Source: a virus. From it: a stretch of DNA of 64,000 nucleotides. Of the stretch, positions 1 to 64,000 are shown one piece after another (position 1 is the first letter of the stretch; each line of letters opens with the position of its first letter). Location: positions 4,585 through 68,584 of IMG/VR virus record IMGVR_UViG_3300042519_001902; one strand, 5' to 3'. The translations under genes and the position numbers were made by a program. The notes under the pieces are model-generated. The model did no database searches and was not told the origin of the DNA. It saw nothing but the letters and a program-made list of their open reading frames with translations.

Positions 1-9151: not shown

Positions 9152-9608
9152 TTGTGTTGTAGATGTCGAAGCCGCCGCCTCCGCGACGCCCGACGTTTTG
9201 CTTTAACTCTTTCCCGATCTTCGACAGGCGGATCTTCGCCTCATCGATGACCAAATACTTTTCGCGGGCGCTGATCCGCGTCTCGCGAACGCTGCACATG
9301 CGGCGCATGTGGCGTTGGATGGAGTGCTCCCGGAGGATGACTCCCTTCTCTTGCCGAAGTTCTCGCTCGGCGATCTTCGCCTGGGTCATCAGCTCTTGGT
9401 ACTTCGTGTCCAGAGCATTGGCTTTCAAGGTGGCTTCCTTCTCGCGGGCTTTCGACTCGACGATGCGGAGTTCGTACCGAGCGATTGCCGACCGCATCTC
9501 GTCGATGGCCCGGTCTTGGTCGCAGATCAGGGACATCTCCTGCTCCATGTTGTCGAACAGGTAGCCGAATTTCTCTGGGATCTTGGTCAGCATGGGGATG
9601 GCGCTCAT
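9129..9608 (-). CDS. Coiled-coil hypothetical protein
   Basis: ATGA overlap with the upstream gene; heptad-rich. Confidence 0.6.
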   Translation of the reverse strand: MSAIPMLTKIPEKFGYLFDNMEQEMSLICDQDRAIDEMRSAIARYELRIVESKAREKEATLKANALDTKYQELMTQAKIAERELRQEKGVILREHSIQRHMRRMCSVRETRISAREKYLVIDEAKIRLSKIGKELKQNVGRRGGGGFDIYNTNETETQP

Positions 9609-9958
9609 GGTTTGCGAAGGTGCTCGGCGTACGTGGTGAGGAGTTCCTGAAAGTAGAGCCAATCTGGGCCGCGCTTAAGGTAGTCGAAGCGACCGAGCTT
9701 CAGGTAGCGGTTGGCGTTGCGGACTTGGTCGCGGTTGGCGAAGTCGACGCCGCACACTTTGCAGAGCGACTCCATGTGCCGCACGTTCACGTCGTCCCAG
9801 CTCGTTAAGAGCGAGAGACGACGGATGTCGGCGAGCGTGAGCGCACCGCGTGAGGCGACTACGATCTCGGCTTCGGTGAGTGCGTTTCCTCGGCGGTCCC
9901 TAGCCATCAGGCGAACCAGTACCGGAGGAAACCGTTTAAGTTTCGTCCATATTCCCAT
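9605..9958 (-). CDS. Putative HTH DNA-binding protein
   Basis: LT.AEI...S.GALT.ADI.RLS..W pattern; preceded by TTGACT and the operator motif. Confidence 0.55.
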   Translation of the reverse strand: MGIWTKLKRFPPVLVRLMARDRRGNALTEAEIVVASRGALTLADIRRLSLLTSWDDVNVRHMESLCKVCGVDFANRDQVRNANRYLKLGRFDYLKRGPDWLYFQELLTTYAEHLRKP

Positions 9959-10042
9959 GTCAGTTTGTGTGAACTGGAACGATTCGGTAACAACCGGTAA
10001 CAGTCAAGTACCGAACGGTGCGAGGTGGGGTTGTGCGTGTTC

Positions 10043-10822
10043 TTACTGGTCAGTCGGAATCTGCATTTCCTTTTTCCGTAAATCGGAAACGCGGATGACC
10101 TCACGGGCAAAGTCGGCTTGAGCGAGCTGCTCGGCCAGCAGCTCCGTGCCGCAGTACTCGCTGTCGATGTAGGCATCGAACTTGGTTACCATGAGCTTCA
10201 GAGCGGAGAGCAGGTTGGCTTCCCTTTCCCCTGCCATACTGAGGAAGCGGGCTTGCTCCTCAACCTCGCTGATCAAATCAATCTCGCGATCATCGCGGGA
10301 CATGAGGAGTAGCTTTTGCCACTTGGCGTTGTCGGCCTCGACCTTCTCGGCACGGTTCGTCTCTTCGTTCAAAATGGCCTCGAGGTCTTGGCAGTGGTGA
10401 ATGCGGTTCTGCTGGCCCTTCACGAACTGGTGAATGATTTCGGGCGTGCCGCCCCAGGCCTTGAGCACCGACCAGTCGGCGAGTTCAGCTTCGGCTTTCT
10501 CGGCGCGGTTGACGATTTCAGTCATGCGCTCCCCGAACAAGTGCGCAATCTGGCCCTCGGTAAGCGTGCGGAGGCAGTGAGCGTGCAGGTTGTGCGGGTC
10601 TGCGAGCCATTCCTTCAACCGCTCCACCTCAGCGCGGAGGCGGCGGCGGTCCGCATCTGCACCAAATCTCAGGCGTTCGGTTTTGGTGAGTTCGGTTTCG
10701 AGGGTGCGGGCAACTGATGCTGGCACATAATCAATAGCATTGGAGCATCCGGTTACATCCTCCTGATAAATTTGGATGCACTCGGCATCTGTTCGTGGCG
10801 TGGGTGATTTGGGTGGGTTCAT
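10043..10822 (-). CDS. TPRTDA-family coiled-coil protein
   Basis: N-terminal PTPRTDA; RLRAEVER segment. Confidence 0.65.
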   Translation of the reverse strand: MNPPKSPTPRTDAECIQIYQEDVTGCSNAIDYVPASVARTLETELTKTERLRFGADADRRRLRAEVERLKEWLADPHNLHAHCLRTLTEGQIAHLFGERMTEIVNRAEKAEAELADWSVLKAWGGTPEIIHQFVKGQQNRIHHCQDLEAILNEETNRAEKVEADNAKWQKLLLMSRDDREIDLISEVEEQARFLSMAGEREANLLSALKLMVTKFDAYIDSEYCGTELLAEQLAQADFAREVIRVSDLRKKEMQIPTDQ

Positions 10823-11349
10823 GGTTTTGCCTCGTTGAGAACTGTAAGCATCTTGGCTGCGGTCTCACCATCGCTACCATCGTGAAAGAACTGCACGCTG
10901 GCACGGTTGATTATGTCGTTACGCCGCTCCACCTCGGCGCGGAGGCGGCTCGCTTCGTTGGCGTTGTGCTCGCGCTCCTGCGACATCTCGGCGGCAACGG
11001 TTTTCCACCGCTCCACCTCGGCGCGGAGGCGCGTGAGTTCGGCGGTGGCGCAGCACCAGCACCCGACACCTGCTTTTCGTTCTGCGTCGGTGTGGTTTAA
11101 GCAGGTGTGCATCCAGCTCCCAAGTGCTTTCAACCTCTCGCACTCCTCCTTCGCGGCGGCGAGTTTCGTTTCTGCTGCGTCCCACTTCCGGCACGCGAGG
11201 GCGTTTAACGAGCAAGCGCCCGCGAGTTCGCGTTCAATTAGCTTCATCTCACCGGCGAGCGAATACATGGTTGCGCCGTTTGCGAAGTAGGCTGCATCCG
11301 TTCTCGGCGTCGGCGCGAGGGTGGGCGTAGGTTGATCGGGTGGGTTCAT
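10819..11349 (-). CDS. TPRTDA-family coiled-coil protein (paralog)
   Basis: MNPP..PTPRTDA; two RLRAEVER segments; GGAGG and ATGA overlap. Confidence 0.65.
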   Translation of the reverse strand: MNPPDQPTPTLAPTPRTDAAYFANGATMYSLAGEMKLIERELAGACSLNALACRKWDAAETKLAAAKEECERLKALGSWMHTCLNHTDAERKAGVGCWCCATAELTRLRAEVERWKTVAAEMSQEREHNANEASRLRAEVERRNDIINRASVQFFHDGSDGETAAKMLTVLNEAKP

Positions 11350-11702
11350 TCGTCCTCCTCCCACTTGCCAATTGTTTTTAAGAAAGCTTTGGCGCGTTGG
11401 GCGGCGGTGGCGTGGACGATAGCGCATCGCATCTCGGGTTGGCCGTGCGCTAACCATAGCCATCCGCGAAAGGCGGCTTCTCTATCGTCCCGCAACACCC
11501 CCTCCGCTTGGTGCATGGCGTTCAAGTCTTTGAGGTAGTCGGGGATGTCATGCTTGAACACTAAAAGCCCACTAGGATTCATAACCCAAGTTTCCCAATC
11601 ACGGGAAACCCAGCCTTCTTTCTTGGCTAGGCAGTCGGGGTGATCGTGCATCTTCCAGCCACACGCTTCAGCGATGGCGATACGTTGTTGTTTAGGGTTC
11701 AT
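11346..11702 (-). CDS. Conserved phage protein
   Basis: QRIAIAEACGW..PDY..DLNAMH.AE..HATA.QRA.AFLKT.G.W. Confidence 0.7.
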   Translation of the reverse strand: MNPKQQRIAIAEACGWKMHDHPDCLAKKEGWVSRDWETWVMNPSGLLVFKHDIPDYLKDLNAMHQAEGVLRDDREAAFRGWLWLAHGQPEMRCAIVHATAAQRAKAFLKTIGKWEEDE

Positions 11703-12115
11703 TTGTTATCCTCCTTCTTTGGGCGGTTGAGGCAGAAGTACTCGGCCTTGACCTCCTCGATCACACGGATCTCGGGGTAGTTATCGGCGAGTTCGATGGA
11801 GTCCTCGCCGTAGATGACGCCGTCCTTCCACGAGTACATCAGGGTCGGGGTCACGATGGTCTCGTCGGGGCAGTTAATGTGCAGCGCGTGGAACGGATGA
11901 CAGGGTAGGGTGGGGAACCAGTCGTTGGACTTGAAGTACGCCGAGCTGCGGAAGGCGGCGGCGCTGCCCGCGATGGACTTGGCCGCGTCCTCCATGGGGA
12001 GGGTGACCCCGAGCTCGTCGGTCACGCGGTCGAGTTGAGCGACCGCACACGGGGCGAGGGTGAGGGTGGGGATTAGCCCGAGGGATTCTCGGGGTACGTA
12101 TTTTATTAGGTCCAT
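11699..12115 (-). CDS. Hypothetical protein
   Basis: Fits operon packing. Confidence 0.55.
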   Translation of the reverse strand: MDLIKYVPRESLGLIPTLTLAPCAVAQLDRVTDELGVTLPMEDAAKSIAGSAAAFRSSAYFKSNDWFPTLPCHPFHALHINCPDETIVTPTLMYSWKDGVIYGEDSIELADNYPEIRVIEEVKAEYFCLNRPKKEDNK

Positions 12116-12117
12116 AG

Positions 12118-12396
12118 TTAGGCAGCGGTGCGGTGTTCGGAGTCCTCTTTGATGCGGGCGATCAACTCAAGGTCGTCGACGGGGAGATCCTCCATGGCCC
12201 TAGCGGCGATGAACTTCAGGTCGGCGGCGCAGCGCATGATGCAGTCGACCTTGGTCTGGAGTTCCCGTCGGGCGACGTCGTCGTAGGCATAGCCCGCCTC
12301 CTTCTCCCAGATGCGAGCGAGGTTCACCCAGTGGGCGCGTTGACGGAGGAGTTTATCGCACGTACGGGCGTGGATTTTTCGGTAGTCGGGTGTCAT
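12118..12396 (-). CDS. Hypothetical protein
   Basis: ATG 1 nt after the GP88-like stop codon. Confidence 0.55.
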   Translation of the reverse strand: MTPDYRKIHARTCDKLLRQRAHWVNLARIWEKEAGYAYDDVARRELQTKVDCIMRCAADLKFIAARAMEDLPVDDLELIARIKEDSEHRTAA

Positions 12397-12397
12397 G

Positions 12398-13129
12398 TTA
12401 GGTGATGGCGGCGAGTTTCTTTTTGCTGTACCCCGTGATCCCAGCCTTTCGCAATTCGCGAATAGCGAAAGCGGCGGCGGTGCCTTTGCGTTGGTTGCCG
12501 TGGAGCAGAAGGGCGAACGACTCGCCTCCGTCGTAGGCGTGCGTGTCGTCGTGATCGATCTCGAGACCGAGGGCGGCGGCTTGCTCCTCGGCGAAGACCA
12601 CCTTGGCGGTCTTGAGCCCACCCGTGGACGCATCGTAGCGGCCACCGAGCGAGGCGGTGAGGATCAGGTTGTCGGGGATGAACTCCTGCAACCGACGCCA
12701 GAGGTTAACCGACTTGGTGTACGAGTAGAAGCGTACGTCCCAGCGGGCGCGGGCGACGTCCATCCACGCAAGGAAGTACGCCTCGCTGAAGTAGTCACCG
12801 CCCACATGGATCCGAACGATCTTGGCCTTCCTGGGCAGGCTGGCGGCGATCAACTGGGCCATGCCCTCGCGGGTCGCGGCGGCTTTGAGGAGCTCGAAGT
12901 TAGCCCAGCGTGACTTGCGCACGGATGGGTACACCGCTTCGGCCTGCGCGGCGAAGCAGACGAACTCTTGCTGAGGACCGTGCGACATCTTGCCGGTCGT
13001 GCGGTCAGCCTTGGCAAGGCACTTCAGTGCGCCGGGGCAGGTGTACCCTGCTGGCAGACTGAAGGTGTAGATGTCTTTCGTGAGTTTCGCGTTACCTTTC
13101 TGGAACGATAGCTTTGATTTGGTTTTCAT
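12398..13129 (-). CDS. GP88-like (radical-SAM-related) protein
   Basis: GNAKL..FSLPAG.TCPGA..C...CFA, RIH.GGDY and YSYTK motifs. Confidence 0.75.
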   Translation of the reverse strand: MKTKSKLSFQKGNAKLTKDIYTFSLPAGYTCPGALKCLAKADRTTGKMSHGPQQEFVCFAAQAEAVYPSVRKSRWANFELLKAAATREGMAQLIAASLPRKAKIVRIHVGGDYFSEAYFLAWMDVARARWDVRFYSYTKSVNLWRRLQEFIPDNLILTASLGGRYDASTGGLKTAKVVFAEEQAAALGLEIDHDDTHAYDGGESFALLLHGNQRKGTAAAFAIRELRKAGITGYSKKKLAAIT

Positions 13130-14040
13130 TTTATTGCATTGTTGTCTGATACCAACGGATAACAACCGCTGGAAAGTTGAAGCGCGTGGGCTTCGTTGAG
13201 GAGCGTGCGGAACGCTAAGCGGCACGTAGCTGGGACGACTCCGTTGCCGAGGAGGCGGAGCTCATCGGTACGATTGTCGCCGGCGAGGCACAGCTCGGCA
13301 TAACCCAGCCCACGGGTAGACCCATGAGCGTCTCGACCCAGCGGGGGTTGAGCGCAAGCGACACGGGGCGGCTCCCATTCGTGCTGAGGTTGACCCGGAC
13401 GACTGGGCCACTCGCCATCTCGGCGGCGATCACACCCACCAACCGATCCTTCCGGTTGCGGTGACTCCCGTCGGGGTTCTTCCCGTCCGGTGAGCAGCCG
13501 GTGGTATCCTTCCAGTCGCGTGTCGTGGCGGTGGGCCAGGACGAAGATGCGCTTTCGCTGGTGGGGCGCGCCCACTTCAGCCGCGCTGAATATGCCCCAC
13601 GCCGTAGCGTAACCGATTCGGTCCAGCTCTGCGATGACGTCGCGTAATCCGAGGGAGATGTGACCCTCGACGTTCTCGAAGAAGCAAAGCTCGGGTCGCA
13701 TGAGGACAATTCCATCTGCGATCCAAGGCCAGAGGTGACGGGGGTCGTCTCTGCCGAGGCGCTTGCCGACGGTACTGAACGGCTGGCAGGGGTACCCGCC
13801 ACTGAGGATATCCACTCGGTCTCGAAAGCTTTCCCACGGGAAGGATCTAAGATCCGTCCACAGAGGTGCCGAGTCCATGAGTCCCGCTTCCATTTTCGCG
13901 ACCAAGTTCGCAGCGGCAAAGGCTTCGATCTCACTAACAGCGATTGTGCGCAGACCTTGGATTGCTCCTCGGAGTCCGAGATCAATGCCGCCGTACCCTG
14001 CACAGAGGCTAACGTGTGTAACGACTTTGGAAGTATCCAT
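13126..14040 (-). CDS. C5 DNA cytosine methyltransferase, alpha polypeptide
   Basis: Motif I SLCAGYGG, IV GGYPCQPFS, VI ENV, VIII PHQRKRIF, X LGNGV. Confidence 0.93.
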   Translation of the reverse strand: MDTSKVVTHVSLCAGYGGIDLGLRGAIQGLRTIAVSEIEAFAAANLVAKMEAGLMDSAPLWTDLRSFPWESFRDRVDILSGGYPCQPFSTVGKRLGRDDPRHLWPWIADGIVLMRPELCFFENVEGHISLGLRDVIAELDRIGYATAWGIFSAAEVGAPHQRKRIFVLAHRHDTRLEGYHRLLTGREEPRRESPQPEGSVGGCDRRRDGEWPSRPGQPQHEWEPPRVACAQPPLGRDAHGSTRGLGYAELCLAGDNRTDELRLLGNGVVPATCRLAFRTLLNEAHALQLSSGCYPLVSDNNAIK

Positions 14041-14045
14041 GTCAT
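13215..14045 (-). CDS. Overlapping-frame methyltransferase beta polypeptide (TRD / motif IX)
   Basis: Alternative frame carries WPT.T.RDWKD and LNPRWVETLMGLPVGW, which are missing from the alpha frame; true start uncertain. Confidence 0.75.
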   Translation of the reverse strand: MTWILPKSLHTLASVQGTAALISDSEEQSKVCAQSLLVRSKPLPLRTWSRKWKRDSWTRHLCGRILDPSRGKAFETEWISSVAGTPASRSVPSASASAETTPVTSGLGSQMELSSCDPSFASSRTSRVTSPSDYATSSQSWTESVTLRRGAYSARLKWARPTSESASSSWPTATTRDWKDTTGCSPDGKNPDGSHRNRKDRLVGVIAAEMASGPVVRVNLSTNGSRPVSLALNPRWVETLMGLPVGWVMPSCASPATIVPMSSASSATESSQLRAA

Positions 14046-14117
14046 GTTATTTTATTGAGGTCATTACGTGCGGCTAACGGATACCAACCGGTAACAACTT
14101 AGGGCAAGGAGAATGGG

Positions 14118-14492
14118 TTAATCGACCTCCTCCACCCACGCGGCGGCGAACCCGGGGTCGGCCTCGGCAGCTTTTTCGACGGCCTCTTGCGAGACGGCAC
14201 CGGCGTCCTTCATCCACAGCCACTCGATGACCTCTGCGGCGGTGACGAACGAGGCCGCAGTACAGTGGTTGGATTCTCCCTGCCACTGGGTGAATCTACC
14301 GAACGAGGCGACGTACCTCCCGCCTTTGGTTCGGTAGATTCTCACCTCGAACCAGCGGTTGGCGTGGCCGTTGTGGCCGATTGCATTATCTGCGCTGGCG
14401 ATCTGCTCGCCCGTGAAAGCGAGAGGCGGGAGCCCGTCGCGGTTGATCGTGTATTTTTCCATGGTGCTGTCGGTTTTTTGTTCTGATTTCAT
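14118..14492 (-). CDS. Hypothetical protein
   Basis: L.F.GE.IA..RW.E..IYRT.GGRYV pattern. Confidence 0.65.
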   Translation of the reverse strand: MKSEQKTDSTMEKYTINRDGLPPLAFTGEQIASADNAIGHNGHANRWFEVRIYRTKGGRYVASFGRFTQWQGESNHCTAASFVTAAEVIEWLWMKDAGAVSQEAVEKAAEADPGFAAAWVEEVD

Positions 14493-14505
14493 TTTGTTTT
14501 GTGGG

Positions 14506-14742
14506 TTACTCTTTTCGTTTCCAAGTGGTTGGATCTACCTCGACGATGCGGTAGTCCGCTGCGTCGTACTCATCGGACATGTCGCCGACGGCGACCGCTT
14601 CGGCTACGCTCTCGATGAGGTCATCGATCTCGGCTTGAGCTGACTCTCGGGTGTCGAATAGCCAGGGCTCATCTTCAGAAATCCATCCGGCGTCGTCCCA
14701 TCCGTAGGAGAATAGGTGCTCAACTAGGAACTTAGTTTTCAT
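14506..14742 (-). CDS. Small acidic protein
   Basis: FDTRE.A.AEI....DYRIVE; very acidic. Confidence 0.6.
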   Translation of the reverse strand: MKTKFLVEHLFSYGWDDAGWISEDEPWLFDTRESAQAEIDDLIESVAEAVAVGDMSDEYDAADYRIVEVDPTTWKRKE

Positions 14743-15029
14743 GGTGTGCCTTCCGAGTTGGGTTCCGAGTTGGTTACCTCGTCATCCCACTCGGCTTTCT
14801 GCGCAGTGACCTCGGCTAGGTTGAGCACCACCTCTCCAAGAGGGTCATCCATTTCATGCCCGAGGACGTAGATGGAAACGGCTAGCCTGCCGTCGCGAGT
14901 GATGATCTGCACGGACGCATCTCCGACGGTGATCCATACCCCAGTGCTGCCGTCGGGACGTTCCGGTTTGAGGACGACGTCTTGGGTGCAGTCCAGACCA
15001 TCGAGATTGAGTTCTGGTTTAGTGCTCAT
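14739..15029 (-). CDS. Hypothetical protein
   Basis: GGAGG and ATGA coupling. Confidence 0.6.
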   Translation of the reverse strand: MSTKPELNLDGLDCTQDVVLKPERPDGSTGVWITVGDASVQIITRDGRLAVSIYVLGHEMDDPLGEVVLNLAEVTAQKAEWDDEVTNSEPNSEGTP

Positions 15030-15289
15030 GCGTCGACCCTCCTTGCTAGGCGGTGGTCGTAATCGTCGCCGGGATTGATGACGACGGATCGGACCGGAGT
15101 CCCGTCTTTCGGGAACATCCAGATGTCCTGCGCCAGATAGCCGCTGAGGCAGCACCCCTTGTAGTAAGCGTGGTAGCTGATGCCCACCTCGTCGGGCAAA
15201 TGGGCCGTGGCTTTGCGGAATTCACCGAGCGTGAGTTTCGTCGGCGGTGTCGGAGCTGGAGTTGGAGTTGGAGTGATGTCGGTGCTCAT
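15026..15289 (-). CDS. Hypothetical protein
   Basis: ATGA coupling at both ends. Confidence 0.6.
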   Translation of the reverse strand: MSTDITPTPTPAPTPPTKLTLGEFRKATAHLPDEVGISYHAYYKGCCLSGYLAQDIWMFPKDGTPVRSVVINPGDDYDHRLARRVDA

Positions 15290-15525
15290 GTGCTGGCCTT
15301 CTTCCGTGCGCGAAGCATCGCGTCAGCGAGCGCGTAGGCTTCTCCCGGCACCCACCCTGAACTGTTCGACGTGTAATTCCCGGCCATGATTCCGGCTAGA
15401 GCCTGACCTGCGAGGTAGTCGCGCAGGGTCATACCGTCTTGGCCGTGCAAGGTTGTGGCGCCGCTGGTGCCGCGTGACTCTGGACGAGGAAACGCCGGGC
15501 CTCCGTCGTTGATTGGTGTGCTCAT
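15286..15525 (-). CDS. Conserved small phage protein
   Basis: INDGGPAFP...GMTLRDY.A.QAL.G...AY..ADAML.AR. Confidence 0.8.
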   Translation of the reverse strand: MSTPINDGGPAFPRPESRGTSGATTLHGQDGMTLRDYLAGQALAGIMAGNYTSNSSGWVPGEAYALADAMLRARKKAST

Positions 15526-15800
15526 GTGATTACAGCTATGCTGTCTCTGACGTTTATTGATCTGGCTTTACCCGACATGACACAGCGGGGCTGCGTCTTG
15601 CGGGTGCGGGACCTGACGGGAACGCGACAATCAACGCCGTTAACAATCAGGCATTGATCGCGGTAGTGGATGGACAAGCGCGGCTCACCAGCGGACAGCG
15701 AGGCGGGCTTGTTGTAGTGGAAGTAGAACACGGCGGGCTTGGGCTTTGATACCGTGTAGCCACCGCTCCTCTCCCCGAAGGCGTAGTCGGATAGGTTCAT
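15522..15800 (-). CDS. Conserved small phage protein
   Basis: FYFHYNKPAS..SIHY...C..V.C.VP..QPRCVM.G. Confidence 0.7.
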   Translation of the reverse strand: MNLSDYAFGERSGGYTVSKPKPAVFYFHYNKPASLSAGEPRLSIHYRDQCLIVNGVDCRVPVRSRTRKTQPRCVMSGKARSINVRDSIAVIT

Positions 15801-16018
15801 GATGGGTTCCTCCCGAAGAGCACGTCTCCCGCATCTCTGGGAAACGTCGATCCGTAATCGGCGATGAACTGTGCGTCAGACACTTCGTCGTAACCGTCGA
15901 CGGCAGCTATGCGATAGCTGTGCTCTCTGTTTTGGTCGTGCTCGAATGGCTCGATCATGACGACACCTACGTTGGTACGTCCGCAGAACCAGACGACTCG
16001 TTGTGATGGTGGGTTCAT
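15797..16018 (-). CDS. Hypothetical protein
   Basis: Coupled ORF; GYDE..DAQ.IA.YG..FP. Confidence 0.6.
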   Translation of the reverse strand: MNPPSQRVVWFCGRTNVGVVMIEPFEHDQNREHSYRIAAVDGYDEVSDAQFIADYGSTFPRDAGDVLFGRNPS

Positions 16019-16347
16019 GCTCGGCCCTCCGCTTTGGCGATGGCGGCGCGGGCGAAGTCGAGTGCGTCACGTTCCTCCGCAACCAAATCGACTTCGCCCA
16101 GGTCGGCGTGATCACCGACGAGTCGCTTCAGCGCGATGAGCAGGTCCGTGTTCACGGCGTGGTGGATCGGCTCGGCGGTGGGTACCTCCCACTTGAAGAG
16201 CGCGTCGCGAGCGGACTCGATCAAGGTCGTAGCCCACTTGGCTTCGTCCTCGGTGAGTTGCAGCGACGAGCAACTCTCGTCGATCTGAAACAACACGGCG
16301 TCGATTTCGTTTCTCGTAAGGGGTCCAACTTCGATGATCATTTTCAT
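16015..16347 (-). CDS. Hypothetical protein (RAAIAKAEG family)
   Basis: DLL.ALK.L...ARAAIAKAEG C-terminus. Confidence 0.65.
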   Translation of the reverse strand: MKMIIEVGPLTRNEIDAVLFQIDESCSSLQLTEDEAKWATTLIESARDALFKWEVPTAEPIHHAVNTDLLIALKRLVGDHADLGEVDLVAEERDALDFARAAIAKAEGRA

Positions 16348-16697
16348 TTTGGTGATTCCTCCTCTGGTAGGTGTTCAACTTTGCCCATCCATGGCTCAGG
16401 CCGGATGGCTCGCACCCAATCGGTGAACGACGGGATGCGGCCAGCGAAGTCCTCCTTAACGTGCTGCTCTCCGACCCAGCGCGTTGGGATAGACCGACCG
16501 TTGGTTAGCGTGATAGCCGCACCGAAGGTGCGCTCACATTCAAAGATGCCCTGAGCATGGTGGCGCAGGGCACGATGGCGGAAGTCGGCGATGATTTCTT
16601 TGCTCGCGTCGAACCACTGATGGATCGCGAGGTAATCTTCGATGACTCCGCCCCACTTGCGGACGCTCGACTGAGCGTGGTGGTAGGGGTTAGCCAT
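16344..16697 (-). CDS. DUF6915-like His-rich protein
   Basis: NPYHHA.SSV.KWGG..EDY..IH.WFD.SK...DFRHRALRHH.GIF..E..EQHV.ED. Confidence 0.8.
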   Translation of the reverse strand: MANPYHHAQSSVRKWGGVIEDYLAIHQWFDASKEIIADFRHRALRHHAQGIFECERTFGAAITLTNGRSIPTRWVGEQHVKEDFAGRIPSFTDWVRAIRPEPWMGKVEHLPEEESPK

Positions 16698-16698
16698 G

Positions 16699-17130
16699 TT
16701 AGAGGGTCTCGTTGTCGACTTCGATCTCGATGACGTTCGTCTCGTGGTGCCACTCGATGGTGCCTTCTTCCACGTCGATGACGAACGACCCTTGCGCGCC
16801 GTCGTTGTTCTCCCACCCGTCGTGCTTCTCCTCCAGTTTACCGTAGCATAGATTCTCAATCGCTTCGCGAAGACCTACGGTTCTCGGTTCGCTGACTTTG
16901 TATGTGCGGACGTAGGTCGTGCCGCCCATGTCGTAGCCGCCCACGATATCGCGCTGCTCGATCTTGACGTCGTCGACTACGACCCCGGCTCCGAAGTCAG
17001 GCTCGTCGACTTGGCCGTCATCTCCCGACCCGCTGTAGTTGATGGTGCATTCCTTGACCCCGGCTGCTCGGAGAGCGGCGAGGATGTTCTGCTTGTTATC
17101 TTCGTATGCTTTTTTAGTTTCTGCGTTCAT
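16699..17130 (-). CDS. DUF6878-like acidic protein
   Basis: YSGSGDDGQV and GWENNDGA.G motifs. Confidence 0.75.
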   Translation of the reverse strand: MNAETKKAYEDNKQNILAALRAAGVKECTINYSGSGDDGQVDEPDFGAGVVVDDVKIEQRDIVGGYDMGGTTYVRTYKVSEPRTVGLREAIENLCYGKLEEKHDGWENNDGAQGSFVIDVEEGTIEWHHETNVIEIEVDNETL

Positions 17131-17171
17131 ATTATTATTATCGTTGTTGTTGGTTGCTAACAAATCACATC

Positions 17172-18569
17172 TTAACGCCCAGGTTCGGCGGCTCCGACCA
17201 CGCGCTTGCCAGCCCGCATCTCTTCAAACGCGGTGACTGCGCTGGACAGGCTAATGAACCGCTTGGCCTTGATGCGCCGAGCTGTGGCAAACGCACTCGT
17301 CGTCAGTGCTGCTGAGCTGCTGTCGTTGCAGCCGGTGATGTACCCATCGCAGACCCACAGGCGCGGCTCGGCTTGCTTGCCCAGCCACGTCAGCGCAGGT
17401 CCGTCGATGATGTTACCGCCGCCGACTTGAGCGCGGACGCGCTCGATGGCCTTGACGTCCGCACGATGCCCGCCTCGGGCGATCACCGTGATCGAACCCG
17501 TGTCCGCCTTGCCCGAGTACATCGCCACGGTGGCGCAGGGCGCAGCCGTGATGATGCGTTCGATGTCCTCCATGGACAGGCTCATCGAACCCGATGCATC
17601 GACGAGCACCGTGCCACCGGGTGCTTTGCGCCGACGCCCGAAGATGCGACCGTCGATGTTGTAGCGGTGCATGAACCGAGGCACCGTGCCCGAGTCATGC
17701 GCCCGCTCCCGCCGACCGACCTGTGCTTCCTTGATCGGGTGGGTCAGGGCCACCGAGCGCACGTCTGCCGTGCCGAACTCGATCTCGTGCCTCGTCTTGT
17801 GGAGCTCCTCGCGGACCATCCGGGTATCTCGATCAAGCCGTTCGGTCTCCTCCTTGTTAACCGCTGAGTCCGGGTTCGGACGCGGCGGCGTCATGCCGAT
17901 GCGGTCATGGACGAACTTCGCCATGCGCAGCATGTCCTTCCACTTTGGGTAGTTCCGTGGCCCCCGAGTGGGGTGGATCACGGAGTGGGATTCCTCCAGG
18001 ATCTTCTGCGCCTCCGTTCCAGCGTAGCGCAGCACCTTCTTCTGCTCGTCGTTGAGCGGACTCGGCGGCGCGGGTTCTGCCTTTCCGTCCTCGTCGGGCT
18101 CCGCTGGAATGCCCGCTAACTGGCGGATGACTTTCTTCAGGCGCAGCCAGTCACCGGTGCGGTGAATTGAAAGCGCCATCTTCACCAGCGGGGAGATGAC
18201 GTCGGGCTGGTTGACCAACCGCAGGAGCATAGCTTCGATCTCGCCCTCGGTCATGTGCCCAACGAGGCGCGGCTGCATGCGCATCCGCTCGCTGAGCAGG
18301 GCATGCATCCTGTAGTCCTCGCAGGACTGCAACAGATCGGGCGCAACCCCGATCTTCTCCGCCTCCTTCGCGGGGGATTTCTTGGGGGTCCACTTGGCAT
18401 GAGCCATCTCATGCAGGCGGACGAAGTGATCTTCTGCGCTGTCCGACAAGGGCACGAACATCTCGCGCTTGCTGAGGTCCACCCGCGCCTGAGAGCTGGA
18501 GTCAATCGACCACCGCTCTCCGTCAATCGCCTCGGGTAAGGGGGCGATTGGTACGTACTGGTAGCTCAT
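17172..18569 (-). CDS. Metallopeptidase-like + VWA domain protein (CobT-like partner)
   Basis: HEMAH (HExxH) with a downstream ED.R; MIDAS DASGSM; directly downstream of the AAA gene. Confidence 0.8.
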   Translation of the reverse strand: MSYQYVPIAPLPEAIDGERWSIDSSSQARVDLSKREMFVPLSDSAEDHFVRLHEMAHAKWTPKKSPAKEAEKIGVAPDLLQSCEDYRMHALLSERMRMQPRLVGHMTEGEIEAMLLRLVNQPDVISPLVKMALSIHRTGDWLRLKKVIRQLAGIPAEPDEDGKAEPAPPSPLNDEQKKVLRYAGTEAQKILEESHSVIHPTRGPRNYPKWKDMLRMAKFVHDRIGMTPPRPNPDSAVNKEETERLDRDTRMVREELHKTRHEIEFGTADVRSVALTHPIKEAQVGRRERAHDSGTVPRFMHRYNIDGRIFGRRRKAPGGTVLVDASGSMSLSMEDIERIITAAPCATVAMYSGKADTGSITVIARGGHRADVKAIERVRAQVGGGNIIDGPALTWLGKQAEPRLWVCDGYITGCNDSSSAALTTSAFATARRIKAKRFISLSSAVTAFEEMRAGKRVVGAAEPGR

Positions 18570-19267
18570 TAGGCAGCAGCCGCGATGGTGAGCGAGGCGA
18601 GTACGTCCTTAGCCCGCACCCCGAAGCACGCTTCGGCGGCAGAGGTGTGACCGATCCGTGAACGCAGCGCGCCGTAAGCGAACCACGAACGCAGCGAGAT
18701 CCGCAGCGCGGGGTCAGGGTTAACGCAGCTACCCTGCGCAGCGTTGCGTAGATCCTCGGGCAACGCGGCGATGGCGTTGGGGTTCGGATCGGTGACCTCT
18801 ATGGTCACAGGGAAGCGGTCCTGCAATGCAGGCGGCAGGTCTGCGGGCACCCCGTTCATCGTGCCGATGCACTGGAAATCCTTGTGCGGATAGACGGTCT
18901 CACCCGTGGGCAAGGTCATCATGGCCGAGGGGCCGTCGTCGAGGAGCGACAGGAAGAACGAGAGCGTGTCGCCCGAAGCCTTGTCGATTTCGTTGACCAC
19001 GAGCCGGTCGCCATTGCGCCACGCCTTGAGAGCGGGGCCGTCCTGCCAGATGAACTCGCCACCCTTGGGTACGTAGTGCCCGCGCAACTCGGCGGAGGGC
19101 ATCTCGTCGGTGAGGGTCACGTTGTGGATGCCGCCTGCGCCGCCCGAGTGGGGCTCGTGGATGGCGACGTACGATTTGCCCGTGCCGGGAGGACCGTATT
19201 GCAAGATGCGGCCCGTGTTCTTGATGAGGAGCTTCGTGAGTTCCCAGTTGGTTTTGTTCTTAGCCAT
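18569..19267 (-). CDS. MoxR/CobS-like AAA+ ATPase
   Basis: GPPGTGKS, WQDGP, LVVNEID, GTMN, AL.DRF. Confidence 0.9.
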   Translation of the reverse strand: MAKNKTNWELTKLLIKNTGRILQYGPPGTGKSYVAIHEPHSGGAGGIHNVTLTDEMPSAELRGHYVPKGGEFIWQDGPALKAWRNGDRLVVNEIDKASGDTLSFFLSLLDDGPSAMMTLPTGETVYPHKDFQCIGTMNGVPADLPPALQDRFPVTIEVTDPNPNAIAALPEDLRNAAQGSCVNPDPALRISLRSWFAYGALRSRIGHTSAAEACFGVRAKDVLASLTIAAAA

Positions 19268-19336
19268 ATTATTTTGGATTACCTATCGTTACCTGACGTT
19301 TTGTTTTAGTATCCGTTAACAACGCAACGGAAAAGT

Positions 19337-19447
19337 TTAGTCATCTCTGTCGTCCTCGTCGTCCGACGAGGTGCCAATGAACGGCCACGCGATCGCGATC
19401 ACTAATGCTACGACTACGAATAGGGCGGCGTTGATGATCGGTTTCAT
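19337..19447 (-). CDS. Small membrane peptide with acidic tail
   Basis: Translated by hand: MKPIINAALFVVVALVIAIAWPFIGTSSDDEDDRDD. Confidence 0.5.
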   Translation of the reverse strand: MKPIINAALFVVVALVIAIAWPFIGTSSDDEDDRDD

Positions 19448-19456
19448 GGGCCGGTG

Positions 19457-19846
19457 TTAGTACTCCGAGGGCAGCATCAGGGTGAGTCCGCCGAGCTCGT
19501 TGCGTACGGCCCAGACCGTGATGCCCTCATCGAGGGGGAAGTCGCTGTACTCGATGAACTGTGACGCCAGCGTGTTGTCGTTGCCGTCCTCGGCACTCAA
19601 GCGCCAGCCGTCGTCGCCCTTCACCAGCTTCCAGACTTGGAAGTCTTGCTTACGGAAGACGGGGTCTTGCTTGTACGAGGCAATGGCATCCATCAGCCAG
19701 TAAGCGTCGCAGTTCTCGGCGAGGTAGAGCGTGCCGTCAGTGAGCAGGCAGTTCCTAAATAACGGGGACCACTTGGTCCACGTCTCGGTGCTGGAGAACT
19801 GGCCGAGGTTAGTGCGGATCTCCGAGGGTGTGCTCGTGGTGCTCAT
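19457..19846 (-). CDS. DUF6876-like protein
   Basis: LLTDG..YLAE...AYWL.DAIAS...FQVWKL...Q.IEYSDFPL...LPSEY. Confidence 0.8.
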   Translation of the reverse strand: MSTTSTPSEIRTNLGQFSSTETWTKWSPLFRNCLLTDGTLYLAENCDAYWLMDAIASYKQDPVFRKQDFQVWKLVKGDDGWRLSAEDGNDNTLASQFIEYSDFPLDEGITVWAVRNELGGLTLMLPSEY

Positions 19847-20222
19847 CGCGCACCTCCTGCCAGTGCGAGGGTCACCACGATCTCGGCGGGCTTGGGTGCC
19901 GGTGCCGATACGGGAGTGGAGAGCACGACGATTCGAGCGTCCCCTAGACGCAGGACTTTCGTTAAGTGGGCGAGAGCGTACGTGCCCTCCTTCTCGACCC
20001 AGCGCCAGCGGGCTTTTCTGCCCCGCCATCGGGTCGCCGTCATGCCTGCGACGATCCAGTCACCGTCTATGCGTCCGGTCGGACGGCGATGACGGGGAGG
20101 CGTGCCCGGAATCTTAGGCGGCAGCGGAGCACGCCACCTCGTTTGGCCCTTCTCATGCATGACGAAGTCTCCGTACACACAGGGGAGGTGACCGTAACTC
20201 ATCGCGCACCTCCTGCCAGTGC
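19842..20222. repeat. 25-bp exact direct repeat at two gene junctions (19842-19866, 20198-20222)
   Basis: CTCATCGCGCACCTCCTGCCAGTGC x2. Confidence 0.9.
19843..20202 (-). CDS. Hypothetical protein
   Basis: AGGAGG and ATGA coupling at both ends. Confidence 0.6.
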   Translation of the reverse strand: MSYGHLPCVYGDFVMHEKGQTRWRAPLPPKIPGTPPRHRRPTGRIDGDWIVAGMTATRWRGRKARWRWVEKEGTYALAHLTKVLRLGDARIVVLSTPVSAPAPKPAEIVVTLALAGGAR

Positions 20223-20426
20223 CGACTCTAAGGCGTCGGACATCGTGAAGGTCCACGCGTCGGTCAGGGTGAACTCATCACGGAGGCGAAGCGAGCGACG
20301 GTCCGCCAGGACCGTGCGAGCTGAACTACATGTCGTCATGGCTACGATCTCGTTGTGATCGAGGGTGGCCGTATCGAAAGCGGTCGGATATTTGACCGCG
20401 CTGCTGCTGACTATTGTTTTTGTCAT
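20199..20426 (-). CDS. Hypothetical protein
   Basis: Ends in ALAGGAR, like the next gene. Confidence 0.55.
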   Translation of the reverse strand: MTKTIVSSSAVKYPTAFDTATLDHNEIVAMTTCSSARTVLADRRSLRLRDEFTLTDAWTFTMSDALESALAGGAR

Positions 20427-20537
20427 TGGGTTTATTGACCGACTCGTGATGAGTCGGAAGTTTGTGGCGTGTGCCGAAAGGGATTGCCGACAACGTGACG
20501 CGAACCGTTGGGTCCGGTAGTGGTGGCGGCGTGAAGA

Positions 20538-20687
20538 TCACGGAAAGAAAAAGCCCACAGCGATGTGGGCGCAGAGCAGCGCGAACGCTGCGATTACGAC
20601 GACGCCGAGGATCCGCTCGGTGGTCGTGGTGGAGTGGGGTGGGGTCGCCGCTCTCTTATTTTCGCGGCAGGAAAAGGTAACATTCAT
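20538..20687 (-). CDS. Small membrane protein
   Basis: C-terminal hydrophobic helix; downstream of TTGACT and the operator motif. Confidence 0.4.
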   Translation of the reverse strand: MNVTFSCRENKRAATPPHSTTTTERILGVVVIAAFALLCAHIAVGFFFP

Positions 20688-20745
20688 GATTACTTCATGC
20701 TTAGGATCGTTGTCGGATAACAATCATTAACAAGTCAAGCCCGTG

Positions 20746-20967
20746 TTAATAACACACGGGCATCGACGTCACGATGGGGCGCTCAGCGTTGACGATGCTG
20801 CGGCGCAGCGCGTCGAGATTCGTGATCGGTGCGGACTTCGTGCGGTAGCCTTTGCCTTTGCACGTTGGAGTGCGGAAGGACGTGGTCGCTCTCGACCAGC
20901 CCGTGATGTCGCCGAAGCGGATGGATTTCGGGCGGTCGTGATCTAACGTAGCGTGGTGGTGTTTCAT
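20746..20967 (-). CDS. Small basic early protein
   Basis: MKHHHATL...; ATGA overlap with the upstream ORF. Confidence 0.5.
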   Translation of the reverse strand: MKHHHATLDHDRPKSIRFGDITGWSRATTSFRTPTCKGKGYRTKSAPITNLDALRRSIVNAERPIVTSMPVCY

Positions 20968-21122
20968 GAGGTGATCCATGCGTTGAACGCTAGCGTTCGG
21001 GTTTCTTTCGCTGCCTCGAAGATCGCTGCCGCGTCGGGGCAGCGGATGTTCTTCAGGTAGTGGTTGAATGCAGCGGTCGCTGCCTTGTCGGCTGACTTGT
21101 AGATCGGATACAGTGATTTCAT
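20964..21122 (-). CDS. Small early protein
   Basis: Translated by hand: MKSLYPIYKSADKAATAAFNHYLKNIRCPDAAAIFEAAKETRTLAFNAWITS. Confidence 0.55.
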   Translation of the reverse strand: MKSLYPIYKSADKAATAAFNHYLKNIRCPDAAAIFEAAKETRTLAFNAWITS

Positions 21123-21131
21123 ACGGGCACG

Positions 21132-21173
21132 AAAAAGCCACCGACACGGGATTCATTGTGTACGGTGGCTTTT
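21132..21173. terminator. Bidirectional terminator-like hairpin
   Basis: AAAAAGCCACCG...CGGTGGCTTTT. Confidence 0.7.
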
Positions 21174-21179
21174 ATGGTG

Positions 21180-21945
21180 CCCCCGTTCGTGAGAACGGGA
21201 GCGAACACACGCGGTCGCAGCGGTCGCGTGTGAATGGGGTCGTCGTGCTGCGTTAAACGACGAATGCCCGCACGTTCTTTTAACGTCGGGCGCTTCCTTT
21301 CTCGATGAGGTGTGGCGCGGACAAGATTCTGAGCGTGTGCTGAACTTGTCTGGCGGATCGGCTTTGTTTTTACAGGCAAACCGTCGACCTGTTTTGTTAC
21401 ACCGCATTTGTCAGCGGTGAGTCAGTGTCCCCAGATTCATTTTGAACACGGCGCGAAGTGTCTTTCAGTTGCCAAGTGACGCGGTGAGTCCAAACGAAGT
21501 GCCGAGAGCAGAGTTTCGTTCGTGTTACACCGCGCAATTGCGCCGAGGTGTGTCGAAGTGGGTGAGTGCGAGGCGAAGCGCACGTTGAGCCGATTCCTGC
21601 TTTGCGTGACGGCTTGCGCCGTGACGATGCGGGCGAGGTTTCTTGTTATTCCATAACGCGGAACGCATAGCGTTCTAATCCCAAAACGGTCGCGGACGCT
21701 ATCCTTTGCGGCGAGTTGGCTTTGCGTGCATAGCACGCGGGCGAGTGTGAAGGTCGGAGAAACCTGATCGTGATATCACGCGGGCGATTTGAAACGTGCG
21801 ACCGCATAGCGGTCGCGACCTTCGCCCGCATAGCGGGCGGCGGAAATGGCGTTGCAAATCTGACTTGGCGTGACTGTAAAGAGCGGGCGAGACGCATTGC
21901 GGCGGCTCAAGCTATTCCCCCGCCATGCGGGCGAGGGAATAGGTC
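21180..21945. other. Hairpin-dense non-coding block (structured RNA or DNA)
   Basis: More than 12 consecutive stem-loops, four with identical GC-ATA-GC tops; no credible ORF. Confidence 0.65.
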
Positions 21946-21959
21946 GAAACGTCGCGGCT

Positions 21960-22409
21960 TTACTTGGCGGCGGCGGCGGCTTCCAAGGTCGCGACCTTCG
22001 CCCGGTACTTTTCAAGCAACGCGGCGGCCTTGGCGGCGGTCTTGGCGGCGGCGGCGGTTGTGTCGACTAGTCGACAATTCCACCCCGTCTTGGTCTTGGT
22101 AACTCGTGCGACCGCGACCGTTGACAAGGTCGCAAGGGCGGCCAATGCGGCCTTGTTTTCCACCCTATGAGACGCAAGGGCGGCTTCAAATTCCGCAAGG
22201 GCGGCGGCTTTTGTTTCGCCCGCCGCGACGCGGGCGAGGACGTACGTGCGCTTGCTTGCATTGCCTTGCGCCAATTCGGCGGCGGTGATTTTGTCATGCC
22301 TTGGCAAAACTAGGGCGGCGGTTTTTTCGGGCGACGCTACTTGAGACGCGGTCGCAATAAGGGCGGAGGCTGATTCTGAGGTCATTTTCGGATGGGATGG
22401 ACTTGTCAT
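21960..22409 (-). CDS. Ala/Lys-rich protein, probable first early gene
   Basis: Strong GCC codon periodicity; first ORF of the minus-strand block. Confidence 0.65.
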   Translation of the reverse strand: MTSPSHPKMTSESASALIATASQVASPEKTAALVLPRHDKITAAELAQGNASKRTYVLARVAAGETKAAALAEFEAALASHRVENKAALAALATLSTVAVARVTKTKTGWNCRLVDTTAAAAKTAAKAAALLEKYRAKVATLEAAAAAK

Positions 22410-22499
22410 TTGCGGTCTCGGCGACGTGCCGAGATTCCATAAGTACCTTTCCCGCTAGAAGATAGATAAGCCCTGTTATCGAATCGGGTTTATGTAACA

Positions 22500-22600
22500 C
22501 CCTCGGGGCCACCGACCCTGGCTTTGGGGGGACTGGCTCTCGGGGTCGAGGGGGGTGCCTGGCTTTTTATATATATGGGGGCCGTCTGTACTTTCCAGAG
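22500..22600. other. Possible genome terminus / packaging region
   Basis: G runs flanking TTTTTATATATAT at a strand-switch point. Confidence 0.35.
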
Positions 22601-22690
22601 GTCGAATTCGGTCCCGAAAGTCGTTTTGGCGGTTCCGGGTTGCCCGATATCGGGTGTGATCCTATCGTTTTCGGTAACAACACCCGTTTT

Positions 22691-23014
22691 ATGAACCTCA
22701 AGCTGCTTGGTCTGCGTTTTAACCGTCGTCTGGAGTGGCTATCCCTGGTCAAATACGAGGGTCGGAGGGTCGGATGGGGGTCTGTCCTCGTTTCGGTCGT
22801 CAAAGCGGCTAGGATTGCAACGGTTGGGCGGTCTGTGTGGCGGCAAAGGATGCGGGACTGCGCGGTTTGCCCGATTTACGACCGCCGGAGGCACGCCTGC
22901 CGGAAAGGAACCCTCGGTTGCGGCTGCTGGATGCCCCTCAAGGCGATGTTTCGGGGACCGCAGTGCTGGGGCCGCTCGGTTTTACCGGACGGGAAGTTCG
23001 GTCACCGGGGGTAA
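22691..23014 (+). CDS. Cys-rich Zn-binding protein
   Basis: R...C..CP...C....GCGC.MPLKA....CW. Confidence 0.65.
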   Translation: MNLKLLGLRFNRRLEWLSLVKYEGRRVGWGSVLVSVVKAARIATVGRSVWRQRMRDCAVCPIYDRRRHACRKGTLGCGCWMPLKAMFRGPQCWGRSVLPDGKFGHRG

Positions 23015-23109
23015 AGCGGTGTCGGCAAATCATTCGCCGTATCTGCCGTTTTAATCGCCTTTTGTAAGTTAATCAAAAGCAGCCAGCTATCCCCTCTTAG
23101 GCATTACGG

Positions 23110-23205
23110 CTATTACTTATATATATATATTATATGTATAGTAGGTATAGGTATTAGGGAGCCCCCACCGGTACCGCTGGGGACCGCTGGGGACCGCTGG
23201 GGGCA
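23110..23205. repeat. Candidate replication origin: TA-rich tract plus 3x ACCGCTGGGG
   Basis: (TA)n at 23118-23140; 10-bp tandem repeats at 23173-23202; downstream of the primase-helicase. Confidence 0.55.
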
Positions 23206-23434
23206 GGGGTTGAAACCATTTGCCGTTCGCCGGAATGCCGTTTTATGAGTCATGTCATTATCTGTTAATCGATAACGAAACGGCCAATGCTTTCGGCTAT
23301 CTGCCTCAGTTGCCGTCGACGCAGTCCATACCCTGCCTCCCGGCCCCAAACGCAGTCTTCGGCCTGCCTTGAACAAAAAGACCCAGACCGGGGTTAGCCG
23401 ATCTGGGTCAGGGGGTGCGGAACTGCGGGTTACG

Positions 23435-23830
23435 TCACTTGAACGCTTCGAGGATGGCCGTCTCGGTCTGTACCCGGACACGCCCCAGCTCCTCGCTATG
23501 CCGACGGTTGAACTCCGAGACGGCCCAGTCCGAGAACGCCCGGGAGAACAGCTCACCCATACTTACGCGACCGCAGGTAACGCGGGCAGGCGAGGCGGAT
23601 CCAGCAACGAAACCGTCCAAATCCCGCTCGTTTACGTCGCCAACGGACAAGGCGATGCCCTTTTCACGGTTAGCGGCCCGCAGGACGTGGGCACCTTCGG
23701 AGTGATCGAGGAACCACTTCGAGGGGTCTTCTTTGACGCTCTTCATGAGGGCGACCTCGTGGGGAGCCATGACCGGGTCGGACACCCGACGTTTGAGGAA
23801 TGGGAGGAATGGGAGGAATGTACTGATCAT
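23435..23830 (-). CDS. Hypothetical protein
   Basis: Follows the primase gene; 9-bp repeat gives FLPFLPFL. Confidence 0.55.
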   Translation of the reverse strand: MISTFLPFLPFLKRRVSDPVMAPHEVALMKSVKEDPSKWFLDHSEGAHVLRAANREKGIALSVGDVNERDLDGFVAGSASPARVTCGRVSMGELFSRAFSDWAVSEFNRRHSEELGRVRVQTETAILEAFK

Positions 23831-23840
23831 GATTGGTAGG

Positions 23841-26009
23841 TTAAGCAGCCTGTTTGAGGACGAGTGATGGTTTATGGATGATGAAGATGCGGGTGTCCCC
23901 GTTGATCCTACCCCGCTTCATCCATTCGCAGTCGGTCACTAGAGCCTTCTTGATCGCGGCCCCGAACGAGTTGCGGTTGAACCCCGATGCCAGACACGCG
24001 GTGTCGGTGTCGTTCTTGAGCGACTTCAACAGTTCGGACGTGTTACCCTTCCACGGGTCCGTCGCTTTGAGGGGCGTGAACTTCTCAATCCACATCTCGA
24101 TCATCTCCAAGACCCCGACGGAATCGGAAGCCGAACGGGCTTCATCGAGCAGGACCGAGTCGTGGTAAGACTTCATCCCGAACCGATCATCCCGTTCGAT
24201 GGTGTCGGGGAGTTCCCAATCAAGGAGCCAGCGCAGGAACTGAGGCAGCTCGGCATCGACTGCCGCTTGGTTGGCCGAGACCGATCCGGCTAGGGATGCG
24301 ATATTGTTACCCGTCCGCACGAGGATGACCTTGTCGAGAAGCGACTGGTCTGTGTCGGGCAAGATGCCGAGGGACACGGGGTCTTCGTTCAAGGTGCAGA
24401 CGAATCGGCCCGTAAACGAACACGACCCGCTGTAGCCGAACTTCTTTTCGTAGGGCATCGACGGGTTAGCCACGCACGCTTTAATCAGACCGGAGAACTT
24501 CTGGTAGGCTTTACGGTCCCCGAGGATCGTCGAATCATCGAGGGACCACACCGAGTGGTCGAACATCGAGGAGTTAAACCGACTGCCGTCGACGAAGTAA
24601 CTGCGAGCATCGGCGCAGCCACCGAAGATCGTACCGAGGATTACCCGAGAGAAGAACGTCTTCCCGGTACCGGGAGGACCGGCGATGAACAGGGCGTGAC
24701 CCCGGTCGGGTTTACCCTCGTGGCACAACTGGTAGTAGATTTTGAGCCAAGCGAGGACGACCTCAAGGGTAGTGGCATCGACCCACAGGTTGGTCAGGTA
24801 GTCCGCGATGAACGGAAAGGACTTCCCGAACATGGGGTCGACCTTCTCGGCGCACGGCTTCGCGAGGTTGCACTGAGCGTTGTTGAGGTACTTCTTACCT
24901 TCCCAAGTCACGACCTGCTCGGGCCGATGAGGGAAGGGGATCGCCCCTATGATGCGACGGTGCATCTCCAAGTGGAGGAGAACCTGATCGACCTCGGAGA
25001 GGGCATCGCCTTTGCGCGCAACGTCCGAGAGCAGGTAGACGCCCTTCAAATGCCGCCGCGCATGGGTCGCTTCGCACAGATCCCACGATCCATCGGGCAG
25101 CTCGCGGTAGTAGTTCTTGGCCTCGTCGCAGTACATCTCGGCGATGGCCTTGCCGATCCGGTCTTCCATGTACTTGGAGGTGAACGCACGGCCTAGAACG
25201 TCGGTCCAAGACAGGAACCCGCGATCTCCGGTGAACGCCGTCATACCCGTCTTGCGCACCAAGGCGGCGGTCGGGTTATCGGCGGTCATGTCCCAGAACC
25301 GAACCCCACGAGCGCCTTCCTCGAACTTACCGCTCCAGCGACCGGGGAACTGTCGCTCGACCTCGGCGGCGACGATATCAAGCGGGATCTCCATTTCCTT
25401 ATCGAAGTCCTTCGACTTCTTGAGGACGTCGTTGAGCCACAGATGGAGGGTCTCTTTGCCGATGAAGGCGTCCTTATTGACGGTCCACTTGTCACCGGAG
25501 ACGTAGACCTGATCGGATTGAAAGTACGCTTTCTCGTCGAGGCCCGGGAAGATAACGCTGAGGTTCAACTCACGTTTAGCGCGCTTCAAGAACGCGTCGT
25601 ACGTGTCATCGCCGTAGTGGAAGATCGGTCTCTCGAAACGCCAGATCATGCGGATGCCGCCCCGACGGGTACGATTCCACGCGAAGCACGGGAACCGAGC
25701 GGGGATCCGGGCGAGGCCCAACGGTATCTCGGAGTCCTCGGCCTCGACGTCGTAGTCGGTGATGATGCCGTAGACGAGTTGGGCTTTGTTGGCTGAGCTG
25801 ACGCGCTGCCCGGGGTTTTCTCCTTCTATCAAGGAGAACAATGGCACCATGGAGGTGGGCTCGGACATCCAGCGTTTGTAGCCATCACGATCGTCTTTGA
25901 ACGAAGGTATCGCAGAAGCGGTGTACCATGGCTCGCGGTGTTCGCTGAGGATGACGGGACTGGCGAGGTTCGCGACGGCGAAGGCGCGGAAGGGTGGGGG
26001 TGTGCTCAT
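23841..26009 (-). CDS. Primase-polymerase / SF3 helicase
   Basis: N-terminal TDYD and RT..GGIR; C-terminal GPPGTGKT, FNS, LDD and TLN. Confidence 0.85.
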   Translation of the reverse strand: MSTPPPFRAFAVANLASPVILSEHREPWYTASAIPSFKDDRDGYKRWMSEPTSMVPLFSLIEGENPGQRVSSANKAQLVYGIITDYDVEAEDSEIPLGLARIPARFPCFAWNRTRRGGIRMIWRFERPIFHYGDDTYDAFLKRAKRELNLSVIFPGLDEKAYFQSDQVYVSGDKWTVNKDAFIGKETLHLWLNDVLKKSKDFDKEMEIPLDIVAAEVERQFPGRWSGKFEEGARGVRFWDMTADNPTAALVRKTGMTAFTGDRGFLSWTDVLGRAFTSKYMEDRIGKAIAEMYCDEAKNYYRELPDGSWDLCEATHARRHLKGVYLLSDVARKGDALSEVDQVLLHLEMHRRIIGAIPFPHRPEQVVTWEGKKYLNNAQCNLAKPCAEKVDPMFGKSFPFIADYLTNLWVDATTLEVVLAWLKIYYQLCHEGKPDRGHALFIAGPPGTGKTFFSRVILGTIFGGCADARSYFVDGSRFNSSMFDHSVWSLDDSTILGDRKAYQKFSGLIKACVANPSMPYEKKFGYSGSCSFTGRFVCTLNEDPVSLGILPDTDQSLLDKVILVRTGNNIASLAGSVSANQAAVDAELPQFLRWLLDWELPDTIERDDRFGMKSYHDSVLLDEARSASDSVGVLEMIEMWIEKFTPLKATDPWKGNTSELLKSLKNDTDTACLASGFNRNSFGAAIKKALVTDCEWMKRGRINGDTRIFIIHKPSLVLKQAA

Positions 26010-26013
26010 GGTC

Positions 26014-26394
26014 TCACTTGATGCGAACGGCGGTGACGTGGATTACCCCGACCTTCGGATTCTCCAGGATGCGGAAGGCGGTGTGCGACAGGTCGAACAG
26101 TCGGCCTTTGTCGCGGAGCGCCTTGGACGGACCACGGTCAGTAACCTCGCAGACGACGGAACGCTTGGTGCCGCCCTTCGAGATGTACGTTAACTCGACG
26201 ATGCTCCCGAGCGGGAATGCGTACGTCGCCATGGTTAGGAGGTAGGCGTTGTACGGCTGACCGTTCGCCATTCTCTTGCCGACGTATTCGCGGGCGTAGA
26301 ACGACGCGTCTCCCGTCAGGGCGACGGGTTCTTTCCCGCTCAGCGACAGTGTCGCCGAGACGGCCATTAAGATATTTTTTAGTAGGTTTTTCAT
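26014..26394 (-). CDS. RlpA-like DPBB lytic transglycosylase with signal-like N-terminus
   Basis: G.ASFY....G.RMANG..YN...T.A...PLG..V...VTDRGP....FDLS..AF. Confidence 0.85.
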   Translation of the reverse strand: MKNLLKNILMAVSATLSLSGKEPVALTGDASFYAREYVGKRMANGQPYNAYLLTMATYAFPLGSIVELTYISKGGTKRSVVCEVTDRGPSKALRDKGRLFDLSHTAFRILENPKVGVIHVTAVRIK

Positions 26395-26852
26395 AGCTGG
26401 TCCAAACCCCACGCCATGATGTGCAGCGCGTCGGCGACGTTGTCGTCCGGCACATGCATCGTGGGGTACTTTTTTCTGGCGACGGCAACCATCAGCTCTT
26501 TCGAGGCCCGATGCGTACCCGTCGCGTGTTTCTTTAAGGTGATTACGGGAACGGCCATGTAGGTGACACCAACCTCGTCGCAGCATTTCATGAGAATCGC
26601 TGAGCACGCTCCGAGGACTTGGGCCGCTTGCACGCCGGCATGAGCGCGATGCTCCTCAAACACGACCAAGGCAGGCCGATGCGTTTGAAGCAGCTCGCGG
26701 ATTCCTTTTTCAAAGCGCAGGAACCTCGCGCCGAGTGAGTCGAATCGCCGTGGACTGACGACGATCAAGCCACACGCCACCGGACCGTCGGAAGTACCGA
26801 CCGCCCAGCCCGTGTTTTGGAAAGCCTGATCGAACGCCAGTACGGTTTTCAT
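26391..26852 (-). CDS. RuvC-like Holliday junction resolvase
   Basis: VLAFD...TGWA, VVFEE, LKK.ATG...ASKE.M, DNVADA. Confidence 0.88.
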   Translation of the reverse strand: MKTVLAFDQAFQNTGWAVGTSDGPVACGLIVVSPRRFDSLGARFLRFEKGIRELLQTHRPALVVFEEHRAHAGVQAAQVLGACSAILMKCCDEVGVTYMAVPVITLKKHATGTHRASKELMVAVARKKYPTMHVPDDNVADALHIMAWGLDQL

Positions 26853-27043
26853 CAGTTTAGGTCGAACTGACTTTGCTCGGACTCGTCCGCGAGGATCTCG
26901 GCGGTGCGTTCCTGAGTGACGACGTCCACGTACTTCCAGCCCTCGCTCTCGCGCAGGACGAGGTCGTCGATGGTTGTCGGAGTGGACGGACTCGTCTTGT
27001 CCATGAGGTTGTCGATGAGGTCTCTGACTTGTTCTAGCGTCAT
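26852..27043 (-). CDS. Hypothetical protein
   Basis: TGATG coupling to the RuvC-like gene. Confidence 0.55.
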   Translation of the reverse strand: MTLEQVRDLIDNLMDKTSPSTPTTIDDLVLRESEGWKYVDVVTQERTAEILADESEQSQFDLN

Positions 27044-27085
27044 ATTTTTGTTGGGTTGATGGGTGAGTTATGTTGCAAGATGTTA

Positions 27086-27322
27086 TTAGTTGTTATCACG
27101 GCTCATGAGTTGGATGAGTCGGTGCTTCTGAATCTCAAGCAGAGCGATGGTCTGAGAGATCGTCAGGCCGGAGACGCGCATCTCGGTGGCGAACTTTCCG
27201 TCGCGGTTGAGGTGGATGAGGGTGAGCGATGCGTCCGCATCGATCTCGTCGGCTAAGTTCGCGGCTTCTCGGAGGCAGTCGCCGGGGCTCCAGTCCATCG
27301 GGTTCTTATCTTGCATTTTCAT
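27086..27322 (-). CDS. Hypothetical protein
   Basis: ATGA overlap with the polymerase gene. Confidence 0.55.
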   Translation of the reverse strand: MKMQDKNPMDWSPGDCLREAANLADEIDADASLTLIHLNRDGKFATEMRVSGLTISQTIALLEIQKHRLIQLMSRDNN

Positions 27323-29379
27323 TTTTTGTAGAATGTTGAGGTTTCGGTTTCAGCCGCGAGCGGGAGACCAGGTGCCCACGAAGGAGTCGTGGACATGACC
27401 CGCTCGATGATCTTGGCGTCGAATCCCACGGGAACTTCGCAGATTACTTCGTCGTAGACGTCGAGGACCACGGGGATACCCCGGTCATCCAGCGTGAGCT
27501 GGAATGTACAGAAGATCTGGCGGGCGAATGCTTGGACGGCGTTCTCCAGAATCTTGCCGCCGTAGAAATACTTGAACGGCCCACCGCGCTCGACTTGGGC
27601 TACGATGTTGCCCTCACGAATCTGAGGAGCGAAGTACTTCAGCTCTCTTCCATCCGGGAGTTCGACTGAGTGATAACATCCTGCGGTGGTTGCCGAGTTC
27701 TTCAGTTCTGTATCTAGGTGTCGCCACAGCTTCACCAACGTGTGCTTCTTGGCCTCGCGGAACTGCTCGACCTGCTTCCACGCCTCGATGCGGATGCGCT
27801 GACCCTTGAGGTCGAGGGCTTGGAAGGTCTTCAGGGCCGGGATCTGCTTGGTCGCTTCGAGGTAACCCTCGTAGGTTGCCCGGTCGTCGGCGGTGAATTC
27901 TTTGTCGAAGATCGCGTCGAAGTCTTCGTCGTCGATGTACAGGCGAGCCATCTCGATGAACTTCTGGTGACCCGCTTGGAATCCGAGGGCGAGCTCCCGG
28001 GCCTTCGCCAGCGCGTACTTCTGCGGATCCGACTTCTTGAGCGAGATCGGTTTCCCGTTCGCGTCGAACTTGGGCTTCACCCCCATCAGCGAAATGGCGT
28101 GGGCGTCGTAGACGGAGATGCCCTCCCGGATGAGGGCGAGCGTCTGCTTGTCACCGGCCAACCAGTTCGTGATCCGAGCCTCAATTTGAGCCGCGTCCGC
28201 GATCACGAAGACGTGACCCTCCTCGGGGATGATCTTCGAGCGGAGGTCGACGAGGTGAGCGACGCCCGGCGGGAGGGCTCCCGCGTTGGCCTTACGGTAC
28301 GCGGCGATCTCCTTCATCTCCTTCTTCCGGTGAACGACGGAGAGGTCGCTGCGCAGGTAGAACGGATCTCTCGGCATGTTGAGTAGATTGGCCCCGCCAC
28401 GCTCGCCCCCTTTGTCGGTACCCGAGGTGCGCCCAGTGTGCGTGCCGAGGTAGCTGACGGAGAATTCAAAGCGTCCGTCATCTTTGATCCGGTCGTAGAT
28501 CGTCTGGTACTTCTTGAGAATCGCGTTCATGCGACGGTAGTCGCGCATGGCTCCGACGAACGGGAACCGCTCACCGAACTCGTCTTCCCAGACGTGGACA
28601 TCGGCATCGGCCATCGAGAGCGACTCCGGTACGCGGATACCGTGTTTGCGGCATTCCTTGGTACAGGCGCTCATGGAGAGCGGCTTCTCGTCTGGGTCGC
28701 TGTGCCACGGGATGCGGATGAGGGCAGAGTGGACGGCCTTTTCGAGGATGTTGATGTCTCGGTCCATCCCAGCGCGATCAGCGCGCAGGCCGCGCAAACC
28801 GCGATTGTCGATCAGGTCGGAGATGCGAATCTCATTCTGCGGCCAGCTCGCGATATTATCCATCCAGATGCGGAGGGTGAGGGAACAGTCATCGATGACG
28901 TACTGGTCCACGCGGGCTTGCAGCTCGGCTCCGTACTCTTCCCACGACCGGCTCTTCATGTCCTTGTCGCGGATGTCCTTCTTGTGAACGACGTGGTAGA
29001 GCTCAGCTACGGCCTTTGCCAACGACCGAGGGACGCGAATCCAAGCGCACAGGTTGGCGCTGTTACCCCAGTAGGGTGGGTGCCAAGCGGGAACGAGTCC
29101 CTTATCTTGGAGGCTAGAGTGGACGGACCAGTCGAACGGACGGTTGTGGGAGACCCAGACGTGGTTCTTGATTTGATCCCAAGGCGCGTCCTCTGGGAAG
29201 CCCTTCCATTGGAAGCCGTCGTTGGTGACGATACCCACGCGGTAGGCGCGAAATTTTGGATGATGGCAGTAGTGCCAGTAGCTCATCTTCGCCACGGAGT
29301 ACTCGGCATCGTAGTACGTCTCGTAATCTACGACTGCGACGAGCTCGGTCAGAGACGGCAGGGTGTAAGGTGGTTTCAT
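27319..29379 (-). CDS. Family A DNA polymerase with 3'-5' exonuclease
   Basis: ExoI DYETY, ExoII HN..FD, HTGR.SG, motif A D.AQIEAR, motif B K..EL.LGF..G, ENAVQ, motif C VYDE. Confidence 0.93.
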   Translation of the reverse strand: MKPPYTLPSLTELVAVVDYETYYDAEYSVAKMSYWHYCHHPKFRAYRVGIVTNDGFQWKGFPEDAPWDQIKNHVWVSHNRPFDWSVHSSLQDKGLVPAWHPPYWGNSANLCAWIRVPRSLAKAVAELYHVVHKKDIRDKDMKSRSWEEYGAELQARVDQYVIDDCSLTLRIWMDNIASWPQNEIRISDLIDNRGLRGLRADRAGMDRDINILEKAVHSALIRIPWHSDPDEKPLSMSACTKECRKHGIRVPESLSMADADVHVWEDEFGERFPFVGAMRDYRRMNAILKKYQTIYDRIKDDGRFEFSVSYLGTHTGRTSGTDKGGERGGANLLNMPRDPFYLRSDLSVVHRKKEMKEIAAYRKANAGALPPGVAHLVDLRSKIIPEEGHVFVIADAAQIEARITNWLAGDKQTLALIREGISVYDAHAISLMGVKPKFDANGKPISLKKSDPQKYALAKARELALGFQAGHQKFIEMARLYIDDEDFDAIFDKEFTADDRATYEGYLEATKQIPALKTFQALDLKGQRIRIEAWKQVEQFREAKKHTLVKLWRHLDTELKNSATTAGCYHSVELPDGRELKYFAPQIREGNIVAQVERGGPFKYFYGGKILENAVQAFARQIFCTFQLTLDDRGIPVVLDVYDEVICEVPVGFDAKIIERVMSTTPSWAPGLPLAAETETSTFYKK

Positions 29380-29483
29380 GATGGGTGGAAAAGAAGGTGG
29401 CTTTTGATATCCCGGAGCCACCGAACCGGGCTTTTCCTCATGTTGTCATCCGAACCCATCGGATAACAAAGTTAACAAACAGC

Positions 29484-30206
29484 TCAGAGGCTGTGGATTT
29501 CGGCTGCGGCCTCCTGGGTGTGCCGCCCGATCAGACGAACTTTCGGCACCCAGACCATGTTGACGCCGAATTTCTCGCGGGAGGCGCAGACCTCGAAGAT
29601 CCCGTGGTGCATACCCTCACGCAGATTGTACGACGCCGCCGTGATGAACGACTGAGCCGCCGAGTAGGAGGTGCCTTTGAGGGTCAGGCGCGCCGCCGTG
29701 CCAGGCTCGCCCGCGATGGTAGCCCAAGCGGGGTTCTTCTCTTTGGTGCCACGGATGTAGACTTCGCAGTCAACGACCCGCTCGAAGATGCCGGCACCGG
29801 GGATCTTGTCCCACGACATGGCGAGGCCAGCCGCACGGGCTTCTTTCTCGGTGTCGAAACGACGCGGGAGGGTCTCGCTACCGTACGGCAGCTTCTCTTG
29901 GAAGTATTTCCGCATCCGGCGAACGGTGACGCGGATCGGGTTGTTCTGGTCCCCGATGACTTCCTCCTTGTTGTAGATGAACTGACCGGGGGTGAACTTC
30001 GTCGAGAGCGGTCCGACCGCTTGGCAAAGGTTCAGGGATGGGATGCGGATATCGCTGCGATCAAAGTCGCCGACCATGTCTTCGTTATTGAAGAAACGGT
30101 CATCGACGGTGACGAGGGCTTCGGCTTCGGGGCTGACGGTGGCGACGGCGGTAACGAGGGTTTCCGCGTACTCTTTCTGGATGGTGTCTTTCAGTGATGT
30201 TTTCAT
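29484..30206 (-). CDS. Probable single-stranded DNA-binding protein
   Basis: DI.IP.L.L.Q...PG.F motif; position between nuclease and polymerase. Confidence 0.55.
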   Translation of the reverse strand: MKTSLKDTIQKEYAETLVTAVATVSPEAEALVTVDDRFFNNEDMVGDFDRSDIRIPSLNLCQAVGPLSTKFTPGQFIYNKEEVIGDQNNPIRVTVRRMRKYFQEKLPYGSETLPRRFDTEKEARAAGLAMSWDKIPGAGIFERVVDCEVYIRGTKEKNPAWATIAGEPGTAARLTLKGTSYSAAQSFITAASYNLREGMHHGIFEVCASREKFGVNMVWVPKVRLIGRHTQEAAAEIHSL

Positions 30207-30257
30207 GATGTTGGGATGTCTGTTGGTTTAAGTTGTTATAAAATAACAACCAAAAGT

Positions 30258-31385
30258 TTACTCTTTGACGCGGCGCAGGTAGCGGGACGAATTGCCCTGC
30301 GTTAGGGCGTCGGCGTCGTGAAGTTCTTCCTCCACTTGGCCGATCAGTTTACTCTTCCCGCCCCTCGGGGCGGAGGAGCCGATCAGGGAGAGTGCCTTGC
30401 TCAGCGACAGCTCGGAGACCGACAGGAGCGCCCGGTCGTCGAGGTACTTTGAGAGGACGGGGAGAGCGAGACCGAGGTCTTTGACTTTACGCGCACCCTC
30501 GCGCTCGGCGATTTCGTAGAGGATCTTGCCGTTCTCGTCGTGGAGACCGCTGCCCGTGGAGAGCGCCATGTCGAGCGCGTGCTTCTTCACCGATTCCACG
30601 AACTTCTCCATGACCTTGGCGGCGTCGAAGAGACGAGCCATCTGCCCGGGCGAGGTGATGACCGAAGAGTGGACCTCCTCCATGATTTCGAGTGGGGCGT
30701 ACTTCTTCGCGACCCCGAGAGCGAACTCGGTGACCTTGGGGCAGGTGACCTTACGCCCGCAGTACAGGCACCCCTGCGTCGTGGGTTTCAACATCGTGTG
30801 ATCGAGGGACGTGTTGTAGTGCATCGCTCGCTCGATCACGGTGCGCACCGCGAGAGCGAGGCGGTCGTAGTCCCCCCGCGAGAAGCTGCACACGTCCGCC
30901 TCATCGCGTCGCGGCAGGAGAAAATGCACGTCTGCGGTCTCGGCTTCTGGGTAGAGGTCGAACGCACCGAGGAGGTACGAGTACCCCTGAAGGTTCTTCT
31001 CTGCCGGATCGACCGAGTGACGCCCGAACTTAAAGTCGACGACGTCGAGGTGCTTCTTGCCCTTCTTCACGCGGTAGATCACGCGATCCGACGTCCCGAA
31101 GCTCAGTCCACCGAGGATGCTGAGGCGGACCTCTTTCAAAACAGCGGTGGCTCCTTTTTCGAGCGGGGCGACGTACTCGATGCAGGTGAGCACTGCGTCC
31201 TTCTGCTCGTCGGTCAGGCCGGTGACGTCGCCCGTCTCCGTGCGTTTGTGCAGCATCTCGCCTTCGTCGGCGGCGGTGGTGTCACTTGTCTTATCGTTGA
31301 CCCATCCGGGGCAGATGGCGCGGTCTTTGAGGCTGCTTGGTCCGTACGAGTGATGGGCTTCTGCTTTATGTGGAGTGGAGTTCAT
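30258..31385 (-). CDS. Cas4-like PD-(D/E)XK exonuclease (DUF2800-like)
   Basis: PSS....CPG, G..LH, FGTSD, VVDFKFG, N.Q..Y, C.YC....CP. Confidence 0.85.
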   Translation of the reverse strand: MNSTPHKAEAHHSYGPSSLKDRAICPGWVNDKTSDTTAADEGEMLHKRTETGDVTGLTDEQKDAVLTCIEYVAPLEKGATAVLKEVRLSILGGLSFGTSDRVIYRVKKGKKHLDVVDFKFGRHSVDPAEKNLQGYSYLLGAFDLYPEAETADVHFLLPRRDEADVCSFSRGDYDRLALAVRTVIERAMHYNTSLDHTMLKPTTQGCLYCGRKVTCPKVTEFALGVAKKYAPLEIMEEVHSSVITSPGQMARLFDAAKVMEKFVESVKKHALDMALSTGSGLHDENGKILYEIAEREGARKVKDLGLALPVLSKYLDDRALLSVSELSLSKALSLIGSSAPRGGKSKLIGQVEEELHDADALTQGNSSRYLRRVKE

Positions 31386-31404
31386 TATTTTGTATTAAGA
31401 AAAG

Positions 31405-32772
31405 TTATTCGATCACAACATCGCTGTCCAAAAGGGCGTCAATGTTTTGCACGCGGTTTTGCACGCGCTGCATGACCTGCTCTTCAACCGTGTCGGCGGC
31501 GAAGATGAGCTTCTGGGTTGAGTGTCCGCCGCCGAGACGGTGAGTGCGACCGAGCACCTGCTTGAGGTCGATGGCGGAGTACGGCGGCGAGATCAGGGCG
31601 ACCCGAGGCACCTGCGTCACGGGGTCGTGGAGGGATAGCCCCGCGCCGCCCGCCCGGATATTCACGATCACGTAGGGTGCGGTGTTGTTTTGAAATGCCG
31701 TCACGACGTGGTGCCGGTCAAAATTGTTGAGCGACTTGCCTGAACCGTCGCCTCGGATGATGTGTTTGCAATCGAGGTACTCGCTCAGGATCTCGATGGT
31801 GGCGTCGAAATTGACGAAGATGGCGACTTGCTCACCGCGATCCGAGTGCATTTGAGCGATCTCGGCGATGGCGCGGGCTTTGAGTACCTCGGCTTCCTGC
31901 CGGCTGCGCATGATCTTGGTGATGGGCAGGACGTCTACCATGTCGTGGAACTCAGGATCGACGTCTTGGACGGCCTTGGCGTGATCAAGCTCACGTTGAG
32001 CCGCGATGACTTCTTGGTAGAGTCGGGTGATCTCATCGGCGTGCCCGGTGTCCACGGCCTCGCACAGGAGAAGCGAATCGGGGAACCCGGGGATGTCTTC
32101 GCGGCGGGTGCGCACGCCCCTCTTCGGGAAAACCTCATCTCTGATCTTCTCCATGGCCTCCTGCCCGAGTTTGGCTCGCGTACCGGGCTCCTCGTTGCGG
32201 TGGTCCTTTTGGTCACCGACGAATTCCATGTGACCTAGGAAATTTTTGCGGCACCCGTGAGCGAACAGCCACCGGTAGTACCCACTGTCGTTAAACAGGC
32301 CGAGAATTAACCCGATGGTGCGAGCCTCCAAGGGGGTTTGAAACGGTGTCGCCGAGAGCAGCAGGGTTTTGTACTTCCGGTGAGCGGTGGTAGCCAACTT
32401 CGAGGTGATCGAGGACGCCCCACGCAGGGCTTGAGCTTCGTCGAAAATGAAGATCACTCGCGGCTCGGTAATCGTCCACTCGTAGCTTTTCTCGGTACGG
32501 TGCCCAAAGCTGAAGTTCTTGGAGCGGCACTGCTCGTAGTTCGTAATGAACAACGGGGTGACTCCAGCGACCTCACAGGCAGACCTCCACGACGGGATGA
32601 TGGCTTTGCGCGTAACAATCGCGGGGACTGCCCCGATTGCTTTGCACAGGCCAAGAGCCGTGAAGGTCTTGCCGGTCCCAGTATCGCTGCCGTCGATGGC
32701 TCCTCCGTTGTTGCGGAGAGCCTCAACCAGCCGAGCGATGTTGGCGACTTGGTGGTCTCGTAACGTCAGCAC
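31405..32772 (-). CDS. SF2 (SNF2-like) helicase
   Basis: LRDHQ, TGTGKT, DEAQ, LSATP, GGAGLSL, Q.LGR.HR. Confidence 0.92.
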   Translation of the reverse strand: MLTLRDHQVANIARLVEALRNNGGAIDGSDTGTGKTFTALGLCKAIGAVPAIVTRKAIIPSWRSACEVAGVTPLFITNYEQCRSKNFSFGHRTEKSYEWTITEPRVIFIFDEAQALRGASSITSKLATTAHRKYKTLLLSATPFQTPLEARTIGLILGLFNDSGYYRWLFAHGCRKNFLGHMEFVGDQKDHRNEEPGTRAKLGQEAMEKIRDEVFPKRGVRTRREDIPGFPDSLLLCEAVDTGHADEITRLYQEVIAAQRELDHAKAVQDVDPEFHDMVDVLPITKIMRSRQEAEVLKARAIAEIAQMHSDRGEQVAIFVNFDATIEILSEYLDCKHIIRGDGSGKSLNNFDRHHVVTAFQNNTAPYVIVNIRAGGAGLSLHDPVTQVPRVALISPPYSAIDLKQVLGRTHRLGGGHSTQKLIFAADTVEEQVMQRVQNRVQNIDALLDSDVVIE

Positions 32773-32775
32773 GAC

Positions 32776-32940
32776 TTATTCGGCTGAGTTCTGAAGGTGT
32801 TTCTTGACCAAGTCATTCAAGACCCAGTTTACGGAGCGATCCAATTCGGCGGCTCGGGCTTTAACGTGGTTGAGTACGTCTTTGTGGAAACTGACGCTGC
32901 GGGTGATCCGCTTAACACGGGAGACGGGTTTCTTTTTCAT
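32776..32940 (-). CDS. Arc-like ribbon-helix-helix regulator
   Basis: Translated by hand: MKKKPVSRVKRITRSVSFHKDVLNHVKARAAELDRSVNWVLNDLVKKHL. Confidence 0.75.
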   Translation of the reverse strand: MKKKPVSRVKRITRSVSFHKDVLNHVKARAAELDRSVNWVLNDLVKKHLQNSAE

Positions 32941-33376
32941 TTCTGGTGGGTGTTTTTCTGGTGGGTGCTACGTCATCGGGTTTGTCCCGGTGATGTCTTA
33001 TGACTGTGCATAAATTGTTAGTTAGTACCAGCTTTATCACTTAAATAGTTGCGGAATGTTACTAATTAACTAGACCTAGTTTGTCGCGAAGACGCGACAT
33101 GACTGCGTTTACGAGGGGGAGAAGGGGTTTAAGTAGGCGGGGGTGCGACTAGTTGTTATCAGTAAAATTAACGGGGGGTATTACTGACTGACGTGAAACT
33201 CTCCGATGACTTTTTATAAAAAGCGCGCACGTTCTATCCCCTATGAAAAAATAAAGATGCGGTTAGCGTCGTTTAGATGCCAATAGACGCTAATGGGCAC
33301 GGGTTCGACGATTGTTGCCTCTAAACAACTTGATCCCGACCCGGCTCGGTGAGGGTTTGGGGTGGTGAAAACTCGC

Positions 33377-33568
33377 ATGAAGAACAACACGACCCGGATT
33401 ACCGTGACCGTCACCAAGGCGTTGCGCAAAAGGATGGAGGAGTGCATGGCTTTTCGGGGGCACCGCATCGTCTCTGAATTCATTGCGGTGTCTATCGCCG
33501 GGCGCTGCTGCGAGATCGAGACGGCTCGGCTGAATGCCCAAAAAGCCCCCGGACTCAGCTCCCTCTAA
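33377..33568 (+). CDS. Ribbon-helix-helix regulator
   Basis: TRITVTV.K.L.K.ME......VSEFI. Confidence 0.65.
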   Translation: MKNNTTRITVTVTKALRKRMEECMAFRGHRIVSEFIAVSIAGRCCEIETARLNAQKAPGLSSL

Positions 33569-33698
33569 AATAAACTCCGTCTTGTTGTGTGAAAAAAAGT
33601 GTTGCTTGTTGTTACTTCTCCCACAGAGTGCAACAAAACGGTGACCTCTCAGTGCGAAGTTACCCCAGTGAAACACAGCCCAGAACAACCGCAGACAA

Positions 33699-33716
33699 CA
33701 CACACACACACACACA
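33699..33716 (+). repeat. (CA)9 microsatellite abutting a start codon
   Basis: The last A of the tract is the A of ATG at 33716. Confidence 0.85.
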
Positions 33717-33937
33717 TGAGCAGAAACGTAATTGCCCGGTCCATATCATTCGATCCCCAGATATTCACCAAGATGGAAGAACGCCGCGCCCGGTTGCTGA
33801 TGCAGCGGAGCGAGTACATCTCCCGCTGTATCCTCGCCGACATGCGAAGCGGCGGGAATATGGCGATCCACGAGGACGGGGGTGTTCTGATCCCCGCCAA
33901 ACCGAAGAAGGTAGCGAAGAAGAAAGTAGACAAGTAA
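33716..33937 (+). CDS. Ribbon-helix-helix regulator
   Basis: ARSISFDP.I..KME.R...L...RSEYI..CI; basic tail. Confidence 0.7.
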   Translation: MSRNVIARSISFDPQIFTKMEERRARLLMQRSEYISRCILADMRSGGNMAIHEDGGVLIPAKPKKVAKKKVDK

Positions 33938-33968
33938 CAACCGGTAACATAAGGTGCTGCTCCCACAC

Positions 33969-34700
33969 ATGGAGCAGCCACGACCGAACTTTCCGCCCAC
34001 CCCGGAAGAAATCAGCTTTCTCGACGCCGCATTGGAACGGACCAACGGCGTCAGGGCACATGCCGCCCTCGCCCTAGGCTGGGATCCGCAAAAGGTCCAC
34101 AACATCATCGGCACCAACGCCCATCTGAGGGCCAAGTGGCTGAACAAAAATGCCGAGGCGGTGGCACCCGGTCTCGACACGGACCTGCACCGTCCTCCCG
34201 CGCTGGAGCCGTTCAGCCCCGGGGAGAAGAAGGTCGTCGACGCCCTCAATCGGGAAGACGCCTCCCTGCAAAAGGGTTGGAAGCGGCTAAATTTTAAACC
34301 CGAGGAGCGCAAGTTTCTCGCGGGACTCCAGGCCAGCTACGCTGGGAACCTGAAGAGCACGATGGACCTCGCCTACGGCGGGGCCGCTCACGCCAACACC
34401 CGGCTGCTCCTCGCGCTCGAAGACATTAAAGAGAAGCTGGAGGACATCAAAGCCAACCCTGACAACTACCGCCGGTCGTTTATGACCGAGCACGGTGAGC
34501 GGGAATCCAAGGGACCGGACGAATACTACGCCGAGTACTACAAGCTTTTCGTGCAGGTATCCGCCGAGCTGCGCAAAATGGGGGACAGTGTGACCAAAGC
34601 GAACGAACTCCGGCTTCGGATGGAGAAACTCCGCATGACGCACATGACCAAGGTCCGCTCTGAAGCGGGCTGGGATACCGCGAAGGCGCTGGAAGTCTGA
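33969..34700 (+). CDS. Putative terminase small subunit (Fis-like HTH)
   Basis: AL.RT.G....AA.ALG HTH; coupled to the terminase large subunit. Confidence 0.55.
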   Translation: MEQPRPNFPPTPEEISFLDAALERTNGVRAHAALALGWDPQKVHNIIGTNAHLRAKWLNKNAEAVAPGLDTDLHRPPALEPFSPGEKKVVDALNREDASLQKGWKRLNFKPEERKFLAGLQASYAGNLKSTMDLAYGGAAHANTRLLLALEDIKEKLEDIKANPDNYRRSFMTEHGERESKGPDEYYAEYYKLFVQVSAELRKMGDSVTKANELRLRMEKLRMTHMTKVRSEAGWDTAKALEV

Positions 34701-36271
34701 TGGACGAAGACATCGACGACCTGCCGGCGCTTGACCCGATCTCGGACGCCGAGCTCGCCGAGATCTGCATCAACGTCGGTGGGCCGGTGCCCGCGCATGC
34801 CGTGATCGAACCCAAGAAGTGGCTTCCGGGTCTGTCTGCCCGCCAATTTGAGGTCTTTTTCGACCGGAGTCCCAACCTTCTCCTTCAGTCGAGTCGGTTC
34901 ACCGGCAAGACGTGGGCGACTGGGTACACGGCGGTGAAGCACGCCTTCGATTTTCACAATGCCCTTGTCCTGATCGTCGCCAAAACGAAGCGCCAACTTC
35001 TGACCGGCGGTCTGATGAGCAAGTTGGGCAGTGAGATCCTCGCCGATTTCAAAAGCAACATCACCGACTTTCAGTGGGAGGGGCCAAAGCTGACGGTCGA
35101 GAAGGACGTGATCTTCCGCGTGAAGAATCGGTTCGGTTCGTGGTCGATCATCCAGATGATGTCCATCGGCAACGACAACGACCTCACCCGCAAAATCAAG
35201 GGGTTGGAAGCTAGCCTGGTCATCGTCGATGAAATCACGCTGTACGACACCCCCGAGATTTACCGCCACCTCTCTGCTGTGCTCGGTCGTCGCAACCACA
35301 TCCCGTCAACGGAACAGCGATTCATCGGTACCTGTAACCCGGACGGCCCTTCGCATTGGGTCGCCAAGACATGGAGTATCATGGACGAGGCCAGCCGAGA
35401 CCCCTCTTGCCGAGTCATCCGCTTTCTACCCGAGGACAACCCCGATCCGAAGGTCGCCGCCTACTACGAGCGCCTCCGGCAGTCTCTCCGCACCCACCGC
35501 ACCCAGTACCAACGCGACATCGAGGGGCTCTGGGTCGACCTTCCCCAGGGTGAAGCCATTTTTAAGGAGCATTTCGTCCGAGACTTCCATGTGCGGGGCG
35601 ATCTCCGCACGGGTGAACTGCTTCAGCCCCAGCCAGGACACACGATCTCAATCGGCTGGGATCCGGGCGACGTAAACCACGGTATTGTCTTCATGCAGGA
35701 GGTGCCGACCACGGACCGGATCGTCTGGCTCATCTTCGACGAGGTAGTCTTCGTCGATAAGAAGGTGAATTTGGAGCAGCTTACCCGAGAAGTCCTGTCT
35801 CGGATGCAGCACTGGGCGGAGTACCTCGATGAGGAGCCGGTCTACCACCATATCTCCGACCGATCTGCCTTTGACCGCTACCGCGCCCAGTCGGGCAGCT
35901 ACGATTTCATGGAGATCGAGCGCCACGCCCGGGATAACCTGTCGAAGTACTCCAAAATTAAGCGGCCTGTGAAGGTATTGGAGTGCCCGAAGCCCGCCGG
36001 CAGCGTGGAGTCCCGCACCCGGATCGTCATGGACCTGCTGGGCAGCGAATCGCTCTTTATCTCGGCCAAGTGCGTGAAGGTCATCGAGTCGCTGGAGCGC
36101 ATTACGTCCAAGAAAGACAACCCGTTCGCTCCCGATACGCATTCTCCGTACAAACACGCCTTCGATGCCCTGACTTACCCGCTGTTTTACTACCGCGTGG
36201 GAGGTTCCGGTGCCGTCACTCACGCTTCCGATGAGAGCCTCAAGCCGCAGCTACTGCGCGTAGGCTCTTGA
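34700..36271 (+). CDS. terL: Terminase large subunit
   Basis: RFTGKT, VIVDE, TCNP...HWV, IGWDPG, HAFDAL.Y. Confidence 0.92.
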   Translation: MDEDIDDLPALDPISDAELAEICINVGGPVPAHAVIEPKKWLPGLSARQFEVFFDRSPNLLLQSSRFTGKTWATGYTAVKHAFDFHNALVLIVAKTKRQLLTGGLMSKLGSEILADFKSNITDFQWEGPKLTVEKDVIFRVKNRFGSWSIIQMMSIGNDNDLTRKIKGLEASLVIVDEITLYDTPEIYRHLSAVLGRRNHIPSTEQRFIGTCNPDGPSHWVAKTWSIMDEASRDPSCRVIRFLPEDNPDPKVAAYYERLRQSLRTHRTQYQRDIEGLWVDLPQGEAIFKEHFVRDFHVRGDLRTGELLQPQPGHTISIGWDPGDVNHGIVFMQEVPTTDRIVWLIFDEVVFVDKKVNLEQLTREVLSRMQHWAEYLDEEPVYHHISDRSAFDRYRAQSGSYDFMEIERHARDNLSKYSKIKRPVKVLECPKPAGSVESRTRIVMDLLGSESLFISAKCVKVIESLERITSKKDNPFAPDTHSPYKHAFDALTYPLFYYRVGGSGAVTHASDESLKPQLLRVGS

Positions 36272-36305
36272 CGCCTACGTTAATAACAGATAACAACGCC
36301 ACACC

Positions 36306-36686
36306 ATGAAACTACCACGTTCCTCCGTCGCAGCACTCTTTGCTGCCCATAAAGCGGTCCAAGGTGACCTCGAACCGAAGACCCGTTACACGATTGCCAA
36401 GAATTTGATTCACCTGGCCCGCGCTCATAAGGAAGTTGAGAAGTTCCGCGTCGATCTGGTGAAGAAACTCGCTCCGACCACGCTGGAGGTGAAGCCGGAC
36501 TCACCGGAGTGGGAGCTGTTCACGGGTGAGTTCTACGCCTTCTTGGAAGCCGAGACCGAAATCTCACTTCAGAGCTTTCCCTTCGATGGTTTGAACGTCG
36601 AAAAGAACAACACCCCAGTCACGGCAGTCGCCGCGCTTGAGCCTCTTCTCCTGCTCGATCAGCCGGCTGAAATTGTTACTGGTTGA
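36306..36686 (+). CDS. Hypothetical protein (paralog of 51521-51919)
   Basis: Shared AKNL..L....E.F and GLN..KN motifs. Confidence 0.65.
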   Translation: MKLPRSSVAALFAAHKAVQGDLEPKTRYTIAKNLIHLARAHKEVEKFRVDLVKKLAPTTLEVKPDSPEWELFTGEFYAFLEAETEISLQSFPFDGLNVEKNNTPVTAVAALEPLLLLDQPAEIVTG

Positions 36687-36719
36687 CATTCCATAACACC
36701 TCAGCAACTACCGATCATC

Positions 36720-37031
36720 ATGGATTCTAAATCTGACTGCCTCGTTCTGAATTACAAAGACAACCCTGACCTCAAAGCGGCGCTCGGCGACACGGAGCCA
36801 GGCGATACCGTGACCCTTCAACTGACCTGCACGGTTCGGTCCAACGACGACGAAGCCTTCGACGGAATGATCGACGAGATCGAAGTCGACGGGGCCGAGG
36901 ATGCCGATGGTGCCGACGACGAGGACAGTGGGTACGGCGACAAAAAGAAGAGCGACAAAGATTCGTCCGACATGGACTCGGCTGAGCCCGCTCTCATCAT
37001 CGTCACGGCGCGCAACAAGATGAAGAAGTGA
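36720..37031 (+). CDS. Acidic hypothetical protein
   Basis: PGDTV.L.L...V beta-strand pattern; Asp-rich. Confidence 0.6.
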   Translation: MDSKSDCLVLNYKDNPDLKAALGDTEPGDTVTLQLTCTVRSNDDEAFDGMIDEIEVDGAEDADGADDEDSGYGDKKKSDKDSSDMDSAEPALIIVTARNKMKK

Positions 37032-37333
37032 GCGATGATCCGCGATCTTCTGCAAAATATCGCATGCTGGTGCTCCACTATGAGCGCCAAGCTGAAGCCC
37101 TTCATTGGAATGCTGCCCGCTACCGACGACTCGCGTCGGCCTTGCAGCTCACCGCCTACGAGCTCGGCGCGTTCGTGCGTCTGCGCATCTACGAAACGGA
37201 AAAGTACCTCACGAAAAACGCGTTCCCGCCGACCATAGAGCTGCACCTGACGCTCATCGAGCACTCCATTTTTCCAACCAGCAAGCCGCCGATCTTTCCT
37301 GACCTCCCATGCTCATCGACTTCGACGTCCTGA
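37028..37333 (+). CDS. Hypothetical protein (possible HTH)
   Basis: GTGA overlap; RLA.AL.LT.YELGA. Confidence 0.55.
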   Translation: MSDDPRSSAKYRMLVLHYERQAEALHWNAARYRRLASALQLTAYELGAFVRLRIYETEKYLTKNAFPPTIELHLTLIEHSIFPTSKPPIFPDLPCSSTSTS

Positions 37334-39630
37334 AAAAGTTTGGCACGACCAACCAGGCTATCCGCGAGCTCTTCACGGCTGAGGCGGGCGATTCAAAGCA
37401 TGCGTTGCGCAAGAAGTGGGAAGACCGCATCCAGGGCCGCATCCAAGAGGGGGCGATCTGGGGTCTGAAGAACCACCAGTTCTTCCAAGCCGCCGATCTG
37501 GCGTGGGACAGCAACCTTATCACCAAGGAGCTCGTCCCGCTCAGCCTCTACGCCCAGGGCAAGATCACTTTCAAAAACCTTGAGGAGAGCCTCAAAGACA
37601 TCTCGCCGGAGATGAGCGCCAAGTTCGTGAAGAAGGACTCAGCGGGGAAGGGGGTCGGCATCGATCTCCCGGCGTTCCACAAGGTCGTCGTTAACTTGGT
37701 CCGCTCGCTGATCACGAAGCGCACGGCGTCGCTCGTCATCCGCTACGAGAAGCAGTTCCCTCTTTTTAAGTACGAGCCCCTCGGCACCAGCTACGTCGCC
37801 CGCCTTCGCGGCGATGTGCTCTCGCAGCGCGTCGAGATGATGACAAACCAGTACGGTTACCGTCACGACCTTGAGCAGGCCGTGCGCGACATGTTGCTCT
37901 ACAGTTTCTCGCTGGAGTTCCCGCGCAGTGCCTGGGACCGCGAGCGCGCCGTTCGCAAAAAAGTCCGCGCCGAGGGTTTCGATTCCTCCACGGAATCCGA
38001 TTTTGAAGTCGAGACGTACATCGCACGCGAAGGGCTGACGTTTAAGCGCCCGCACCCCACGCGCATTTTCTACGACATGGCATTCCCGCTGTCGTCCATC
38101 AACACGGACACGGGCGTCACCTTCCTCGGTCACTGGAATGTCATCCCGTACCGCGACGTCACGCACAACAAACTCTACTTCAACAATTCCAAAGTCGGTT
38201 TCGATACCTCGTTCGCTTCGCGACTGGTGGGCTACCGGAACTACTGGGCACTGTACTTCTCTAACTCGGCGATCAACTTCCCGAACGGCACCTCGCCCGA
38301 CGTGGTGGGGCTGAACGAACGCGAGAAGGTCACCGGCTACTATTCGACGGAGGACGACGACCGCACGATCATGTTGACCGAGTACTTCGAGCGCGTGATC
38401 CCCCGCGATGTCGGCCTCGGCGATTACCCGTTCCCCGTCTGGGTACGCCTAGCGGTCGCCGCCGACCGCACCGTGGTCTTCGGCGAGATTATGCCGTGTG
38501 CGCCCGCGACCTACTGGGCCTACAACTGCTCCGATTCTAAGGTGCTCAACAACGCCTACGCTCACGACGTGATGCCGTGGCAGGACCAGATGAGCAATAT
38601 GTTCACCAACCTCCTGTTCGCGCAGAAGGCAGGCCTGATCAAGGTCATGTCGATGGATCTGGATCTCATCAACGATCCCGAGTTGGTGAAACAGATCCGC
38701 GAAATTGCCAGCGGCGAGTCGATCTACACCAAGCCCCTGCTCATTGAGTACAAGGGCGTGCAAGCCGCCGAGATGGGGCTCGATCCCCGCCGGGTTATCT
38801 CGATCAACGAGACCACCGCCCTCGCCGACCCGACGCTCTACTTCCGCTCGATCCTCCAGGTGCTGTCTCTCGCTGAGCGCATGCTCGGCACCAGCGCCAA
38901 TGAGTCGGCCCAGTCGGAGCCCCGCGAAATTTCCGCCACCGAATCCAGCACCATCGCTCAGTCGGTTAACACCGGCATCGGCTTCATGTCTGCCGGCATC
39001 GATGAGGCGATTTCCGCCAAGAAGCGCCAGGTCTACGAAGCTCTCATCGCCTGCGGCCACAGCCGCATCGTCGTCCCGGTCGCCAACCGCTACACCAATT
39101 CCACGATCAAGGCCGCTGGGTTTGAGCCCATGACCGAGGAGCAGGAAGGCGAGGGGATGAGTGAGAACTATTCAGCCACGGTGCCCCGTCGGGTTACTGT
39201 GATGGGCGAGAAGCAGGCGCTGATGTTCGACTACAATTTCTCCGCCCGCGACGGCAGCGAACGCCCGACCGATCCAAAAGCCGCTGAGGTTTTGGTCCGA
39301 CTGCTCCAGCCGTTGGTGCAGATGCCTGGCTTGGTTCAGGCCATGGGCAAGACGGGCATGTACGACTTCATGAACTCCATCATCCGTCTGTCGGGTGCGG
39401 GAGTTGACGTAAAATTTGAAACTCAGGACGGGGAAGGGGACGATATGCCTTCCGGCGATGCCGTGACCGACAACAAAGCCGAGCTTGAGCAGACCATCTC
39501 GAAGCTCATCGGAGCCATCGAGCAGGACCGCGCCGAGATCGCTGCCATCAAGCAGGCCATGGGCATGCAAGAGGCCGCGCCCCAACCGTCGGCTCCTCCG
39601 CAGGAAGCGCCGCCGCCGCCGCCGCCCTGA
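37309..39630 (+). CDS. Portal protein
   Basis: Size and position after terL; SATE motif; Pro/Gln-rich tail typical of podovirus portals. Confidence 0.8.
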   Translation: MLIDFDVLKKFGTTNQAIRELFTAEAGDSKHALRKKWEDRIQGRIQEGAIWGLKNHQFFQAADLAWDSNLITKELVPLSLYAQGKITFKNLEESLKDISPEMSAKFVKKDSAGKGVGIDLPAFHKVVVNLVRSLITKRTASLVIRYEKQFPLFKYEPLGTSYVARLRGDVLSQRVEMMTNQYGYRHDLEQAVRDMLLYSFSLEFPRSAWDRERAVRKKVRAEGFDSSTESDFEVETYIAREGLTFKRPHPTRIFYDMAFPLSSINTDTGVTFLGHWNVIPYRDVTHNKLYFNNSKVGFDTSFASRLVGYRNYWALYFSNSAINFPNGTSPDVVGLNEREKVTGYYSTEDDDRTIMLTEYFERVIPRDVGLGDYPFPVWVRLAVAADRTVVFGEIMPCAPATYWAYNCSDSKVLNNAYAHDVMPWQDQMSNMFTNLLFAQKAGLIKVMSMDLDLINDPELVKQIREIASGESIYTKPLLIEYKGVQAAEMGLDPRRVISINETTALADPTLYFRSILQVLSLAERMLGTSANESAQSEPREISATESSTIAQSVNTGIGFMSAGIDEAISAKKRQVYEALIACGHSRIVVPVANRYTNSTIKAAGFEPMTEEQEGEGMSENYSATVPRRVTVMGEKQALMFDYNFSARDGSERPTDPKAAEVLVRLLQPLVQMPGLVQAMGKTGMYDFMNSIIRLSGAGVDVKFETQDGEGDDMPSGDAVTDNKAELEQTISKLIGAIEQDRAEIAAIKQAMGMQEAAPQPSAPPQEAPPPPPP

Positions 39631-39639
39631 TAGCACTCT

Positions 39640-41004
39640 ATGTCTGAAACCACTACCACACCCGCTGCGGAAATCACACCTCCAGCAGCCGAACCACAAG
39701 TCCCAGCAACACCTCCGCCGCCTCCGCCACCAGCGGAAGACAACAATCTGCTGAACACCATCCTCGGTCTCATCAAGCCCGAGGACAAAAAGGTGACGGT
39801 CGATCCGGTTGTTAAAAAGGAAGAGGCTCCCGCCGTCGCCAAGCCAGCCGCTCCCGAAACTCCCCCGAAGAAAATCGGAGTGAAGAAAAAGGAAGCCGCT
39901 CCCACTCCTGCTCCCGTCTCCGACGACAAGCTCGACGAAGCGGTGCGACGTGCGATGGTGAGCCACCAGGCCCAGACGCCGCCGCCCGCTGCCAAGGCAC
40001 CTGATCCTGAGCCTGCCCTGCCGGACGACATCACCGCCGACGAGCGAGATGAACTCGATCTCTACAAGTTCGCCGAGTCGAAAGACCCCGCGAAAAAAGG
40101 GCTCCACGCCAAAGCCCTGAAGTTTGTCGCTGATAATAAAAAGTTCCTGGAGAAACGACTGGAGGAGGAGGGCGACGACTACGATCCCGCCAAAGATCCT
40201 CAGTACAAAAAGTTTCTCGATGCCAACGAACCGAAGCTATCTCAGACCGAGAAGCGTCGGTTCATGATCCAGCGGGAGACCGCCGGACTCAAAGAGGAAG
40301 CGTACGAGAGAGCCCGCAGCGAACTCATGCCCGAGATCGAAGCGACGAAAAAGAAGCTCCTCGAGATCGAGGAGAACCCGAAGATCCACTCGCGGCTCAG
40401 TTCGTACAGCGATGAACTCGCGTCGGTCATGCCCGAAGAGGTCGTCACCTACTGGAAACAGAACAACAAGGACTTCGCCAAGATGAAGGCGCAGTTCCCG
40501 ATTGAACACGACGCGGTCGTCGCCTCGGTCAGCGGGGCGATCAAAGTTGCCCAGGAATTTCTGAAGATGAGATCGGGTCTCACTGACTTCAAGCAGAGCA
40601 GCCCCGAGCACGACTACATGCTCAAGTTCGTCGACAGCCAGGCCAAGGTCTTCGACTCTCGTGGCGGCGACGCTCGCGTGCGCGACGGCAAACAGTTCGC
40701 CCACCCCTACCAGATGAAGCCCGGGATGGAGCGGACCCACTGGACCTTCGACAACGAGGACATCCTCGGGATGCTGAAATACCAAGCGGCCCGAGAGGCA
40801 AATGCTCGCATCAAAGCGGAATATGGCCGCATCGATCAGGCGAACGATGCCCGTAAACGGCGCTCGTCGACACAGAAAGGTGCAGAACCTGCTGAATCTA
40901 TCTCTCCCTCGATCAGCTCGGCGTCTTCACCCGGTGCCTCTCAGGCTTCCGGCGGTGGCGAAAACGGCTTGCTGGCCTCGATCCTCGGCTTCGGCACCAA
41001 ATAG
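39640..41004 (+). CDS. Capsid scaffolding protein
   Basis: Pro/Glu-rich N-terminus; helical; between portal and capsid genes. Confidence 0.65.
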   Translation: MSETTTTPAAEITPPAAEPQVPATPPPPPPPAEDNNLLNTILGLIKPEDKKVTVDPVVKKEEAPAVAKPAAPETPPKKIGVKKKEAAPTPAPVSDDKLDEAVRRAMVSHQAQTPPPAAKAPDPEPALPDDITADERDELDLYKFAESKDPAKKGLHAKALKFVADNKKFLEKRLEEEGDDYDPAKDPQYKKFLDANEPKLSQTEKRRFMIQRETAGLKEEAYERARSELMPEIEATKKKLLEIEENPKIHSRLSSYSDELASVMPEEVVTYWKQNNKDFAKMKAQFPIEHDAVVASVSGAIKVAQEFLKMRSGLTDFKQSSPEHDYMLKFVDSQAKVFDSRGGDARVRDGKQFAHPYQMKPGMERTHWTFDNEDILGMLKYQAAREANARIKAEYGRIDQANDARKRRSSTQKGAEPAESISPSISSASSPGASQASGGGENGLLASILGFGTK

Positions 41005-41034
41005 TACCAAAGAGAAATCTTCCTAGAAAACACT

Positions 41035-41071
41035 AAGCCCTGCCCAGTAATTATTTGGGTAGGGCTTTTTC
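41035..41071 (+). terminator. Rho-independent terminator-like hairpin
   Basis: AAGCCCTGCCCAG-TAATTA-TTTGGGTAGGGCTTTTT. Confidence 0.75.
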
Positions 41072-41110
41072 GTGTTAGTATGCGTTGTTAAAAACTAACA
41101 ACAACATACT

Positions 41111-42808
41111 ATGGCACTCACCGACAAAGTTCGTATCGTCAGCATTCCTGACTCCTGCGGCGGCACCCTCACGGCTGCTTCCATCACCGGCCTCACTCCC
41201 GCCGTCCTCGCGGGCTACTCCAAGATCGAGCACGACAAAGCCCGCGTCATCGCGGAAGCCGTCGAAGCCCGCACGATTGGCGTGGTTCCCAAGACCCTGA
41301 ACGACCTCCTCTTCTCGCGTATCACCGAGATCGACAAGGCCGCGCTCAACAAACGCAGCATTTCCGGTCAATCGCTGATCCTCCCGTTCAGCTACCGTAA
41401 CCGCCGCACCAACCTCGGCCACGAGTACTTCAACATCTCCGCTGGTGTCGCCACCACGGGTGCGGGTACCGGGACCATCCCAGCTTCGGCTTGGGACGTG
41501 ACCGTCAACGTCGGTGCTTCGCCCCGCGCTTCGGCCCTCACGGACCTCCACCGCTACTTCCTCCCCGGCGAGTACGTCTACGTCGAGAACGTGAAGAGCT
41601 CCGGTGTTGCTGGAGTCGACCGCGACAAGCGCGTCACGGCTTTCAAGATCATTGCCGCTTCCACCGTCGGTGGCGTGTGCAAGGTCACCCTCGCCGCCAA
41701 CCGTACCGCCGCCTGGTGGGCTGCCTCTACCTCGCCCGAAAAAGCGATCTACCAACCGACCTTCGGCGTAGTGCATATCGGCACCAACAGCATCGGCGAC
41801 CACGAGTCCTGGTGCTACAATCAACCGAGCGACTTCAGCCGCTCGATGATCATCGACTGGCACCAGACCAGCCGGTACACGCAGTGCTACAACGACGAAT
41901 ACGAGCGTATTCTCGGTGAACTGCTCTCCGGCAACGTCAACGAAGTCGAGAAGAACTACAACTGGCTCTCGATGAAAGAGCAGAACGCCCGTCAACGTAA
42001 AGTGTACGAGGACAAGTGGGCGAAGGATCTCTTCTTCGGCGATGTGATCGACGAGAAGCAGCAGAACCCCGAGCTCTACGCCCAACTTCCGCCCGTCGTC
42101 GACCCAGAAGACGGCACGGTCTACGGCTACAAAGCCCGCGCCCTCGGTCTTCGCACGCTCCTCGCCAACGAGTCCCGCGTCGTCGACAACCACGGCGGTC
42201 CTCTCGACCTCGACATGCTCTTCTCGCTTTCGTACGAGGTCATGCGTAACCGCAAGGCCACGGGCGACAGCGTCGACGTGATCGACTGGATGACGGACAA
42301 AGACACCGCCCAGCTCCTCAACATCGCCTTCATGGACTTCTTGAAAAAGAACTATGGAGTGTCGACGACCCAGTACGTGGAACAGGGTAAGGTTCTCGAC
42401 GGCATCAAAGTCGCCTATCGCTACAATCGCTACACCTTCCCCGGTGTCGGTTTCGATATCGCGGTCTTCGTCGAAGAGTTCTTCTCCGACCGCGTCCTTG
42501 CGTTCGCCAACGGTGCCAACAGCAGCGTGGACTTCCGCGCTTCTGGCCGCTCCATCTGGCTGATCGACTGGTCTGACTTCAACATCGGCGTCGTCGCCAC
42601 GGCCTCGGCCAAGCGCGAGTACAAGGGCAAAGTCACCGCTGAAGCGAACTCGCTGTTTAGCTGCGTGATCGCTCTCAACACCAAGCACTACGATCTGCGT
42701 TCTACGACCTGGAGCACCCAGCTCGGCGATGCGGCCCGTCACTTGGTCATCGAAAACTTCAGCCTGGCTCGTCCGACGATCACGCTGAACCCGGCGGCTC
42801 CGGTCTAA
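41111..42808 (+). CDS. Major capsid protein
   Basis: Position after scaffold; strongly biased codons; LFFG...GLR motif. Confidence 0.75.
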   Translation: MALTDKVRIVSIPDSCGGTLTAASITGLTPAVLAGYSKIEHDKARVIAEAVEARTIGVVPKTLNDLLFSRITEIDKAALNKRSISGQSLILPFSYRNRRTNLGHEYFNISAGVATTGAGTGTIPASAWDVTVNVGASPRASALTDLHRYFLPGEYVYVENVKSSGVAGVDRDKRVTAFKIIAASTVGGVCKVTLAANRTAAWWAASTSPEKAIYQPTFGVVHIGTNSIGDHESWCYNQPSDFSRSMIIDWHQTSRYTQCYNDEYERILGELLSGNVNEVEKNYNWLSMKEQNARQRKVYEDKWAKDLFFGDVIDEKQQNPELYAQLPPVVDPEDGTVYGYKARALGLRTLLANESRVVDNHGGPLDLDMLFSLSYEVMRNRKATGDSVDVIDWMTDKDTAQLLNIAFMDFLKKNYGVSTTQYVEQGKVLDGIKVAYRYNRYTFPGVGFDIAVFVEEFFSDRVLAFANGANSSVDFRASGRSIWLIDWSDFNIGVVATASAKREYKGKVTAEANSLFSCVIALNTKHYDLRSTTWSTQLGDAARHLVIENFSLARPTITLNPAAPV

Positions 42809-42812
42809 CCAG

Positions 42813-43058
42813 TTGATTACCTACCGAGGCGAGACCTTCTCCGGTTATAACATTCCCAAGCTAACACCGGGCGGATCTAAAAAATCCGCCGTGTTGGCGA
42901 AGGAAGCCGGAGAGGTCCGCCTTGTTCGTTTTGGCGATCCGTTGATGACGATCAAAAAGCACATCCCGGCTCGTCGTAAAAGTTTCCGTGCCCGCCATCA
43001 CTGCGAATCTCCAGGCTCTAAACTTAGTGCCCGGTATTGGTCGTGCAAAGCGTGGTAA
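42813..43058 (+). CDS. Small basic conserved phage protein
   Basis: LVRFGD..M.IKK..PARRKSFRARH.C....SARYWSCK.W; TTG start. Confidence 0.75.
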   Translation: MITYRGETFSGYNIPKLTPGGSKKSAVLAKEAGEVRLVRFGDPLMTIKKHIPARRKSFRARHHCESPGSKLSARYWSCKAW

Positions 43059-43082
43059 GGAGAACGTGTGGTTTATGTGGGA

Positions 43083-43123
43083 TTGGCCTCGCTGCTTTAA
43101 CGGCGGCGGGGCCAATTTTCTTT
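43083..43123 (+). terminator. Rho-independent terminator
   Basis: TTGGCCTCGCTGC...GCGGCGGGGCCAA-TTTTCTTT. Confidence 0.75.
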
Positions 43124-43159
43124 GACACGTTTTAAATAACCAATCACACCCAGTAACAA

Positions 43160-43540
43160 ATGACGAAGTTCTATTTCACTGAGAACACCGCCGTGGCGTT
43201 GCTGCACGCGGGGAAGAAATTTGAATTTGAACCGTTCGCATTTTACAACGCCACGAACAGTTGGTGGGGCATTCTGAAGACGGACGTGGCGGCGGATATC
43301 GCGGCGCTAGACGAGCTCGCGGCCAAGGGCCGGATCGCTGCAATCACCGAGGAGGACTACCTCCGGTACCAGCAAAAAAAAAAGAACGTGAGCGACTTGA
43401 TTACCTCGATTCAGTTGAAGTCGCCGCTCGATCCCGAGCAGCCCAGCCCCGTGGCTGCCGAACCTGCGGTAGTCCCCGCACCTAAGAAGGCTACCTCTTC
43501 TGTGGAAGAAGTACTCACCCCTCGGCGCACCCGCAAATGA
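43160..43540 (+). CDS. Hypothetical virion-associated protein with candidate -1 frameshift
   Basis: A10 tract containing in-frame A_AAA_AAG at 43378-43384. Confidence 0.7.
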   Translation: MTKFYFTENTAVALLHAGKKFEFEPFAFYNATNSWWGILKTDVAADIAALDELAAKGRIAAITEEDYLRYQQKKKNVSDLITSIQLKSPLDPEQPSPVAAEPAVVPAPKKATSSVEEVLTPRRTRK

Positions 43541-44184
43541 CCTGGCTTGAATTTAATACCACCGTCCGAGTCCACCTGGTCTCGCACAACCGTCGGCAGG
43601 GTATCCAGCCCCTCATCGATATGTTGATTAAGGCTGCGGTCTGGGACTTGCAGGCATCGATCCCGTTCTACGCGTCGATGACCCGGCGTTCCATTGCCGG
43701 AACGAGCCTAAAAAACAACGGATTCTACGCTTCGGGTACCCTCCCTGCCGGATCCAAAATCAGCGACGTCTACGTGCAGGACGTGACCGACGGCACCCTC
43801 CGGGCGCGCTTCAACATCATCACGGACAAAGCCGAATTTGAGCGCATGCAGACCGGAGAGGCGGGCGCACTCACCCACTTTTTTTACTACGTCCCGACCA
43901 CGGGGGTCTTCTTCATTTCGCCCAACCCCGTGCTGAACGGCTCGATCCTGAAGATCGAGTACGCCAACAAGAAACTCGACTACGAGAACGACGACGACGT
44001 CCTGTTCGACGAAAAGGCCGCAGAAGCGGTCTCGAGTTACGTCAATGCGCGGCTCTCGGCTCAGGTCGACCGCGACCCCGGCGTGGCCGGGATGCACCAG
44101 AACCTGTACGTGGCGAACAAGCGGAGGCTCTACAGCGAGCTGAATGACGCGCTCCTCGTGCCAAAACAGGACAAACTTACTTGA
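43537..44184 (+). CDS. Putative head-tail adaptor / tail tubular protein A
   Basis: Size and position; F.I.P.P.....L.IEY pattern. Confidence 0.55.
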   Translation: MTWLEFNTTVRVHLVSHNRRQGIQPLIDMLIKAAVWDLQASIPFYASMTRRSIAGTSLKNNGFYASGTLPAGSKISDVYVQDVTDGTLRARFNIITDKAEFERMQTGEAGALTHFFYYVPTTGVFFISPNPVLNGSILKIEYANKKLDYENDDDVLFDEKAAEAVSSYVNARLSAQVDRDPGVAGMHQNLYVANKRRLYSELNDALLVPKQDKLT

Positions 44185-44217
44185 CCGCAGGTGTTATCCG
44201 ATAATAAAAGGTAACAA

Positions 44218-44586
44218 GTGGCTTTCTCATTTAAATTCACTCAGGGAGACACCGCTTCGATCCGCCTAAACGTGACCGAGGATGCCTCGCCGTTCGCCGC
44301 GTACAACCTCACCGGCGGCAAACTTTACTTCACCCTCAAGGAGACCAACGACCAGAGCGACGAGGTCGCGCTGATCAAGAAGGATAGCGCCACGGGCGGT
44401 ATCACTTTCTCCAACGCTCTCACCGGAGAAGCGGTGTTGTACCTGACGGCTGCGGACACCTCGGCGTGTCCCACCGGAATCCCTCTCATCGGCGACGTTC
44501 AACTAAAAACATCGACGGGAGAAATCTTCACGGTCGCTAGCGGGAAAATCACTTTCCGCGAGCAGACTACTCGCAGGACTTCGTAA
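44218..44586 (+). CDS. BppU-like beta-sandwich virion protein
   Basis: QGDT, NLTG...FT.K, G...L.LTAADT, DVQL. Confidence 0.65.
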   Translation: MAFSFKFTQGDTASIRLNVTEDASPFAAYNLTGGKLYFTLKETNDQSDEVALIKKDSATGGITFSNALTGEAVLYLTAADTSACPTGIPLIGDVQLKTSTGEIFTVASGKITFREQTTRRTS

Positions 44587-44598
44587 CCAAACAAACAT

Positions 44599-45000
44599 AT
44601 GGCCGGCTCAAAATCTGATTATCTCGAAAACAAAATGCTCGACCTCGTGTTGGGCAACCAGGCGTACACCCCGCCTGCCTCGCTGTACTTCGGTCTCTAC
44701 ACCGCGAATCCTAGTGATTCCGGTGGCGGTACCGAGGTATCTGGCAACGCCTACGCTCGCGTGGCTATCGTCAATGACTTGACGAACTTCCCCTCGGCCT
44801 CCGGCGGATCGAAGCAAAACGCTGCGTCCGTCACTTGGCCCACGGCAACTGCCGGCTGGGGCGTCGTCACGGCAGTGGGCATCCATGATGCCGCGACCGG
44901 GGGCAATCTCCTGTACTGGACGACCATCTCGTCCAAGACGATTGATTCCAACGACACCGTCTCGATTCCCGTTAATAACCTGACGATCACGGAAGACTAA
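44599..45000 (+). CDS. Tail/fiber-associated protein
   Basis: SDYLEN..LD..Y.GLYTA.P.D.GGGTEVSG..YAR..WG..GI.DA.TGGNLL. Confidence 0.8.
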   Translation: MAGSKSDYLENKMLDLVLGNQAYTPPASLYFGLYTANPSDSGGGTEVSGNAYARVAIVNDLTNFPSASGGSKQNAASVTWPTATAGWGVVTAVGIHDAATGGNLLYWTTISSKTIDSNDTVSIPVNNLTITED

Positions 45001-45021
45001 TCGCGGGTCTGTACATCCGCG

Positions 45022-47289
45022 ATGAGGGCTTCCTTGGAGGTTACGAAGCGTCCCACGGCGGTCGTGACCCTTTTGTCACGACCCGCTGCGGCGGTTGCGC
45101 GTGCTATCGCCCCCGCGATGGGCGTGATGCTGCGTCTCGTTGCCCCGATCAGCGCATTGCTCCGCATCTTCCTCGACACCTTTCCCGCTGCGGCAGGAGG
45201 CGTGTCCACGGTCGCGGTCATCGCCGCCGGATTCAAGCGGGTCGTCGGGCTGATGATCAGGGGCGACAACACGGTCATGGTCATCAAGTTTCCCGCCTGG
45301 GCCGACGTGGTGAACCTGTTCACCTACGGCATATCGCGACCCACTGCTTTGATGGCGGCACAGCGACGCCTGACCCCGACCTCGTCTGGGGCAGCGATGG
45401 TCGTCATCAGTTCGCTGGCGTGCTTCGCGGCCATCGTCGATGCGAACGCGTCAGGCGCGTCCTACCCGTATGCGGTCACCGCTGCTGAGGCCAAAATTCA
45501 GCCGGCTTCTGTCTCGGGTGCTTGCTTCAACACCGCAGGAACGGCGGTCGATGCGAAGCTAAACACCTCCGTCTGCCTGTGCTCGGCCACGGTCACGGTC
45601 GACACCGCCTCGCTGCTTAGAACGAGCCCTCAGTCCACCGGCACTTCGACGGCGGATGCCGTGACCGCTGCTCAGGTTCCGTTGAGTTCCGCCGCGCCGG
45701 ACGGATCGGCAGTAGTGACCTGCACCACGGCGGCGCAGGCCCGCATCAATGCGACGGAGAGTTCCGGTGTCGCGACCGTGACCACGCACACGGCAGTAGC
45801 TGCCGCCATCCCCGCTTCGATTTCCGGTTCGGCTGCTGTCCTGGCGGATACCGCTTCAGTGGCTCGCCTGACCCCCTCCGCAGACGGCGCGGCGAGCGTC
45901 CTAGCCGACACCGCTGCGCAAACCGGGATCAACCCGACCCAGTCCGACGGTTCGTCGACAGTTTACGCGGACCTCTTTACCTTTGCCCGAGTCTCCCCGA
46001 CCGCTGAGGGCGGCTCCACGGTCAGCGCGACGACGGCGGTTGCCGCGATTATCAGCCCGGTGATCACCGGCACTTCGACCACCTACGCCGACCTGTCGAC
46101 GCTGGCTCGGGTGTCCCCGACGGTGACGGGCGGAGCGGCGCTAAACGCTACAACCGCAATTGCGGCCTCGATCAGTGTCGCGTCTGACGGATCGGCCACT
46201 TTCATCTCTGATAGTGCTGCCGAGGCCAACGCGTCCGGCTCAGCAAGCGGTCTCTCCTCGGTCTCCGCCACCACGGCTGTCGCAGCTGGGATCGATCTGG
46301 CTCCCTCCGACGGTGTCGCGACGACCTTCTCGGAGTTGTCCACGTTTACCCGAGCCACCGGATCTTCTGCCGGGGTGGCTACGATTACGGCGGAGCTGGC
46401 GACCTCCGTCCCGCTGGTGGTTTCTTCGGACGGGACCAGCACGACTTTCTCTGAGACGGCATCGACCTGTCGGATCAGCCCCGTAGTTGATGGGCTGCTC
46501 TCGATTTCGGCAACGACCGCGTCGGTGTGCGCAATCGCGCCTAGCTCGTCGGGCGCTGCGACGGTCCTGGCTGACACAGCATCTTCCTTGGCAGTCAGTG
46601 CCGTGGTATCGAGTGCGGCTGAGGTGGCGACATCGATCAGCGCGGATGCCCCGGTCATCGCGGTCGTCGACGGCGCGGCTACGGCAAGCGCATCGATCTC
46701 GGCGCTCGCATCCATCAACTCGGTATCGGCGGATGGAAGCGGCGCGGCGTCCGTTGCCGATTTAATCGCTCAGCGCCGTCTCGGCTCCGGTACTTTCTCG
46801 GGCTCCTCGGAGGTGTTGGTTACTGCCAGCGCGCTGAATCAGCTCACCGCGTTGGCCGACGGGACGTCGTCCGTCGCAGCGACCACGACGGTACTGAACC
46901 AGATCGTGGCCTCGTCCTCTGGCGCGGCTTCCGTGTCCGTAACCCTTTCGTACTTCTACGCCCTCTCGCCGAGCGTTACGGGATCATCCTCGCCGTACAT
47001 AATCGCCGCGAAGTCTGCGGGGATTAACTCCGCAACGATTGCTAATTCCAGCTCGGTCGTCGGTTCCGCCGCCTGCACTCTTGGCCTCACGGGTAACCTC
47101 GTCTACTGCGCCGGTATCGCCTCGGGCTTCACGGTCTGGACCTCCGCGCAGGTCGCTCCTTTCACCATTCAAGACTCATCCACGACCGCAGTGGGCAGTA
47201 CGACCATCCGTTTCGGTCTGAAAGCCTCCGACGGCCAGGGCTGGGCCACCACCAACGGATCTTCGTGGGTCACTAATTTGAACGCATAA
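45022..47289 (+). CDS. Ala/Ser/Thr-rich repetitive fiber-like protein
   Basis: Degenerate repeats of about 22-23 aa (S.G.S.V.A.T). Confidence 0.7.
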   Translation: MRASLEVTKRPTAVVTLLSRPAAAVARAIAPAMGVMLRLVAPISALLRIFLDTFPAAAGGVSTVAVIAAGFKRVVGLMIRGDNTVMVIKFPAWADVVNLFTYGISRPTALMAAQRRLTPTSSGAAMVVISSLACFAAIVDANASGASYPYAVTAAEAKIQPASVSGACFNTAGTAVDAKLNTSVCLCSATVTVDTASLLRTSPQSTGTSTADAVTAAQVPLSSAAPDGSAVVTCTTAAQARINATESSGVATVTTHTAVAAAIPASISGSAAVLADTASVARLTPSADGAASVLADTAAQTGINPTQSDGSSTVYADLFTFARVSPTAEGGSTVSATTAVAAIISPVITGTSTTYADLSTLARVSPTVTGGAALNATTAIAASISVASDGSATFISDSAAEANASGSASGLSSVSATTAVAAGIDLAPSDGVATTFSELSTFTRATGSSAGVATITAELATSVPLVVSSDGTSTTFSETASTCRISPVVDGLLSISATTASVCAIAPSSSGAATVLADTASSLAVSAVVSSAAEVATSISADAPVIAVVDGAATASASISALASINSVSADGSGAASVADLIAQRRLGSGTFSGSSEVLVTASALNQLTALADGTSSVAATTTVLNQIVASSSGAASVSVTLSYFYALSPSVTGSSSPYIIAAKSAGINSATIANSSSVVGSAACTLGLTGNLVYCAGIASGFTVWTSAQVAPFTIQDSSTTAVGSTTIRFGLKASDGQGWATTNGSSWVTNLNA

Positions 47290-47291
47290 CC

Positions 47292-50249
47292 ATGGCCTAC
47301 ACACTCAACGACTCTGTACTCGCAACCGTCACCGCAGACTTTGCGACGGATGACCACTTTGGTCTCGACGGAACGACGAACGGTCCACGCAAAGTTCTGT
47401 GCTCCCGCTTTGTCCTTAACGACAAGAGCTACGCGGATCCGTCGTGGATCACCTCGTTGGCTGCGTCGAAGGTCGGTCTGGGTAGCGTCGAGAACAAATC
47501 CAGCGCGACGATTCGCGGCGAGATTACGTCGGGCAACGTCACGACCGCGTTGGGTTTTACGCCGTATGACGCGACCAATCCCAGCGGATACATCACCTCA
47601 TCTGCGCTGTCCCCGTATTTGACCAGCGCCACCGCCGCCAGCACGTACCAGACGGCACTCGTATCCGGCACGTCGATTAAGACGATCAACGGCAACTCGG
47701 TCCTCGGCTCGGGCGACATTACGATAACGGCGAGTTCCGTCACGAACGCAGCCGTCATTTCGGCGCTCGGCTTCACGCCCTACAACGCGACGAATCCCAA
47801 CGGATACACGGCGAACGTGGGCACGGTTACGGGCGTGACGGCGACCGGCCCCGTGGTATCATCGGGCGGCACGGCTCCGGTGATCAGCATGGCGGCGGCG
47901 ACCGCGAGCGTGCCGGGCTACCTCACCGCAGCGGACTGGGCGACTTTTAACGGCAAGCAAGCGGCGTTGGGTTTCACGCCCTACAACAGCAGCAATCCGA
48001 GCGGATACATCACGTCGAGCGGTTCGATCAGCGGCAACGCGGCGACAGCAACGACGGCGGCAAATGTCAGCGCGGGAGCAGACCAAGCCATCGTAAACCA
48101 AAACAACGGAAACGCCTCAGCTTGGTATGGTCGCATAGTGTCCAAAAACTCTACCAGCGACCGAGCCGCTTTCTTGGGAACGTATGGTTCGATAGCTGGC
48201 GTTTTTGCGCATAACAACGCAATGACCGCGTGGGCTGATCTATACATTAACACCGTAGATGGCAGCAGCGGCGGCATTATTCGGATGACCTCCAGCGTGT
48301 TTATGGCGGGCAATCAAGCTCTGCACGCCGGTAACTACACCAGCTATTCCCCATCCCTGACCGGCTCCGGGGCGAGCGGGACGTGGGGCATCAGCATTAG
48401 CGGCAACGCATCGACCGCTTACGGGCTCAATGTTCACACCGCCAGAAACAACGAGGCGAACAAGGTCGTCAGAACGGACGCCAGCGGGTACATTCAAGCG
48501 GGATGGATTAACACCGACTCCGGCGACAACGGCACGACAGCAATTAGCCGGGTGTATGCCTCTCACGACGGGTATGTCCGCTACTACACACCGACGAATT
48601 TCAGAACGGTTCTTGATGTTCCGACGAGGACGGGCGGCAGCGCGAGCGGGAGCTGGGGCATCTCCGTCACGGGCACCGCATCGAACATCACGGCCTACAC
48701 GATCAACCAGAGTCTCGGCACCGGAAACGGCCCCACCTTCGATCAGGTCTACGTCGCCGGTTGGTTCCGCAACGTCGGAGATCAGGGGTTGTACAACAGC
48801 ACCCACGGACACCACTTCTACGCAACCAGCAACCAATACTTTAACCTGGCCGGGAATGACGGTTCCGTGTGCGGTTTAATCCTTCGTACCGGAGGTCATC
48901 AGGGCGCGATTCGCGGTTACGTGTACGCAAATAATGGCAACAGCGTCGGCTTCCTCTCTCAGGACGCTAACTGGCAGATTCGCTGCACCAACAGCGAGGT
49001 CGAACTCTACGACACTACCTACGCTAACGATTTTCGGACATACATCACGTACGACCGCAACGACACGTCTTACTTCCTCGATCCCAATTCAAGCAGCACA
49101 CTAAGGACGATTACCAACAGAGGGTGGCTCTACATCAACGAGAACTACGGGCACTCCGTGGTGGGGGTGTACGCTTCGGAACGGTATCAGGGCGTGTTTG
49201 CGATGGGAGACTCGTACAAACTTCCTGCGGACGGAACGAGTACCGGCGGATTGTACGGTCTTGCTTGGTCGCACCCCAACGCGGGCGGCGCGGCAAGCAA
49301 CCTCAACGATCACGGGCTTTTGGTCATAAATGCCGGTTCTTTCAAGGCCGCGATCTCAGCCAGCATCCGGTGCGTGACGGATATGCGTGCCCCGAATTTC
49401 ACGGACTACAACGACTCGGCGTACTACATCGACCCCAATTCAGACTCTAACTGGCAAGGTCTGACGCAAAGAGGTAAGGCCCAAACTGGTCTGACCGGGC
49501 GGAGTAACTGGAGACGCCCAGCTATCACAAGCGATACCGCTTACTGGGGCGGTCAAATGGGTTGGGGACAAGAAAACCTAGATACTGTCTTTGACTGGGG
49601 TACTGGCTTTTGGGACACTTGGGGCAACCCCGCCAATCAGCCGACCGGCACCTCTCATTGGACGGGGATTAACTGCCAGCACCATGTTTCGTATGGCTGG
49701 CAGATGGCCGGGGGCGCTGGTGATCCAGCCCTAACTTTCATCCGAGCCCGCTGGGGCGGTGGATGGACACCTTGGTACAAAGTCGCCATCTACGGAAGCA
49801 ACACCGAGGCGAACCGAACTTTCTACGCGCAGCAGTTCATCGATGCCGAAAATACGGGATACTATTGTGACCCGAACAACACCAGCCGCCTAAATGCGGT
49901 GGTCGCGGACAACCTCTACGCCTATGGCACGGTCACCGCGTACTACTCCGACGACCGCCTCAAGACTCGTTTCGCCAACATCGTCGGCGCACTCGACAAG
50001 GTCTGTTCGTTAAACGGGTTTTTCTACGTCGGTAACGCAGTGGCCCAGAGCCTCGGTTACAAATCGAAAATGGAGGTCGGTCTGTCGGCTCAGGAGATGC
50101 AGCGCGTCCTGCCCGAGGTCGTCGTACCCGCGCCCGTCGATGAGACGTACCTGACGATCCAGTACGACCGCGTCGTGCCGCTCCTCGTCGAGGCCATCAA
50201 AGAACTTCGTTTAGAACTCAACCAGCTCAAGTCCCTCGTAAAATTATGA
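47292..50249 (+). CDS. Tail fiber with C-terminal intramolecular chaperone (peptidase S74)
   Basis: ALGFTPY repeats, YY.DPN repeats, YSD.RLK...GLSAQE..VLPE.V...Y..VVPLLVEAIKEL. Confidence 0.9.
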   Translation: MAYTLNDSVLATVTADFATDDHFGLDGTTNGPRKVLCSRFVLNDKSYADPSWITSLAASKVGLGSVENKSSATIRGEITSGNVTTALGFTPYDATNPSGYITSSALSPYLTSATAASTYQTALVSGTSIKTINGNSVLGSGDITITASSVTNAAVISALGFTPYNATNPNGYTANVGTVTGVTATGPVVSSGGTAPVISMAAATASVPGYLTAADWATFNGKQAALGFTPYNSSNPSGYITSSGSISGNAATATTAANVSAGADQAIVNQNNGNASAWYGRIVSKNSTSDRAAFLGTYGSIAGVFAHNNAMTAWADLYINTVDGSSGGIIRMTSSVFMAGNQALHAGNYTSYSPSLTGSGASGTWGISISGNASTAYGLNVHTARNNEANKVVRTDASGYIQAGWINTDSGDNGTTAISRVYASHDGYVRYYTPTNFRTVLDVPTRTGGSASGSWGISVTGTASNITAYTINQSLGTGNGPTFDQVYVAGWFRNVGDQGLYNSTHGHHFYATSNQYFNLAGNDGSVCGLILRTGGHQGAIRGYVYANNGNSVGFLSQDANWQIRCTNSEVELYDTTYANDFRTYITYDRNDTSYFLDPNSSSTLRTITNRGWLYINENYGHSVVGVYASERYQGVFAMGDSYKLPADGTSTGGLYGLAWSHPNAGGAASNLNDHGLLVINAGSFKAAISASIRCVTDMRAPNFTDYNDSAYYIDPNSDSNWQGLTQRGKAQTGLTGRSNWRRPAITSDTAYWGGQMGWGQENLDTVFDWGTGFWDTWGNPANQPTGTSHWTGINCQHHVSYGWQMAGGAGDPALTFIRARWGGGWTPWYKVAIYGSNTEANRTFYAQQFIDAENTGYYCDPNNTSRLNAVVADNLYAYGTVTAYYSDDRLKTRFANIVGALDKVCSLNGFFYVGNAVAQSLGYKSKMEVGLSAQEMQRVLPEVVVPAPVDETYLTIQYDRVVPLLVEAIKELRLELNQLKSLVKL

Positions 50250-50605
50250 TCACATACTCATGGAAAGTAACCGGCGTGAAAACGCTTACTCAAGGCACTA
50301 ACGCCAACGCCGTCGTCCAAACGTACTGGAAAAAAATCGGCACCGACGAAAACGGTAAAGTCGGTGAGTTCTCCGGCGCGACTCCGTTCGATGCGTCCAA
50401 CATCCCCGCCGACAAGTTCGTGCCGTTCGACCAACTGACCGAGGCAATCGTCGTTGGCTGGATTCAATCGGTCGTGGTCGGGAGCTACGAGAAACACGTC
50501 AACGACCAGATCGCCAAGGCACTCGCGCCGCAAGCGGTCGAGGCGTCGATGCCGTGGGCACCGCCCACTGAACCCGTCACGCCCACGCCTCCGGCCCCCG
50601 TCTGA
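50246..50605 (+). CDS. Tail fiber accessory protein
   Basis: TYSW.V...YW...G.D..G...FVPFD.LTE..V.GW...MPW; usual neighbour of S74 fibers. Confidence 0.7.
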   Translation: MITYSWKVTGVKTLTQGTNANAVVQTYWKKIGTDENGKVGEFSGATPFDASNIPADKFVPFDQLTEAIVVGWIQSVVVGSYEKHVNDQIAKALAPQAVEASMPWAPPTEPVTPTPPAPV

Positions 50606-50859
50606 TGAACCTCCCGATTCAGCCCATTCAGGCGAAGACCATCGGTGGGCAGGTCGTGTTCGGCCTCAAGCCGGTCGCGGTGACTATCAGCGGGGTGCAG
50701 ACTCAAGTGGTCGTGGCCTTCTTCGGCGACGATGCCTTGGCCTCAGCCGTCCCTCTGAGTAGCTTCGACATTACCCCCGAGGAATACTCGGCGTGGGGGA
50801 TCGACGACGGCTACCTCATCGACCTCGCGTGCGCCAAACTAGACTGCGTAAAGGCGTAA
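50605..50859 (+). CDS. Hypothetical protein
   Basis: EY.AWG.DD.Y.I...C.KL. Confidence 0.65.
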   Translation: MNLPIQPIQAKTIGGQVVFGLKPVAVTISGVQTQVVVAFFGDDALASAVPLSSFDITPEEYSAWGIDDGYLIDLACAKLDCVKA

Positions 50860-50863
50860 ACCC

Positions 50864-51466
50864 ATGCCACTCGTCGCAGCTCCAAGATACGACAGCCACT
50901 ACGTCTCTACCGGCAGCGGCGTGACGGGCACCACCGTGACCGGGGGCGCGACGTTCACGGGTATGCTGTCGGATAATAGCGACGGAAACGACTGGAATTC
51001 TGGGATCGGGAGCCCGCGCATCTACGTCATCGCGTGGGATGTAACCAAGCCCAACGGCTCGACCCTCCGCGTGATGGACTGGATTCCCGGTGGGCCGATT
51101 GGCAGCGTGGGGCAAGAGAACACGGTCTCTCATAGTGGTAGCTTCGTCGCGGATCAGGCCGGTACCTACAATTACTCGTTTGAGTGCATGGACGCTCGTC
51201 CGTGGTTCACCCGCGCAGGGTACGGGAGTTTCAGCATCGCGCAGGCGTGGGCCTACGTCAGCGTGCCCAACCCGCTAGGGCTGCGGCGCGACGGCACCGA
51301 CATTCGCGGGCTCTACGAGCACCGGCACGACAACACCGGAAAACGCGCCGACGTCGGCATCCGCTACGGTGGTACCGACATCTCAAATTATTTTCAGCCC
51401 GGAGCCAACGGCTACGACAGCGGCTTCCGCTCGGGCGGCTCTTCGCTCGGATCGCTCTTCGGCTAA
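50864..51466 (+). CDS. Putative tail-associated protein
   Basis: Gly/Ser/Thr-rich beta protein; GTDI repeats. Confidence 0.6.
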   Translation: MPLVAAPRYDSHYVSTGSGVTGTTVTGGATFTGMLSDNSDGNDWNSGIGSPRIYVIAWDVTKPNGSTLRVMDWIPGGPIGSVGQENTVSHSGSFVADQAGTYNYSFECMDARPWFTRAGYGSFSIAQAWAYVSVPNPLGLRRDGTDIRGLYEHRHDNTGKRADVGIRYGGTDISNYFQPGANGYDSGFRSGGSSLGSLFG

Positions 51467-51520
51467 TTTTGCTTGTAAAGCAGGCACACGGTAACAAAAA
51501 ATAACAACGCAACCACACAT

Positions 51521-51919
51521 ATGGATACCACACTACGTAACGTCATCAGTCTGTTCGGAACCCTTCGATCCCTTAACGGGAAAGAAGTCGAAACCACGGT
51601 GGAGGGTCAGAAGAAAGTCAGCGTCGAACCCTACCACTTTTCCTCCAAAGCCTGCTGGGCTGTCGCCAAGAACTTGAGTATCCTCAAGCCGCACATCGAG
51701 GCGTTTGAGGCCGCTCGTACCGCCTTGGCCGGCGGTCTCGGCGACGTGAACGGCGACGCCATCAAGCGCGAGCAGTTCATCAAGGGTCTCAACGACCTCC
51801 TCGACCAACCGGTCGTCGTCGACGAAATGCTTAAGATCCCACTGGTCGGACTTAATTTAGATAAGAACGCCATCCAGCCCGGGGTGCTCGCCGACATCAC
51901 CCACCTGATCGTAGAGTAG
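51521..51919 (+). CDS. Hypothetical protein (paralog of 36306-36686)
   Basis: Shared motifs with 36306-36686. Confidence 0.65.
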   Translation: MDTTLRNVISLFGTLRSLNGKEVETTVEGQKKVSVEPYHFSSKACWAVAKNLSILKPHIEAFEAARTALAGGLGDVNGDAIKREQFIKGLNDLLDQPVVVDEMLKIPLVGLNLDKNAIQPGVLADITHLIVE

Positions 51920-51927
51920 CCATCACC

Positions 51928-52386
51928 ATGGATATCACCACTCTCTTCGCTGGCCCGTTAGGCGGAATCCTCGGATTGGGTGGTGCCATTTTCCAAAAGT
52001 GGATGGGCATGAAGGAGGCTAAGCAGAACCATGAGTTCAAGGTAGCCGAGATGGAGATGTCTGCGAAGATTGATGTGCAGAAAGCGGACATCACGTACCG
52101 GCAGACGGTCGAGGAGGCCAATGCCGCGTCGTTCGCAGCGGCGATCAAAGCACAGGGGTCTCTCGCCTCAACCGGGGTGACTGCGAACATCATGACCCTG
52201 TTCCGCCCGGGACTGACACTGGCCCTCTGGATCACTGCTACGTCCATGAGCATCATCTACCGCAACGAAGATCCTGCGATGATGGAGTTCATCATCACCT
52301 CGACTTTTTCGATGTTCTCAATGGCGACAGGCTACTGGTTCGGCGTGCGCTCCGAGGAGAAATTTAAATCGAGCTCAAAAAAATAA
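51928..52386 (+). CDS. Holin-like membrane protein
   Basis: GG..GL.G N-terminal helix, RP.LT, two C-terminal TM helices, YWFG.R. Confidence 0.7.
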   Translation: MDITTLFAGPLGGILGLGGAIFQKWMGMKEAKQNHEFKVAEMEMSAKIDVQKADITYRQTVEEANAASFAAAIKAQGSLASTGVTANIMTLFRPGLTLALWITATSMSIIYRNEDPAMMEFIITSTFSMFSMATGYWFGVRSEEKFKSSSKK

Positions 52387-52399
52387 GGAATCCAACCCG

Positions 52400-52732
52400 A
52401 TGCTGAACGAACAGAAGGATCTCATGGAAGTGGCTCGGCTCTGGCGAGAGACCGGCTGGCTCACGGCTGTCATCGGTGGCGCGGGCATGACCGCCCGGTT
52501 GCTGGCTAACCCAATTCAAGGCACGACGTGGGACAGCATCCGCCGCATCCTGATGGCGGCTATCGTCAGCACCATCGCGTGGTTCATCGTCGAGCAGATC
52601 GACGGGCTGAGCTCCCTAGTGAAAGCAATCACGTACGGGGTAGCCGGCGTGGTAGCGCCAGAGCTGTTAGAGGGGATCACGACCCTCGCCAAAAAATACG
52701 CCAAGAATCCGACCAAGGTCCTCAAGAAATAA
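52400..52732 (+). CDS. Holin-like membrane protein (3 TM)
   Basis: Three hydrophobic helices, G..G..A.E pattern, basic C-terminus. Confidence 0.65.
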   Translation: MLNEQKDLMEVARLWRETGWLTAVIGGAGMTARLLANPIQGTTWDSIRRILMAAIVSTIAWFIVEQIDGLSSLVKAITYGVAGVVAPELLEGITTLAKKYAKNPTKVLKK

Positions 52733-53331
52733 TGAACCCGAAGGTCATTACTGCTCTACTTGCTGCGGTCGTCATCTGCTTCGCTGGCGTCGGAGCGTTG
52801 ACCGTGAAGTCAGTCTCCGGGCACATCGCCGCGAGCGACAAAGAATTTGCCCTGACGAGCAACGTGCTGAGTCCGATGTTCGACATTTACGGACTCGCAA
52901 TCGTGGACTCTCAAGCCAAGGCGAGCAAGGGGCTGATCGACGCAAAGGAGTTCTGTGCCTCACTAACCGGGCTGGAGTCTGAAGCCGAGCGGTTGATTAG
53001 CGAGTTCGGCAATCCGCCCGAGTTGGTCGCGCAGCACGGGCTCGTTAAAGCCTACTTGCGAAAAGTGCGCGTGGCCTGCGACAGCGGACAGATCGAGACG
53101 CTGAACTCTGCGACGATGACCGCCGAACTGTACAGCGTCATCGAGCCGATGACCGAGTCGATCAACAAAATGCTAGCTAACAATCTGGCGATCTCTCGCG
53201 GGCACAAAGACTCGGCAGACCGGGCGCTGATCACGTTTGAGCGGTTCGCCTCGGTGGCTGCGGGGCTGGGCATCGTCTTCGCCATCGCGCCGTGGATTGG
53301 CCGCAAAACTAAAAAAAGGGGGAAGAGGTAA
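52732..53331 (+). CDS. Two-TM protein with MCP-type four-helix-bundle sensor domain and no signalling domain
   Basis: TM - L..M.D.Y...IVD...K...G ... ELY.VI.P....I..M....L - TM - KTKKRGKR; TAATG overlap with the holin-like gene. Confidence 0.65.
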   Translation: MNPKVITALLAAVVICFAGVGALTVKSVSGHIAASDKEFALTSNVLSPMFDIYGLAIVDSQAKASKGLIDAKEFCASLTGLESEAERLISEFGNPPELVAQHGLVKAYLRKVRVACDSGQIETLNSATMTAELYSVIEPMTESINKMLANNLAISRGHKDSADRALITFERFASVAAGLGIVFAIAPWIGRKTKKRGKR

Positions 53332-55227
53332 ATGGCCCGCGAAACTACCTTTTCCGTTCGCGCCACCCAAGGCGGTCGGCTGATGAACACCCCATCCGTC
53401 GACAACGTCGGAGTGGGGAACTACGCCATCAAGACGAACTGGCGGCGCGAGAACGACGCCGAGGTTCCTCGCGAGGGGCACCTCCCGTTCAAAGGGAACA
53501 CCGCTCTTTCCAACGACTCGGCCCAGACTCTATCCATCGGCTCCGACATCATCGGCCTGTGGGAAGCCACTCGCCCCAACGGAGATCGCGCCATCGTCGC
53601 CGCCAGCAAGACAACGATCTACCGCTTCGACTACACCACCGGAACGTGGCTGACCATCGGCTCCGGCTTCTCGGCGAGCACCACCAACTGGGAGGGCGAA
53701 CAGCTCGACGGCTACCTGATCCTGAATAACGGCATCGATCTCCCCGTCACGTTCCGCGTCGAGTCCAGCGAGGTATCCCCGATCTACGAGCTGCGGGAGA
53801 ACGGGATCGCCTCAGTCGGGCACATCGCGACGCACAACGGGTTTCTCGTTTGTGCCGACATCTCCGAGGTCGCGAGCACCCACCTGACGACGTTGATGAA
53901 CAGCGCGACCCCGTACGGGGTGGTGAGCGCGGCCAATGTTAACCGGATCCGCTACAAACTTTCATGGAGCGACTTTGGCGCACCTCGCAACTGGTCGCCG
54001 GTCGTCTCCGGTACGATCCAGTCCGCGACCAAGAACAAGGTCACCCTCGTGTTCCCGATGCCCGTCACCTTCGGCGTCGGCAGCAAGCTCGGCATCATCG
54101 GCGCTGGCCCCAATGGGACGACCCTCGGCGGTCAGTCCGGCTACGACGACGGCGTCACCGTCACAGCGGTCAACGGATCCGAACTCACGCTGAACCTGAC
54201 GGCGGATGCGTCTCTGACCTACCCGCTGAACGTCTCCGTCACGCGCTTCGCTGACGTGTCCACCTTCGCCGGCAGCAGCAGCATCAAGGATGACTCGTCC
54301 GCCATTCTGGCGGTCCGCTCGCTGAAGCAGGTTCTCATCGTCTACCGCGAAACCGGCATCTGGATCGGGCGTTACACGGGCTCCGTCGAGACTCCGTTCC
54401 AGTTTCGGCCCGCGTATAAGGGTCCAAACGTGCTGGCGCATCCTCGCGCCATTGCCGACATCGACGGCGACTATCATCTCTTCGTCGGCCCCGATAGCGT
54501 GTACCGCTTCGATGGAGCCGGGAGCCCCGCTATCCACCGGACAACCACTGACGCGAGCGCCCTGCTCTTTGCGTCGATTAGTGCGGCTCCGTCCGACTCG
54601 GCAGAGAAAGTCTTCGTCTCGCACAACTCGATCACGCGTGAGTGGTGGTTCCACTACTCGGGCGGCGTGCTCGCCTACAGCTACCTTTACGACTCGTGCA
54701 GCACCATCGACACGCCGTACACCGCTGCGGTGATCGTGCGAAAGCCGAATTCCTCCGATAACATCCCGTGGTCCGTCACTGCTGCGGGCGGTAAAGTGCT
54801 GCAACACGCCGTCCTCGACTCTGGGCCGATCTGCTACACCCGCTCCAGCGTACTGGGGGTAACCACCCCCGTCACCTGCGTGCTCAAACGCGGCGAGATC
54901 ACGCTCAACGACGATGAGTCGGAGAAGGACATCAACAGTTACCTGCCGCTGTTTGCGGCGATCCCGCAGGCGACCGGAAGTCAGTTGACGGTGACCCTTT
55001 TTGGCCGAGACAACATCGCTCAGCCCCCGGAGACCCTGTGCTCCGTCACGTTGGAGGACGCGACGATCAGCCCCTTGATCGAAACGCATTTCAGAAACGT
55101 GTACTTCAGCGACTCGATTACCTACGTGCCCGGATCCACGACCCAGGTGGCAAAGCTGCTCGGCTGCACCTACAGCTTCAGCCGCGTCGGCTCTCGCGGC
55201 GTAACCCGACACGATGGCACTCTCTGA
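53332..55227 (+). CDS. Tail nozzle / tail tubular protein B-like
   Basis: LILNNG, WSD.G.P.NW, LIVY.E..IW; beta-propeller-like. Confidence 0.7.
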   Translation: MARETTFSVRATQGGRLMNTPSVDNVGVGNYAIKTNWRRENDAEVPREGHLPFKGNTALSNDSAQTLSIGSDIIGLWEATRPNGDRAIVAASKTTIYRFDYTTGTWLTIGSGFSASTTNWEGEQLDGYLILNNGIDLPVTFRVESSEVSPIYELRENGIASVGHIATHNGFLVCADISEVASTHLTTLMNSATPYGVVSAANVNRIRYKLSWSDFGAPRNWSPVVSGTIQSATKNKVTLVFPMPVTFGVGSKLGIIGAGPNGTTLGGQSGYDDGVTVTAVNGSELTLNLTADASLTYPLNVSVTRFADVSTFAGSSSIKDDSSAILAVRSLKQVLIVYRETGIWIGRYTGSVETPFQFRPAYKGPNVLAHPRAIADIDGDYHLFVGPDSVYRFDGAGSPAIHRTTTDASALLFASISAAPSDSAEKVFVSHNSITREWWFHYSGGVLAYSYLYDSCSTIDTPYTAAVIVRKPNSSDNIPWSVTAAGGKVLQHAVLDSGPICYTRSSVLGVTTPVTCVLKRGEITLNDDESEKDINSYLPLFAAIPQATGSQLTVTLFGRDNIAQPPETLCSVTLEDATISPLIETHFRNVYFSDSITYVPGSTTQVAKLLGCTYSFSRVGSRGVTRHDGTL

Positions 55228-57814
55228 CAAAACCCAGTTCGATGACCGCATCGCGGCCACGTTCTCGACGATCCCGTCGAAGTATCCGCCGCTGCCCAAC
55301 GATGTCCTGAAGCGGTTCCCGTCGCTGGAGAGCTGGCAGACGGAGCAGTCGCGCCTCATTGCTCGCGTAAGAGAGGCGCTGGACTCGATGGGCTCGGACT
55401 TCGGGATTCCCCTCAACAAGGCGCAAGCTACCCAGGAACTCCTGTCGAAGACGGTGGCGACGCAGTACGACGAGCTGTCGGCCCGCATCACGTCCGAGAC
55501 CACGATCCTAGTGGACGAGAACCAGGCACTCGCGCAGCGCACGACCACGATTGAATCCACGATCAACACGCCGACTACCGGTCTGTTGGCTCGGATCAAC
55601 ACGGTTGAGACCACCTACGCGACCAAGGACTTCGCTCTAGCGAAGAAGGAAGAAGCCATCACGGCAGCGGTGACATCGGCGAACGGCTACACGGCTGGAC
55701 AGATAACGTCTCTGTCTTCGGTTTACGCCACGCCTACGTTCGTCGAGACGAAAAAGTCCGAGGCGATAACCGCTGCGGTGACTTCGGCGAATAGCAGCAC
55801 TGACGGGAAAATCAGTGCTCTGTCCTCGGTCTATGCCACTCCTTTGTTCGTTGAGACGAAGAAGACTGAAGCCATCGCGGCAGCGGTGACTTCGGCGAAT
55901 AGCAGTACTGACGGGAAAATCAGTGCTCTGTCTTCGGTTTACGCTACGCCTACGTTTGTTGAGACGAAAAAGTCCGAAGCAATCTCGGCAGCGGCGACCG
56001 CAGCGACAGGCTACACCGATGGTCAGATAAGCAGCCTGTCCTCGGTTTACGCCACGCCTTTGCAGGTCACGTCCACAGTTAACAACCTCATCTCCGCTTC
56101 CGTCGGGAGCACATCCGGTACTATCGGAGCAGCCATCGAGACCGAGCGACTGGCGAGGGCAAACGCCGACGGTAACCTGTCCGGTAAATTCAGCCTCAAG
56201 GTGACCGCCGGAAACGTGGTCACGGGCATGAACATCACCAGCTCCACAGGGGCTGGGACGGATGTCAGCTCGGTCACGTTCCTCGCGTCTGAGTTCAAGA
56301 TTTTCAACTCAACCACCGGCATCGCGCCCTTTGCCGTGGTAGACGGGGTGGTGATTGCGCAGAACATGTTGATCAGCGGAACGCTCCTGGTTAGCGGCAG
56401 CATCGCCGCGAGCCGGTTGAACTTCGTCCCCGTTAGCTCGACCAACGTAGTCGCTTCGATCAACGCCACGGCTGAAGGCATCCAGATCAGCGGTTCTAGA
56501 ATCCAGATTAACGGCAGTACTACATTCTCAAGCGGGTACGATCCTTCGACGAAACTCACACCCGGCAGCGCAGCGGCTGACATCAACGCAAACACCACGA
56601 CAATCAGTGGTGGGAAGATCACGGCGCGTTCTATTTCAGCGAGTCAGATTCAGGCGGGAACGATTACGGCTAACGAGATCTTTGCTGGGACGATTACGGC
56701 AGCGCAGCTCAACTTTACGCCCGTCACATCAACCAACGTCATCGCCTCGATCAACGCGACGATTGAGGGCGGGTTGCGGATCACCGGGTCAAAGATCGAG
56801 ATCAGTGGCAGTACTACATTCTCAAGCGGGTATGATCCTTCAACGAAACTCACACCCGGCAGCGCAGCGGCTGACATCAACGCAAACACCACGACAATCA
56901 ACGGTGGGAAAATTACGGCAAATAGTATCACCGCTTCCCAGATAGACGTATCGACCCTTTCGCTGAGCTCTAGTCAGATCGGCGGGACCGCAGTTACCCT
57001 ATCCGCAATTGGTTCGGGGCTAAACATCACCAGCGGCGGGGTAATTTTGAGCGGAACTTCGGCTATCCGAAGCAGTAACTACGTTACCGGTTCGGCGGGT
57101 TGGGCGATAAAGGCCGACGGATCTGTTGAGTTCTCCAGCGGTACGTTCAGGGGAAGCCTCTCCGGTGCCACGGGTACGTTTGCTGGAGCTCTCGACGTCG
57201 GAACAGGGAGGGAACGAAAGCGGATAGAACCTTCAGGGTTGTATGTCGGTGATCTGGTTGCATTTAATAATGTTGGGTTAGACACGGTCCTTTATTTTAC
57301 CAGCTATATTACTGCGTCGAGGACGATGTACTTTCGCAGTGGCGGATATACGCCTGAGATTCGCATAGGCGATAGCTTGTACACGGTTTTTGAAAATCTT
57401 GGTTTTTCCGCAAGTCACGACGGGGCTTTTGCTCGTAGTATGACCGTCGGCCTCAGCGGGTTGACTGTACGGGGCGGTGGATTGAACGTACAGAACGGCG
57501 GGGTAAACCAGGCGACGATCAGTGCCGCCGGCGACGCAACTTTTTTAGGGGCCGTTACCACGACCAACAACACCTACTCGGGCAGTTTCTCCAGCAACGG
57601 AAACGCCACGTTCGGATCGCTGACGAACACGCCTTTCTCCAACGCAGCCATCGATGCATTTACCAACACGACCTTCTATTTTCACCCGAACGGCAACAAC
57701 AGCGTGAGCGGCGGTGAAGACGGCGGCACAGTGGGCGCGACCACCGGCACCTACATCGCAATTCGGTACAACGGACGCACCGTCTGGGTGCCCTTCTTTA
57801 CTGCTTTACCTTGA
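55214..57814 (+). CDS. Tail fiber / host-specificity protein
   Basis: Coiled coil, 36-aa repeats, V.GM...F.A..F.I..PF.V, ITA..I repeats, GW.I..DG..EF. Confidence 0.8.
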   Translation: MALSDKTQFDDRIAATFSTIPSKYPPLPNDVLKRFPSLESWQTEQSRLIARVREALDSMGSDFGIPLNKAQATQELLSKTVATQYDELSARITSETTILVDENQALAQRTTTIESTINTPTTGLLARINTVETTYATKDFALAKKEEAITAAVTSANGYTAGQITSLSSVYATPTFVETKKSEAITAAVTSANSSTDGKISALSSVYATPLFVETKKTEAIAAAVTSANSSTDGKISALSSVYATPTFVETKKSEAISAAATAATGYTDGQISSLSSVYATPLQVTSTVNNLISASVGSTSGTIGAAIETERLARANADGNLSGKFSLKVTAGNVVTGMNITSSTGAGTDVSSVTFLASEFKIFNSTTGIAPFAVVDGVVIAQNMLISGTLLVSGSIAASRLNFVPVSSTNVVASINATAEGIQISGSRIQINGSTTFSSGYDPSTKLTPGSAAADINANTTTISGGKITARSISASQIQAGTITANEIFAGTITAAQLNFTPVTSTNVIASINATIEGGLRITGSKIEISGSTTFSSGYDPSTKLTPGSAAADINANTTTINGGKITANSITASQIDVSTLSLSSSQIGGTAVTLSAIGSGLNITSGGVILSGTSAIRSSNYVTGSAGWAIKADGSVEFSSGTFRGSLSGATGTFAGALDVGTGRERKRIEPSGLYVGDLVAFNNVGLDTVLYFTSYITASRTMYFRSGGYTPEIRIGDSLYTVFENLGFSASHDGAFARSMTVGLSGLTVRGGGLNVQNGGVNQATISAAGDATFLGAVTTTNNTYSGSFSSNGNATFGSLTNTPFSNAAIDAFTNTTFYFHPNGNNSVSGGEDGGTVGATTGTYIAIRYNGRTVWVPFFTALP

Positions 57815-64000: not shown

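Follow-up and report, generated by a model that had tools for sequence, protein, structure and literature searches.

The window analysed here is a stretch of 64,000 nt (bases 4585-68584) of a viral record of 68,584 bp. The record is closed to a circle by a 127-bp terminal repeat and thus gives no first-injected end. Near-identical DNA was found in 24 lake-water metagenome runs, with no RNA run listed. The genes at ~8-33 kb are read leftward and include those for a helicase, a PD-(D/E)XK nuclease, PolA, a RuvC-like resolvase, a DPBB protein, a DUF5906 primase-helicase, an AAA_5 ATPase, a methyltransferase and a tyrosine recombinase. The genes at ~34-64 kb are read rightward and comprise the terminase and the tail genes, including a lambda-J-type tail tip domain. 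The last rightward gene is a 3050-aa ORF, which starts at window position 63896 and extends over the junction of the record as far as window position 4591. Between 32.8 and 33.6 kb there is a divergent gene start region, which is richer in AT. For the primase-helicase (23841-26009, 722 aa) DUF5906 was the sole match and the primase domain is putative. A search of 50,697 phage records with the region and with PolA gave no near relative, and the giant protein had no match. The PolA family belongs to a large uncultured group, whose members in genome collections are found in Verrucomicrobiota MAGs at ~33% identity.

Midway along the leftward genes, directly after the replication module, there is a spacer of ~780 bp (21180-21960) of hairpin-dense DNA which contains the hairpins studied here. 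This spacer is non-coding. We computed codon log-odds trained on 20 long genes of the same phage, and all ORFs over the spacer scored between -0.17 and -0.39, compared to mostly +0.07 to +0.33 for the small genes taken as real and -0.08 for the Cys-rich gene, which was accepted on homology. The two spacer ORFs scanned against Pfam had no match. To the right the spacer ends at the stop codon of the gene for an Ala-rich protein with eight homologues in 1.84 billion representatives. The fold comparisons of this protein stayed at background level (best Foldseek E 1.4, best VIA Z 5.3) without a fold match and hence no function was assigned. Table 1 lists the features of the region.

Table 1. Hairpins, repeats and bordering elements of the spacer, in window coordinates.
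Feature	Position	Strand	Description	Basis
Terminator-like hairpin	21133..21173	-	11-bp arms, A5 before, T4-5 after; left border of the non-coding stretch	inverted repeat I14
GCGAAGC mini-hairpin word	21573..21579	+	lost in the strain variant (21575 G>C)	
Degenerate direct repeats, four, ~100 nt each	21590..21990		variable hairpin, then GCGGGCGAG, then G-GAAWWGG-TCG..AAAC	repeat family D1
Hairpin, core ACGGC-TTGC-GCCGT	21605..21626		pairing survives six changes in the strain variant	
GCGGGCGAG boxes	21629..21935	+	exact copies at 21629, 21737, 21883, 21927; also at 22230 inside the Ala-rich gene	
Near copies of the GCGGGCGAG box	21780 (GCGGGCGAT), 21831 (GCGGGCGGC)	+		
TTGTTA-N5-TAAC palindrome	21643..21657		copy of the dispersed gene-gap motif; 4 nt from hairpin a	
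Hairpin a	21661..21675		GAACGC-ATA-GCGTTC, 6 bp stem, 3-nt loop	sequence reading, scan, ssDNA fold
Hairpin b	21724..21738		GCGTGC-ATA-GCACGC; GGGCGAG directly after	sequence reading, scan, ssDNA fold
Hairpin c	21798..21816		GCGACCGC-ATA-GCGGTCGC, 8 bp stem	sequence reading, scan, ssDNA fold
Hairpin d	21823..21839		CGCCCGC-ATA-GCGGGCG, 7 bp stem	sequence reading, scan, ssDNA fold
13-bp hairpin	21909..21946	-	just past the Ala-rich stop codon; one U.G pair on minus, C.A mismatch on plus	
149-aa Ala-rich protein gene	21960..22409	-	conserved right-hand neighbour of the spacer; stop codon is the right border	
TTGTTA-N16-TAACA-type palindrome	22473..22500	-	upstream of the Ala-rich gene; candidate promoter/operator of the unit	

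The part of the spacer at 21590-21960 folds better than shuffled sequences on both strands (z of -3.6 on plus and -2.8 on minus). Exact GCGGGCGAG copies are concentrated here: five of the six in the window fall at 21629-22238 (610 bp), all on the plus strand, with 1.95 expected in the whole window. If the two near copies are included, the boxes are spaced at 108, 43, 51, 52 and 44 bp, and each spacing deviates by no more than ~0.3 turn from a whole number of helical turns, a phasing which is marginal (~0.05 by estimate). The stretch has a GC content of 0.58 and no AT-rich element. A more conventional origin candidate, a (TA)n run beside three perfect ACCGCTGGGG repeats, lies 1.3 kb off at 23118-23202.

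No sigma-70 promoter-like site was found at 20500-23000, the Rfam 15 covariance models gave no match at E<=1 on either strand of 19000-24000, and no tRNA was found. The palindrome seen beside hairpin a and upstream of the Ala-rich gene is dispersed over the phage, with 29 matches to GTTATCCGATAAC compared to 10.2 expected and, counted as TTGTTA-N5 or N15-16-TAACAA, 44 strand counts where the null mean is 6.6. Several copies stand 0-30 nt before start codons, and from this placement we infer that the motif may be a promoter element.

Four hairpins with a common tip

The array consists of four perfect hairpins (a-d, 21661-21839) with stems of 6, 6, 8 and 7 bp, the loop ATA and GC/GC closing pairs. 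The initial annotation had reported them at these positions, and both the reading of the sequence and an exhaustive scan confirm them; the GCGAAGC word that it had noted near 21573 is present as well. The scan covered every perfect hairpin of the 64-kb window whose loop has 3 nt and whose stem has 6 bp or more. It returned 22 hairpins of this class; ATA loops occur only in a-d and a TAT loop in none. For the whole 68,584-bp genome we counted 23 such hairpins; the average over 300 first-order Markov simulations was 22.4, and a genome-wide excess of the class is absent. Four hairpins within 200 bp were encountered in none of the 300 simulations and three in 18 of them, and these counts leave the shared loop out of consideration. 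The word GCATAGC occurs nine times in the window (4.36 expected), and four of the nine lie inside 170 bp, all on the plus strand.

Below the common GC/GC core 4, 4, 6 and 5 further bp pair perfectly in hairpins a-d, respectively, and the sequences of these pairs differ. In hairpin b the third pair is swapped on both arms with the pairing kept. Chance does not give perfect but differing stems of this kind. As the stems differ, the pairing is perfect and the GC-ATA-GC top is constant, we conclude that there is selection on the structure plus the tip, far from chance. When its own ssDNA is folded, on either strand, each of the four hairpins is the structure of minimum energy (-5.5 to -11.4 kcal/mol). 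All 27 stem pairs are Watson-Crick pairs and hence the hairpins themselves tell neither the strand nor the molecule. The four loops share one orientation, the distance from hairpin c to hairpin d is 24 nt, and the 3' arm of hairpin d is a copy of the GCGGGCG box. No T-run was seen 3' of any of the four when the sequence was read and none was listed by the terminator scan, which rules them out as intrinsic (Rho-independent) terminators; a T-run does follow another, terminator-like site in the scanned region.

The array had also been described as lying upstream of the early genes, and this placement was not confirmed. It is situated midway among the leftward genes, some 11 kb separate it from the divergent start region (32.8-33.6 kb), and no ORF with a positive coding score follows within ~500 bp.

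The spacer in a strain variant and in relatives

We compared strains across four DNA contig sets and detected one divergent variant (run X20), which covers about 21417-21746 and ends before hairpins b-d. In this variant the stem of hairpin a is kept and the tip is changed (21669 A>G, 21670 G>A).

The closest relatives are known by protein, with identities of 91% and 61-71% for PolA and 75-77% for the giant protein. Single-protein scans of IMG/VR with the primase-helicase, PolA and the 77% homologue of the giant protein gave no close relative, and profile scans of metagenome, viral and genome contigs gave only relatives with a PolA identity of at most 48%. One of these is a 41-kb record (G001; PolA 48% identical), which keeps the order of primase-helicase, Cys-rich gene and Ala-rich gene. 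To the left of its Ala-rich gene there is a spacer of ~900 bp with two perfect hairpins, whose stems are different and whose 12-nt loops are identical at 11 of 12 positions. After these two there is a hairpin with a T-run on the plus strand, and thus an RNA would lie on the other strand than in the window. G001 has no GCATAGC cluster. It does have an AT-rich counterpart of the origin candidate at 23118-23202.

Three more distant loci (L266, L215 and L237; PolA ~32%) have a hairpin-rich leader downstream of their primase-helicase genes. In this leader 13 of 82 predicted pairs are compensatory, i.e. both sides change and still pair, and the sense strand shows G.U pairs and a UUCG loop. Examples of homologous hairpins are CAACTCC-GAA-GGAGTTG, CAATCTC-TTC-GAGATTG and CAATCCC-GAA-GGGATTG, and the loops of homologous hairpins vary within the group (GAA, TAA, TTC). 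The L266 spacer had no Rfam match above noise. Structured spacers therefore recur at this position in the group, and they look RNA-like where their sequence can be read in this way. By comparison of layout, the arrays of the relatives appear analogous to the a-d array in place and build, with different loops.

A search for clusters of hairpins with the same loop and different stems was run over 187 loci of relatives (2.73 Mb). With a stem of at least 6 bp and at least three distinct stems only L266 was found among the 187. With a stem of at least 5 bp there were two loci (L266 with GAA four times and L236 with CGA three times) compared to none in one shuffle, and with a stem of at least 4 bp six clusters compared to 1, 1 and 0 in three shuffles. 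The two L215 clusters were discounted as most of their members lie inside a coding gene. A scan of viral contigs for two CGCATAGCG words gave 118 stretches. The arrays of three or more hairpins with CGC-ATA-GCG among these 118 loci are unrelated and have identical stems, i.e. they are tandem repeats, in every one.

Candidate functions of the array

The hairpins lie in a non-coding setting, are under selection for pairing and are part of a repeat architecture. As an explanation we tentatively favour a multivalent, structure-specific binding platform on a minus-strand RNA tail of the transcription unit of the Ala-rich gene. Hairpins a-d would be structure-specific recognition sites which act single-stranded, most likely in the form of RNA. 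The minus-strand unit would start before the Ala-rich gene (near 22500) and end at the hairpin-plus-T-run at 21173-21133, and the hairpins would lie in its non-coding tail of ~800 nt. In the RNA a GC-clamped triloop hairpin (C-UAU-G) would stand next to a C-rich box (CUCGCCCGC) in each of the four degenerate repeats of ~100 nt. The four units together would form a multivalent platform for a single protein of the phage or the host which recognises both sequence and shape, and the bound protein could control the stability, processing or read-through of the Ala-rich unit or could itself be titrated. The initial annotation had offered protein-binding C-UAU-G loops of an RNA as its second option; this comes close to the explanation that we tentatively put first, with the binder being putative.

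RNA as the active form, the minus strand and the binding of a protein are inferred elements of this explanation rather than observations. The minus-strand RNA tail was ranked first because the unit has promoter- and terminator-like borders, because U.G hints favour the minus strand and because the spacers of the relatives look like RNA on their sense strand. The first hint is the 13-bp hairpin at 21909-21946, which needs a U.G pair on the minus strand and would have a C.A mismatch on the plus strand. The second is the pair of changes in the tip of hairpin a in the variant (21669 A>G and 21670 G>A), which makes a wobble closing pair on minus and a mismatch on plus. However, the variant form of the hairpin at 21605-21626 pairs through G.T on the plus strand, and the hints are in conflict: two for minus, one for plus, with G001 also pointing to plus.

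Triloops are not the usual protein-binding loops of RNA. A binding protein did not emerge from the analysis, and the Ala-rich neighbour, with its eight homologues, gave no fold match. The perfect palindromes fit readings at the DNA level equally well. The tip of hairpin a is not kept in the variant and the loops vary in the L266 group; the loop may be constant only within one genome.

The main rival, serious though less likely, is that the stretch holds DNA replication signals. The GCGGGCGAG boxes would serve a phage initiator as iterons, and the hairpins on the unwound or lagging strand would be initiation or loading sites for the primase-helicase. The array lies just past the genes for the helicase, nuclease, PolA, RuvC-like resolvase and DUF5906 primase-helicase, and the stretch is built of ~100-bp direct repeats in which five of six exact GCGGGCGAG copies fall within 610 bp on one strand and are roughly phased. 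Watson-Crick palindromes can form on either strand, mini-hairpins are named at G4-type origins and in ssiA in PMC13037366, and L266 has four CTGGTTGACC repeats ~200 bp from its own hairpins. On the other hand, an adjoining AT-rich unwinding element is missing at this GC content, the (TA)n run with its ACCGCTGGGG repeats at 23118-23202 is the better origin candidate, the loops are not GNA and the phasing is marginal. Furthermore the 722-aa protein, which would be loaded at the hairpins, matches DUF5906 only and its primase domain is putative.

We consider it unlikely that DNA hairpin signals of its own class start transcription or DNA priming in this lineage, which would be unrelated to N4 and probably infects Verrucomicrobiota-like lake bacteria. 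The signals would be GC-clamped ATA triloops on variable stems in single-stranded or supercoiled DNA, and their reader would have no detectable similarity to polymerases or primases. If true, hairpin-type initiation signals would have arisen repeatedly and would not be peculiar to N4.

The array might also have no dedicated function and consist of young duplicated palindromes in a fast-evolving spacer, which are kept perfect by hairpin-templated repair (quasipalindrome correction). Strain differences and indels do accumulate in the spacer, where run X20 shows skips of 172, 50 and 126 bp as well as densely placed substitutions, and the repeat units are degenerate copies of one another. Nevertheless such a correction explains the perfection and not four different stems under a constant tip in one orientation, and structured spacers recur at the same position in distant relatives, which makes this account improbable.

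It is quite improbable that the palindromes are duplex operators, where a protein dimer would recognise the palindromic core (C)GC-ATA-GC(G), 7-9 bp long, on dsDNA. The phage does have palindromic motifs in its gene gaps, and identical palindromes of the CGC-ATA-GCG type form tandem sites in the unrelated viral contigs. However, an operator has no need for 4-6 extra bp of perfect, site-specific symmetry, the third pair of hairpin b is changed on both arms and still paired, and all four loops have one orientation.

The initial annotation had suggested promoters of the N4 type, i.e. hairpins which extrude from supercoiled or single-stranded DNA and from which a virion polymerase transcribes leftward with the plus strand as template. 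This can be judged by the hairpins and by the 3050-aa protein, whose place after the tail genes speaks for the suggestion. According to PMC4496689, N4 early promoters have stems of 5-7 bp and a 3-nt loop, with a constant GC-rich heptamer between variable inverted repeats. Hairpins a-d agree with this layout (stems of 6, 6, 8 and 7 bp), with the build of N4 P1-P3 as given there, and their loops all point in one direction. However, the N4 loops are GGA or GAA with a sheared G:A pair and a central purine (PMC4496689, PMC13037366). All four loops here are ATA on plus and TAT on minus, neither of which is GNA. Without the required G the sheared G:A pair cannot form. N4 promoters also have a conserved sequence from -17 to +1, which includes the initiation region; here neither the 5' flanks (..aacgcg, ..ggcttt, ..aaacgt, ..gacctt) nor the 3' flanks have a word in common at constant spacing. 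Only 24 nt lie from hairpin c to hairpin d, and the DNA to the left is non-coding for ~500 bp, with the divergent start region at 32.8-33.6 kb instead.

The 3050-aa protein itself matched no Pfam or PHROGs family. A PDB sequence search (phmmer) and a profile of a 14-sequence family gave three weak matches only and no RNA polymerase. Catalytic words of T7-like or two-barrel polymerases are R-x3-K-x7-YG, [HY]D[SAC] and DxDxD; none was found when the protein was scanned for these patterns. Structure prediction covered residues 1101-2250 (1150 of 3050) and gave an all-helical model of mediocre confidence (pLDDT 61.6), for which Foldseek returned no match at E<=0.001. No test thus detected an RNA polymerase fold, the structural one applying to the modelled residues. 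Instead the family of the giant protein conserves HExxH (H1207-E1208-x-x-H1211), its remote homologues carry LPD39 and FtsK_gamma, and the ESM atlas gave weak leads to LPD families (0.83-0.86). Taken together these observations suggest a protein of the ejected type which is polyvalent and includes a metallopeptidase module. The other proteins scanned comprised neither a polymerase nor a sigma factor, and the lambda-J-type tail tip domain suggests a different type of virion. Of the N4 analogy the layout of stem, loop and heptamer stands, but the type of loop and the flanks do not; no polymerase was detected in these searches and no convincing gene lies beyond the hairpins within ~500 bp, and we regard promoters of this type as very improbable. 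An N4-like hairpin layout together with a giant protein is insufficient to infer a virion polymerase.

Several further candidates were dropped. A CRISPR array or solitary repeat would have identical repeats of 28-37 nt and unique spacers, and here only a 9-nt word is shared by units that are ~50% alike; for a CRISPR mimic the stems differ. For attC/integron sites there are no R/L boxes and no cassettes, for HUH nick-site hairpins the loop is too small and for RNase III sites the stems are too short.

Comparison with known hairpin signals

We searched the literature on conserved-loop DNA hairpins and cruciforms in intergenic regions of phages and found nothing relevant beyond N4, which is not proof of absence in print. 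With N4 P1-P3 the array shares short perfect stems, a 3-nt loop, a GC-rich top, variable repeats below it, several copies and one orientation. It differs in the loop (ATA and not GGA/GAA) and has no conserved flanks or initiation region and no genes following. Moreover neither a virion RNA polymerase nor an N4-like gene set was detected, and the circular record leaves the position relative to a genome end undefined.

Small GC-rich ssDNA hairpins, iteron-like repeats and adjoining replication genes are likewise found at ssiA/ssiB of RSF1010 (RepB' primase) and at the G4-type complementary-strand origin, according to PMC13037366. Each of the RSF1010 and G4 hairpins is ~40 nt long, has a GNA top and occurs as a single site per strand. 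In contrast, the array has four hairpins of 15-19 nt in one orientation with an ATA top and without an adjoining AT-rich region.

The PeSL cassettes of T4-type phages are reported to flank single small genes and to consist of a promoter together with a terminator (PMC2839356, PMC4122927). The array resembles them in being a repeated stem-loop regulatory module in a variable region of a phage. It differs in that its hairpins have neither genes between them nor T-runs.

In lambda boxB, which is bound by the N protein, and in the coat-protein operators of MS2 and Qbeta the loop and the closing pairs are recognised and the stem is free as long as it is paired. These sites have loops of 4-7 nt or bulges, are present in one or two copies per genome and are bound by a known partner. 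The constant tip and the free stem are common to them and to the array, whereas here there are four triloops in tandem repeats and the partner is putative.

Signals which are read by their shape and a few bases of the tip are rare and mechanistically informative, and the known ones are N4 promoters, ssi sites and boxB. The array is a clean and statistically solid new example, with the new tip GC-ATA-GC, from an uncultured group of lake phages without a cultured relative. If its partner protein were found, it would provide a new module for binding RNA or ssDNA hairpins, or a handle on the start of replication or the timing of genes in this group.

Sites beside the primase-helicase operon and the hairpin spacer

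In the gap that separates the primase-helicase operon from the Cys-rich gene we observed three perfect ACCGCTGGGG repeats directly after a (TA)n run, and the matching place in G001, a 41-kb relative, holds an AT-rich run with a GC palindrome. We regard the site in the window as a candidate for a replication origin or a strong promoter. The Cys-rich protein itself is kept in G001 (39% identity, 114 aa) and shows a weak match to PHROG 13558.

The region from 20800 to 22460 is a strain-level hotspot: the lake-water metagenome run X20 holds a second variant in which substitutions are dense and which skips 172 bp (20940-21113), 50 bp (21489-21540) and 126 bp (22328-22455).

A fifth hairpin with a GC-ATA-GC top (ACAGC-ATA-GCTGT, 5-bp stem) lies on the minus strand, 7 nt upstream of the ATG of the gene at 15286-15525. 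It could be a chance occurrence (~0.08 by estimate); if real, it would place AUA on a sense strand.

Features and their coordinates (window positions unless stated otherwise)
Feature	Position	Strand	Remark
(TA)n run and ACCGCTGGGG repeats	23118-23202		
Cys-rich protein gene	22640-23014	+	small; opposite strand, in gene-poor stretch; start provisional
Fifth GC-ATA-GC hairpin	15532-15544		
Dispersed palindrome (copies among others)	44191-44217, 57819-57845, 63868-63894, 41085-41101, 30233-30249, 29443-29469, 13139-13165, 22473-22500, 21643-21657		
Hairpin-rich leader, ~450 nt	L266 15400-15900; L215 17085-17520; L237 7110-7560		distant relatives
In-frame repeats, tail/tail-fibre genes	55641-56062, 56420-56919, 60604-60801, 63300-63432, 47547-48016		in order: 108 nt x3, ~290-nt spaced copies, 66 nt x3, 69 nt x2, ~200-nt spaced copies
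Tyrosine recombinase gene	6317-7561	+	convergent with the next
Tyrosine recombinase gene	8138-9151	-	
3050-aa protein gene	63896, via the record junction, to 4591		genome 23-9175

Dispersed palindromes and a structured leader

The gene gaps of the window carry a dispersed palindrome of the form TTGTTA(YC)-N5 or N15-16-(G)TAACAA. Its core, GTTATCCGATAAC, was matched 29 times against 10.2 expected, and the strand counts of the TTGTTA-N5 or N15-16-TAACAA form reached 44 against 6.6 expected. Start codons follow 0-30 nt past the end of several copies, and we consider the palindrome a candidate phage promoter or operator. Many of the phage genes are preceded by A/C-rich leaders and no Shine-Dalgarno sequence.

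In the more distant relatives L266, L215 and L237 a different dispersed palindrome, GGAACCTGAGGTTCTAA, occurs 5' of several genes. These loci also share a conserved, hairpin-rich leader 5' of a gene for 193-215 aa, with compensatory changes and a UUCG loop, for which Rfam returned no match.

Recombinases, tail genes and the giant protein

The phage encodes a convergent pair of tyrosine recombinases, which suggests that its lifestyle is temperate or plasmid-like. Separately, the tail and tail-fibre genes contain internal in-frame repeats, either tandem or dispersed.

The 3050-aa protein was considered as an N4-type virion RNA polymerase. An HExxH motif is conserved across its family (residues 1207-1211) and its remote homologues contain LPD39 and FtsK_gamma domains. 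It looks like a polyvalent protein of the ejected type with a metallopeptidase module, and not like a polymerase.

What the first reader, a model, noticed from the sequence alone, without database searches (positions are those of the whole stretch)
51928..53331. Orphan chemoreceptor-type sensor coupled to a holin-like gene: possible signal-responsive lysis control
Seen: two holin-like genes, then (TAATG overlap) a 199-aa TM-periplasmic-TM protein that ends in a short basic tail. Recognised from memory: LSPMFDIYGLAIVDSQAK and ELYSVIEPMTESINKML resemble the D.YAVNIVD..HK and ELYP.IDP....IS.L motifs of 4HB_MCP ligand-binding domains, but HAMP and signalling domains are absent. Established: T4 lysis inhibition works through a periplasmic holin-antiholin contact. 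Inference: a captured receptor acting as a ligand-gated antiholin that times lysis to outside cues, or a dominant-negative jammer of host receptors. I know no described phage system of this kind.
Basis: partly seen in the sequence, partly recalled or inferred. Interest (0 to 1): 0.82.

Follow-up and report, generated by a model that had tools for sequence, protein, structure and literature searches.

The report
Sensor-fold partner protein of a phage holin
An uncultured phage encodes a membrane protein built like the sensing part of a bacterial chemoreceptor but with no signalling part, always fused gene-to-gene to a holin-like lysis gene, which suggests an undescribed way for phages to regulate when they burst their host.

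Summary
Window 51928-53331 carries three membrane-protein genes: a 152-aa distant relative of PF11351 holins, a 110-aa three-TM holin-like protein, and, overlapping its stop (TAATG), a 199-aa TM / periplasmic four-helix bundle / TM protein with a 9-residue basic tail. Pfam does not hit the 199-aa protein itself. Profile searches nevertheless link its family to genuine 4HB_MCP_1 sensor domains: hhalign 98.7%, E 4e-16, with column-shuffle controls scoring 23 or less against 119; and a histidine kinase at E 1.6e-7. HAMP and signalling domains are absent.

In 165 of 168 related viral loci (GC 33-61%) the 110-aa homologue lies directly upstream, and the three exceptions are contig ends. Stop and start overlap in 164 of 165. 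In one distant clade a CHAP peptidoglycan hydrolase follows immediately in 70 of 72 loci. The pair is therefore a mobile lysis-cassette module.

The function is inferred, not shown. The most likely role is a holin partner that regulates hole formation, like an antiholin, possibly in response to a signal. I found no cultured-phage homologue and no description in print. It is a new variant of a known kind, of moderately high interest.

The parts
51928..52386 (+). 152-aa membrane protein (Gly-rich N-terminal segment plus two C-terminal hydrophobic segments, basic end). It is a distant relative of PF11351 (GTA_holin_3TM) holins and occupies the first slot of the cassette.
   Evidence: ORF. phrog_6637 E 1e-6 and phrog_3427 (holin) E 0.03. 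No Pfam family over its cut-off. phmmer E 2.4e-9 to the L010-type and E 0.0031 to the L008-type protein in the same slot of relatives; the L008-type passes PF11351 at 40.9 bits against a cut-off of 24.8. One of these two types is present in 75 of 80 close loci. It is absent from the three distant clades.
52400..52732 (+). 110-aa holin-like protein with three predicted TM segments and a basic C-terminal tail. It is the invariable upstream partner of the 199-aa gene.
   Evidence: ORF. PF06946 E 0.028 (below its cut-off) and phrog_6384 holin E 0.0066. ESM Atlas nearest clusters carry Phage_holin_3_1/3_2/3_3 at 0.90-0.92 (a lead only). Identity is 47-52% to homologues in phages of 34-38% GC. There are 26 invariant columns across 18 sequences. 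It lies upstream on the same strand in 165 of 168 loci.
52732..53331 (+). 199-aa protein: TM1 (about 5-25), periplasmic up-down four-helix bundle (about 26-168), TM2 (about 169-190), basic tail RKTKKRGKR. It is an output-less relative of 4HB_MCP sensor domains.
   Evidence: ORF, hydropathy. AlphaFold2 pLDDT 85.3, helices 3-65, 71-91, 96-117, 127-188; profile homology to PF12729 proteins. NarQ sensor-plus-TM fragment, Z 13.2, 185 residues aligned.
26014..26394 (-). Candidate endolysin of this phage, unlinked to the cassette: a 126-aa protein with an N-terminal signal-like segment and an RlpA-type DPBB_1 'lytic transglycolase' domain. Its start overlaps the stop of a RuvC-like gene (26391-26852).
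   Evidence: Pfam PF03330 at 51.8 bits against a cut-off of 28.8; sequence. No PF00959, PF01464, PF01510 or PF01471 in the genome, and no CHAP-like ORF. Assigning it the endolysin role is inference.

Best explanation
The 199-aa protein belongs to a phage-only family of 'bare' sensor modules: TM1, a periplasmic four-helix bundle homologous to the 4HB_MCP_1 ligand-binding domain of chemoreceptors and sensor kinases, TM2, and usually a short Lys/Arg-rich cytoplasmic tail. It has no HAMP, kinase or methyl-accepting output. It is made together with a conserved 105-110-aa three-TM holin-like protein, because the holin gene's stop overlaps its start. Together they form a two-gene module that moves between lysis cassettes. 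The most likely role (inferred) is a dedicated partner of that holin that sets or delays hole formation, as an antiholin or lysis-timing regulator does. The two TM helices would contact the holin in the membrane, replacing the missing output domain. The conserved polar patch at the membrane-distal ends of helices 1 and 4 would be the input site for a periplasmic ligand or protein. Shown here: gene structure, fold, homology, obligate linkage, and lysis-cassette context. Inferred: binding to the holin, the sign of the effect (inhibition versus assistance), and any signal dependence. My odds are about 0.9 for 4HB_MCP homology, about 0.85 for a lysis-cassette component, about 0.5 for a holin regulator, and about 0.3 for signal-responsive regulation.
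For: Homology. A profile of 33 family members run against 1.84 billion representatives gave 33 hits at E<=0.001. I scanned 12 of these with Pfam, and 6 carry PF12729 over its cut-off in exactly the aligned N-terminal region: P0111, P0112, P0114, P0115 and P0110, P0117. hhalign of family alignment A2 against these six gave probability 98.7%, E 4e-16 over 171 columns. In my control the real score was 119.4, against at most 23.1 in 20 column shuffles and 16.6 for the reversed alignment. A separate word-seeded search for longer proteins found a 678-aa histidine kinase (PF12729 58.1 bits, PAS, HisKA_2, HATPase) at E 1.6e-7 covering 91% of the query. hhalign to that single sequence gave 95.5%, E 1.5e-8 over 194 columns from TM1 to TM2. 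PF12729 is the Pfam family hit by most members (3 of 26, best E 0.0051, below its cut-off). Fold. AlphaFold2 gave pLDDT 85.3. The best structural match is the NarQ sensor-plus-TM fragment: Z 13.2, rmsd 3.8, 185 residues. Linkage. The 110-aa homologue lies directly upstream on the same strand in 165 of 168 loci from four clades, GC 0.33-0.61. Stop and start overlap in 164 of 165 (ATGA 140, TAATG 24). Flanking genes are otherwise unrelated: the 631-, 132- and 866-aa neighbours have 0 homologues in 171 loci. Lysis context. A PF11351-type holin gene lies upstream in the close clade (75 of 80). A CHAP-domain protein (PF05257, 33.5 bits) lies immediately downstream in 70 of 72 loci of the P0106 clade that have room for it. 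Family-wide conserved residues sit in TM1 (F17, G21), in TM2 (L179) and at the distal ends of helix 1 (D51, Y53, K63) and helix 4 (E132, Y134, P139, N145). Precedents. In ICP1 a PF11351 holin, TeaA, is paired with ArrA, an antiholin the authors sought among neighbouring TM-containing proteins (PMC7182436, passages). T4 RI inhibits holin T and works when membrane-anchored (PMC11413866, abstract). GlnX is a 4HB protein without an enzymatic output that signals through partner proteins (PMC9769921, passages).
Against: There is no functional evidence of any kind. The window protein gets no Pfam 4HB_MCP hit even at E<=1. A profile search of PDB sequences found no chemoreceptor or sensor at E<=10. 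Foldseek found no match at E<=0.001 (best 0.079). Unrelated four-helix bundles (PsbQ, designed proteins) score Z 11-12, close to the sensors, so the structure alone does not discriminate. The six cellular proteins in A3 were picked because they hit the family profile, which inflates the result; reduce this circularity but do not remove it. The 110-aa protein is not proven to be a holin, since every family match is below threshold. It is also unusually conserved for a holin (47-52% identity where the 4HB partner keeps 28-31%). In the window phage and in the P0087 and P0089 clades no endolysin gene is adjacent. The only endolysin candidate in this genome lies 26 kb away on the other strand. The basic tail is missing in four distant members (P0105, P0106, P0107, P0113). 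TM1 could be a cleaved signal peptide: the hydrophobic run is only 14-15 residues in distant members and G21 is invariant. That would change the proposed in-membrane contact.
Confidence: 0.5

Rival explanations
1. Structural co-holin or assembly factor. The 199-aa protein is a required subunit or scaffold of the lesion formed with the 110-aa protein (a two-component holin). The four-helix bundle is only a stable ectodomain that senses nothing.
For: Obligate pairing and translational coupling suggest fixed stoichiometry. TM residues F17, G21 and L179 are conserved. In the P0106 clade this pair is the only holin candidate next to a CHAP hydrolase that has no signal sequence.
Against: Across the family the residues that stay conserved in the ectodomain are mainly polar or aromatic and lie at the distal ends of helices 1 and 4. 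They match the signature positions of true sensor domains, which fits a binding site better than an inert scaffold. The close clade also carries a second holin type, PF11351, so a regulator role would be useful there.
Confidence: 0.2
2. Envelope-disruption or spanin-like role. The protein acts at the last lysis step, bridging or destabilising the envelope, as a unimolecular or inner-membrane spanin equivalent.
For: It sits in a lysis cassette. It has an N-terminal hydrophobic segment with a Cys at position 16 that is invariant in the close clade, plus a C-terminal TM, which superficially matches u-spanin topology. My filter found no lipobox ORF anywhere in this genome, so no canonical spanin is evident.
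Against: Cys16 sits in V-[V/I]-C, not a lipobox, and distant homologues have I, A, V, L or G there. The fold is a compact bundle anchored at both ends in one membrane. In the P0106 clade a separate lipoprotein gene (lipobox in 61 of 63) overlapped with a coiled-coil ORF is present in 50 of 50 loci with enough upstream DNA, so a spanin-like candidate already exists there.
Confidence: 0.08
3. Not a lysis regulator. The pair is a membrane 'moron', for example for superinfection exclusion or immunity, or a decoy that interferes with host chemoreceptors or sensor kinases by forming mixed dimers.
For: In the P0087 and P0089 clades the pair sits among unrelated genes (RNA ligase, dUTPase-like, glycosyltransferase-like) with no endolysin nearby. 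The module is mobile. 4HB sensors act as dimers (established knowledge, recalled).
Against: Identity to any cellular 4HB domain is only about 18-23%, too low for specific mixed dimers. The strict coupling is to a holin-like protein. A CHAP hydrolase is adjacent in 70 of 72 loci of one clade, and PF11351 holins are adjacent in 75 of 80 of another.
Confidence: 0.12

Closest known systems
4HB_MCP_1 / TarH ligand-binding domains of chemoreceptors and sensor histidine kinases (Pfam PF12729, PF02203; structures such as NarQ 5iji, Tsr 2d4u, MCP2201 LBD)
   Same: The TM1 / four-helix bundle / TM2 architecture is the same. Profile-level homology spans the whole module. The signature positions are shared: Y53, D59, K63, G67 on helix 1 and Y134, E/D138, P139 on helix 4 correspond to invariant columns of the cellular set. 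The best structural match is NarQ, Z 13.2.
   Different: No HAMP, MCPsignal, PAS or kinase domain; the protein ends 9 residues after TM2. It falls below every Pfam threshold. It is phage-encoded and coupled to a holin-like gene rather than to a signalling pathway.
T4 holin T with antiholin RI (lysis inhibition)
   Same: A holin whose activity is set by a partner with a periplasmic domain, which can act while membrane-anchored (PMC11413866, abstract). The genes belong to the lysis system, and the partner is proposed to link lysis timing to a periplasmic cue.
   Different: No sequence or fold relation was found. In T4 the holin carries the large periplasmic domain and RI is small; here the holin-like protein has almost no periplasmic part and the partner carries a sensor-type bundle with two TM segments. 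T4 t and rI are not translationally coupled (recalled). Function here is untested.
ICP1 TeaA (PF11351 holin) with ArrA (antiholin)
   Same: A PF11351-type holin sits in a cluster of conserved TM-protein genes, from which an experimentally supported antiholin was identified (PMC7182436, passages). The close clade here has a PF11351-type gene directly upstream of the pair.
   Different: tblastn of the 110-aa and 199-aa proteins against 50,697 phage records gave no match, so ArrA is not a detectable relative. I could not see the paper's supplementary tables, which hold gene-product identities and homologue lists.
GlnX of Corynebacterium glutamicum (tandem periplasmic 4HB, no enzymatic output)
   Same: A 4HB sensor fold anchored by TM helices that signals only through contacts with partner proteins, with one bundle undetectable by Pfam (PMC9769921, passages).
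   Different: GlnX is cellular, has four TM segments and two bundles, and acts on the kinase PknG. It has no link to lysis.

Membership tests
4HB_MCP superfamily (PF12729 4HB_MCP_1 / PF02203 TarH) | Match to the Pfam model at or above the gathering score | tested here: not met
   No PF12729 or PF02203 hit on the window protein at E<=1. Of 26 family members, 3 hit PF12729, best E 0.0051, below the cut-off.
4HB_MCP superfamily (PF12729 4HB_MCP_1 / PF02203 TarH) | Significant profile-level homology to proteins that carry the domain | tested here: met
   hhalign 98.7%, E 4e-16 against six PF12729 proteins. Shuffle control: 119.4 against at most 23.1. Histidine kinase P0146 at E 1.6e-7; hhalign to it 95.5%, E 1.5e-8.
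4HB_MCP superfamily (PF12729 4HB_MCP_1 / PF02203 TarH) | TM1 / antiparallel four-helix bundle / TM2, with helices 1 and 4 continuous with the TM helices | tested here: met
   Hydropathy. AlphaFold2 pLDDT 85.3 with helices 3-65, 71-91, 96-117, 127-188. NarQ fragment Z 13.2 over 185 residues. Generic bundles score similarly, so this supports membership but does not prove it.
4HB_MCP superfamily (PF12729 4HB_MCP_1 / PF02203 TarH) | Binds a ligand or a ligand-loaded binding protein; forms a homodimer | not testable with these tools
   Needs a purified ectodomain (about residues 28-168) with thermal-shift or ITC screens and SEC-MALS.
Methyl-accepting chemotaxis protein (full receptor) | HAMP plus MCPsignal cytoplasmic domains | tested here: not met
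   The protein ends 9 residues after TM2, with no HAMP or MCPsignal hit. The next gene starts at 53332 and matches a virion structural protein family (phrog_3287).
Antiholin / holin regulator | Encoded beside and co-expressed with a holin | tested here: met
   165 of 168 loci. Overlapping stop and start in 164 of 165. This holds only if the 110-aa protein is a holin.
Antiholin / holin regulator | Binds the holin and delays or blocks hole formation | not testable with these tools
   Needs co-expression lysis curves, PMF dyes and interaction assays.
Holin (for the 110-aa partner) | Small membrane protein with at least one TM segment and a charged C-terminal tail | tested here: met
   110 aa. Three hydrophobic segments are detected in the 105-106-aa homologues by my hydropathy scan (the stricter scan of the window protein flagged only the middle one), and the aligned columns are conserved. 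Basic C-terminal end.
Holin (for the 110-aa partner) | Match to a described holin family above threshold | tested here: not met
   PF06946 scores 15.2 bits against a cut-off of 22.4. phrog_6384 E 0.0066. The ESM Atlas Phage_holin_3 neighbours at 0.92 are only a lead.
Holin (for the 110-aa partner) | Adjacent to an endolysin gene | tested here: inconclusive
   Met in the P0106 clade: CHAP protein downstream of the pair in 70 of 72 loci. Not met in the window phage or in the close, P0087 and P0089 clades: 0 CHAP-like hits.
Spanin (unimolecular or inner-membrane component) | Lipobox Cys (u-spanin), or a single N-terminal TM with a periplasm-spanning coiled coil (i-spanin) | tested here: not met
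   C16 lies in V-[V/I]-C and is not conserved in distant homologues. There are two TM anchors and a compact bundle.
PF11351 GTA_holin_3TM (for the 152-aa protein) | Match to the Pfam model at or above the gathering score | tested here: inconclusive
   The window protein has no PF11351 hit at E<=1. It matches the protein in the same slot of relatives at E 2.4e-9 (L010-type) and E 0.0031 (L008-type); the L008-type passes PF11351 at 40.9 bits.

The most novel reading that the evidence does not exclude
This is a widespread, undescribed class of signal-gated lysis regulators. Phages would have kept the ligand-binding module of a chemoreceptor or sensor kinase and wired it directly, through its two TM helices, to a holin. 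A periplasmic cue (a metabolite, an envelope-stress product, or material from superinfecting phages) would then set the moment of lysis with no cytoplasmic signalling pathway: a one-protein 'receptor-to-hole' switch.
Probability: 0.3. Interest if true: 0.85.

Novelty: new variant of a known kind. Interest (0 to 1): 0.64.

Why it matters
Outside T-even phages and ICP1, it is poorly understood how phages time lysis in response to the outside world. Here a recognisable sensor fold is hard-wired to a holin-like gene in at least 165 viral loci from four clades with GC 33-61%. That gives a concrete and testable candidate for environment-responsive lysis in uncultured phages. If it holds, it would add a new class of antiholin. 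It would also show a sensor domain acting with no output domain, through in-membrane contact alone, and it would supply a compact ligand-controlled lysis switch for synthetic biology. Even if the bundle senses nothing, the pair defines a new, abundant family of lysis-cassette proteins that Pfam and PHROGs currently leave unannotated.

Tried and rejected
Direct annotation of the 199-aa protein gave nothing: Pfam at E<=1 gave only ATG22 at E 0.061, PHROGs gave nothing, blastn and tblastn against 50,697 phage records found no match, and tblastn with the 110-aa protein and with P0106 also found none.

A profile search of PDB sequences gave only designed helical repeat proteins at E around 3e-4 and no sensor.

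Foldseek against the PDB with both models gave no match at E<=0.001. Foldseek against BFVD gave none at E<=0.001; the best was an uncharacterised 194-aa protein of an uncultured phage at E 0.054.

The scan of 185,579 species genomes with the family alignment found no relative, so I have no host or prophage information.

The viral scans with P0099 and P0094 found nothing.

Complex prediction on the 110-aa and 199-aa alignments returned 'no answer' (score 0.00 in both runs, controls not run). This is neither for nor against binding.

u-spanin idea: rejected, because Cys16 is not in a lipobox and is not conserved.

Endolysin search in the window phage: PF00959, PF01464, PF01510 and PF01471 are absent and there is no CHAP-like ORF. 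Only a DPBB_1 protein was found. I did not test other hydrolase families (GH19, GH25, GH108, M15, M23, NlpC/P60) genome-wide. I scanned 44 distinct window ORFs with Pfam, not every ORF.

The ESM Atlas neighbours of the 152-aa protein are mostly unnamed viral TM clusters.

Literature: four searches found no paper that describes a phage 4HB or chemoreceptor-like lysis protein. They were '4HB_MCP' + 'phage' (4 papers); 'antiholin' / 'periplasmic domain' / 'four-helix bundle' (151 papers held at least two of the three terms, 15 listed); 'holin' + 'chemoreceptor' + 'ligand-binding domain' + 'bacteriophage' (1 paper); and 'methyl-accepting chemotaxis' + 'lysis cassette' (8 papers). I judged these from listings and abstracts only. 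Subscription journals are not covered.

I could not decide whether TM1 is a cleaved signal peptide, as no signal-peptide predictor was at hand.
Full report
What is there. The window is bases 4585-68584 of a 68,584-bp viral record with direct terminal repeats, judged complete. From about 34.7 kb to the end, the + strand carries the packaging and virion genes: large terminase, head protein, a 985-aa tail fibre, a 631-aa virion protein and a tail-tip fibre. Three small membrane-protein genes sit inside this block: 51928-52386 (152 aa), 52400-52732 (110 aa) and 52732-53331 (199 aa). The stop of the 110-aa gene and the ATG of the 199-aa gene share a base (TAATG). The in-frame GTG at 52528 would bury the whole 110-aa gene, so I reject it as the start. 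Hydropathy puts TM segments at about 5-23 and 172-190 of the 199-aa protein, followed by a nine-residue Lys/Arg tail.

Is it a four-helix-bundle sensor relative? Direct searches say nothing. Pfam gives no 4HB_MCP, TarH, HAMP or MCPsignal hit even at E<=1. PHROGs gives nothing, and there is no match in 50,697 phage records. The protein does belong to a family. It has 85 homologues of about 200 aa at 66% identity or more. A profile of 33 of them, run against 1.84 billion representatives, found 33 proteins at E<=0.001.

These fall into two kinds. One kind is phage-type proteins of 198-232 aa with the same TM/helical/TM/basic-tail layout but only 17-31% identity. The other kind, at E 3e-4 to 9e-4, is cellular chemoreceptors or receptor fragments. 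I scanned 12 of the 33 with Pfam, and six carry PF12729 (4HB_MCP_1) above its cut-off exactly where they align.

Profile-profile comparison of the widened phage alignment (A2, 26 sequences) with the six cellular proteins gives probability 98.7%, E 4e-16 over 171 columns. Those six were chosen by the family profile, so I ran three checks against circularity and composition.
- Column-shuffled and reversed versions of the cellular alignment score at most 23.1 and 16.6, against 119.4 for the real one.
- A separate search for longer proteins found a 678-aa PAS/HisKA_2 histidine kinase with PF12729 (58.1 bits) at E 1.6e-7, covering 91% of the query. hhalign to that single sequence gives 95.5%, E 1.5e-8 from TM1 to TM2.
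- PF12729 is the Pfam family hit by the most members of the phage family (3 of 26, best E 0.0051, below threshold).

Structure agrees but cannot decide the matter. With a 44-sequence alignment AlphaFold2 gives pLDDT 85.3 and helices 3-65, 71-91, 96-117 and 127-188. This is an up-down bundle whose first and last helices run on into the TM segments. The top VIA-align match is the NarQ sensor-plus-TM fragment (Z 13.2, rmsd 3.8, 185 residues). Unrelated bundles follow at Z 11-12, and Foldseek finds nothing at E<=0.001. I conclude with about 0.9 confidence that the protein is a remote, output-less member of the 4HB_MCP superfamily. It fails the formal Pfam threshold.

Context and linkage. I collected 171 related viral loci in four clades:
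- a close clade, 80 loci kept of 122 confirmed, GC 0.49-0.61;
- the P0087 clade, 9 loci;
- the P0089 clade, 2 loci;
- the P0106 clade, 80 loci kept of 133 confirmed, GC 0.33-0.41.

Of the 168 loci with a closed homologue of the 199-aa gene, 165 have a homologue of the 110-aa gene directly upstream on the same strand. In the other three the contig ends 59-149 bases before the match. The stop and start overlap in 164 of 165 (ATGA 140, TAATG 24).

The 110-aa protein is the better conserved partner, at 47-52% identity across clades against 28-31% for the 4HB protein. It keeps 26 invariant columns, including charged or polar residues in or beside its hydrophobic segments.

The surroundings are not conserved. 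The window's 631-, 132- and 866-aa neighbours have no homologue in any of the 171 loci. The pair therefore moves as a unit.

In the close clade the slot upstream of the pair holds one of two alternative proteins in 75 of 80 loci. One type (43 loci) passes PF11351 GTA_holin_3TM at 40.9 bits. The window's 152-aa protein matches the other type (32 loci) at E 2.4e-9 and matches the PF11351 type at E 0.0031.

In the P0106 clade a protein with a CHAP peptidoglycan-hydrolase domain (PF05257, 33.5 bits) and no signal sequence starts at the end of the 4HB gene in 70 of the 72 loci with room for it. In the same clade a lipoprotein gene (lipobox in 61 of 63) overlapped with a small coiled-coil ORF lies 0.4-4.1 kb upstream in 50 of 50 loci with enough DNA. 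This resembles an overlapped spanin pair, although the coiled-coil ORF lacks a convincing TM segment. The module is thus a component of lysis cassettes.

The window phage has no adjacent endolysin. Its only candidate is a 126-aa secreted RlpA-type DPBB protein at 26014-26394 on the minus strand. An earlier, unchecked note of this scan (e1-6195483) lists a recurrent intergenic motif at 51489, just upstream of the 132-aa gene. If that motif is a promoter or operator, the three membrane genes would be transcribed from there. I did not test this.

How it most likely works. Every canonical lysis role other than regulator has another candidate in at least one clade: the 110-aa protein and PF11351 relatives for holin, the CHAP or DPBB proteins for endolysin, and the lipoprotein pair for spanin. 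The 4HB protein is never found without the 110-aa protein. Its family-wide conserved residues fall into two groups. F17, G21 and L179 lie in the two TM helices. D51, Y53, K63, E132, Y134, P139 and N145 lie at the distal ends of helices 1 and 4, and they match the invariant positions of the cellular sensor set. From memory, not from a call, this distal helix-1/helix-4 region is where Tar-type receptors bind ligand.

The simplest model is that the sensor module uses its TM helices to hold or release the holin in the membrane, in place of a HAMP output, and that its tip binds a periplasmic ligand or protein. There are experimental precedents for the parts: T4 RI acting on holin T while membrane-anchored (PMC11413866, abstract); the ICP1 PF11351 holin TeaA with its antiholin ArrA (PMC7182436, passages); and the output-less 4HB protein GlnX (PMC9769921, passages). 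None of them has this combination.

The sign of the effect, any ligand, and even holin activity of the 110-aa protein are inferred. The rivals are a non-sensing co-holin (0.2), a spanin-like role (0.08, weakened by the non-conserved Cys16 and the compact two-anchor fold), and a non-lysis membrane function such as exclusion or receptor jamming (0.12, weakened by the low identity to cellular receptors and the lysis context).

Novelty. I found no homologue in cultured phage records, none in 185,579 species genomes, no Pfam or PHROG family, and no paper in four searches (listings and abstracts only). The family is abundant in viral metagenomes, with at least 266 confirmed stretches. I class it as a new variant of known kinds: the 4HB sensor superfamily and holin-partner proteins. 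If signal gating were shown it would move towards something new in kind.

Noticed in passing
window 26014-26394 (-), with 26391-26852 (-): A 126-aa protein with a signal-like N-terminus and an RlpA-type DPBB_1 'lytic transglycolase' domain (51.8 bits). Its ATG overlaps the stop of a RuvC-like gene. It is the only peptidoglycan-enzyme candidate I found in the genome, and it sits in the early, minus-strand block far from the holin-like genes.
   Followed up: partly
window 2-4591 (+), continuing upstream to genome base 24: One open frame of 3,050 aa spans the start of the record. The window part has no Pfam or PHROG match. I did not test whether this giant protein is such a polymerase.
   Followed up: no
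window 6317-7561 (+) and 8138-9151 (-): Two tyrosine-recombinase genes lie close together: PHROG integrase at E 1.4e-18 and Pfam Phage_integrase at 58.1 bits. This suggests a temperate lifestyle, yet no prophage relative was found in 185,579 species genomes through the 4HB protein.
   Followed up: no
loci L002-L081 (close clade), slot at about 5270-5681: Two alternative, mutually exclusive holin-type genes occupy the same slot upstream of the pair: a PF11351 type in 43 loci and a second type in 32, never both. This looks like cassette-style replacement of one holin while the 110-aa/199-aa pair stays.
   Followed up: partly
loci of the P0106 clade, e.g. L103:4921-5613 and L096:4933-5613: Directly upstream of the holin-like gene lies a 226-230-aa protein with a signal peptide and a weak outer-membrane beta-barrel match: MipA at 26.9 bits against a cut-off of 24.2, and OMP_b-brl below its cut-off. 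A phage-encoded MltA-interacting-protein-like scaffold next to a lysis cassette is unusual.
   Followed up: no
loci of the P0106 clade, e.g. L103:3949-4215 and 4040-4309: An 88-aa coiled-coil ORF overlaps, in another frame, an 89-aa lipoprotein ORF (lipobox in 61 of 63). The pair is present in 63 loci. It looks like an overlapped spanin pair, but the first ORF lacks a clear TM segment.
   Followed up: partly
protein P0145: A 454-aa predicted protein on a 3.6-kb contig is 69% identical to half of the 199-aa protein and also carries an MFS_1 domain (PF07690). It is either a chimeric gene call or a real fusion.
   Followed up: no
window 4595-5337 (+): A PD-(D/E)XK endonuclease-like gene (PF11645) is followed by a gene with the N-terminal domain of dATP/dGTP diphosphohydrolase (PF18909, 70.4 bits). 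Its PHROG matches labelled 'endolysin; inhibits RNA polymerase' are partial matches (about 50-80 of 178-285 profile positions); no lytic domain was found.
   Followed up: partly
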